Shown piece by piece: positions 1 through 39,045 of a stretch of 39,045 nucleotides of DNA (within the stretch, counting starts at the first letter, position 1; each line of letters starts with the position of its first letter). The translations under genes were made by a program, and so were the position numbers. Location of the stretch: IMG/VR virus record IMGVR_UViG_3300048631_000675, positions 1-39,045 of that record. One strand, written 5' to 3'. The notes beneath the pieces are model-generated. The model searched no databases, was not told where the DNA came from, and was given only the letters and a program-made list of their open reading frames with translations. Source of the DNA: a virus. Its lineage: Duplodnaviria; Caudoviricetes.

Positions 1-1492
<1,492 letters not shown>

Positions 1493-1506
<14 letters not shown>

Positions 1507-1684
1507 GCCCGTCCAGTCATGGCGCATGAGTGCGTCGGCGTTCGGTGGATACCGCAGACTTATCTGGGCAATCCTCGCCTGCTACGCTGGTTGGCATACG
1601 TGGGGCCGCACATTCTGGATTAGGGAAGGCGTGACGGACTGGTCGTGTCAAGTCTGCCGCAAGCGGAAAGGAGGCTCCCAATGA
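1493..1684 (+). CDS. Small phage hypothetical protein with C-terminal CxxC
   Basis: AGGAG RBS; ATGA overlap with the next gene. Confidence 0.55.
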
Positions 1685-2022
1685 CTGATAAGACGCCGGC
1701 CGAGCGGCTGCGGAGGGCAACTACTCGCGGAACATGCGAACGCGAGCCGCGCGCACTGGTCGAAAGCGCGCTGATTGCCGAAGCCGCCGACGCACTCGAC
1801 GCCAAGGACGTGGAGATCGCGCAACTCAAGTGGGCATTGGACAAAAGCCGAGAGCGCCGAGGCGAGACCGCCGAATCCTATCTGGCGGAGATCGCGCGGT
1901 GGAAGGCGCTGCTCATCGAGCGGGACGGCGGCAACCATGACGCCGACTGCCGCATCCACAACTGGCCCGAGCGGGGCTGTAGCTGCGGCCATCTCGACGT
2001 GATCGCCGCCCTGCGCAAATGA
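1681..2022 (+). CDS. Phage hypothetical protein, coiled coil plus His/Cys motif
   Basis: AGGAGG RBS; motif HDADCRIHNWPERGCSCG. Confidence 0.7.
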   Translation: MTDKTPAERLRRATTRGTCEREPRALVESALIAEAADALDAKDVEIAQLKWALDKSRERRGETAESYLAEIARWKALLIERDGGNHDADCRIHNWPERGCSCGHLDVIAALRK

Positions 2023-2024
2023 AG

Positions 2025-2056
2025 AACCGCCCGCCGGATCACTGGCGGGCGGGTTT
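2025..2056. terminator. Intrinsic terminator hairpin between convergent genes, probably bidirectional
   Basis: CCGCCCGCCGG-ATCA-CTGGCGGGCGG followed by GTTT, between stops at 2022 (+) and 2059 (-). Confidence 0.75.
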
Positions 2057-2058
2057 GC

Positions 2059-4083
2059 TTAGGTCTGCGTTCCGACCACTACCCCGTCTGTGTCCGATGT
2101 GGGAGCACTCGACTTGATCCGCAGTTTGCCCGTGGCATCCACCCAGAGGTGATTTGCCCCCATCACGATATGCGCCGAGTTCCAGCCGCCGCCATAGTAC
2201 GTCTGGTTGCCGTACTGGGTGTTGGCCCCGTCCCCCATGGCACGGGGGCCGATGTCGTTGATCTTGTTGCCAAGGTACACCATCGGCATGGCGATCTCGC
2301 CCGCCTTCGACGGGGTGGCTGCCGTCACGCCGGAGGCATAGATGCGGAACACTAGATATTTTGCATCAGCGGCGACAGTTGGCACGTTCATGGTAACGGA
2401 GCGATAAAGCGCCGTGCCGTCGCTCGGGAATACTTCTGCCGTAGCTTGTTGGAGGTTTGAGCCGCCCGACGTTCGAGTTATGGCGCGGATCGACATGGAG
2501 ACGCCGGGCTCAGCTTTCCCGAAGCATCCAAAAGTTATGGTCTTGCCCCGGAGCCACGAATGAACGTCAAGGTCAATGTAACTCATCAGGTGGTCAACGG
2601 TGACGGTCGTGGATGCCGACGCCTGTTCGATGGAGATGGAGTTGTACCCGTAAATCTTATTGGCAGTAGTGACTGCTGATCCCCAATTCAGCCCGCCAAG
2701 GCCATACTCAAATCCAGCGTTCAGGATTAGGTTGCGCCCCTGTGCCGAGAAGTTCTCGACGTTGTTGCCATTCGACGGGCCACGGTTTTTCACGACGCTT
2801 GCATAAGCGCTTTTCTCAATCGGGATTGAAAGCGTGTTTCCGGTGCCACCGACGAAGCCGTATGGGTTGAGCATCAGCGAGCCGGGGCCGCCTAGTTTAA
2901 TCTTGCCCGTCGCGACGCCTTCCGCCCAGAAGTTCGTGTAGACGTTTTCTTCCGCCCCGTTTGTCCCGCCCATTTCCTCAAGGAAATAGAGCATATTGCT
3001 CTCGGCGTTGCAGTTGTCGAAGTGCGCCCCGCGCCCGTACACCCGATACCCTGCGGTGATCGGTTGCCCAGCGTTGTTCGTCGCCAGCGCATAGAACTGC
3101 TTGTAGGTGTTGGAGTTGGAATAGTAGTTCATCAGGAAGCAGATGTCGTAATCGCGCGCGTTAACGCTCTCATACGTCCCCGTGATGGCCTGCTGCCCCG
3201 GCTGGCTCACCGATCCGAACTGCACCCCGACCGAACCCGAGCCGGTCGTAATCGGATAGGTTGTGACAGCCGAGACGTTGAAAAGGACAGTGCATGTGCC
3301 GGTCAACTGGCACCAGATGCCGTTGCCTGCCCCCGTGTTCTTCACCGTAACGTTTTCCAGTCGTCCGCCGTAATTTGTCAGCGTGACCGCGAACACGCCA
3401 GCCCCGACATCAGAGATGAACGTCGCGAAACCACCGAAGCGGTCGTTTCCGGTGCCGACCACATGGCAATTCACGTTCAGCGTTCCGCCCGACAGGAAGT
3501 AGCCAGAGCCTGGGACGATCAGCCTAGCCGTTGCGGCAAAAGCCGTGTCAATTGCGGATTGCAGCTTGGTTCGGTCGTTCGTCACGCCGTCGCGCGCACA
3601 GCCCCACGCCATTGCATTATAGGAGCCATCGTCAGCGGGCAGAACCTTTAGCTTCACGCCTCCCGAAGTCGTCAGAATATCGGGGCCCGTTGTCCCGCTA
3701 GCCACTTCCTTATAGCGGAAGCCCCCGGCCTCCCAGATGGAGCCGACGCCGCGCGCTTTCTCCTTGCTGGCAAGAAGGGCTGCAACGGTCGCGTAATTGA
3801 TCTTTGTCAGGTCGGGACGCACCTTTTCACCCGTCCAGACCGTCGCGCCGAGGCTATCCCGGTCAATGACTTTGTATTCCGCATCGCCGGGCAGGTAGAT
3901 TTCGGGGAAATAGCCCGCCGCGTCAGCCGGAACCGCCTGCGGATGCGGCGTGGTTAGCGCAGCGTCCGCATAGGTCGTAACGGGGGTTGTCGTCTCCGCA
4001 ACGTAAACCGTGCGGGTGCCGCCTGAGATGGGGTTGGCGTTGCTGTCGAGGACGCGCGCCGGATTGACGTTCAAACGTGCCAT
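2059..4083 (-). CDS. Tailspike / receptor-binding protein (beta-helix, pectate-lyase-like start)
   Basis: N-terminal virion-anchoring region (LDSNANPISGGTRTVYVAETTTPVTTYAD); beta-helix cap NAMAWGCARDGVTNDRTKLQSAID; G/N/T-rich; C-terminal HLWVDATGKLRIKSSAPTSDTDG. Confidence 0.8.
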   Translation of the reverse strand: MARLNVNPARVLDSNANPISGGTRTVYVAETTTPVTTYADAALTTPHPQAVPADAAGYFPEIYLPGDAEYKVIDRDSLGATVWTGEKVRPDLTKINYATVAALLASKEKARGVGSIWEAGGFRYKEVASGTTGPDILTTSGGVKLKVLPADDGSYNAMAWGCARDGVTNDRTKLQSAIDTAFAATARLIVPGSGYFLSGGTLNVNCHVVGTGNDRFGGFATFISDVGAGVFAVTLTNYGGRLENVTVKNTGAGNGIWCQLTGTCTVLFNVSAVTTYPITTGSGSVGVQFGSVSQPGQQAITGTYESVNARDYDICFLMNYYSNSNTYKQFYALATNNAGQPITAGYRVYGRGAHFDNCNAESNMLYFLEEMGGTNGAEENVYTNFWAEGVATGKIKLGGPGSLMLNPYGFVGGTGNTLSIPIEKSAYASVVKNRGPSNGNNVENFSAQGRNLILNAGFEYGLGGLNWGSAVTTANKIYGYNSISIEQASASTTVTVDHLMSYIDLDVHSWLRGKTITFGCFGKAEPGVSMSIRAITRTSGGSNLQQATAEVFPSDGTALYRSVTMNVPTVAADAKYLVFRIYASGVTAATPSKAGEIAMPMVYLGNKINDIGPRAMGDGANTQYGNQTYYGGGWNSAHIVMGANHLWVDATGKLRIKSSAPTSDTDGVVVGTQT

Positions 4084-4110
4084 ATGGGCCTCTAGTATGT
4101 GATGGTGGGG

Positions 4111-4370
4111 TTAGGCCGCGCCTACGGCGGTGACGGAGGCCGCGCCAAATCCGAGCAGCCAAAGACGTTCATTGCCTGTGAGGGTCATGGAGACGTTTTC
4201 GCCCAGCGGAAGGATATGGCCCGACGAAAGTGAAGGCGGTGTGGTGGTTTCTGAGATGGCCCAGTAAAGGGGCGCGCCCCCGGCATGTCGGTGGCGGTGA
4301 TTGTGACGTCCCCCGCCGTGGCGACAGGAACCCATGACCCAGCCAGGGCCTTGCGGATTGTGGTAGCCAA
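4111..4370 (-). pseudogene. Small virion-type protein split by a one-base frameshift in a G5 run
   Basis: MATTIRKALAGSWVPVATAGDVTITATDMPG (4370 frame) continues as GAPLYWAISETTTPP...LTGNERLWLLG (4111 frame) if one G is added at 4277-4281. Confidence 0.55.
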
Positions 4371-4372
4371 GT

Positions 4373-4756
4373 TCAGTCCAGTCTGAGGAAAACGTTGGAG
4401 AGGGTTGCGGCCACGCCCACGGGGGCGCGGATCATCAGAATTTTTGACGCGGGGGTGAAGCTGAGGACGTGGATTCCGAGGCCGAGCGTCTGGGACACGG
4501 CCCCGGTTTGCACCTGCACCCCGAGCGACAGGCCGGTCAGCGTGAGATCGAGCCTGTATCGCTGCCCGACTGTGATCCGGCTGGAGGCGTCGAGCGTCTG
4601 CGTGGAAATGAGTGGCGCGACAATGCGCCAGATCCCCGGAGCGGGGTTCGTCCAGTCCCCCGTGCTGTCGAACGCTGGCAGCAGGTTCTCAGGCGCGGGG
4701 GCTGGCTCAAGGATGACAACCGGCTTGGGGAGCCGGAAGCCCGTAAGCATCTTCAT
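4373..4756 (-). CDS. Hypothetical beta-rich protein, possible carbohydrate-binding or tail accessory domain
   Basis: ENLLPAFDSTGDWT...VGQRYRLDLTL...LSNVFLR pattern; tightly packed in the late operon. Confidence 0.6.
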   Translation of the reverse strand: MKMLTGFRLPKPVVILEPAPAPENLLPAFDSTGDWTNPAPGIWRIVAPLISTQTLDASSRITVGQRYRLDLTLTGLSLGVQVQTGAVSQTLGLGIHVLSFTPASKILMIRAPVGVAATLSNVFLRLD

Positions 4757-4762
4757 TTGGTG

Positions 4763-4969
4763 TCAGAGGATGCGCTTCGTCGCCGTGATGCGCCCGTAAA
4801 TGGCGATGATGCCCGAAACCAGCGTGACGGCTTGCGTCAGGATGACGACGAGCGAGGCTTGGTCTGCCGCGCTGAACTCGTAGCCGAAGAACTGCGCAAG
4901 GGTCGCGAGGATGGCGACAAAGCCCGCCCAAACGGTTTTGGACGCGAGCAGGGATTTGTAGTCGGTCAT
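4763..4969 (-). CDS. Holin-like two-TM membrane protein
   Basis: 68 aa, two hydrophobic segments, KSLLASKTVW N-terminus, basic C-terminus (YGRITATKRI), directly after the endolysin. Confidence 0.7.
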   Translation of the reverse strand: MTDYKSLLASKTVWAGFVAILATLAQFFGYEFSAADQASLVVILTQAVTLVSGIIAIYGRITATKRIL

Positions 4970-4970
4970 G

Positions 4971-5480
4971 TCAGGCTCCTTTGAGCGTTTTGAGGAAGGC
5001 GATGATCTTGTCGATCAGCCGGTCGGTTTCGCTGGGGGTCACGTCGGCGGGGTCGGCGTTCACCGAGCGCCACCATTGCGCGGCGTCGTAGCCGGGGCAT
5101 TGCGTGGGCCCGAGGTCGCGATGGCCCACGATTTTCGCGCTGGGATGGCGCTTGAGAATGTCGCGGGTCAGGTTGGCGAGCGCCCGCTTCTGGGCTTCGG
5201 TGCGGTTGTCCACGCCGATGTTGGGGCCGGTCGCGCGCTCGATGCCGCCAATGCAGCAGATGCCAATTGAGCCGGTGTTGTAGCCTTTGACGTGCGCGCC
5301 GATCTCGCGTTCGCCCCTGCCCTTTTCGACCGTGCCGTCACGCCGGATGACGTAGTGATAGCCGACCGTGCGGAAGCCACGCGCCTTGTGCATCCGGGTC
5401 ATCTCGGCAACGCCCCAATCCTGGTCGGGATAGGTGGCCGAGTAGTGATAGACGATGTATTTCACGTCGCTCTGGCTCAT
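4971..5480 (-). CDS. Endolysin, N-acetylmuramoyl-L-alanine amidase (T7 gp3.5 / Amidase_2 type)
   Basis: IVYHYSAT, GYHYVIRRDGTVEKGR, IGAHVKGYN, SIGIC, GHRD and CP zinc-amidase motifs. Confidence 0.92.
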   Translation of the reverse strand: MSQSDVKYIVYHYSATYPDQDWGVAEMTRMHKARGFRTVGYHYVIRRDGTVEKGRGEREIGAHVKGYNTGSIGICCIGGIERATGPNIGVDNRTEAQKRALANLTRDILKRHPSAKIVGHRDLGPTQCPGYDAAQWWRSVNADPADVTPSETDRLIDKIIAFLKTLKGA

Positions 5481-6592
5481 AGGCCGATCCTCGCTCTGGA
5501 AATCTCGCCCTGCGTCCGGTGGAGCGTGATGCTCACCAGACCGCGCCGGGCGGTGTAGCCGTTGGAATGTGCGTAGGGGTCACGGGGGATGATGGTGCCG
5601 ATGCTCTCCAGCATCAGGCCGCCGATCTCGCGCGCCGTGGCGTGGTGGATATGCCCCGAGAGCGCGAGGCGGTGTTTCGTGCGGCCCCACATCTCGGGCC
5701 ATTCAGCCGGGACGAAATGTCCCATGCGCTCGGGCTTCACGCGGTCGCCGTGGTGGACGATCAGCATGTTTTTCCCGAACTCGTAGGCCCAGAACTCATT
5801 GGCCGTGACCATGATCTCGACGCCGGGCGTGTTCGCGTAATGCTCCTCAAGGGCCATCGTGACGCCGTGGAAGGCGTGAATATCGTGGTTCCCACGGCAG
5901 CCGCGATAGATGACCTTCGGATACTTTCGGCGCAGGATCTCGATGGCCGTTTTCATGGCCGCGACAGCACGGCGCAGCGCCCGGTAATACCGCTCTGCGG
6001 CGTCAAGCTGGTGGCCATGGCCGCGCGTCTGGTTTGTCTGGTCGTCCATGTGCAGGAGGTCGCCCAACTGCGCGATGACCGCCGTTCCCGCGCTGGGGGT
6101 GACTTCCGCCAGCCGCTCGAAGGTCTCGGCAAATACCCGGCTTGCCTTGGGGCCGTCCCAATCCTCACCCACTTCCTCAGCGTGGGTCAGCAAGCCGATA
6201 TGGAGGTCAGCGACGGGGAACACCGCGCAGACATCGGGAACGCTGATCGGCGCGGGAACGGATACCGGCGCGGGAACATCTGCAAGGCCCTCGCGGATGG
6301 CCTCGATGATGCGGGCCGGGTCGTCGTCCTTGCGGGCCGCCTTCCAGAACGTCGAACGCGAGATGACGTTGCCGTCAGCGTCTGCCTTGATCCAGCCATG
6401 CGAGGCATCTGCGATGTCCAGTTCCGCCGACATCACCGCATCCCGATGGCCGGGGCTGGCTTCCTCCCACCGCTCGGCCTTGTCGATCAGAACCCGCACC
6501 GTGGCGCGGCTCTTGCCCATGCGGCGGGCTACTTCGGTGCGGTTGCCCGTCTCGCGGAACAGAGCCAGCGCCTCGGCTTGCAGCGGGGTCAT
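5477..6592 (-). CDS. N-terminal HTH fused to a calcineurin-like metallophosphoesterase
   Basis: GNRTEVARRMGKSRATVR helix-turn-helix; DLHIG, GDLLH, GNHD, HHGD and GHIH motifs. Confidence 0.85.
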   Translation of the reverse strand: MTPLQAEALALFRETGNRTEVARRMGKSRATVRVLIDKAERWEEASPGHRDAVMSAELDIADASHGWIKADADGNVISRSTFWKAARKDDDPARIIEAIREGLADVPAPVSVPAPISVPDVCAVFPVADLHIGLLTHAEEVGEDWDGPKASRVFAETFERLAEVTPSAGTAVIAQLGDLLHMDDQTNQTRGHGHQLDAAERYYRALRRAVAAMKTAIEILRRKYPKVIYRGCRGNHDIHAFHGVTMALEEHYANTPGVEIMVTANEFWAYEFGKNMLIVHHGDRVKPERMGHFVPAEWPEMWGRTKHRLALSGHIHHATAREIGGLMLESIGTIIPRDPYAHSNGYTARRGLVSITLHRTQGEISRARIGL

Positions 6593-6877
6593 TCACATCA
6601 CCTCGCCAGCCGGTTCGGACAGCGGCGTGTGGTGGTCGCCGGAGCCGACGAGACAGCTTGTGCCATCCGGGCGCGTGACCGTGATTGCCCAAGAGCCATT
6701 CGGGCCAGCCCAGAGCGTGATGATATGCCCGGCTCCATCGAGGCCGATGCTCTGGCGCGTCTGCTTGAGCCGGTCCCGATGGGCCTCGGTCACTACGGCA
6801 GTGGGAGCGCATTGTGGCGCGGCAGCGGCTGGGAACGCCAAAACAACCGCCAGGGCGGTGAGCATCAGGGCTTTCAT
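6593..6877 (-). CDS. Small secreted protein (signal peptide, two Cys)
   Basis: MKALMLTALAVVLAFPAAA signal peptide; AAGGAG RBS. Confidence 0.75.
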   Translation of the reverse strand: MKALMLTALAVVLAFPAAAAPQCAPTAVVTEAHRDRLKQTRQSIGLDGAGHIITLWAGPNGSWAITVTRPDGTSCLVGSGDHHTPLSEPAGEVM

Positions 6878-6889
6878 GGGAAGGCTCCT

Positions 6890-7435
6890 TTAGGGAAGCA
6901 GTTCGAACGTCACCACGTCCGTCTTGTCGAACACGCGCTCGCCTTGGCACTCGTATTCGAGCGAAATATGCAACTCGACGCGGCCATCCCGAAGCGTGGG
7001 CGGAGGGGTGATGTCGAGACGAATGCGGGTTTGTTGGTCGGTGACTTGCTGCATCGGGGAGATGGGCGAACCCGGCGTGACGATGCCCGACGCATCACGA
7101 AAAAGCGATTGCCCTCCCAAGAACCGGCAGGACATGCCCCGCGTTGTCCTTTGCAGAACCAAGTTCAGGACGACAGTTTCGCCCACATGGACCGGCTCGG
7201 ACACATAGCTAAGGCCCGTAGGCTGACGAATGATGCGATCCTCACCGGCCAGGGTGCGGATCTGGGTCGAGAGGTCGTCAATCCCCAATTCCGAGCGTAG
7301 GAAGGCCGTAACGTTGCCCCCATAAATCGCCCATACGCCAGTCAGCACGATAGAGAGCAAGAACGCGGCGGCCCCACCAATGACGAGGCCGTCGCGGATA
7401 AGTCCCGCAAGACGGGATGGCAGAGATTGCGTCAC
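6890..7435 (-). CDS. Single-TM membrane protein with a probable periplasmic domain (lysis region)
   Basis: Hydrophobic segment GLVIGGAAAFLLSIVLTGVWAIY, then a beta-rich domain with two Cys; GTGA overlap with the upstream gene. Confidence 0.7.
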   Translation of the reverse strand: MTQSLPSRLAGLIRDGLVIGGAAAFLLSIVLTGVWAIYGGNVTAFLRSELGIDDLSTQIRTLAGEDRIIRQPTGLSYVSEPVHVGETVVLNLVLQRTTRGMSCRFLGGQSLFRDASGIVTPGSPISPMQQVTDQQTRIRLDITPPPTLRDGRVELHISLEYECQGERVFDKTDVVTFELLP

Positions 7436-8244
7436 GACACCCCCAAGAGGCTGTAAAGCGCGCCCATATCCATGCCCGTTGGTGGCGGGGTCCAGCGTTC
7501 GCGCGGGGCCTCAGCGGAGCGGGGGTCAACCCCTTCCGGCATGGCTGGCGCGCGGCCACGCTGCTCGAAATTGCCCCGCATCAGCCCGGCAAGCAGCTTC
7601 TCGGCCTTGGCACGATGCCCGGCCATCTGCTCTCGCACCTTGTCCGCCACGGTCCCCGGTGCGCCGCCGTTGTTGGCGTCCGAGCGGGTGTAGAGGCCCG
7701 GAGCGCCTGCGTTGATGGTCGAATAGATGTCGAGCAGGCCCATGCCCGGCTTGACGCCACGGTCGCGCAGGTACTTCGCCACGGCCCCTTCCGGCCCAAG
7801 CTGAGAGCCGAGCGGATCATTCCAATCCACCCCGTATTGCTGCGCCTGCGGCTCCCCGAACTGGATCAAGCCCCGGTGCTGGCCCCATTGCGTCGTCGGG
7901 CCGCGCTTGGTCGGATCGAACGTTCCGGCGGTTTCGTAGGAAATGGCGGTTGCCAGATCCAGAGGGTCAACGCCAAGGCTGCGGGCCGTCTCGATGATGC
8001 CCGAGGCCAGCGGGTCATCGCTGGTGCCGTAGTCCATCGCCACGGCGGCTTCCCGTGTCGGGCCGCCATAAGCCGCAAGCGCGTTCTGCTGCGGCGTCCA
8101 TGACGGGTTGTAGCCCATGGGGGCTTCGGGCTGCCCTGCGCGCGAGATCATCGCCGCCGTGGGAGCCGCGCCCTGCATGAACGCTCCCAGCGCATTGGGC
8201 AGCACTTGTCCGCCAGGGTTGTAGTTCCCCGAGGGCGCTGCCAT
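7432..8244 (-). CDS. Lysozyme/lytic-transglycosylase-like protein, probably virion-associated
   Basis: ARSLGVDPLDLATAISYETAG (putative catalytic Glu) and GLIQF motif; low-complexity N-terminus resembling ejection proteins. Start uncertain. Confidence 0.7.
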   Translation of the reverse strand: MAAPSGNYNPGGQVLPNALGAFMQGAAPTAAMISRAGQPEAPMGYNPSWTPQQNALAAYGGPTREAAVAMDYGTSDDPLASGIIETARSLGVDPLDLATAISYETAGTFDPTKRGPTTQWGQHRGLIQFGEPQAQQYGVDWNDPLGSQLGPEGAVAKYLRDRGVKPGMGLLDIYSTINAGAPGLYTRSDANNGGAPGTVADKVREQMAGHRAKAEKLLAGLMRGNFEQRGRAPAMPEGVDPRSAEAPRERWTPPPTGMDMGALYSLLGVS

Positions 8245-8297
8245 TTGTGATAAATAGTTGACGCTTGCAAGCTGCATGGCGAACCTCGGGAGGGAAC

Positions 8298-8483
8298 ATG
8301 GAAGCCACACCAGAACTAGTCGCCAGCGGCGTATTGCTCGCGGCGTTCATCATGTTCTGTCTCAGGCTATCGTTTCGACAATGGGAGAAAGGCCGCCGCA
8401 CGTTGGCGGTGCTGATCGGCCTTCCCTTTGGCCTCTGGGGCTTTGGCCTGCTTATGGCGTCCTTCGGCTTCGGCGCGTTTTAA
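8298..8483 (+). CDS. 61-aa two-TM membrane protein, opposite to the late operon (moron-like)
   Basis: GGGAGGGA RBS, two hydrophobic helices, TTGACG at 8258 in an AT-rich upstream stretch. Confidence 0.65.
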   Translation: MEATPELVASGVLLAAFIMFCLRLSFRQWEKGRRTLAVLIGLPFGLWGFGLLMASFGFGAF

Positions 8484-10645
8484 CGGAACGTCTGATCCTG
8501 CGCCGCGCCGCTTGCGCCGACACCGGCCCCGACAGCACCCGGAACGGACGGCGGCGGAACCGTGATGCCCCGCGCAGCCGCACGAGCCGCCAGGGTGCCG
8601 GAGAAGTTGGACCCGGTGCGAACCGCGCCCGCAGAGGCCGCAGCCCCAACGGGACCAGCAGCAGCGCCGCCCATCATTCCGGCCATGCCTTGCAGGATCA
8701 TCTGCATCCCGCGCTCCACCTGATAGCCCGAGCCGCTGGGGTTGGTCGCCATCTTGGGCGGCACCAGCACCTTGAGCATGTCGCGGAACTCGGCCATCAC
8801 TTGCCGTTCGCGCTCATCGAACAACTCGGCCCCGAGGGTCTTGCCCTTGCCTTCCAGAAGGTCGCTGATATTCGACGCGATCTGCTGCGGGCCGTAGGGG
8901 TCTTTGCCTTCGGTGTTCTTGGTGATGTGGTCCCATGCGGCCCGGCGAACCGCGCCCCATTCCTCGCTTTCAGGCCCGAGGATGCCTTTCACCCGCTTGG
9001 CGACCAGCGAGGTTTGCCCGCCGCCAATGTTGCGCGCGCCGCCGAACAGCCAGCCCGCCACCTGATCCGGGGCGAGGTCATCTTGCACGATCTTGCGGAT
9101 GAAGTTGTCAGCCCCATCCTTGCTCAAGAAGGTTTGGCGATACTTCGACCACAGCCGCCGCGCCTCTTTGGCTTGGCCTAGAACCGCCTCGTCACCCGAG
9201 ATCAGGGCATCGGTGATGGTGTCGTCAAGCCAGCCGTCGAACTGCTCAATCGTCTTGTCGATGGCGACTTGATCGGCCCCGTTGTCGCCCTTGTAGGCGG
9301 CTTGGCGCAACCCATTGAGGCGCTGCCGGGCGCGCTCGATGTTCTCGAACGGAACCGCCCCGCCCTTGCTGCCCCCGAACGCGTTTTCGAGGACGCCGAG
9401 CGCCGCCCTGGTGTTCGGGGTGGCTTGGTCGATAGCAAAGCCCTCAGCCCGCACCGCGCTTTCGATCTGTCCCCGCAGCGGAGTGAACGCCCGGCCATCC
9501 AGTGCCGCGCCCGAGGCTGACAGCGCGTCATAAGCCTGCGAACCCGCCTGACGGGCGACTTCGGCCTCGCGCCGAACGCCCGTGATGACGCTATCCGCCG
9601 CGTCGATCCGGCCCGTAGCATTGCCCAGCCGGTCGCCAATGTTCTCGCGGGCATCGTCCACGACGCCGCGCTGCACGTTGTCGAAGCCCTCAAGGGTGCG
9701 GCTTGCGCCTTCGCCCCGAACGCCCGCCCTCATGCTCATCTCGTTGGCGATCTGCGAGACTTCGCCCGTGGTCTGGCCCCGCGTCAGAGGAACCCCGAAG
9801 CGGTCAGCCTGCGCGGCACGTTGCACGGCAGCAGCCCGCAGCGGCTCGTCCACCGACATTTCGATACGCTCGGCAGCGCGCCCAAAGGAGCGTTGCATCT
9901 CCGCCGACAGCTTCTCGGGGTCAAACCCGAGGGCGGTGATATGCGTCCGTCCGCGCTCGGTCAGTTCGCCCGTCTCGGCGTTGACCATCTGCCGGTTGGT
10001 GAAGATCCGCGAGAGGGCCTTGCCGCCGATGCGCTCGGCCTCTTTGGCAACCTTCGCCATGCCGAAGCCCACGACGGGGGCAAACACAGCGCCCGCAAGG
10101 CCACCCACAGCCGAGGATCGCGCCCGGTTGGCAAGTCCGCCCTCACCCGCGCCGAAGCCCTCCACAGCGCCCGCCACAGCGCCGCCACGGACCATCTGGC
10201 CCGCACGTCCCGCCGTGGTTTGAGCAGCTTTGACGCCCAGTTTCGCGCCGACGCCTACGCCCGTGCCGACAGCGCCCGCAATCTGCGCGCCCCCGGCCTT
10301 GATCGGGCTTTCGTCCTGGTATTCGTCCATCTCCGAGCGGATCGCGCCGAGGGCCGTGCTGTAACGCTCCCCGATGGGCTTGGAATAATCGAACCAGTTC
10401 GCGCCGCCGTTGCCGTCAGGCTGGACGCCGAGAACAGCCGAAAGCCCGGCCATGTATTCGTCGCCAAAGCCCATCAGGACGCCGCCGGTCGCGTGTGCGG
10501 CCATGCCTGCGGTGTCGGTGATCTCGGTGCGCGCCTTCGGCACCTGCATCCCCTTGATGGCGTTGGCGATCTGCTTGGCCGCAGCCGTATCGCCTGCCGC
10601 ATGGGCATTCTTGAGGGCTTGGATGGCCCGTTCCAGTTCAGCCAT
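8480..10645 (-). CDS. Large DNA ejection (internal virion) protein
   Basis: 721 aa, A/G-rich and helical; third of three long ORFs after the tail genes, the P22 gp16 position. Confidence 0.7.
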   Translation of the reverse strand: MAELERAIQALKNAHAAGDTAAAKQIANAIKGMQVPKARTEITDTAGMAAHATGGVLMGFGDEYMAGLSAVLGVQPDGNGGANWFDYSKPIGERYSTALGAIRSEMDEYQDESPIKAGGAQIAGAVGTGVGVGAKLGVKAAQTTAGRAGQMVRGGAVAGAVEGFGAGEGGLANRARSSAVGGLAGAVFAPVVGFGMAKVAKEAERIGGKALSRIFTNRQMVNAETGELTERGRTHITALGFDPEKLSAEMQRSFGRAAERIEMSVDEPLRAAAVQRAAQADRFGVPLTRGQTTGEVSQIANEMSMRAGVRGEGASRTLEGFDNVQRGVVDDARENIGDRLGNATGRIDAADSVITGVRREAEVARQAGSQAYDALSASGAALDGRAFTPLRGQIESAVRAEGFAIDQATPNTRAALGVLENAFGGSKGGAVPFENIERARQRLNGLRQAAYKGDNGADQVAIDKTIEQFDGWLDDTITDALISGDEAVLGQAKEARRLWSKYRQTFLSKDGADNFIRKIVQDDLAPDQVAGWLFGGARNIGGGQTSLVAKRVKGILGPESEEWGAVRRAAWDHITKNTEGKDPYGPQQIASNISDLLEGKGKTLGAELFDERERQVMAEFRDMLKVLVPPKMATNPSGSGYQVERGMQMILQGMAGMMGGAAAGPVGAAASAGAVRTGSNFSGTLAARAAARGITVPPPSVPGAVGAGVGASGAAQDQTFR

Positions 10646-11994
10646 CAGTCCGCATACCTATCAATGAGAGCCTGCGTCTCCGGGTCGAACCCCGTGCCGC
10701 CAATGGTCGTCTCGCCTTCGCGGCGGTAGACCTCCAGCGGGTTTTGCAGTTTGGCCAGAGCATCACGCGCGGCAGCGGGAGTGATGTCGCGGTTCGCGAG
10801 AGCGCCAGCGATTTGCGCCTGATTTGCCTGATACTCGGCAATGCCGCGCAGGGTGCGCAGGATCATCATGTTGCCATCGCGCGTGTTGATGAGGCGCGGC
10901 AGCGACTGCTCGAACATCTTCACGTCGCCATCGGACATCGGGCCGGAGCCAGCCGGGCGCTGCTGCGGGATAAGCGCCTTGATGATGGCGCGGGCAGCTT
11001 GCAGGTTGTCCAGACCTTCGGTGTTGATGCCGAAGTCACCGGCAGCGGTCTTGAGCGCGGCTTCGATGCCCTCGGGCGTGTTGGCGTCCGAAAGCAGGCC
11101 CTCCAACTGGTCGATCTGCGCCATCTTGGCCGGGACTTCCATCCCGCCCTCGATAAGCGTCGAAAACATCTCGCCCTGATTCTTGTCGAGTGTGTCGTAA
11201 AGTTCCGAGCCGCCGCCGTTATTGTTGACGGTGACGTTCGTGCCGCCGCCGCTGAACTCGACGCCCTCGGGAACGAGGCCCGCTTGCTGGTCGGCGTAGA
11301 ACTTGCCCTCGGGCGACTGCGGCGACGGCCCGGCGGTGAGGCTCTGCCCCGCGCCGATGCCCGCGAGCAGCCCTTCCTTGGCCCCGATTAGCCCCGCAGC
11401 GATGCCCGGAAACGCCTCGTAGGTCACGGCAGCCGGGTCCATCTCGGCGGCGGCAATCATTTCCGCGTTCTGCTGCTTCCACGCATCGAAAGCCTGCGGG
11501 CCCTGGGCGTAGGCGGCGGATGCGGAGGACAGCGCGGCGTTGATTTCCTCGGCCTCGCGCTGCCGGGTGATCTCGTCCATCTGCGCGGCGTGGGTTTCGG
11601 CTGCGCGTTGACCGGCCCGGCGGGCTTCCTCAAGCTGCTGCTTGTTCAGCTTCATTCCCATATCATGGGATTCCTCAGCCATGCCGAAGCGGTCACGCTC
11701 CATGCCGAGGCGCTGTTCCTCGAAGCCAAGGCGGCGCTCGTCCATTTCCATTCCACGGGCGGCGCGCTGATCGGCAGCCTGCGCACGGCGGATCTCCATC
11801 GCGGCCATCGGGTCAAGCTGGGCCAGCGCGTTGAGAGCCTGCGCGTCCCCCTGCGCGATGCCCTGCCCTTGCGTCTGGTAGAGGTTCGCCAGGGCGTTGC
11901 GTTGCTGCATCTGTTGCATCTGCTGCCCGGTCGCCAGAGCGTTGCCGAAGCCCTGCTGATAGTACGAGAGCGGGTCTGCCAGAACCATTGCCAT
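10645..11994 (-). CDS. DNA ejection (internal virion) protein
   Basis: Q/A-rich coiled coil; GSGPMSDGD motif; P22 gp20 position; stop and start coupled to neighbours. Confidence 0.7.
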   Translation of the reverse strand: MAMVLADPLSYYQQGFGNALATGQQMQQMQQRNALANLYQTQGQGIAQGDAQALNALAQLDPMAAMEIRRAQAADQRAARGMEMDERRLGFEEQRLGMERDRFGMAEESHDMGMKLNKQQLEEARRAGQRAAETHAAQMDEITRQREAEEINAALSSASAAYAQGPQAFDAWKQQNAEMIAAAEMDPAAVTYEAFPGIAAGLIGAKEGLLAGIGAGQSLTAGPSPQSPEGKFYADQQAGLVPEGVEFSGGGTNVTVNNNGGGSELYDTLDKNQGEMFSTLIEGGMEVPAKMAQIDQLEGLLSDANTPEGIEAALKTAAGDFGINTEGLDNLQAARAIIKALIPQQRPAGSGPMSDGDVKMFEQSLPRLINTRDGNMMILRTLRGIAEYQANQAQIAGALANRDITPAAARDALAKLQNPLEVYRREGETTIGGTGFDPETQALIDRYAD

Positions 11995-13004
11995 TAGCTC
12001 CACCCCCATGCCGCTACGCCAGTGGGCGAGGGCGTGATGCCGAAGCCCGGATTTGCGCCGAATTGCCCGGCCTGCGCTGCGCCATAGACGCCCGCGAGGT
12101 TGTTGATCGTGCCGGAGAACGCGTTGGCAGTTCCCTGATAGGCGTTCGCCTTTGCTTGGCCGATATTGCTGTAAAGGCCAGCAACGTTGTTTGCCATACT
12201 CTGCCCTGCGCCGATTAGGGCTTGGTTGGCGCTTTGGCCGAGTCCCGCCGTGCGTGCGAGGCTGTTGCCGATGTCCATGCGCCGACCATAGCTGTTGCTG
12301 ACGTTGGTCATTCCAGCGTCATAGGCCGCAGCCGCGTTCCCGGTGCGCCCTTGAAGGATATCCTGCTGGCGGCCCATTCCAGCGCTATAAAGCGCCCCAG
12401 CCGCGCCGTAGTCCATACTGTAGCTTTGGGTCGCATCGCGATTCCGGCGCGCGTCGAAGTTTGCATACTCCTGCGATGCGAGGCCCGAGTTGAAGTTGCC
12501 GAGGGCCTGCATAGTCGCGCCCGAGAGGACGTTGCCGCGCGCCGCAGCCCCCCGGTTTATGGCCTTCTCGCCCTGCCGGAGCCGGAACTGGTAGCCCGGA
12601 TCGGCGCGAAACTGGCGGGCCATGATCTCGTCATAACCTTCGCGCGCGCCTTCCAGTCCCCGCTTGTAGTCGCCGCCAAGGTTGGCGCTCGCGGCGGTGT
12701 ATTTGTCCAGGGCAGAATTGAGGCTATTGGTGAGGCCATTCGCGAGTTTGCCCTCCCTGCGCGCATACCCCGAATTATAGCCATGCGTGTTGCGGTTGAA
12801 CTCCTCCAGCCCCATCAGGGCGCGTTCGCCAGCATCCCGCCACGGCTGGGTCATCTGCTCCGTGCGGTCGAATTGCCGCCGCTGCTCGGCAATGCCAGCC
12901 TCTGAGGCTTTCGTTGAAGCCTTTGCGGCCTTGTTTGCCGAATAGGCTTGCACCGCCCCGCCGACGATGGATGCGCCTGCGATGGCTCCTACAGGTCCAG
13001 GCAT
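11994..13004 (-). CDS. DNA ejection / pilot protein (P22 gp7-like)
   Basis: Hydrophobic G/A N-terminus, QRRQFD..TQPW, DPGYQFRLRQGEKAINRGAAARGNVLSGATMQAL motif. Confidence 0.8.
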   Translation of the reverse strand: MPGPVGAIAGASIVGGAVQAYSANKAAKASTKASEAGIAEQRRQFDRTEQMTQPWRDAGERALMGLEEFNRNTHGYNSGYARREGKLANGLTNSLNSALDKYTAASANLGGDYKRGLEGAREGYDEIMARQFRADPGYQFRLRQGEKAINRGAAARGNVLSGATMQALGNFNSGLASQEYANFDARRNRDATQSYSMDYGAAGALYSAGMGRQQDILQGRTGNAAAAYDAGMTNVSNSYGRRMDIGNSLARTAGLGQSANQALIGAGQSMANNVAGLYSNIGQAKANAYQGTANAFSGTINNLAGVYGAAQAGQFGANPGFGITPSPTGVAAWGWS

Positions 13005-13435
13005 GTGCCAAACTCCTTGAGTAAGTCGTCAACCGTCTCGCCGTAGGAGCGGTAAATTTCGGGGCCGACCGCGCGCGCGTGGGCATCGCCGCCGCAAATC
13101 CATGCGATGATGTGCAACAGGCCGTAGTAATCGGCGCGCAGCATGTAGGACTTTTCGACGTCCTGCTTGCTGCCGTGATCCAGCACGTTGGCAGCGGTCC
13201 ATTTCAGGTAGAGAGACAAGAACGCCGGGCGCAGCATGTGCGAGTGAGCCGCGAAGAACGGGTGGTATTCCTTGCCGAAGGCCAGCCAGGACATCAGCCC
13301 GTTGCGGTCCTCGCATCGGCCTTCATCCTCGATGTCGTCCCACTCTTGCAGCGCGGTCCAAAGCTGCTCGGCAAAGTTGGCCGCGTCCTCATCGCCGCAG
13401 AACCAGCGGCGAAAGCGGGCGTTCATCGTCTCCAT
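12989..13435 (-). CDS. Phage hypothetical helical protein with a DDxxD motif
   Basis: Likely start at 13435 (METMNARFRRWF), just after the 13438 stop; contains WDDIEDE. Confidence 0.7.
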   Translation of the reverse strand: METMNARFRRWFCGDEDAANFAEQLWTALQEWDDIEDEGRCEDRNGLMSWLAFGKEYHPFFAAHSHMLRPAFLSLYLKWTAANVLDHGSKQDVEKSYMLRADYYGLLHIIAWICGGDAHARAVGPEIYRSYGETVDDLLKEFGTCLDL

Positions 13436-13437
13436 GA

Positions 13438-13761
13438 TTAGCTTACGTCGCCGCTGATCGTGACCGAGACAGTGTCCGCCGTGCCTGCCGCAACGTGCAG
13501 CTCCTGGCCGACTTCCAGCGTTTGCCCGACGAGGAACGGCAGGCCGATGGTCGCGCCCGCGCCCACGCTGACCGCGTTGTAAATCTTGTTGGCGTTGGTC
13601 GCCGTGCCGCCAGCGGGAACGATCCACGCCGAGAACGAGACAGCGCCCGCCGTGCCGTTGAAGGCAACCGCCGCCGTGATGGTCGTAACACCGCTTGCGC
13701 TGGTGTAAGCCTTGGCCGAAGTCGCGGCGGGCTGGCCTTGGTAAATCTGCTTGCGCGGCAT
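13438..13761 (-). CDS. Small beta-rich virion (tail) protein
   Basis: 107 aa, A/T/G/V-rich, coupled to neighbours in the tail module. Confidence 0.7.
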   Translation of the reverse strand: MPRKQIYQGQPAATSAKAYTSASGVTTITAAVAFNGTAGAVSFSAWIVPAGGTATNANKIYNAVSVGAGATIGLPFLVGQTLEVGQELHVAAGTADTVSVTISGDVS

Positions 13762-14081
13762 CAGTATTCTCCGAATGGCAGGGGGATTGCGTCAGCACCG
13801 GGATAGGAGGCCGGGGCGACGGAAAGGGGGCTTTCCCCCGAGTAGGATGCGAACACAGGCTCGGCGCGCGTGGTGGCGTAGGCTGCCGCCGGGATGGCGA
13901 CGGAACCCATGGCTTGCGGATAGGTCGCCGCAGGCACCGGAACGCCGCCGGCCATCACGGTCGTTCGGATCTCCGCAAGCGCCGCGAACTCATTGAGCAG
14001 CCAACGCGAGAACGGCAGGGAAGCCCGGCCATCGGCTGCGGCAATCGGGGTTCGCGCGGGAAAGGGTGATCTCTCAGCCAA
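13761..14081 (-). CDS. Hypothetical tail-module protein
   Basis: Fills the gap between the tail hub and the next gene; PARTPIAAADGRASLPFSRWL N-terminus. Confidence 0.6.
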   Translation of the reverse strand: MAERSPFPARTPIAAADGRASLPFSRWLLNEFAALAEIRTTVMAGGVPVPAATYPQAMGSVAIPAAAYATTRAEPVFASYSGESPLSVAPASYPGADAIPLPFGEY

Positions 14082-15426
14082 TTTGCGCCCCCAGGATGTC
14101 GCGCGGCACGGCGTCGGTGATCGTCACCCTGAACTGGAAGCGCGCGAACGCGCCCAGCCCGTGCCACTGGACACGCTTGTAGTAATCGCCAAAATCGCCA
14201 AGTTTGCGGATTTTCGGCGCGCTCCATGTGCGCCCGTCCTTGGTCGTCTCAAGCATCACGCTCGGCTCATAGCCAAGCCCGCCGACACCGCCCCGGATGT
14301 TGAGATAGATGCGCGGGATGGTGAAGAACCGCCCGCCGTTATCGATGGGCTGCGCCGTGGCCTGTGCCGCGATGACATCGCCATCATCGGTGAACACGTC
14401 GCGGGACTGCGTGACGATCTTGCCCGTGCTGGTGCCGAAGTAGCGGGCATTGCCGACCATCACCGAGCAGGTGACGAAGAACGGCGCGTGATCGGCCCCG
14501 GTGGTGTATTCCGTCCATTCCCGCGTTGTCAGGTCGAACGCGAGCGACGGGCGATCCGCGAACCGCCAGACGGCGAGATCATGGCCGCGATCCGACACCG
14601 CGAAGGACGACAGCACGTCATTCGAGGCGAAAATCTCTTGAATGTGCGGCGGGCTGACCTTCTGGGGGACGTAATCCGGGGCCGCCATGACAGCGCCATC
14701 CGGGCGCACCCAGAACAGGGTATTTTCGACAATGACAACGCTTGCGCGGCTCTTGCAGCCGTCCTCGCCCGCGAAGGTGCCAGTCGGCTCCCACGGGAAC
14801 GCGACGTTGCCGGTATTCTGGAACACCTCGTATGATGCCCCATTCAGGAGCCAGACATATTGCCCCTGCTTCTGGATGGCGACGATGGCGTCAGGCTCGT
14901 CCTCGGAGAACGCCACGTCGAGCGCGTCGAAGCTGGTGCCGTCGTTGAGGGCCGAGATGGTGATGGCGTCGGCCCGGCTGCCGGTATCGCCCGACAGGAT
15001 GAAATATTGGTCAGCGAACGCGATGTCAGACACACCGCCCGCGAGCGCGCCCACGGCAGGGGTCGTGATCGTCCCGCCAGAGAGGCAGTGATAAACGCCA
15101 TCAGCCACAATGCCGATCTGCGAGCCATTGCTCTCCATGCGCGCGGGCGCATCGGGCAGGCTGCCGACGGTCGAGACGGTGCCCCCCGTGGTGATCTTGT
15201 GGAGCGAGCCGAAGCAGGAGGCGTAGAGATCGCCGCCCATGGCCGTGATGCCTTGGACGGGCTGACCGGCCTTGAGCGTGGCGAAGGCGCTGTATCCCTC
15301 GCGCCCGAGGCATTGCGCGGCCCCTACCCCGCTGCCCGGCTCGATCAGGTAATTCAGCAGCCGTTCGCCCGAGAACTCGATGCGGCCCGGTGCGAATGCG
15401 GTCTTGGTGGCGACGGGAGACAGCAT
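14074..15426 (-). CDS. Tail hub / packaged DNA stabilisation protein (P22 gp10-like)
   Basis: 450 aa beta-propeller-like protein, FSEDEPDAIVA, DGRTWS...LGDFGDYYKRVQWHGLG; position after the adaptor. Confidence 0.8.
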   Translation of the reverse strand: MLSPVATKTAFAPGRIEFSGERLLNYLIEPGSGVGAAQCLGREGYSAFATLKAGQPVQGITAMGGDLYASCFGSLHKITTGGTVSTVGSLPDAPARMESNGSQIGIVADGVYHCLSGGTITTPAVGALAGGVSDIAFADQYFILSGDTGSRADAITISALNDGTSFDALDVAFSEDEPDAIVAIQKQGQYVWLLNGASYEVFQNTGNVAFPWEPTGTFAGEDGCKSRASVVIVENTLFWVRPDGAVMAAPDYVPQKVSPPHIQEIFASNDVLSSFAVSDRGHDLAVWRFADRPSLAFDLTTREWTEYTTGADHAPFFVTCSVMVGNARYFGTSTGKIVTQSRDVFTDDGDVIAAQATAQPIDNGGRFFTIPRIYLNIRGGVGGLGYEPSVMLETTKDGRTWSAPKIRKLGDFGDYYKRVQWHGLGAFARFQFRVTITDAVPRDILGAQIG

Positions 15427-15818
15427 CAGTTGCCTCGCGGGTCAGCCGTGGGCCAATACTGCGACGGCATCTTTTTGAGCGGTGCGGGCAGCGTGACCTT
15501 GTTGATCTGCATGTAAGCCGCCTGGATGCGGCGGAAGAAGTCGTCCGCGTCGAAGCCCACGGGAACCGCGAAGTCCTCCGCGATGCGCTGCGCGAGCATG
15601 TAAACGGTGCCTTCCTCGTATTCCGGGGCGAGCGGGAACGTGGTGTCGAGCGTCAACGTGGTGTGCAGGGTATCGACCCCCGCCAGCTTCCACGCGGCCA
15701 ACATCATGTTGAGGTCATCCAGCCCGGCAGAGGCATCCTCGGCGGCGGCAGTCTCGCCATGGCCCACAATCTTCGCCTTACGCAGCGCGCGGGATACGAT
15801 GTCGCGGGCAGTTGCCAT
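15426..15818 (-). CDS. Head-tail adaptor (P22 gp4-like)
   Basis: TARDIVSRALRKAKIV...GLDDLNMMLAAW motif; directly after the coat gene. Confidence 0.8.
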   Translation of the reverse strand: MATARDIVSRALRKAKIVGHGETAAAEDASAGLDDLNMMLAAWKLAGVDTLHTTLTLDTTFPLAPEYEEGTVYMLAQRIAEDFAVPVGFDADDFFRRIQAAYMQINKVTLPAPLKKMPSQYWPTADPRGN

Positions 15819-15842
15819 CTCGTCTATCCTCCAACGTCAGGA

Positions 15843-15866
15843 GGGCCACCCCCGAAGGGATGGCCC
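15843..15866 (-). terminator. UUCG-capped hairpin after the coat gene (mRNA stabiliser or weak terminator)
   Basis: Minus strand GGGCCATCCC-TTCG-GGGGTGGCCC; no U-tract. Confidence 0.5.
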
Positions 15867-15873
15867 GAGATCA

Positions 15874-17115
15874 TCAGCCCCAGAGACGGGCAGCGAGATC
15901 GGGGTAAATGGCCTTCCAGCCGTAGAGGATATCCATGCGGATGATGTCCTCGTCGTTGGTGATGTCGTAGTCCTTCACGATGCGGATCGAGAGGCCGTTG
16001 TGGCTCTCGCGCGCCTTGAAGGCAGCACCATCGGGCATTTCGAGCGGGCAAGTGACCAGCGCGAAAGCGTTCTTCTGGAATCCGAGGTTCTGCGCGTAGG
16101 CAGTGCCGCCGCTACCCATGACGGTGATCGCCGCGTTATCCGCAGGGGCCGCCGAGACGGTCTGATACGGGCCGCTGGTGATGATCGCCGGAGAGATCGT
16201 CAGGGTCGCCGGACCAGTGGTCGCGCCGGAGTTGGCGTCGGCCAGCACCGTGAACTGCTGGAGATACGGCATCTTGGTCTTGCCGGTCGCGCCCTCACCC
16301 GGAACCGGGTTCATGGCGTAGACACCAGCGATGGTGAACACGTCACCGGCCTTGAGAATGCCAGTGGTCGAGGCGGTCCAGCCATCGGTATTCAGCGTCT
16401 GCGACGGAGTGCCGGTCGAGGCGGCATAGGTCACTTCCTGACCCGCGCCGTTGACCAGCGGAGTACCGGTCGCAACGCCCACGGTGTGGTTCGCGACGTT
16501 CTGGGTCGAGAAGGTCGAGAACTTGGCAATGCGACCGACCATGGCATCCTCATAGGCCGACTTGCCCATTTGGCCGACGGCATCGAGGGTGAGCTGGTTG
16601 CCAGCCACGGCGTAGTGCGCGGCGGGGTTCAGCATCATGGAGCGGGCATCGGTCGGAACCGCCATCTCGTCCAGACGCTGGGCAGCGGCAGCCACGGCAG
16701 CGAAGTTGGACGGGGTGGTGCCGGGGGTGCCGACGCTGTTCCAGACGTTGCGGTAGAGGTTGTAGCCCGAACGATCCAGCGTGTTCGCCAGGGTGATGGC
16801 GGCAGGCTTGATGTAGCGTTCGGAGTATTCCTCAACCGAAAGGGTGAGGTCTTGGGTCGAGAACTTCCAGCTAACGTGCTTGCGCTGGTCGATCTTGATC
16901 GAGGTGCTTTTCTCCTCGACGTCCTGGTTGACGCGGGTCGCGCCGTCGGCGGTGTAGAACTTCACCGGCTTGCGGATCGAAACAGTGTCACCGACGCCGC
17001 CGGTAAACTCTTTCTTGTATTCGCGATGCACTTGGTTGGAGAGAACAAGGTTGTTCTCAAGCTGCATCAGCGCCTCTTTGGCGATGACGCTGGGGGTGAT
17101 GATGGTGTTCGCCAC
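15874..17115 (-). CDS. Major capsid protein (P22 gp5 coat family)
   Basis: ANTIITPSVIAKEALMQLENNLV...GDTVSIRKP...RMDILYGWKAIYPDLAARL; GTG start with AGGA RBS. Confidence 0.92.
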   Translation of the reverse strand: MANTIITPSVIAKEALMQLENNLVLSNQVHREYKKEFTGGVGDTVSIRKPVKFYTADGATRVNQDVEEKSTSIKIDQRKHVSWKFSTQDLTLSVEEYSERYIKPAAITLANTLDRSGYNLYRNVWNSVGTPGTTPSNFAAVAAAAQRLDEMAVPTDARSMMLNPAAHYAVAGNQLTLDAVGQMGKSAYEDAMVGRIAKFSTFSTQNVANHTVGVATGTPLVNGAGQEVTYAASTGTPSQTLNTDGWTASTTGILKAGDVFTIAGVYAMNPVPGEGATGKTKMPYLQQFTVLADANSGATTGPATLTISPAIITSGPYQTVSAAPADNAAITVMGSGGTAYAQNLGFQKNAFALVTCPLEMPDGAAFKARESHNGLSIRIVKDYDITNDEDIIRMDILYGWKAIYPDLAARLWG

Positions 17116-17127
17116 TGGGTGCGTTCC

Positions 17128-17967
17128 TTAGATTTTGCCCGCTTTGCGCGCTGCTGCGTATTCCGCCATCGACATCTTCGACGGGTCTTTGAGCGCGCCC
17201 GCCTTGCCCTTGAGGGGCGTGATCGGGTCGGGGGCCTTGGTCTGGGTGTTCGGCTTGGGCAGCGATAGACGGGCCTCGATGGCCCCCAGCGCCCGCGCCT
17301 GTTCAAGCGGGGTCAACGTCGCGATCCGCGCAGCCTCTTGCGGGTGCGTCCCGAGGAAATAGAGAACGTCCGCGCCGGTATCCGATGAGGTGATGAGTTC
17401 ACCCATCTCCTGCGTCACCGGCAGTTGCGGATTGAGCGCCACACTGTCGAAGTCGGCATACCGGTTCCGGGCGTCAGATGCGGCGGCGTCCCAGTTCTGG
17501 GCCATCTCGCGCTTCTGCTGTTCCTGGATTTCCTGCAATTGCCGTTCGTGGGCGCTGATCTTCTCGTCAACGTCGCGGGTCTGGCGATCATCCCAGGCTT
17601 TCGCGGCGTGATACGCCCCGGCGGCCATCAAGAAGTCGTTGTAATCCGCGAAGTCGCTTTCCTTGGGGGGCTGGCTGGCTTGCGCCGCTTCTGCGATCTT
17701 CTCTCTGCGCTGTCGTTCGGTTTCGAGCGCGGTTCGCGCTTCCGCCTCACTCTGGCGCAACCGCTCCATTTCGGCTTTGCGCCGTTCCCGGCGGGCCTTG
17801 GAGGGGCTGGTATCCTCGGATTTCTCGCCGTCTTGGGCGTCATCCTCGGCGGGCTGGTGTTCATCCTGCCCATCTGTGTTTTCCGTCGCTTCCGACGCGG
17901 AGAGGTCATTCTCGCGCACGACTTCATCACCCGCCTCGGGGGCGGGGGTCTGGAGATCGTCTGTCAT
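17128..17967 (-). CDS. Scaffolding protein
   Basis: Acidic N-terminus, coiled coil, APDPITPL..DPSKMSMAEYAAARK C-terminus; between portal and coat. Confidence 0.85.
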   Translation of the reverse strand: MTDDLQTPAPEAGDEVVRENDLSASEATENTDGQDEHQPAEDDAQDGEKSEDTSPSKARRERRKAEMERLRQSEAEARTALETERQRREKIAEAAQASQPPKESDFADYNDFLMAAGAYHAAKAWDDRQTRDVDEKISAHERQLQEIQEQQKREMAQNWDAAASDARNRYADFDSVALNPQLPVTQEMGELITSSDTGADVLYFLGTHPQEAARIATLTPLEQARALGAIEARLSLPKPNTQTKAPDPITPLKGKAGALKDPSKMSMAEYAAARKAGKI

Positions 17968-17975
17968 GGGTGGTC

Positions 17976-19946
17976 CTAGTATGCGGGCGGGTAGCCCTGT
18001 GGTGCCTGTGCGGCAAACGCGCCTTGCAGCGCACGGGCGACCTGTTCCTGCACGATGGCAGAGATCGCCGCGTCAAGCTGGCCATTTTTCAGGGCCAATT
18101 CCAAAGACGCATCGGCCACTTCCAGCCGGGTCTTTTCAACGTCCGCCGTGGCTTCCTCAGCCTCGGCCATGTTCTTCGCAAGTTCCGCCTGCTGCATCAT
18201 CTGCTGGAACTGCTGCGCCTGCATCTGCTGCTGCATGGCCTGCGCCTGCTGCTGCTGCTCCTCGGGCGACAGATCCTCGGGATCGCGGAAGCCCGGCGGG
18301 AGGGCCTTTTTCAGCCGCTCGGCAAACTGGTCAGCGCCCGGCCAATCCATGTTCGTGGCGATCAAGTCACCGACGATGGGCGCGGCATTCGGGAACGCAC
18401 GAACAAAGTCGATCATACTTTCCGCCGTCTCCTGCCGCTTGGTGGCGTAGTTCGGGCCGACATCGACGCGGATGTTATACCTGCCGCGCGTCAGGTCGTT
18501 GATGACCTGCGGGCCGTCCTGCGTCATTTGCATCGCGTTGACCGGCACAACTTGTTGACTGTCGTCCTTGCCAAGGATGCGCACCATCCGCTGCGTGTCG
18601 TAGACCGCCGGGATCATCTCCACGATGATCTTGCCAGCGCACTGAATCGCCTTCGCCATGTTGTCGGAGTAGATCGAGGTCGAAACGTCCGACTCCATCT
18701 GCCGCTGCCGGATCGCAACGCCGCTGTTCTCGTTGCTGCGATTGCCGAGGGCCGCGTCATAGACGCCCGTGGTCCCTTTCATGTCCTCGGCGGCGGTCAT
18801 GACCTCCTGCATCATCCCCTGGCTCGGGATGGGCGGGGGAACGCGCGAGGGCGTCGGGGCCTTCTCGTCGGGATTATAGGGCAGATACGGGCGGTTGCTG
18901 TCGTTGGCCTCGTTCCAGAACGTCTCGAACCCGGCCACCTGCTTGGGCGTGACCAGATAGGGCGCCTTGGGCTGGAGGGCGACAAGTTCGGTCTGTGCCG
19001 AGCGCCAGTAGTTGTAGAGCCGCTGCGGGTCTTTGGCGAAGCGAATGACCGACGTGCGCACCACCTCGGGGCCGATGTGCAGTTCCTCGCCCACAACCGA
19101 GATCACGGGGATCTTGCTGCACGGGATTTCCTGCGGGCCTTCAAGGATGTCCTTGCCGCTGATCTTCGCCCACATGACGCGGTGGGTGATGACCTTGCGC
19201 TTGCGGACCACCATCATCGGGGCGACGGGGTTCTCGACCACCGAGCCATCAGCCAGCAGGCCGAGGGTCGTCTCCTTCGGCTCGCGCCAGAAGTATTCGG
19301 CGACCATCACGTCGTCGCCTTCGCACCAATGCTCAAGCCCGCCGGTCAGGTCGTCGGTGTCGACGGATACCATCAGCTTGCCGGGATACTGCTCGCGGAA
19401 GTCCTCGGCGGACATGCTTTCGAGGATGAACCGCCATTCGGCATCCTCGCGGGTGGGCAGCTTGGCCGTGGGATCGGTGTAGACCGAGAACGGGTTGTGG
19501 ATGCGCTCGATCAGGATTTCCTGGTTGAACGAGCGGTCGTCCTCGTAATCCGTGCGGATGCGGAAATGCCCCATGCCGCACTGCGCAGCCTGTTCTGCCG
19601 CGCCCTCGTAGACGCTGGAAGCGTCCGAGCGGTATTGGATATGACGCACCAGCCCTTCGAGGACTTCGGCCACCTCGTCGGAGGCGTCGTCGTCACCCGG
19701 CAGGATGTTGATGCTCGGGTTCATGTTGCGAATGTCGCCCGTCACCTGTCGCGCGAACTGCGGCAGACGGTTGATGGTCAGGCAGGGGCGGCCCTCGGCC
19801 TCACGGGCTGACTTGGTTTCCTCCGGCCACTGACGGCCCGCGAGGTTCTGCATGTCGTCATGCGCTTCCTCGCGGTTGTCCCGGTCAGCATCGACGGCAA
19901 GGGCCATCCGCTTGACGGCTTGGCGCAGGAGATCGTCTTTATTCAT
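17976..19946 (-). CDS. Portal protein (P22-like)
   Basis: GRQWP...RPCLTINRL, DPQRLYNYWRS, SGVAIRQRQ, GRYNIRVDVGPNYATKRQE; Q-rich barrel region. Confidence 0.93.
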   Translation of the reverse strand: MNKDDLLRQAVKRMALAVDADRDNREEAHDDMQNLAGRQWPEETKSAREAEGRPCLTINRLPQFARQVTGDIRNMNPSINILPGDDDASDEVAEVLEGLVRHIQYRSDASSVYEGAAEQAAQCGMGHFRIRTDYEDDRSFNQEILIERIHNPFSVYTDPTAKLPTREDAEWRFILESMSAEDFREQYPGKLMVSVDTDDLTGGLEHWCEGDDVMVAEYFWREPKETTLGLLADGSVVENPVAPMMVVRKRKVITHRVMWAKISGKDILEGPQEIPCSKIPVISVVGEELHIGPEVVRTSVIRFAKDPQRLYNYWRSAQTELVALQPKAPYLVTPKQVAGFETFWNEANDSNRPYLPYNPDEKAPTPSRVPPPIPSQGMMQEVMTAAEDMKGTTGVYDAALGNRSNENSGVAIRQRQMESDVSTSIYSDNMAKAIQCAGKIIVEMIPAVYDTQRMVRILGKDDSQQVVPVNAMQMTQDGPQVINDLTRGRYNIRVDVGPNYATKRQETAESMIDFVRAFPNAAPIVGDLIATNMDWPGADQFAERLKKALPPGFRDPEDLSPEEQQQQAQAMQQQMQAQQFQQMMQQAELAKNMAEAEEATADVEKTRLEVADASLELALKNGQLDAAISAIVQEQVARALQGAFAAQAPQGYPPAY

Positions 19947-21271
19947 CCGCGCATCCACCCTTTACCCTTGCGCGAGCCGTAGAACTTGCTCGCGTCAGGC
20001 ACTGTCTCGGTCATGTCGGGGAACAGGTCAGTGAAGGCCCACACCAGCGCGTCCACGCGGTCCGGTGAGCCGTCGCCCTGGTATCCCTCGTTCGTCATCT
20101 GCGTCATCTGGTTCTCTAGCTCCGGGTATTGCCCGACGTGCCGGATGCGCCCTTGTTCGTAGAGTGCCGCGATAGGCTCGGCCCTGACGTGCTTGCCTCG
20201 GGTTGCCCGGACTTCCACGATGTTCAGGTCGGGAGCCACGCCGCGCAGCGTGTGGGCGATCATGTCGCCGCCGTTATTCACTTCCACCACCACGGCATCG
20301 GCACCGTGCTTGCGGTAGAGCATCGAGACAGCCCGCGCCCAATCCAGCGGAGTGCCAGCGCAAGACGCGTCCTCGATGACGTAGCCCGTCTGATCCTGCA
20401 CCCCGGCCACGATTATGCCGTGTTCGTCGCTTTCCTCGGTCGAGGTCACGGCAGGATCGAGTGCCACGACGATGCGACCCAACTCGGGGGCCGTGTTCTC
20501 GCGGTAGGCGTCGAGCGTGGATTGCGACCACAGCGCGCCCGGAAGATCGCCAAGGATCTCGGCGTTGAGTTCCTGACGGCCTAGCCGCGTTCCCGCATAC
20601 CGCTTCTCGATCTTCTCAAGGAAGCTGGCCGCGAGGTTGGAGCGGTTGTCGCTGGTCTTGCCCTTGGTGACATGCACCCGGCCTTCCTGACCAGCCACAA
20701 TCGCCTTGATGATTTCGGTCGGCCTCGGCGTTGTCGTCACCAGCACCCGAGGATGGGAGCCGCGCCGCATACCGAATTGCAGCATATCCCACGTCTCGCG
20801 GGCATAGCGGTATTTAGCCAACTCATCGACCCAGGCCGTATCGAACTCAGGGCCGCGAAGCTGGTTAGGCTCGGTGCCGTTGTAGCCGTAGGCCGTCGCC
20901 CCGTTGGGCCACGTCACCCGCACCGGCTTATAGCGCACCGTCGCATCGGGGCAGATGGACAGCAGACGCCGCACCATCACTTCCTCAAGGTCTTTCTGCG
21001 TCTCGGCCACAAGCGCGATCATCTGCGCCCCGGCCTCAACCTGCTCCTTGATCCACTGCGCGCCGGTTTCCGTCTTGCCCCAGCCCCGGCCAGCAAGCGC
21101 AATCCAGATATCCCAGTCCCCCTCGGGGGCGATCTGGTCCGGCCTTGCGAGGAACCCGCGCCAATCATCCAGAAGCGCCGCTTGTTGCGCGTCCGTCAGT
21201 GTCGCCAGAAAGGCGTTGCGCTCGCTCTCCGGCAGGAGGGCAAGTTGCTCGGCCATTGATGCGCTGGTCAT
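19943..21271 (-). CDS. terL: Terminase large subunit
   Basis: Walker A AGRGWGKT, Walker B AWVDE, VTTTP coupling motif, RNase H-like VVALDPA...DRVDALVWA. Confidence 0.95.
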   Translation of the reverse strand: MTSASMAEQLALLPESERNAFLATLTDAQQAALLDDWRGFLARPDQIAPEGDWDIWIALAGRGWGKTETGAQWIKEQVEAGAQMIALVAETQKDLEEVMVRRLLSICPDATVRYKPVRVTWPNGATAYGYNGTEPNQLRGPEFDTAWVDELAKYRYARETWDMLQFGMRRGSHPRVLVTTTPRPTEIIKAIVAGQEGRVHVTKGKTSDNRSNLAASFLEKIEKRYAGTRLGRQELNAEILGDLPGALWSQSTLDAYRENTAPELGRIVVALDPAVTSTEESDEHGIIVAGVQDQTGYVIEDASCAGTPLDWARAVSMLYRKHGADAVVVEVNNGGDMIAHTLRGVAPDLNIVEVRATRGKHVRAEPIAALYEQGRIRHVGQYPELENQMTQMTNEGYQGDGSPDRVDALVWAFTDLFPDMTETVPDASKFYGSRKGKGWMRG

Positions 21272-21681
21272 TCCTCGGGCTTGCTGCGCTCTGCAATCGT
21301 CGCCAGGAATGCCGCCAGCTTGGCTGCGCCCTGCCCGACTTCCTCGGTCTGGACAGCGCCGCCATCCTTGCCGGTCAACTCGGTGTGCTGCTTGTCGCGC
21401 CACTCGTCAGGGGCCGCGTTCTTCAACGCGAAGATCCGGCTTGTGACCTTCGGCCCTGTCTCGGCGTCCATCAGGTCACGCTCCAGCTTGGAGGTGCGCA
21501 GAGCCTCGCCCAGCTTTACCGCTTGCAAAAATTCCGGGTGTTCATCCATCCACGCGCGCAGCGTGTTGTAGCAGATGCCGATCTCACCAGCGGCAGCCAT
21601 CTTGCTATAGCCCGCGTTCATATGCTCGATGACTACCTCGCAGAACGCGGGGTCATACTTGCTTGGTCGGCCTGCGGGCAT
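21268..21681 (-). CDS. terS: Terminase small subunit
   Basis: GRPSKYDP, HTH-like segment, WMDEHPEF, IFALKN...WRDKQHTELTGKDGGAV; ATGA overlap with terL. Confidence 0.9.
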   Translation of the reverse strand: MPAGRPSKYDPAFCEVVIEHMNAGYSKMAAAGEIGICYNTLRAWMDEHPEFLQAVKLGEALRTSKLERDLMDAETGPKVTSRIFALKNAAPDEWRDKQHTELTGKDGGAVQTEEVGQGAAKLAAFLATIAERSKPEE

Positions 21682-21738
21682 GTGCAATTCGCGCCGCTCG
21701 ATGGGGCGCGTCCCTGCTGTGTGTGATGTCCTGAAATG

Positions 21739-21763
21739 CGAAAGCCCCAGCCGAAGCCGGGGC
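21739..21763 (-). terminator. Intrinsic terminator between the tRNA cluster and terS
   Basis: Minus strand GCCCCGGC-TTCG-GCTGGGGC followed by TTTCGCATTT. Confidence 0.65.
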
Positions 21764-21771
21764 CTGTTAGC

Positions 21772-21846
21772 TGGCGAGGGTGGGAGGAATCGAACCCCCG
21801 ACGCGCAGTTTTGGAGACTGCCGCTCTACCACTGAGCTACACCGAC
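21772..21846 (-). tRNA. tRNA-Trp (CCA) with two acceptor-stem mismatches
   Basis: GTCGGTG TA GCTC AGTGGTA GAGC G GCAGT CTCCAAA ACTGC GCGTC GGGGG TTCGATT CCTCC CACCCTC G CCA. Confidence 0.88.
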
Positions 21847-21917
21847 GCATTGCCGTGAGAGAAGACCGGCCCGTAACAAGGCGACGAGGCCAAGTCAGTG
21901 GAGCCGGTCATAAGGTA

Positions 21918-22006
21918 TGGTCGAGCGGGCCGGGCGTTACCCCGGCGACTTTGAAGCGGGTAGGTTCCCCATCCGCCTGCGCTTCCACTTTCAGCGCCGC
22001 CGCTCG
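21918..22006 (-). ncRNA. tRNA-like RNA (89 nt, CCA end, no canonical anticodon loop or T-loop)
   Basis: Perfect 7-bp acceptor stem CGAGCGG/CCGCTCG plus A-CCA; D-arm GCGCT-GAAAGTGGA-AGCGC; extended central stem; T-like arm GCCGG-GGTAACGC-CCGGC. Confidence 0.7.
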
Positions 22007-22072
22007 GGAAAGCCATCAGCTTGCCGGAATGGCGATGCGCGGGGGGTGCGATACAACTCACCCGCGCGATCT

Positions 22073-22107
22073 ATTATACCCATATCCTCGCCCGCCCCCT
22101 ACGTCAA
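22073..22107 (-). promoter_or_regulatory. Candidate late promoter
   Basis: Minus strand TTGACG-N17-TATGGG immediately followed by TATAAT, upstream of the RNA cluster and terS. Confidence 0.55.
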
Positions 22108-22158
22108 CCCCATATCGCGGGGTGTGGCGCTATATGCGGTGGGGTTGTCGGGATGTTC

Positions 22159-22434
22159 TTACCGTCCCTTGGGCCGCTTATCCTGCACCATCTCGATGGC
22201 AGACTGCACACGCTCCAGCGCCGAACTCAGCCTGTCGGCCAGTGCCTCAAGTGACGGCACATCATCTTGATCCATTCCCCAGCCGAGAGTTTGCGCGACC
22301 AAATCGTCTATCCAAACGCCGCAGAACTCCACGTCGCCCAGGGTGACGTCTATGCGGCCATTCACGCTCATCAGCATGTCAACGGCTAGATGCCTTGGCT
22401 TCTCGAACTCATCGCCCATCACTCGCCCTTCCAT
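22159..22434 (-). CDS. Phage hypothetical protein
   Basis: Abuts the upstream gene; alternative start at 22419. Confidence 0.55.
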   Translation of the reverse strand: MEGRVMGDEFEKPRHLAVDMLMSVNGRIDVTLGDVEFCGVWIDDLVAQTLGWGMDQDDVPSLEALADRLSSALERVQSAIEMVQDKRPKGR

Positions 22435-22680
22435 TCATCCGCCACGCTTAGCTGCCTCGATCCGTCTGCCCAAGTCGTCCAGCTTGGCGCGAAGCTGCGG
22501 CATGGGTAGCGCGTCCTGCTGTTCTTGCCGCTTGGCCGTGAGCCAATTCCTTGCCCCGCCCATCATCACAAGCGAGACAAACCTATCGCGCTCCGGGTTC
22601 TGGATTGTCCCGATCGAGTTGATCCGCGTTCGCCATTCTCGGTCATGCCGGTATTGCGCATCGGGAGATAGCCCGTTCAT
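22435..22680 (-). CDS. Phage hypothetical protein
   Basis: GGAGGGAG RBS before MNGLSPDAQY. Confidence 0.6.
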   Translation of the reverse strand: MNGLSPDAQYRHDREWRTRINSIGTIQNPERDRFVSLVMMGGARNWLTAKRQEQQDALPMPQLRAKLDDLGRRIEAAKRGG

Positions 22681-22750
22681 TCCGTCTCCCTCCATTCATC
22701 CGGCTTGCGCCCTGCCAGTGGGTTGAGGTGTAGCATAGGGGCCTCCGGGG

Positions 22751-22939
22751 TTAGGTGGATCGGCTGGCAGAGACGTCCGCTGCCGCCTGGAGCATGGCGC
22801 GAACGACCTCTCGGAACCGCGCGGCTTGGTTCGGGTCGGCGCGCTCGATTTCCTCCAGGCTGTGCCCATCCTTTATCGCCTCGGCCTGCATGGCGGAGAG
22901 GCTCGCGTCGATCATTCTTTCCGAGATGTGCATTCTCAT
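22751..22939 (-). CDS. Small phage hypothetical protein
   Basis: GGAGG RBS 5 nt before the ATG at 22939 (MRMHISERMIDA). Confidence 0.6.
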   Translation of the reverse strand: MRMHISERMIDASLSAMQAEAIKDGHSLEEIERADPNQAARFREVVRAMLQAAADVSASRST

Positions 22940-22984
22940 ACAGGCCTCCAGTGGGTAATCGCCTTGACATTGACTTACCATAGT

Positions 22985-23035
22985 AAGATAGGCCAATAAG
23001 CGGCGTATTGCAACCGCTAGTTATTGGTGTATATT
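22985..23035. promoter_or_regulatory. Divergent promoter pair sharing a palindromic -35, with an inverted repeat
   Basis: TTGCAA at 23008-23013; plus strand N16-TATATT (23030-35); minus strand N17-TATCTT (22990-85); CCAATAA (22993-99) and TTATTGG (23021-27) are inverted. Confidence 0.6.
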
Positions 23036-23041
23036 GGCGTC

Positions 23042-23200
23042 ATGACATGGCGCGATAAACTCACGAAAAAAGAGCAGTCCGAGCTTGAGCGGGCCGAGCG
23101 CAAGCGCGACACCGCGCGGGCGGATTACAATGCCGTCAGGGCCAAGCTGAAGAACCGCGCCGACGCCCGGATCAGGAAGGAGCGGCGCGATGACGACTAG
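23042..23200 (+). CDS. 52-aa basic helical protein, probably leaderless
   Basis: MTWRDKLTKKEQSELERAERKRDTARADYNAVRAKLKNRADARIRKERRDDD; ATG 6 nt after the -10; overlaps the next gene. Confidence 0.6.
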   Translation: MTWRDKLTKKEQSELERAERKRDTARADYNAVRAKLKNRADARIRKERRDDD

Positions 23201-23801
23201 CCTTTACCGGCACTTCGATAAGGACGGACGCCTACTGTATGTCGGCATCTCCAAAAACGCTGTCGCCCGGCTGGGCGGGCATCGGGGCAAGTCCTGGTAT
23301 CACGAGATTGAAGCCGTAAAGATCGAGAGGCACAAAAGCCGGGAACATGCGCTCTATGCGGAGGCGCTGGCAATCCAGAACGAACAACCCCTCTACAATC
23401 TCGCGAAGCCCGTGCCACGCGACCCTGACGCCCCGCCGCCGCCTCCGCCCGAACCGCGCGTAGAGGCCCCGGACCCGTCAAAGATTGTCGCGAAAGCCAA
23501 GGCCCAGTGCGCCGAGCCGTTTCGCTTCATCGGGCCGGAACGCCGGATCGGCTATATCTGCCGAGCGCGATCCTCGCTCAATCGGGGCATCCGCGACCTG
23601 CGCAGGGCTGGTGTCCCTGATGACCTGATGTTCATCGACGTGGTGGACTACGGCGGGGCCGACCAGCCGAACATGATCCGGGCAATCAAAACGGCACAGC
23701 ACGCCGGGACGGCAATTATCTGTGACTGGCCCGAGGAGTTTGGTGAGGCGCTGCCCATCCTCAAGCGGCGCGGCGTATCGGTCCGCGGGTTGTCATCGTG
23801 A
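23190..23801 (+). CDS. GIY-YIG nuclease domain fused to a degenerate resolvase-like domain
   Basis: SLYRHF...LLYVGIS...RLGGH...E...I....P.YN; Pro linker; RIGYICRARS...LRRAGV..DLMFID...RRGVSV. Confidence 0.75.
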   Translation: MTTSLYRHFDKDGRLLYVGISKNAVARLGGHRGKSWYHEIEAVKIERHKSREHALYAEALAIQNEQPLYNLAKPVPRDPDAPPPPPPEPRVEAPDPSKIVAKAKAQCAEPFRFIGPERRIGYICRARSSLNRGIRDLRRAGVPDDLMFIDVVDYGGADQPNMIRAIKTAQHAGTAIICDWPEEFGEALPILKRRGVSVRGLSS

Positions 23802-23923
23802 ACGGCGATCTGGAACGGATCGAGCCGGGCGCGGATCTGTCAGGCATGGTCGCCCGCGTCGCGTCGGCGCAGAATGTTCACCACGTCCGCGAGGCCAAAC
23901 GGCGCGCGCGGAAATCCACATAG
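23798..23923 (+). CDS. 41-aa hypothetical protein
   Basis: GTGA overlap with the GIY-YIG stop; ends at the RBS of the next gene. Confidence 0.4.
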   Translation: MNGDLERIEPGADLSGMVARVASAQNVHHVREAKRRARKST

Positions 23924-23933
23924 GAGCGGGCGC

Positions 23934-24170
23934 ATGTCTGATTTCATGGCGGGGCTGCTGACAGGCACGATTGTGGCGGGGGTCGTGCGTGTCAGCTTCG
24001 GTCGCCTCATCATCTACGAGGCCGGGCGCGGCTGGGTCTGGCAGTGGTCGCGGTTCGATGAGCGCCAGCAGGAGATCGAGGATCGTGTGAACGCGGCGCT
24101 TGAAATTGGGGCCGCATCGGAAAGATCGTTGCAAGCTCGGCTCCGGGCCGAGCGCGGCGAGATCCAGTAA
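23934..24170 (+). CDS. Small membrane-anchored hypothetical protein
   Basis: AGGAG RBS; hydrophobic N-terminus then coiled coil. Confidence 0.6.
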   Translation: MSDFMAGLLTGTIVAGVVRVSFGRLIIYEAGRGWVWQWSRFDERQQEIEDRVNAALEIGAASERSLQARLRAERGEIQ

Positions 24171-24182
24171 AGGAGCAAGGGC

Positions 24183-24356
24183 ATGGCGAAGGAAAGCAAC
24201 GAGTATGACGACTGCCGGGCCGAGCAATGGGAGCGCGGCTGGCGCGTCGTCCGTCGTGATGGCTCGGTGATCGAGCCGCTATTCGACACCAAGGCAGCTG
24301 CCGAGCGCGCCCGGCGCGACTGGCAGGCATTAGCTGATGACCGCAAGTCCAAGTGA
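24183..24356 (+). CDS. 57-aa hypothetical protein
   Basis: AAGGAG RBS; MAKESNEYDDCRAEQWERGWRVVRRDGSVIEPLFDTKAAAERARRDW. Confidence 0.6.
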   Translation: MAKESNEYDDCRAEQWERGWRVVRRDGSVIEPLFDTKAAAERARRDWQALADDRKSK

Positions 24357-24372
24357 GGAGCGAGGCAAGGCG

Positions 24373-24666
24373 ATGGTCGACGATATAGACAGAGAGGCTA
24401 CACGCGAGGAACTTTACGCGATGATCGACTCCCTGCGGCGCGACGTGAAGCTGTTTCGAGGCGTGTTCAAGAACGCCCCAGACATGCCGGAGCCGCTCGC
24501 GCTGCAGCGGATCGGTCGATTTGCGAAGTGGCCCGAGGACAACGAGCGCGGAAAGCGCGTCCAGAATGAAATTGGCCTTGAGCGTGTGCCCCCCAAGTCA
24601 GAGTGCGAGAGTGGTGCGGGGTTGTGGGACAGGATCACTGGCGGCGCGTGGCGCCAGTCCATTTAA
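24373..24666 (+). CDS. Hypothetical protein
   Basis: Purine-rich RBS region; packed in the operon. Confidence 0.55.
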   Translation: MVDDIDREATREELYAMIDSLRRDVKLFRGVFKNAPDMPEPLALQRIGRFAKWPEDNERGKRVQNEIGLERVPPKSECESGAGLWDRITGGAWRQSI

Positions 24667-24676
24667 GGAGCAGGCC

Positions 24677-24835
24677 ATGATCCGAGTGTTCCAGTTGATA
24701 ATCCACGGGTGCTGGCATCGCTGGCGGGACGCGGGGACAATCCGCAGGTGTGATGAAGCCGGAGGGCGCATCCGATACTTCATGCAGCCCATGCAGTGTG
24801 AGCGGTGTGGTCGCCGCACCCGCGCCAGAGTCTGA
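24677..24835 (+). CDS. Small zinc-ribbon-type protein (C-x-H-x-W...CxxCG)
   Basis: TAAGGAG RBS; GCWHRW...QCERCGR. Confidence 0.6.
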   Translation: MIRVFQLIIHGCWHRWRDAGTIRRCDEAGGRIRYFMQPMQCERCGRRTRARV

Positions 24836-24854
24836 AAAAGGAGGCCGGAGGGGA

Positions 24855-25520
24855 TCACCTCCCCTCCACCACCCTCGCCAGTTCCCGCATTGCCGCGAGG
24901 AACGTCACGCCCGACACGCTCAGTTTGCCGTCCTTCACCAGCCCGGCCCTGTGCTGGAGCGCCTGAGAGATCGACACCCGCTCATGCGTGGCGAGACGGC
25001 CCATGTATCCCTTCCAGCGCATCCAGCCGTTGACGGCATCCCGGTCCTTCTGATCGTCGTCGCGCAGATCCGGGCGGTCGTCTGGCCGCGTCTCCAGCGC
25101 CTCGGGCGGCATCATCTCGATCTTGGCCGTCTTGGCGTGGCGCGACTTGCCGAGGATGCGCCGGTAATACGTCGCCTCTGCCCCATCCAGCCCGCGCCAT
25201 ACGTCCCACAGGCGCGACCGCTCGTTGTCGTCCTTCGCCCCGATGGTGATCGCTAGACCCGCCTGCCCCTCCATGGATTGCAGCCGGGCCTTGGCAAGTT
25301 CCGTCTCGACCCATCCGGCATGACGGCAGCGGGCCCTGAGCGCAACATGATCGGCGTCCTGCTCCTGTCGGGCGATCTCCCGGCGGGCGCGGGCTTCGCG
25401 GCGTTCGTCCATCGTGTAGATCCGTTTTCCTTGGGAGTTGCGACGTGGGACGGGGGCAAGCGCGAACGGGTCGTCAGATTGCCGGGCCTTGCGGTTGCGC
25501 TTCTTGGCGAGTGCCTTCAT
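24855..25520 (-). CDS. Hypothetical protein, candidate late-gene regulator by position
   Basis: 221 aa, basic; last gene of the leftward early operon before the late leader. Function inferred from position only. Confidence 0.6.
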   Translation of the reverse strand: MKALAKKRNRKARQSDDPFALAPVPRRNSQGKRIYTMDERREARARREIARQEQDADHVALRARCRHAGWVETELAKARLQSMEGQAGLAITIGAKDDNERSRLWDVWRGLDGAEATYYRRILGKSRHAKTAKIEMMPPEALETRPDDRPDLRDDDQKDRDAVNGWMRWKGYMGRLATHERVSISQALQHRAGLVKDGKLSVSGVTFLAAMRELARVVEGR

Positions 25521-25681
25521 CTCGTTCCCTCGTTTTCCGGGCCGCTGAGTGGCCTTGTCGTGTCGGGGTGGTCCGTGGTCGTCTGCCGGGCTAGCTGGCG
25601 CTCACGGGCGCGCTCTGCGGCGTATACGCGGTATTGCGCGGCGTTCATGTTGAAGGTGTCCATCTGCTCGGCGTCGATCAT
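25517..25681 (-). CDS. 54-aa hypothetical protein
   Basis: ATGA coupling at both ends. Confidence 0.5.
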   Translation of the reverse strand: MIDAEQMDTFNMNAAQYRVYAAERARERQLARQTTTDHPDTTRPLSGPENEGTR

Positions 25682-25866
25682 GGCAGACCCCGTTCGATGC
25701 GAGCGCGGTCACGGCGCATCACGCGGATGATGCTATCGAGGCGCGGACAGGGCGCGAGATAGGCCCCTATGTGCGCCGTCTGTCGCCGCTCGGCCAACGC
25801 TAGGATGCCAGCGTTCTCTTGGTCCCAGAGCCACAGGCGGAAGCGTCTAATCAGTCGGGAAATCAC
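25678..25866 (-). CDS. Hypothetical protein
   Basis: GGAGG RBS; GTGA and ATGA coupling. Confidence 0.5.
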   Translation of the reverse strand: MISRLIRRFRLWLWDQENAGILALAERRQTAHIGAYLAPCPRLDSIIRVMRRDRARIERGLP

Positions 25867-26009
25867 TTGCGGCCTCCAACATGCCAGGCACCGCAACAGG
25901 GGCAGCGATACGGCATGACGCCCCGTCGCCGGGATGCCGCCTTGGCTGCGAGGGTCCAGCTACGGAACGGGAACTTGCCCTCGCAGCTTGCGAGTTGCTT
26001 CGCGCTCAT
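25863..26009 (-). CDS. 48-aa zinc-finger-type phage protein
   Basis: MSAKQLASCEGKFPF...YRCPCCGAWHVG; GGAGG RBS; coupled at both ends. Confidence 0.6.
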   Translation of the reverse strand: MSAKQLASCEGKFPFRSWTLAAKAASRRRGVMPYRCPCCGAWHVGGRK

Positions 26010-26386
26010 GGTTTGGCCTCCAACGCGCGGCGGGCGAACTCGTTTAGCGTCCGGTATGCTTCCGCCTTGCCCCGGTCGTAGGGGCTGCCCGGCTGGCTCA
26101 TGTCGAGTTTGCCCTCGCCGTCATAGGCGGCTTGCACGTAATCGAACGACGGCACCGCGCCCGCGATATGCTCTAGCGCCGCCTCCAGTTCGGCGATGCG
26201 GGCCTGTGCGGCGGTGAGGGCGTCTTTCTTGACGTAGGCCGTCATCGGCCAGCTAACTGCGCCACAGGTCCAGCCTCTCACGCTCTTGGCGGGGTTCTCG
26301 TGCTCAAAGTACCAAGCCTTGATCTCATCGGGCAGGTTGCGCTCGCGCTCGATTGGCTCCCGTCGCTTCGGTGCGTCCATGCTCAT
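26006..26386 (-). CDS. Phage hypothetical protein
   Basis: AQARIAELEAALEHIA...ARRAL pattern typical of phage early proteins; ATGA coupling. Confidence 0.65.
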   Translation of the reverse strand: MSMDAPKRREPIERERNLPDEIKAWYFEHENPAKSVRGWTCGAVSWPMTAYVKKDALTAAQARIAELEAALEHIAGAVPSFDYVQAAYDGEGKLDMSQPGSPYDRGKAEAYRTLNEFARRALEAKP

Positions 26387-26631
26387 TCCCCCGCCATCCA
26401 TGCTTTGATCTCGGCCAGTTCCTCGGCCCCGTATCGCGCCTGCTTCGCCCGCTTGCTCTCGGTCAGCCGCCCATAGACCAGCCCGAATGTTGCGACGATG
26501 CGCCCGAACTCGGCCATGACCGGCTTGCCGCCGTCGTAGCGAACGCAGGCCGTGGCGGGGGTTGGGCCGTGGTGCGAGGGGCGCAATGGCCCCTGCACGG
26601 TGACGGTGCCGATTTGGATGCAGCGGATCAT
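26383..26631 (-). CDS. Hypothetical protein
   Basis: ATGA coupling at both ends; GGAG RBS. Confidence 0.55.
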   Translation of the reverse strand: MIRCIQIGTVTVQGPLRPSHHGPTPATACVRYDGGKPVMAEFGRIVATFGLVYGRLTESKRAKQARYGAEELAEIKAWMAGE

Positions 26632-26774
26632 GGGCGGCTCCAATCGCGGATCACGCCATACCAAACCACCCCGCCAACCATGGCCCACCACTCCCAATCC
26701 GTGAGGTCGAACCACTCAGCCGCGAGCAAGGCAATCGGAGCCATTGCGATGAAAGTCACAAGCCAGCTTTTCAT
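26628..26774 (-). CDS. 48-aa two-TM membrane protein
   Basis: MKSWLVTFIAMAPIALLAAEWFDLTDWEWWAMVGGVVWYGVIRDW; coupled. Confidence 0.55.
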   Translation of the reverse strand: MKSWLVTFIAMAPIALLAAEWFDLTDWEWWAMVGGVVWYGVIRDWSRP

Positions 26775-26998
26775 GCCGCGCCCTCCCGCTTGGCGATCTC
26801 GTCCGCGATGTAGAACGCCGCCTTGCGCAGATCCTCGACAGCCGCGCCCTTGAGATCCGCGCGCCAGATGTATTTGGTCGCATTGCCGAGGCTGAAACCC
26901 ATGTGCCGGGTCACGTCGATGCACTCGATGGTGCGCCCGCATTCGCACTTGGCCTTGCCGCTGGTGTAGTGCGGGGGGTGGTTCACCATGTCCGTCAT
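26771..26998 (-). CDS. DUF3310-family protein
   Basis: DMVNHPPHYT...IECID...GFSLGNATKYIWRA..K...EDLRKAAFY. Confidence 0.85.
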   Translation of the reverse strand: MTDMVNHPPHYTSGKAKCECGRTIECIDVTRHMGFSLGNATKYIWRADLKGAAVEDLRKAAFYIADEIAKREGAA

Positions 26999-27192
26999 GC
27001 CGCTACCCTTTCCAGTTCGCGCCGCAGCGCCTCGTTTTCAGCCGTGAGCCGGTCCACTTGCCCGGCCAGGAAGTCGCGCTTCCGCTTGATGTCTTGCAGC
27101 GCCTCAAATTGCGCCTCGCACCGCTGGGTCAGTCGGGCGATCTCGTTGCGCTGCTTTGCCATCGTGGCCTGCGCCTTGGGGTCCAGCTTCAT
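26995..27192 (-). CDS. Coiled-coil hypothetical protein
   Basis: GGAGG RBS; ATGA coupling. Confidence 0.6.
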   Translation of the reverse strand: MKLDPKAQATMAKQRNEIARLTQRCEAQFEALQDIKRKRDFLAGQVDRLTAENEALRRELERVAA

Positions 27193-27995
27193 GCGGCCTC
27201 CACTACGGCGCGGTATTGCGCCCAACGGTCGAAGTTGCGGTGACGGCCCGGCCAGGAATAGGACGGGTCGGCCATTGCCTGATGCTCGAATGGGCTGGCG
27301 TGGAGCGGTTCGCCTTTCAGCTTGCCCACGCGGGCCTGCTCGGACGCCATGTCGTCCTGCCCGTTGAAAGGGGCATACGAGATCCGGGCGCAGCGGACGG
27401 CGGACAGGTCGAGCAGGTGTTCGTGACACATGCCCGCCCGCTCGGCGTCGGTGATGTATGGCATGTGCCATTCCCCGATGGCGAGGTGCTGCGGCTCGGC
27501 TTCCTCGATGGCCTCGCGGATCATCACGGCGAGGTCGCGGAGGTGCGGCTCGGCGTCGGCGTGGTCGCGCAGGGCAAAGAAGCCGTTCCACTCTGTCGCG
27601 GTGACGAGGGCGTCAATCCACAGATACGGCTCAAGTAGCCTGTTAACGTTTTGCTTGTGCGCCCCCGCGACTTGGAGTAGCTGCGCGGTGAACGCCGCCG
27701 ACTTGGCCGAGACGCGCCACTCATTAGCACACCATGCGGCCTCGTCCTCGCTCATGGCTTCCTTGGCCTGCATCCCCGGCATGTTCTTGCCCCAGTGCCA
27801 CGGCACGAACGGCTCGTTACGAACTTCCTCGATCATCCGCTTGACCGGCACGGCCCGTGAGGAACGCGCGTTGCGGCTCATGGTCCGATGCGTCAGGATC
27901 TCGGGCCAGATGATGCGCGGCAAGCGCAGGTGCAGCGTGTAGATCGGCGGGCAGCCGTCGCACTCGCTGGCAAGGATCATCTTTGCGAACATCAT
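27189..27995 (-). CDS. thyX: Flavin-dependent thymidylate synthase, phage type
   Basis: EILTHRTMSRNARSSRAVP (variant of RHRxxS...S.R), HKQNVNRLLEPY, FFALR.H..AEPH, HASPFEHQA. Confidence 0.85.
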   Translation of the reverse strand: MMFAKMILASECDGCPPIYTLHLRLPRIIWPEILTHRTMSRNARSSRAVPVKRMIEEVRNEPFVPWHWGKNMPGMQAKEAMSEDEAAWCANEWRVSAKSAAFTAQLLQVAGAHKQNVNRLLEPYLWIDALVTATEWNGFFALRDHADAEPHLRDLAVMIREAIEEAEPQHLAIGEWHMPYITDAERAGMCHEHLLDLSAVRCARISYAPFNGQDDMASEQARVGKLKGEPLHASPFEHQAMADPSYSWPGRHRNFDRWAQYRAVVEAA

Positions 27996-28861
27996 GCCGC
28001 AGCCTCCACGATTGCGAGAAGCGTCTTGCGGATCTCGTCGTTGCTGTTTCCGGCCTTGCGCATCTCCTTGACGAGACGGGCGGCGGTGTCCTTGCAGGCT
28101 TCCATCGAGGTCGCCACGCACATGGCAGGCAGACGGCGATTGCGCGGGATGGAGATGCCCATGACCCGGCAGTCATGCTGCACCACGTCCAGCGGAACCC
28201 CGAGGACGATGGACATCTGACGTCCGCCCATGCCCTGCTCGATCAGCGCGGGGATCTTCGCGCGGCGGGCGGCGACCTTCGGGCAAGGAGCCGGGCCGGG
28301 GCGGCGCTGCTTGGGGTTCTTGTAGGCCGGGGCCGCCTTCGGCATCTTGATTCCGAGCGCCTTCACGTCGTCCCAGATCGTGCGGGAGTTGACCCCGCAT
28401 TGCGCTGCGATCTCGGGGGCAGTCATCCCCTTCCCCACCAGCTTGGAGACCTTGGCGCGGCGGGCATCCACACGGGCGCAAACGGACGGCAGGCGAGCGG
28501 GGCGCGGGAACGTGCGGCCCATGGCCTTCGCATCGGCGGAAACCGTGTGAGTGCTTACGCCAAGCGTTGTGGCGATCTGCTCGCGGGTCATGCCCTGATC
28601 CATGAGGCCGATCACGGTTTCGCGCCGCTGGATCTGCTCAGGCGTCGGCCCGGCCTTCTTGCGGTTGAAATGCCGCTGCATCGACCCGCGATAGAGGGCC
28701 GTTGCCCGCTCCTTGTCCTTCGGCACCAGCCGGTTGATTTTGCTGCACCAGATATACTCGATCTCGGCGGCGCTCGCCCCGGTGGCGCAGCGGGTGACTT
28801 TACCCGCCGCAACCTTCGCGTCGATCAGGGCGCGTTCTTCTGCGGTGATCGTGGCGGGCAT
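27992..28861 (-). CDS. Protein with three tandem HTH-like repeats
   Basis: Three ~37-aa repeats of the form RRxxV..L...GMT..qIA..lGVs..tV..D.k.lG. Confidence 0.75.
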   Translation of the reverse strand: MPATITAEERALIDAKVAAGKVTRCATGASAAEIEYIWCSKINRLVPKDKERATALYRGSMQRHFNRKKAGPTPEQIQRRETVIGLMDQGMTREQIATTLGVSTHTVSADAKAMGRTFPRPARLPSVCARVDARRAKVSKLVGKGMTAPEIAAQCGVNSRTIWDDVKALGIKMPKAAPAYKNPKQRRPGPAPCPKVAARRAKIPALIEQGMGGRQMSIVLGVPLDVVQHDCRVMGISIPRNRRLPAMCVATSMEACKDTAARLVKEMRKAGNSNDEIRKTLLAIVEAAA

Positions 28862-29316
28862 CAGAAGGGGATCTCGTCGTCAATGTCGCGCGAGCCGTAG
28901 ATCTGAGACTGCCCGCCCTGCTGCTGCCCGTAGTCGCCGCCGCGATCGTCCGAGCCGCCTTCGGGCTTGCCACCCAAGAGCGTCAGGTTGCCGTTGAACG
29001 GGCGCAGAACGATCTCGGTGCTGTAGCGATCCTGCCCCGACTGGTCCTGCCACTTCCGGGTTTCAAGCTGGCCCTCGATGTAGACGGTCGAGCCTTTGCG
29101 GAGATACTGCTCGGCAATGCGGGCCAGCGGCTCGTTGAAGATGGCGACCGAGTGCCATTCAGTGCGCTCCTTGCGCTCGCCGCTGCTCTTGTCCTTCCAC
29201 GTCTCGGAGGTGGCGATGCGGAGGTTCACGACCTTGCCGCCATTCTGGAACGAACGCACCTCGGGGTCGCGCCCCAAGTTTCCGACGATGATGACCTTGT
29301 TGACGCTGCCAGCCAT
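28861..29316 (-). CDS. ssb: Single-stranded DNA-binding protein
   Basis: [21 protein letters not shown]...TEWH...[16 protein letters not shown]...DDEIPF. Confidence 0.97.
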
Positions 29317-29318
29317 GC

Positions 29319-29555
29319 TCAGTTCCCCAGTGCGGTTTCGTAAAGTTCAAGGATCGCGTCGGCCTCGGCCACGGCGTCCCGGTCTTTCTTGCGGCGGGCG
29401 AGGATGGTGCGGATCGTGGACACCGAGTAGCCTTGGCCCTTGGCCTCCGCGAACACCTCGGCCTTTGCGTCCTTGGCGTCCTGCTCCTCGGCGGTCAGGC
29501 GCTCCAGGCGTTCGATGATGGCGCGCAGTTCGTCGCCCGCGATGTTGTCGGCCAT
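29319..29555 (-). CDS. gapR: GapR / DUF2312 nucleoid-associated protein homologue
   Basis: [16 protein letters not shown]......[12 protein letters not shown]....[11 protein letters not shown]....[15 protein letters not shown]. Confidence 0.9.
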
Positions 29556-29869
29556 TACGCGGCCTCCCTGTGAATGGTGATCGTGAAGTGCTGCGCCTTG
29601 AGCCGGTGAGCGGCTTGCGCGAGGCCGTGCAGCAACTCGGGGTCGCGGCTGTCGGCCACCCGGCCAATGGCGTAGAGAACCGAGGTGTGGTCGCGCTTGA
29701 ACGCCCGCCCGATCTCGGGCAGCGAACGGTTGCCAGCCTCGCGGGCGAGATACATGGCGACGTGTCGCGGCTTGACGAACTCGGGCAGACGTCGGGTGCC
29801 GGTGATGTCCGAAGGCTCGACGCCGAACACGTCGGCCACGGTGGCGATGATGTCGCGAATGAGGATCAT
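29555..29869 (-). CDS. Stand-alone DnaA C-terminal (domain IV) DNA-binding protein
   Basis: IIATVADVFGVEPSDITGTRR....VKPRHVAMYLARE....SLPEIGRAFKRDHTSVLYAI. Confidence 0.88.
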   Translation of the reverse strand: MILIRDIIATVADVFGVEPSDITGTRRLPEFVKPRHVAMYLAREAGNRSLPEIGRAFKRDHTSVLYAIGRVADSRDPELLHGLAQAAHRLKAQHFTITIHREAA

Positions 29870-30117
29870 TCCGCAGCCTCCCCGCAACCGCCCGGCTCAT
29901 GGGTCCAGCCAACCGGCTTGAGGTCGTGCGACTTGCCCTCACGATCCCAAAAGCAGGCATAGCCGTTGTCGAAAAACGCCACGTCCTGAACCTTCGGCAT
30001 CACGCGCGCATTCTCGAAATGCAGGCAGGTTTCCACGCCGTCGAGATCCACGGCCCACAGGCGGCTAACGCCCGGCTGGGTCGCCACGACTTCGATGATG
30101 GGTCCGCCGATGCTCAT
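29866..30117 (-). CDS. Hypothetical protein
   Basis: GGAGG RBS; ATGA coupling. Confidence 0.55.
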   Translation of the reverse strand: MSIGGPIIEVVATQPGVSRLWAVDLDGVETCLHFENARVMPKVQDVAFFDNGYACFWDREGKSHDLKPVGWTHEPGGCGEAAE

Positions 30118-30563
30118 GCCGAACCCTCCCCGGTCTTCGGGAACCGCTTGAACCCGAAGCCCGCGAGGCCAGCTTCGCGCAGGATCTCCTCGGCCTTTTC
30201 GGGCGAGCAAGGAACGCGCTCCTCATCCTGCTGCGGCTTCACAAGCTGCGGCTTGGGGCGGGCCTTGAGGATCAGGCGATAGAGCGCGCCCGCGTCGGGC
30301 TTGGCGAGACGGCCAGCGGCGGAACGGGGGCCAACCTTCTGGTATTCGGTCCACGCGGCGCGGATCTCGGAATGCGAGCAGTTTTCGAGAACGTCCATCC
30401 AGCCTTCGATTTCCAGCGCGCGGACGGCATCGCCCGTCGCGTCGTCGCGCCAGAACTGGCCGAGAATGGCCTCGGCCCTAACCCCAATCTTGGCCCGATG
30501 ATCCCGCTGCTGCTGCGGAGACAATGCGTTGAAGCCGGTTGCTGTCGTGGGCAGGTTGGTCAT
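30114..30563 (-). CDS. Replication-associated hypothetical protein (helicase-loader position)
   Basis: GGAGGA RBS; follows the initiator gene; W...L......I..A...Y pattern. Confidence 0.6.
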   Translation of the reverse strand: MTNLPTTATGFNALSPQQQRDHRAKIGVRAEAILGQFWRDDATGDAVRALEIEGWMDVLENCSHSEIRAAWTEYQKVGPRSAAGRLAKPDAGALYRLILKARPKPQLVKPQQDEERVPCSPEKAEEILREAGLAGFGFKRFPKTGEGSA

Positions 30564-31236
30564 GGCGTCCTCCGGGAATTGCTTTGAGTTGGGGGGCATT
30601 GCTGTTTCGCATCCAGTTTCGCCAAGTCGCGTACCAGTCACGCTTGACGCCCTTCTGGCCGGGGGCTGAGATCCAGTAATCTCGGAACCTGTCGGCCTGA
30701 TCGCGAACGGTCTGCTCGTTCCACCCTTCGCCTAGCGCCCACTCGCCCCATTCGCGGGGGAGCAGCCAGCCATCTGGCAAACGGCTGCCGCGCTTGTTTT
30801 TGGAAGAAGCGTTAGCTTCTTCTTTTACTGGTTCTGGTTCTGGTTCTGGTTGCTTTGTCCCGGCTTTAGCCCGGCTTTTGCTCACATCGTTTGTTTTCAA
30901 CGACTTGGGCGGACGGCCACCCATTTTGCCAGCCTGCGAACGCTTCTTGTGCGTCTCGTCTGCTTTCGCAAATTCGCGGGTGAGGCGGGCCGAGAAAACG
31001 CGGCCTTTCTGACGCTGGAAGAACTCAGCGATCAGCGGCTTCACGACGCGCTCATAGGTCGCCATGTCGCAACGCATCCGGCGCATGATCCATGCGTCGT
31101 CATCGGGCAGGCTGCATCCAGGCGTCATCCACATGAGGCGCAGGAGGCGGTTGTATGCGCCATCTTCCTCAAGCGTCAGGTGCGACGTATCCGCTTCGAA
31201 GTCGGCGGGATACATCGGGAAATATGGGAGGCTCAT
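30478..31236 (-). CDS. Replication initiator-like protein (DUF1376/YdaU N-terminus)
   Basis: PYFPMYPADFEADTSHLTLEEDGAYNRLLRLMW; C-terminal RGSRLPDGW...FRDYW...K.DWYATWRNW. Confidence 0.85.
   Translation of the reverse strand: MSLPYFPMYPADFEADTSHLTLEEDGAYNRLLRLMWMTPGCSLPDDDAWIMRRMRCDMATYERVVKPLIAEFFQRQKGRVFSARLTREFAKADETHKKRSQAGKMGGRPPKSLKTNDVSKSRAKAGTKQPEPEPEPVKEEANASSKNKRGSRLPDGWLLPREWGEWALGEGWNEQTVRDQADRFRDYWISAPGQKGVKRDWYATWRNWMRNSNAPQLKAIPGGRHDQPAHDSNRLQRIVSAAAAGSSGQDWG
30828..30881. repeat. Short direct repeats inside the initiator gene (candidate origin iterons)
   Basis: Minus strand AAAAGCCGGG-CTAAAGCCGGG-ACAAAGC followed by (AACCAG)x4, in a locally AT-rich stretch. Confidence 0.45.
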
Positions 31237-31426
31237 GACGCCACCTCGCGGGTGACGCTCGGAATCCGGTCGCGGGCCACCCGAAGGGGTTGCCAAGCGC
31301 CGGGGGCGCTAATATGTGTCATGAAAGGTTGTTGCTCCGGGCTACAGACGGGGTTGCAATTTAGGAGCGATGGAGGGTCACAGGCCTCTGTCGCTCCGTT
31401 CGTTTTACAGGGAAGTGATTCGCGAA

Positions 31427-32143
31427 TCAAGCGATATCCCCCTTATTTTCTTGGCAGAATCCATCGAAGATCGACGTTTGCACCGGGGCCACGCGAGCCG
31501 GTTGCGGCACGAACATGTCGGGTTGGCGGTGCGCTTCCTCGATCCGGCGAACCATAATCGCGAAGTAATCGGGGTCGCGTTCAATGCCGATGAACGAACG
31601 CCCCAGCTTGACGCAGGCCACGCCCGTGGTGCCTGACCCAGCGAACGGATCGAGGATCGTCTGCGCTTTGGGGAGGAAGCCCAGACACCACTCCATGAGG
31701 GCGACAGGTTTTTGCGAAGGGTGCGCCTTGTCCATACGCGAATATGCCTCAACCTGAGACATGCGGAACGCGCGCGCGTTCTTGTCGAATGTCGTCCACG
31801 CCATTTCAAAATGCGCAGTAGAATACCACGCATCAGGTTGCCCCTTGTCCCAGATCATCCAGCACCGCGAGGGAGGGAATGGATAATAGTTGCCGCCCCA
31901 AACGATTGCATCCGGGGCAGCAGCGGCGATGGCAGGAACAAGGCCGGGAACCGTTGTGCGGTCCCATGCCTGCTCCCCCCATAGCTTGCCCTTAGAACCG
32001 GCTTTCGCTTTTCCCGTCCCGATCCCATACGGCGGATCAGTCACCACAGCATCAACCGGCTCCAACTCGCGCATCACCCCGAGGCAATCCCCGAGCAGGA
32101 GACGCGCGTTGCCGATCACGACCTCTTTGCGAATGGCGGTCAT
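31427..32143 (-). CDS. Orphan DNA methyltransferase (N6-A/N4-C, beta order)
   Basis: VTDPPYG catalytic motif before HPSQKP and LDPFAGSGTTG SAM-binding motif. Confidence 0.92.
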   Translation of the reverse strand: MTAIRKEVVIGNARLLLGDCLGVMRELEPVDAVVTDPPYGIGTGKAKAGSKGKLWGEQAWDRTTVPGLVPAIAAAAPDAIVWGGNYYPFPPSRCWMIWDKGQPDAWYSTAHFEMAWTTFDKNARAFRMSQVEAYSRMDKAHPSQKPVALMEWCLGFLPKAQTILDPFAGSGTTGVACVKLGRSFIGIERDPDYFAIMVRRIEEAHRQPDMFVPQPARVAPVQTSIFDGFCQENKGDIA

Positions 32144-32496
32144 TGTGCGCCCTCCCCAATCTCGACCAGCACCGCGCCGCCCTTCACAGGATCGCCAACG
32201 CGGTAGGTCGGGATGAACCGGCTGTCATCGAGGCCGATGGCATCGGACAGCCCATCCTGGCCCGCCTTGAAGCTGGCAATGAGGTTGTCGCGGTCCCGGC
32301 GGCGCTTGTTCGGCGGGCAGAACGTGATCGTCATCGGCAGCGGGTCGGGAAGGATGGTCCCCTCGAAGATGCCAGCGGCGCGGGTCGCCCATGCGCAGTC
32401 GGCGCGATACTTGGCCGTTGCAGCGCGCTTCGGTGCCCAGTGGATGCGGGCGTTAGGCGAGAGGCAGGACGGGGGCCAGGGAAGCTGTGCGCGCAT
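32140..32496 (-). CDS. RusA-like Holliday junction endonuclease
   Basis: LPWPPS.LSPN...ITFCPPNKRRRDRDNL...K...DGLSDAIGLDDSRF. Confidence 0.8.
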   Translation of the reverse strand: MRAQLPWPPSCLSPNARIHWAPKRAATAKYRADCAWATRAAGIFEGTILPDPLPMTITFCPPNKRRRDRDNLIASFKAGQDGLSDAIGLDDSRFIPTYRVGDPVKGGAVLVEIGEGAQ

Positions 32497-32741
32497 CAGC
32501 GAACCTCGCGGGAATAAGAGGCCCCCGACTGCCGAGGGAGGGCAGCAGCCGGGGACAGTTGCCGCGCCGAGGGACAGGACAGCGCGGATTCGAGCGCCCA
32601 AGCTGCATCAGCGTTGGGGGCGTAATCGGTGAAGGCACCGCAGGCGCAGGAGAGCCACCATGGCCCCTTGGAGCCGTTGCGGGCCGTGTGCCAGCGCAGG
32701 GTGATGCGTGGGTGATCGCAGCAGAGGCCCGAGGCGGTCAT
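32496..32741 (-). CDS. Cys-containing hypothetical protein
   Basis: Coupled to both neighbours; CC...CxCG. Confidence 0.5.
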   Translation of the reverse strand: MTASGLCCDHPRITLRWHTARNGSKGPWWLSCACGAFTDYAPNADAAWALESALSCPSARQLSPAAALPRQSGASYSREVR

Positions 32742-33025
32742 TGCGTGGCCTCTTTTGTCCTCAGCCGTTCACCATTTTGGATAGGTGAGGCTTGAACGCT
32801 GGTTTTTTCGCGCCCACGTTTCTTCTGTCGCGACAATTCACGCCGCATCAGAATGAAGGATCTGACCTTTGCCTCAGTCTCCGGCCAAACCCGCCCGCCG
32901 CTGCGAAGCCGCGCGACAAGTTCGGAGTTTCCGGCGGACCTCTTGCCAAAGTAGCTTGCGCTCATGTCGGCTTCGGACATGAACGCCTCAATCTCGGCGA
33001 GCAGGGGGGAATGTCTGGATGTCAT
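32738..33025 (-). CDS. Cro-like HTH regulator
   Basis: LLAEIEAFM....MSASYFGKRSAGNSELVARLRSG....PETEAKVRSFI; divergent from the repressor and first gene of the leftward operon. Confidence 0.8.
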   Translation of the reverse strand: MTSRHSPLLAEIEAFMSEADMSASYFGKRSAGNSELVARLRSGGRVWPETEAKVRSFILMRRELSRQKKRGREKTSVQASPIQNGERLRTKEATQ

Positions 33026-33032
33026 GCCTCGC

Positions 33033-33107
33033 ACCATATCCTCTATAGAGGATAGGTCAAGCGGTTTCTATCGAGGACGTGCTTCCTTGTCCTCAATCGG
33101 GGACAAT
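33033..33107. promoter_or_regulatory. OR-like operator/promoter region with three operators
   Basis: ATCCTCTATAGAGGAT (33038-53), GGTTTCTATCGAGGAC (33063-78), GTCCTCAATCGGGGAC (33089-104); minus-strand TTGACC-N16-TATGGT overlaps the first. Confidence 0.85.
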
Positions 33108-33113
33108 ATCCCC

Positions 33114-33413
33114 ATGAGCGATGATCTGTGGCGCGCCCGTTTAGCCGAGGCGATTCAAGTGAGTGGGAAGTCAGCCCGTGCCGTCTCGACAGAGGCCGGT
33201 CTTGGCGTTGGCTATGTCCACTCGATCCTTAAAGAAGGCAAAGATCCGACCATCGAGCGGCTTGTTGCCGTCTGCGATGCAATCCCGGTAAGCCTCATAT
33301 ATGTGCTATATGGCGTTGATGCCGAACCCGACGACATCGAAATCTTAAAGCTGCTCCAAGAGAACCCGAGCGCCCGCAGGGGCATTCTCGCTATCCTCGG
33401 CAAATCTTCCTGA
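33114..33413 (+). CDS. XRE-family HTH repressor, 99 aa, no peptidase domain
   Basis: RLAEAI...GKSARAVSTEAGLGVGYVHSILKEGKDPTIERLVAVCDAIPVSLIYVLYG. Confidence 0.88.
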   Translation: MSDDLWRARLAEAIQVSGKSARAVSTEAGLGVGYVHSILKEGKDPTIERLVAVCDAIPVSLIYVLYGVDAEPDDIEILKLLQENPSARRGILAILGKSS

Positions 33414-33486
33414 TTTCCTGGATGGCCCCCTGCTTCTCAGCGGGGGTCATCTGACCGAGAATCTTAAGCAAATCTTGGACCGTCAT
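33391..33486 (-). CDS. 31-aa small ORF, candidate LexA-controlled antirepressor
   Basis: MTVQDLLKILGQMTPAEKQGAIQEIRKICRG; TAAGGAGG Shine-Dalgarno 7 nt upstream; LexA box further upstream. Confidence 0.65.
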   Translation of the reverse strand: MTVQDLLKILGQMTPAEKQGAIQEIRKICRG

Positions 33487-33505
33487 GGGCGCGCCTCCTT
33501 AGCGC

Positions 33506-33520
33506 GTTCTATCAAAGTTC
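33506..33520. promoter_or_regulatory. Alphaproteobacterial LexA (SOS) box
   Basis: GTTC-TATCAAA-GTTC matches GTTC-N7-GTTC. Confidence 0.7.
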
Positions 33521-33545
33521 TCCCCCCAGTAGTAGCTTAAAGTCG

Positions 33546-33568
33546 AAGCCCGCTTCTGCGGGTCTTTT
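33546..33568 (+). terminator. Intrinsic terminator downstream of the repressor
   Basis: AAGCCCGC-TTCT-GCGGGTCTTTT. Confidence 0.6.
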
Positions 33569-33584
33569 CGTCTCGCGCGAAAAT

Positions 33585-33638
33585 ATCCTCAAATGAGGAC
33601 ACAAACTCCTTGACCGTCCTCTATAGAGGATATATTGT
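33585..33638 (+). promoter_or_regulatory. OL/PL-like promoter with two operators
   Basis: ATCCTCAAATGAGGAC (33585-600), GTCCTCTATAGAGGAT (33616-31); TTGACC (33610)-N17-TATTGT (33633). Confidence 0.85.
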
Positions 33639-33838
33639 CACCCTACCAACCGCGCTTAACCCGGCGTCGCTTACGTCCCAAAACCTACCCAAAAGATCAA
33701 GGGGGGGGCGAGGCGAAAAGACACAACACACGGGCCACGCGCAAAGTTCCGCCGGTCACAATCATGTGACGAGTCGGGACAGGCAATAACCGCCGCTCGC
33801 TATCCGATAGCGCGGCACTTTGTAGGGAGACCAAGACT

Positions 33839-34021
33839 GTGACGAGCGTTTCCACCTTCCGCGAAACATACCCCGACCCGAACCGCATCCTGGCTGACGA
33901 CATGATCGAGGCCATGGGTTCTGAGGCGGACCCGTCCGAACTTTCCGACATCGAGATCGCCATGCTGGTGGACAGCATGTGGGCTGATCTGATGACCCGC
34001 GCGCAGGAGTGCCGGGCATGA
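33839..34021 (+). CDS. Small acidic hypothetical protein, first gene of the rightward early operon
   Basis: GGGAGA RBS, GTG start, ATGA coupling. Confidence 0.55.
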   Translation: MTSVSTFRETYPDPNRILADDMIEAMGSEADPSELSDIEIAMLVDSMWADLMTRAQECRA

Positions 34022-34179
34022 AGCGCGCCCTCTACCGCATGGCCCCTGCCCCCGACACCCGCGCATGGTTCGTCGCTGAGGGCATCGTCGGCCTCGTCTC
34101 GCTGCTCACCATCACCGTTGGCGGGCTGTTCATCCTCGGCGCTCTCTCGCTTGAGTGCGCAACGTGCGGGGGGCTGTGA
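34018..34179 (+). CDS. 53-aa single-TM protein
   Basis: AGGAG RBS; hydrophobic GIVGLVSLLTITVGGLFILGALSL; coupled at both ends. Confidence 0.55.
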   Translation: MKRALYRMAPAPDTRAWFVAEGIVGLVSLLTITVGGLFILGALSLECATCGGL

Positions 34180-34508
34180 TGGCCGAGAAGCTGGAAGCCC
34201 TGCGCGCGTTGCTGGCGAAAGTGGAGGCGGGCAAAGTCTCTGCGGCCCCGTGGGGGGATGTCCTTGGTGTCGAGCAGGGCCACAATGCTTGGCGGGCTTA
34301 CCACCATGGCTCCCTCGACGCCGCCAAGGCGCTGCATGAGGCGGTGCTTCCGGGGTGGCAGCTAGACCGACTGATGCAAGGCGATGACCGTTGGGAAGCG
34401 CAAGTCGGCAATCCCAATGCTGACTGGGAGGAAGGCACTGACGCTTCCCCCGCTCGCGCATGGCTGATCGCCATCCTCAAGGCCCTGATCGCACAGGAGG
34501 AGGCGTGA
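34179..34508 (+). CDS. Phage hypothetical protein
   Basis: YHHGSLDAAKALHEAVLPGW...SPARAWLIAILKAL, a motif familiar from alphaproteobacterial phage early genes. Confidence 0.7.
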   Translation: MAEKLEALRALLAKVEAGKVSAAPWGDVLGVEQGHNAWRAYHHGSLDAAKALHEAVLPGWQLDRLMQGDDRWEAQVGNPNADWEEGTDASPARAWLIAILKALIAQEEA

Positions 34509-34681
34509 TGTTCATCACCGACCCTCACGGCCAGACCCGCTTCCGGCCCAGTGCCGCGCGTCTCGCCATGATGTCCGATGTCGTCCGCTACCACAGCGAC
34601 GTCCCGGCCATCCCGCCCGCCTACATCGCCTCCCCCGTATCCCTGCCCCGCCCGCCATGGGCCGAGCCGGTCAACGCATGA
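34508..34681 (+). CDS. Hypothetical protein
   Basis: GGAGGAGG RBS; coupled. Confidence 0.55.
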   Translation: MFITDPHGQTRFRPSAARLAMMSDVVRYHSDVPAIPPAYIASPVSLPRPPWAEPVNA

Positions 34682-34884
34682 GGACCGACATGGAACGCAA
34701 TGACATCACCACCCCCACCGTCACCCGCCGCAAGGGCGAGCCGCTGGACGTATGGCATGAGCGCAAGCGGGCCGCACGTCGCCAGCGCAACCGCGAGGAC
34801 ATGGAACTGGCCCGGCTGCATGAGCGGCACGACTTCGCCACGCTGGACGCCCTGAGCGCCGCGATCTTTCGGGGGCAGCAATGA
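34678..34884 (+). CDS. Basic hypothetical protein
   Basis: Coupled at both ends. Confidence 0.5.
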   Translation: MRTDMERNDITTPTVTRRKGEPLDVWHERKRAARRQRNREDMELARLHERHDFATLDALSAAIFRGQQ

Positions 34885-35114
34885 GCAATCCTTTCTATCT
34901 GATCCTGACCACCTACCCCAGCGGCGAAACTGGAACGAGCGACCCGCAATGGACGCTGGACGACGCCGCCGACGCTCTGGGAGAGGCGCAGAAGTTCACA
35001 TGGTCCCGCCAGCGCGTCTTGCGCATCGACAGCCTCGACGGGGGGGCTGCCGTTTCCGTCACCGACAAAGTTCAGGCCGTCATCGCGGCCCGCATGGCTG
35101 GCCGAGCCGCCTAA
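34881..35114 (+). CDS. Hypothetical protein
   Basis: ATGA coupling; ends at the RBS of the next gene. Confidence 0.6.
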   Translation: MSNPFYLILTTYPSGETGTSDPQWTLDDAADALGEAQKFTWSRQRVLRIDSLDGGAAVSVTDKVQAVIAARMAGRAA

Positions 35115-35126
35115 AGGAGAGACCGA

Positions 35127-35891
35127 ATGACCGACGTTGCACACCAGATCGACCACGACGAGCCGCGCCGCCACCTCGCGACCGTAGAGCAGCGGCAAAG
35201 CCTGCCCGCTGACCCGATGGTCAGCATGATCGAACGCATTGCGATGGACCCCAATTCGGACCTCGCGAAGCTGGAGAAGATGATGGAGATGAAGGAGCGG
35301 CACGAAGCCAGCCAAGCCAAGGCGCGCTTCGCCTCCGACTTCGCCAAAGCATCCGCCGAGTTTCCGACCATCCCCCTAAACGGGCGGGATACGCACAAGA
35401 ACACGCGGTATGCAAAGCTGGAGGACATTCTGTCGGGGGTTCGCCCGGTTTTGTCCAAGTATGGCTTCGCGCTGTCGTTCTCAACGGAGGTGACGGCTGA
35501 CCTTGTGACCGTTATCGCGGAACTGTCCCATGAGGGCGGACACTCAAAGACGAACAGCATCCCCCTCCCCCGCGACACGGGCGCAGGCCGGAACGCTGTG
35601 CAGGCGGTCGGCTCGTCGCAGACCTACGGGCAACGATACACCGCGCAGGCTATTCTCGGCCTGTCCCTCGGGGATGATACCGACGACGACGGGCGTTCTG
35701 CCGGTAACGGTGAAACCATCACTGAGGACCAATATCACAAGCTGCGCGACCTGATCGGCAAAGCGGGCATTGCGGAGGACGTCGTTTGCAAGGCTGAGAA
35801 GATTGAGCATCTGGCCGAACTGGCCGCATCAAAGTTCGCCCGCGTTTCCAGCCGCCTTGACGCCACCATCAAGAACAAGGCGGGCAAGTGA
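35127..35891 (+). CDS. erf: ERF-family single-strand annealing protein
   Basis: YAKLEDILSGVRPVLSKYGF...LSHEGGH...QAVGSSQTYGQRYTAQAILGL...DDDG. Confidence 0.9.
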   Translation: MTDVAHQIDHDEPRRHLATVEQRQSLPADPMVSMIERIAMDPNSDLAKLEKMMEMKERHEASQAKARFASDFAKASAEFPTIPLNGRDTHKNTRYAKLEDILSGVRPVLSKYGFALSFSTEVTADLVTVIAELSHEGGHSKTNSIPLPRDTGAGRNAVQAVGSSQTYGQRYTAQAILGLSLGDDTDDDGRSAGNGETITEDQYHKLRDLIGKAGIAEDVVCKAEKIEHLAELAASKFARVSSRLDATIKNKAGK

Positions 35892-36499
35892 TGGAGCAGG
35901 GAACAGCCGAATGGGTGGAGGCGCGGCTAGGCCGCGTCACCGCCAGCCGCATCGCGGACGTGATGATGAAGCCCACGACTGCCGGGTATCAAAACTATCG
36001 CTCGCAACTGATCTGCGAGCGGCTGACCGGGCGTCCCACCGATAGCTTCAAGTCGGCGGCGATGGAGCATGGCACTGAGACGGAGCCGCAGGCCCGTGCG
36101 GTCTACACCATGACAACAGGCAACATGGTTCAGGAAGTCGGATTCATCCCGCATCCCAAGTTGGCAATGGCAGGCGCATCGCCTGACGGCATCATCGGGG
36201 GGGCGGGCCTTGTCGAGATCAAGTGTCCGCAGCCGACCGAGCACATTCGGATGCTGACCGGCGGTGAGCCGAAGCGCGGTTACCTCCTGCAAATGCAATG
36301 GCAGATGGTTTGCACCGGGCGCGAGTGGTGCGACTTCGTTAACTTCAACCCGGATTTTCCCGACGAGATGCAACTGCACGTCATGCGGGTTGAAGCCGAC
36401 GCGAAGCTGCAAGGCGAGATCCACGATGCGGTTGCGGCGTTTCTGTCTGACGTAGAGGCCGCCATGGCAAGGCTGCCCGGCAGGAAGGAGGCCGCATGA
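35888..36499 (+). CDS. YqaJ / lambda-exonuclease-family nuclease
   Basis: QGTAEWVEARLGRVTAS, AMEHGTETEPQAR, GASPDG, LVEIKCP, YLLQMQWQM. Confidence 0.93.
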   Translation: MMEQGTAEWVEARLGRVTASRIADVMMKPTTAGYQNYRSQLICERLTGRPTDSFKSAAMEHGTETEPQARAVYTMTTGNMVQEVGFIPHPKLAMAGASPDGIIGGAGLVEIKCPQPTEHIRMLTGGEPKRGYLLQMQWQMVCTGREWCDFVNFNPDFPDEMQLHVMRVEADAKLQGEIHDAVAAFLSDVEAAMARLPGRKEAA

Positions 36500-36651
36500 C
36501 CGAAACCGGCCTCGCCCATGTTCGCCTGCGCCTCCTGTCCTGCCCGGATCTCGCGGCCCTGCGGCGGGTCTGGGAGGGGTTGGGCGTGGAGTATCAGCGG
36601 CATCCCGACGTGATGAAGCTGAAAGAGGATCTAAAGCAGGTGCTAAAGTGA
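36496..36651 (+). CDS. 51-aa hypothetical protein
   Basis: AAGGAGG RBS; coupled at both ends. Confidence 0.6.
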   Translation: MTETGLAHVRLRLLSCPDLAALRRVWEGLGVEYQRHPDVMKLKEDLKQVLK

Positions 36652-37037
36652 ACGGACAAACCGTCATTCTTTACGGCAAGCGCGCCCGCGACGATGCTCA
36701 CGGGCTGATCGACAGCGCGCCGGTCAACTCGGTGGTGACGGTCAAGGCCCCGGCCAGGACGCTGGATCAAAACAGCAAGTTGTGGGCGATGCTTTCCGAC
36801 GTATCTCGCGCCAAGCCGGAAGGCCGCGCATGGGAGCCGGGCATCTGGAAGGCCGCGTTCTTGTCCGCTCTTGGCATGGAAATGATGTGGCAGCCCGGCA
36901 TCGACGGGGGCGCACCCTTCCCTGCCGGGTATCGGTCCAGCCGTCTCACCAAGGCGCAGATGGCTGACCTGATCGAACTCATCACCGAATACGGGACGCG
37001 GCATGGCGTCCGCTGGAGCAATGAGGCCGAGCAATGA
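36648..37037 (+). CDS. ninB: NinB/Orf-family recombination protein
   Basis: RTLDQNSKLWAMLSDVS...WKAAF...PGIDGG...RSSRLTKAQMADLIELITEYG..HGVRW. Confidence 0.88.
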   Translation: MNGQTVILYGKRARDDAHGLIDSAPVNSVVTVKAPARTLDQNSKLWAMLSDVSRAKPEGRAWEPGIWKAAFLSALGMEMMWQPGIDGGAPFPAGYRSSRLTKAQMADLIELITEYGTRHGVRWSNEAEQ

Positions 37038-37363
37038 ACTACAGATGCGCTGAGATAGTGTTCAGCAAGGACGGCCGGTTTAGCCGGAGATGCCCGAACC
37101 CCGCCAAGCATGACCCCGATGCTGAGGGCATTCCCACAAAATGCGGTGTGCATTCCAGACAAGCAAACGCGAGGCGTGAGAAAGCCCGCGAGGCCCGCTT
37201 GGAGGCAGAGCGGCAATCGTGGGCCAAACAGGGCAAAGCGCAGGAGAAGGCAAGGAGGCTCCAGGCGGATGCCGAGGACATTCTTCGCAAGATTGCCACC
37301 GGTCACAACGATCCGCGCAGCCTCGCACTTGAATGGGTCGAGCGAAAGGACGGCGAGCAATGA
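37034..37363 (+). CDS. Hypothetical protein with C...C...CGVH motif and coiled coil
   Basis: Coupled at both ends. Confidence 0.6.
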   Translation: MNYRCAEIVFSKDGRFSRRCPNPAKHDPDAEGIPTKCGVHSRQANARREKAREARLEAERQSWAKQGKAQEKARRLQADAEDILRKIATGHNDPRSLALEWVERKDGEQ

Positions 37364-37710
37364 GCAACCTGACCGGACGCCCGATCTTCTCCAAAGGCGC
37401 AAAGCCGGTGAAAGCCGCGACCCTTCGCAACGCCGCCCGCGACCAGTCCTGCACTCTGCGCCTGGATTGCTGCAACGGCGACCCGTCAACCGTCGTGCTG
37501 GCTCACCTCCGCTGCTTTGGCTGGGCTGGGACCGCGCAGAAGCCCGCAGACTATAAGGCGGTGTTTGCCTGTGCCGCCTGTCACGACGCCATCGACCGCC
37601 GCAGCGCAAATGCCCCGTTCGGCTGGGACGACCTATTGCGCGCAATGGGCGAAACCCTAGACCGCCAGTTTGCGGCGGGCAACCTAAAGCTTGGGAGCGA
37701 CACCGAATGA
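37360..37710 (+). CDS. DUF1364/YbcO-family Zn-binding nuclease-like protein
   Basis: LRNAARDQSCTLRL..CNGDPSTVVLAH....G...K..D....FAC..CHDAID. Confidence 0.85.
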   Translation: MSNLTGRPIFSKGAKPVKAATLRNAARDQSCTLRLDCCNGDPSTVVLAHLRCFGWAGTAQKPADYKAVFACAACHDAIDRRSANAPFGWDDLLRAMGETLDRQFAAGNLKLGSDTE

Positions 37711-37880
37711 CCCGCATCCTACACGCCATCCTCTCCCGTATCTCCACATGGCACTACGAGCGCAAGAGCCGCCGCGAGAAGCCGGAACTCTGGCGCATGA
37801 TCGACGGGGTAAGGGCGCAGCAGTCCCGCGAGCGCAAATCGCTGCGGCGGGGGGATATGTATCAACAGGAGTGGGATTGA
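37707..37880 (+). CDS. 57-aa hypothetical protein
   Basis: GGGAG RBS; coupled at both ends. Confidence 0.5.
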   Translation: MTRILHAILSRISTWHYERKSRREKPELWRMIDGVRAQQSRERKSLRRGDMYQQEWD

Positions 37881-38056
37881 TGCCAGCACCGATTGACGAG
37901 CGACTGCAACGCGCGATCCTTTCCAGCGAAGCCGCCGGGAAGGTCGTGACCGCCGCCCGCATCAACGGGCAGACCATTGAACTTCTGTATGGGGAGGGGC
38001 ACAAGCCCGCCCCCATCGCCACAACCGCCGATCTCGTCAACTGGAAGCGCAAGTGA
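37880..38056 (+). CDS. 58-aa protein coupled to int, possible excisionase / directionality factor
   Basis: AGGAG RBS; GTGA overlap with int. Function inferred from position only. Confidence 0.5.
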   Translation: MPAPIDERLQRAILSSEAAGKVVTAARINGQTIELLYGEGHKPAPIATTADLVNWKRK

Positions 38057-39045
38057 CCCGCAAGGAACTGCCCCCCTACTGCTATCGCAAGGGCCGCAAA
38101 GGCTACGTCTATTTCCAGCGGCGCGGGGCCAAGACGCAGCGCATTCATAGCGAACCCGGCACGGCAGACTTTGCCGCAGAATACGCCATGCTGCTGCGCG
38201 GCCGCCAGCCCACCCCGGCCAAGACGATGAAGGGGCTGATCGCCTCCTACCTCGACAGCCAGCGGTGGAAGGATCTCAGGCCCATCACGCAAAGGGGCTA
38301 CCGCCGCCACTTGGCATACTTTGAGGAAGTCATGCCCGCCGTTGATCCGCGCACGGTTGAGCGGGTGCATGTGATCCAGATGCGGGACGCGCTCGGGGAT
38401 AAGCCCACCGACGCGAACCGCAAGCTGGGGGTGCTGTCGGTGCTGTATGAACACGCTATTGATCTTGGCTGGATGAAGCCGGGAACGAACCCGGTGCAGG
38501 GCGTGGCGCATCTCAAGCCGACTGGCCGCAAGCGCGAGCCGTGGCCCGTCGAGATGATCGAGGCATTCCGCCAGGAAGCGGACGCGCGAACGCTGCTGCT
38601 CTTTGAACTGCTGCTCGGCACCGGACAGCGGGTTGCCGACGTGCTGGCGATGCAATGGGGCCATATCGAGGATGACGGCATCCGGGTTCGGCAATCCAAG
38701 ACACGCAAGGGCCTATGGGTGCCGTTCACGGATCGGCTACGCGCCGTCCTGTCCGATGCGCCCAAGCGCGGGCTGCACATTGTCACGCAGGAGAACGGGC
38801 GGCCCCTGTCCTATCAACTGGCATGGAAGAATGTCATGGACGTGCGGCGCGAGATCGGCGCGGAGCGGTGGGACATTCACGGGCTGCGGCATTCGGCAGC
38901 CAGTGAGATTGCCGCCATTCCCGGCATGACGGACGAACACGTCCAAGCGATCACGGGCCACTCAAGCGGCGCGATGGTGCGGCTGTATGCGGGCGCGGCG
39001 CGACAGAAAGCGCGGGCCAAGGAAGTGCAGAGGGGCCGCAAATGA
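38053..39045 (+). CDS. int: Tyrosine recombinase (phage integrase)
   Basis: GTGQRVADV (R), QSKT (K), HGLRHS (HxxR), TGH and RLY (Y) catalytic residues are all present. Confidence 0.95.
   Translation: MTRKELPPYCYRKGRKGYVYFQRRGAKTQRIHSEPGTADFAAEYAMLLRGRQPTPAKTMKGLIASYLDSQRWKDLRPITQRGYRRHLAYFEEVMPAVDPRTVERVHVIQMRDALGDKPTDANRKLGVLSVLYEHAIDLGWMKPGTNPVQGVAHLKPTGRKREPWPVEMIEAFRQEADARTLLLFELLLGTGQRVADVLAMQWGHIEDDGIRVRQSKTRKGLWVPFTDRLRAVLSDAPKRGLHIVTQENGRPLSYQLAWKNVMDVRREIGAERWDIHGLRHSAASEIAAIPGMTDEHVQAITGHSSGAMVRLYAGAARQKARAKEVQRGRK

What the first reader, a model, noticed from the sequence alone, without database searches (positions are those of the whole stretch)
21918..22006. Unannotated 89-nt tRNA mimic with CCA end but no anticodon loop
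Seen (minus strand): CGAGCGG-CG-[GCGCT GAAAGTGGA AGCGC]-A-[GGCGGATGGG GAA CCTACCCGCT]-TCAAAGTC-[GCCGG GGTAACGC CCGGC]-CCGCTCG-A-CCA. It has a perfect 7-bp acceptor stem, discriminator and CCA, a 2-nt linker and a D-like loop with GG. The anticodon arm is replaced by a long stem with a 3-nt loop, and the T-loop lacks TTC. All stems pair, which argues for selection on structure rather than decay. It lies in tandem with tRNA-Trp in the late leader. Inference: a processed, non-decoding tRNA-shaped RNA, for example a decoy for tRNA-targeting defence nucleases or toxins, a ligand for a synthetase or RelA, or a processing signal for the late mRNA.
Basis: partly seen in the sequence, partly recalled or inferred. 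Interest (0 to 1): 0.82.

Follow-up and report, generated by a model that had tools for sequence, protein, structure and literature searches.

The report
Loop-locked tRNA-shaped phage RNA family
This stretch is the shortest copy of a conserved gene family, found in over a hundred phage and bacterial lineages and matching no catalogued RNA family, that is predicted to make a small RNA with a tRNA-like outline, locked by its own loop-to-loop pairing around a swappable middle part, and that likely acts on a host tRNA-handling protein, though its job is untested.

Summary
The 89-nt cloverleaf is real and belongs to a widespread family with no Rfam match: 122 distinct copies in 111 lineages, plus a bacterial subfamily in 19 of 401 genomes of one family. 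The conserved core is a closing stem, an invariant CG linker, hairpin P2 (9-nt loop), a 32-204-nt middle domain and hairpin P4 (8-nt loop). All stems covary. The two loops pair with each other (U-A in 96, C-G in 12 lineages), a lock unlike the tRNA elbow. Copies sit before terminase genes, in early operons, in tRNA arrays, in tandem and among housekeeping genes. In 16 of 109 a promoter points at the first base. No shared phage protein, no Ro60 and no antisense target was found. Best reading (0.4): a stand-alone RNA that presents a tRNA-like corner to a host factor as a decoy or dock. Expression and function are untested. It could lie among Fremin 2023's candidates, whose alignments I could not read.

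The parts
21918..22006 (-). Whole element in this phage (85-nt core plus ACCA); its middle domain ties for the shortest in the family
   Evidence: model R2 scores it 70.3 bits, next best place in the window 13.6 bits (the window copy is in the training set)
22000..22006 (-). P1 closing stem, 5' strand (pairs with 21922-21928)
   Evidence: 8 of 9 modelled pairs show changes on both sides
21998..21999 (-). 2-nt linker CG, at the place of tRNA positions 8-9
   Evidence: C in 111 of 111, G in 110 of 111 (partly fixed by patterns and filter); 39 of 44 hits keep G-CG when the pattern leaves it free
21979..21997 (-). P2 hairpin: 5 bp and a 9-nt loop GAAAGYRGA; loop letters G21988 and U21987 pair with the P4 loop
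   Evidence: 4 of 5 stem pairs covary; loop-loop covariation
21947..21978 (-). Variable middle domain (32 nt here: one hairpin and a short tail), in the place of the anticodon and variable arms
   Evidence: 32-204 nt, unrelated between lineages; conserved within the bacterial subfamily
21929..21946 (-). P4 hairpin: 5 bp and an 8-nt loop R-N-U-N-R-C-G-N, abutting P1; loop letters A21937 and C21936 pair with the P2 loop
   Evidence: 5 of 5 stem pairs covary; the loop emerged unasked in a search scored on pairing alone
21922..21928 (-). P1 closing stem, 3' strand
21918..21921 (-). ACCA after the stem: present here, not a family feature
   Evidence: 4 of 111 lineages, 3.9 expected
21772..21846 (-). 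tRNA-Trp(CCA) gene, 71 nt downstream; likely co-transcribed (inferred)
22073..22107 (-). Promoter-like hexamers (TTGACG and TATAAT, 23 nt apart) about 65 nt upstream of the element; inferred, not listed by the consensus scan
   Evidence: read; one search did not report it
21742..21765 (-). Stable hairpin after tRNA-Trp, possible terminator (short U tail)
   Evidence: z -3.7; not listed by the terminator scan

Best explanation
The element is one copy of a conserved, covarying gene family of phages and some proteobacterial chromosomes that likely makes a stand-alone small RNA, predicted to fold into a tRNA-like L shape locked by base pairs between its two conserved loops, and that would work by offering this corner to a host tRNA-handling protein as a decoy or docking site. 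Shown: the family, three covarying stems, the loop-loop pair, the variable middle domain, and the lack of anticodon and encoded CCA. Inferred: transcription as a discrete RNA starting at the first base of P1 (or cut out of a tRNA-array transcript); coaxial stacking of P1 on P4; a host partner (no phage protein travels with it, and bacteria keep their own copies). Least certain: that the partner is tRNA machinery, such as a tRNA-cutting or tRNA-sensing defence protein that would meet a tRNA-like corner with no anticodon loop to cut.
For: Layout as in tRNA: 7+5 bp helix with no spacer on the 3' side, 2-nt linker, second arm. Covariation: 18 of 21 pairs change on both sides, 0 of 500 shuffles reach it (rows were picked for pairing, see full report). 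Loop-loop pair U-A 96, C-G 12, U.G 1, A-U 1, A.G 1 of 111. Among 21 lineages found without fixing that letter: C-G 12, U-A 7, p 2e-5 uncorrected for kinship; both pair types occur with both P2 stem types. Own promoter pointing at the first base in 16 of 109 (controls 0-3), its distance tracking P1 length (rho 0.69, n 16). Contexts too varied for a cis element; tandem copies. Sits 2-5 nt from tRNA genes in three lineages and within 300 nt in 12 of 111; T-arm-like remains inside the middle domain in 7 of 111 (shuffles 0.13). No phage partner: the best shared protein family among 24 carrier genomes is the large terminase, 12 of 24. Single-copy subfamily among housekeeping genes.
Against: No RNA data: the only runs were contigs that cannot show ends or level. 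The tRNA letters that proteins read at the elbow are absent (TTC in 0 of 111 P4 loops, GG in 13 of 111 P2 loops, C instead of U at position 8), and the lock is antiparallel, unlike G18-U55/G19-C56 (tRNA geometry recalled). P1 is 7-11 bp or more and starts with the transcript, so it does not look measured like an acceptor stem. 18 of 24 carrier genomes have no ARAGORN tRNA. The bacterial subfamily conserves its middle domain strongly, which a pure decoy would not need. No partner was identified.
Confidence: 0.4

Rival explanations
1. Chassis and cargo: the core is a folding and end-protecting clamp, perhaps docking on a host protein unrelated to tRNA, and the exchangeable middle domain carries the activity, as the effector domain does in Y RNAs.
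For: The middle domain is free between lineages but almost invariant within the bacterial subfamily, with two complementary segments in 16 of 16 parsed copies. Tetraloop hairpins are enriched in the middle domains, 48 against 25+-5. Both RNA ends are buried in P1.
Against: No complementarity to the own phage beyond background (own match longer than all controls in 1 of 24). No enriched protein-binding word such as GGA. The window's cargo is one 32-nt hairpin. Middle domains fold only slightly better than shuffles (mean z -0.36).
Confidence: 0.2
2. The invariant junction is a catalytic or ligand-binding core (a self-cleaving ribozyme or an aptamer) with a variable peripheral arm.
For: About 15 near-invariant letters cluster in the linker, both loops and the A before P4 (102 of 111), with a short pseudoknot. 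Known small ribozymes have this pattern and occur in phages (recalled).
Against: No Rfam ribozyme or riboswitch match. No circularly permuted form among the fetched loci (searches were not designed for it). No metabolic theme downstream, and many copies face away from their neighbours.
Confidence: 0.13
3. A cis-acting leader element, such as a put-like RNA that modifies RNA polymerase for read-through of long phage operons.
For: Often at the very start of a predicted transcript and ahead of terminase or early operons; an antiterminator-like gene lies upstream in L041 and L080.
Against: Also between terL and portal (L329, L334, L335), inside tRNA arrays, in tandem, antiparallel to its neighbours (L431) and among housekeeping genes. 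Terminators are not enriched downstream (11 of 94 against 7).
Confidence: 0.1
4. A tRNA-like processing signal (RNase P or RNase Z substrate) that punctuates tRNA arrays or late mRNA.
For: 2-5 nt spacing to tRNA genes in L082, L113 and L276; 12-bp P1/P4 helix.
Against: Copies with their own promoter have no leader to cut; 18 of 24 carrier genomes lack tRNA genes; 99 of 111 have no tRNA within 300 nt.
Confidence: 0.08
5. An RNA that receives CCA after transcription and is charged by a synthetase or sensed by RelA.
For: Seven P1 pairs are kept in 104 of 111; CCA can be added enzymatically (established knowledge); this copy encodes it.
Against: No conserved discriminator or acceptor identity letters. 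Encoded CCA is at chance level while neighbouring tRNA genes mostly encode it. P1 is often longer than 7 bp.
Confidence: 0.07
6. A decayed tRNA gene or a chance fold.
For: 7-bp stems with NCCA are common in this GC-rich window.
Against: 111 lineages, covarying stems and loop-loop pair, 75 of 84 against 0 of 84.
Confidence: 0.02

Closest known systems
tRNA (Rfam RF00005), including 8/4 and 9/3 allo-tRNAs (Mukai et al., PMC5389517; passages read)
   Same: Order of parts, 7+5 bp coaxial helix, 2-nt linker, two loops that meet; some copies lie in tRNA arrays.
   Different: No anticodon arm, no TTC, no conserved GG, no encoded CCA, closing stem of free length, different loop-loop lock, middle domain up to 204 nt.
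YrlA bacterial and phage Y RNAs (Chen et al. 2014, PMC4201824; abstract and section 6 read)
   Same: Non-decoding RNA with a tRNA-like part and a separate variable part; in phages and bacteria.
   Different: YrlA is circularly permuted (T arm before D arm, capped acceptor), keeps tRNA's own invariant letters, has a 5' GNCGAA motif and lies near Ro60. This family has the normal order, none of these letters, and no Ro60 in 34 carrier virus records or 10 host genomes.
Phage T4 RNA C and RNA D (rnaC, rnaD; NC_000866)
   Same: Small stable tRNA-array RNAs without an anticodon, function unknown; rnaC holds an 8-nt loop that fits the P4-loop pattern.
   Different: Model R2 gives at most 10.7 bits there; rnaC has an ordinary T arm and I saw no P2 arm.
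GOLLD and ROOL RNAs (Kretsch et al. 2025, PMC12286853; Weinberg et al. 2017, PMC5737381; passages read)
   Same: Phage and prophage RNAs of unknown function, often near tRNA islands, sometimes outside prophages; GOLLD can hold tRNAs in a linker.
   Different: Several hundred nt long and forming cages; this core is about 53 nt; no Rfam match to either.
C4 antisense RNA of phage P1 and relatives (recalled; in Rfam)
   Same: Small cloverleaf-like phage RNA with a closing stem and variable parts.
   Different: No Rfam match at any threshold tried; no complementary target found in the own genome.

Membership tests
tRNA | Anticodon arm (5 bp, 7-nt loop with U33 and purine 37) | tested here: not met
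   2 of 111 have such an arm at the position; none in the window
tRNA | T loop with TTCR and D loop with GG; U8, A14 | tested here: not met
   TTC 0 of 111, GG 13 of 111, position 8 C in 111
tRNA | 12-bp acceptor/T helix and 2-nt linker | tested here: met
   7 pairs in 104 of 111 plus 5-bp P4, but P1 often runs longer
tRNA | 3' CCA on the mature RNA and aminoacylation | not testable with these tools
   Encoded CCA is at chance level; enzymatic addition could not be tested (contig-only runs)
YrlA / bacterial Y RNA | Ro60 (TROVE) gene nearby or in the genome | tested here: not met
   0 of 34 virus records, 0 of 10 host genomes (genomes may be incomplete); controls rang in 2 of 14
YrlA / bacterial Y RNA | 5' GNCGAAN(0-1)G motif and permuted T-AS-D order | tested here: not met
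   Motif in 0 of 111; order is D-like, then T-like; no Rfam match
T4 RNA C / RNA D | Sequence and structure likeness | tested here: not met
   R2 best 10.7 bits, E 0.57, in the T4 tRNA region, filters off
Any Rfam 15 family (GOLLD, ROOL, C4, tmRNA, riboswitches, ribozymes) | Score at the gathering threshold over the element | tested here: not met
   Window, 20 loci at gathering, 20 and 6 loci by E-value: no gathering-level match over any copy
Self-cleaving ribozyme | Site-specific self-cleavage | not testable with these tools
   Needs in vitro transcription
put-like antiterminator RNA | Cis-acting read-through of downstream terminators | tested here: inconclusive
   Contexts argue against it; terminators 11 of 94 against 7; no assay
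Candidate RNAs of Fremin et al. 2023 (PMC10690425) | Identity with one of 8,495 IMG/VR candidates | not testable with these tools
   Alignment archives too large to read; readable tables held neither the motif words nor the contig ids tried

The most novel reading that the evidence does not exclude
A modular RNA chassis shared by phages and Proteobacteria: a 53-nt core with its own loop-loop lock docks on a common host factor, and phages plug in exchangeable middle domains (tRNA remains, hairpin arrays, a pseudoknotted domain in the bacterial subfamily) to redirect or block that factor. It would be a Ro60-independent counterpart of Y RNAs and a new class of RNA-based counter-defence or host control.
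Probability: 0.2. Interest if true: 0.88.

Novelty: new variant of a known kind. Interest (0 to 1): 0.72.

Why it matters
Small RNA genes are a blind spot of phage annotation. This one is invisible to ARAGORN and Rfam, yet it recurs in unrelated temperate phages of Alpha- and Gammaproteobacteria and has been kept on bacterial chromosomes. It shows a second way to lock a tRNA-like corner, with direct covariation support, and a core that tolerates 32-204 nt of insert. If it decoys tRNA-targeting defences or docks on translation machinery, it adds an RNA-only counter-defence; if it is a chassis, it is a natural scaffold for small RNAs. Cultured carriers exist (phage Ssp-JY40, PP438430; Methylobacter tundripaludum SV96; Henriciella mobilis M65), so it can be tested directly.

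Tried and rejected
Finding relatives through terS: 2 loci, neither with the element. The P4 hairpin alone as a pattern: 6 hits, none a member. Two-arm gapped patterns: 3 of 33 and 3 of 27 hits were members, the rest chance or one coding family. BLAST of INPHARED: only tRNA hits, plus Ssp-JY40 and Yong-M3-232 as members. Plasmids: one member (L431) and one decayed copy (L432) among the two hits fetched. 'UGAAA T-loop' reading of P2: dropped because the U pairs and changes to G-C in 10 of 111. Linker CG pairing with the P4-loop CG: no covariation available; the single CU linker (L319) does not support it. Ro60, a shared phage protein, antisense targets, CsrA-type GGA words, a permuted form (the 3 rows were one tandem pair): none found. 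RNA-seq: 6 RNA runs held part of the L178 stretch, all as contigs; cover was flat across element and neighbours, with no joints and no loose end at the element's own ends, so nothing on expression, ends or CCA. Alignment A2 had three rows on the wrong strand and was discarded. The tree of the 64-column core is poorly resolved: 8 changes for 10 C-G rows, one-clade test p 0.047; I do not lean on it. Literature: 10 full-text searches gave no description; the 3 papers are on animal-virus vaccine proteins and were not opened. A likeness of P4 to the P8 hairpin of bacterial RNase P RNA is recalled and was not tested beyond Rfam.

Full report
Observation. The window is a complete temperate phage record (provirus, 39,045 nt) with terS, terL, portal, head genes and an integrase. 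The quoted 89 letters lie at 22006-21918 on the minus strand, 71 nt before tRNA-Trp and ahead of terS. They fold as described (-45.2 kcal/mol, z -2.58), with one A.C mismatch in the middle stem. ARAGORN and Rfam see only the tRNA-Trp. A 7-bp stem with NCCA occurs 13 times in the window, so the single copy was suggestive, not decisive.

A family. An exact search for the first hairpin found one other phage with the same hairpin, a similar third hairpin, a closing stem changed at three pairs, a longer middle and no CCA. Patterns for the first hairpin in viral, genome and metagenome collections gave 31, 79, 27, 105 and 44 stretches. Non-circular test: of 84 distinct hits with the 9-nt loop, the linker and 260 nt of downstream sequence, 75 carry the third hairpin and a matching closing stem; 0 of 84 do on the opposite strand. 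When the third hairpin was chosen by pairing alone, its loop came out the same in the well-paired cases. Covariance models R1 and R2 added members from sampled genomes: 8, 6, 6, 3, 3, 3, 4, 4 and 2 of 151 genomes had matches. Each count includes the centre genome chosen for holding it, and 1-2 weak matches per search were not members on inspection. The model search is insensitive: 8 genomes without a match had full-length BLAST matches. A filter that needs at least 4 of 5 pairs in both hairpins, 5 in the closing stem and a P4 loop ending in CGN kept 209 sites, 122 distinct sequences and 111 lineages with unrelated middle domains. It drops deviant members such as L094, L134, L361, L365 and L423. 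Of the 13 lineages with a named host, 11 are Alphaproteobacteria, 1 Gammaproteobacteria and 1 unplaced Pseudomonadota.

Anatomy. P1 (closing stem), linker CG, P2 (5 bp, loop GAAAGYRGA), middle domain of 32-204 nt ending in A (102 of 111), P4 (5 bp, 8-nt loop), then directly the 3' strand of P1. On 40 hand-picked rows, 15 of 19 pairs and 18 of 21 pairs change on both sides, with no shuffle of 500 reaching that; the percentage paired is partly circular because rows were chosen for pairing. P1 pairing by position from the junction is 111, 111, 111, 111, 111 (forced), 111, 104, 91, 74, 61 of 111: a 7-bp core that often runs on. CCA at the tRNA position occurs in 4 of 111 (3.9 expected), with no peak at any offset, whereas 15 of 19 neighbouring tRNA genes encode it.

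The lock. The sixth letter of the P2 loop and the fifth of the P4 loop change together: U-A in 96 lineages, C-G in 12, U.G, A-U and A.G in one each. It is the strongest non-stem signal in an all-against-all mutual-information scan. The U-A count is inflated because the patterns fixed the U; among 21 lineages found otherwise the split is 12 C-G, 7 U-A, 2 other. Both types occur with both versions of the fifth P2 pair, so at least one change recurred; the tree test is weak. The neighbouring invariant G and C make a second pair. A third is possible: P2-loop letter 4 is A in most phage copies but U or C, able to pair with the invariant G, in 15 of 16 parsed copies of the bacterial subfamily. The pairing is antiparallel, unlike the tRNA elbow (recalled), and the tRNA elbow letters are missing. 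An L shape is inferred from topology and this lock; it is not shown.

Gene context. Terminase genes follow within 1.5 kb in 8 of the 49 members then in hand (window, L042, L080, L085, L096, L097, L159, L171). Others follow terS (L095), lie between terL and portal (L329, L334, L335), beside recombination and replication genes (L076, L079, L090, L106, L115, L125), antiparallel to a capsid operon (L431), in tandem (L090, L175) or within 300 nt of tRNA genes (12 of 111; 2, 4 and 5 nt away in L082, L276, L113). In 16 of 109 a sigma-70-type promoter ends 14-18 nt before the linker (twelve control windows 0-3), and its distance tracks P1 length (rho 0.69, p 0.003; exact in 9 of 16), so the RNA would start at the first base of P1. 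In the window the promoter-like hexamers lie about 65 nt further up (read, not listed). Terminators are not enriched (11 of 94, control 7). Only 6 of 111 are spanned by a long same-strand frame.

A bacterial subfamily. Three model hits lay among housekeeping genes. BLAST with one of them found full-length copies in 19 of 401 genomes of the family that holds Bradyrhizobium manausense (24 with partial matches), one match per genome. Of 55 neighbouring frames scanned, those with Pfam names were transporters, amylases, dehydrogenases and cell-wall enzymes in varying order, none a phage structural gene (only 1.5 kb each side seen). Here the middle domain is conserved too and holds two complementary segments that could form a second pseudoknot, invariant and so without covariation support.

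Partner and cargo. Among 24 carrier phage records (the window and 23 of the 33 others, mostly the more complete ones) no protein family is shared beyond the large terminase (12 of 24) and SSB (8 of 24) (BLAST would miss remote families). Ro60 is absent from 34 virus records and 10 host genomes. Middle domains match their own phage no better than other phages. They are mildly structured, enriched in tetraloop hairpins (48 against 25), and 7 of 111 hold T-arm-like remains. RNA runs were contig-only and uninformative.

Mechanism. A free-standing gene that moves between unrelated phages without a partner protein, and that bacteria keep, points to a host target (inference). The conserved surface is the corner made by P1/P4 and the locked loops, with nothing conserved at the 3' end or at the anticodon position. 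I therefore put most weight (0.4) on a decoy or dock for a host factor that reads tRNA-like corners. Phage tRNAs are known to counter tRNA-cutting defences (PMC11464382, PMC11555353; search listings and abstract starts only), which makes such defences the first candidates. The chassis-and-cargo reading (0.2) overlaps with this and is favoured by the bacterial subfamily. Ribozyme or aptamer (0.13), cis antiterminator (0.1), processing signal (0.08) and charged mimic (0.07) remain open.

Comparison and novelty. It works, on this reading, like YrlA or T4 RNA C/D, but fails their membership tests and matches no Rfam family. Papers seen: Chen 2014 (abstract, section 6), Mukai 2017, Kretsch 2025, Weinberg 2017 and Fremin 2023 (passages). 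Ten full-text searches found no description; the library lacks most subscription papers. Supplements that bear on novelty could not be read: Fremin 2023 alignments and Weinberg 2017 (I recall that its motifs are in Rfam). Sequence look-ups in the scan's notes with four members found nothing; word look-ups showed other tRNA-shaped phage RNAs, and I did not compare their sequences. Verdict: a real, apparently undescribed RNA family with a covariation-supported tertiary lock; a new variant of the tRNA-shaped non-coding RNAs; function untested. Interest 0.72.

Noticed in passing
L433-L451 (genomes): Single-copy bacterial subfamily among housekeeping genes, with an almost invariant middle domain and a possible second pseudoknot; deserves its own study.
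   Followed up: partly
L365:1266-1395(-) and L423:4748-4932(+): Subtype with a 6-nt P2 loop and a changed P4 loop in both copies; L423 is a second, different copy in the phage that holds L042. L365 lies between an integrase-type arm domain gene and a HipA-like gene.
   Followed up: partly
L058/L411, L367, L370, L361: Copies with an expanded P2 loop (12 nt; an inserted hairpin in L361) that keep complementarity to the P4 loop.
   Followed up: partly
L430:909-1172 (T4 rnaC and rnaD): rnaC holds an 8-nt loop fitting the family's P4-loop pattern, and rnaD holds a 6-nt stretch complementary to it: RNA C and RNA D might pair with each other.
   Followed up: no
window 21847-21917 (-): Stable hairpin between the element and tRNA-Trp (z -3.5); not looked for in relatives.
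   Followed up: no
window 22007-22075 (-): Two-hairpin leader between the promoter-like hexamers and the element (z -1.9).
   Followed up: no
L079, L095, L261, L279, L343: ARAGORN calls tRNA-like folds (two at default threshold, three at a lowered one) inside the middle domain.
   Followed up: partly
L097:1136-1492: An RF-1-domain (ribosome-rescue type) gene ends 2 nt before the element.
   Followed up: no
L431:2371-2600: Member on a plasmid record that carries an N4-type capsid gene, antiparallel to it and followed by a broken tRNA-like sequence.
   Followed up: partly
L014:1185-1400: Multi-hairpin non-coding stretch before a tRNA-Gly gene; not a member of this family and not scanned against Rfam.
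   Followed up: no
window 27189-28121 (-): ThyX-type thymidylate synthase gene in a small temperate phage.
   Followed up: no
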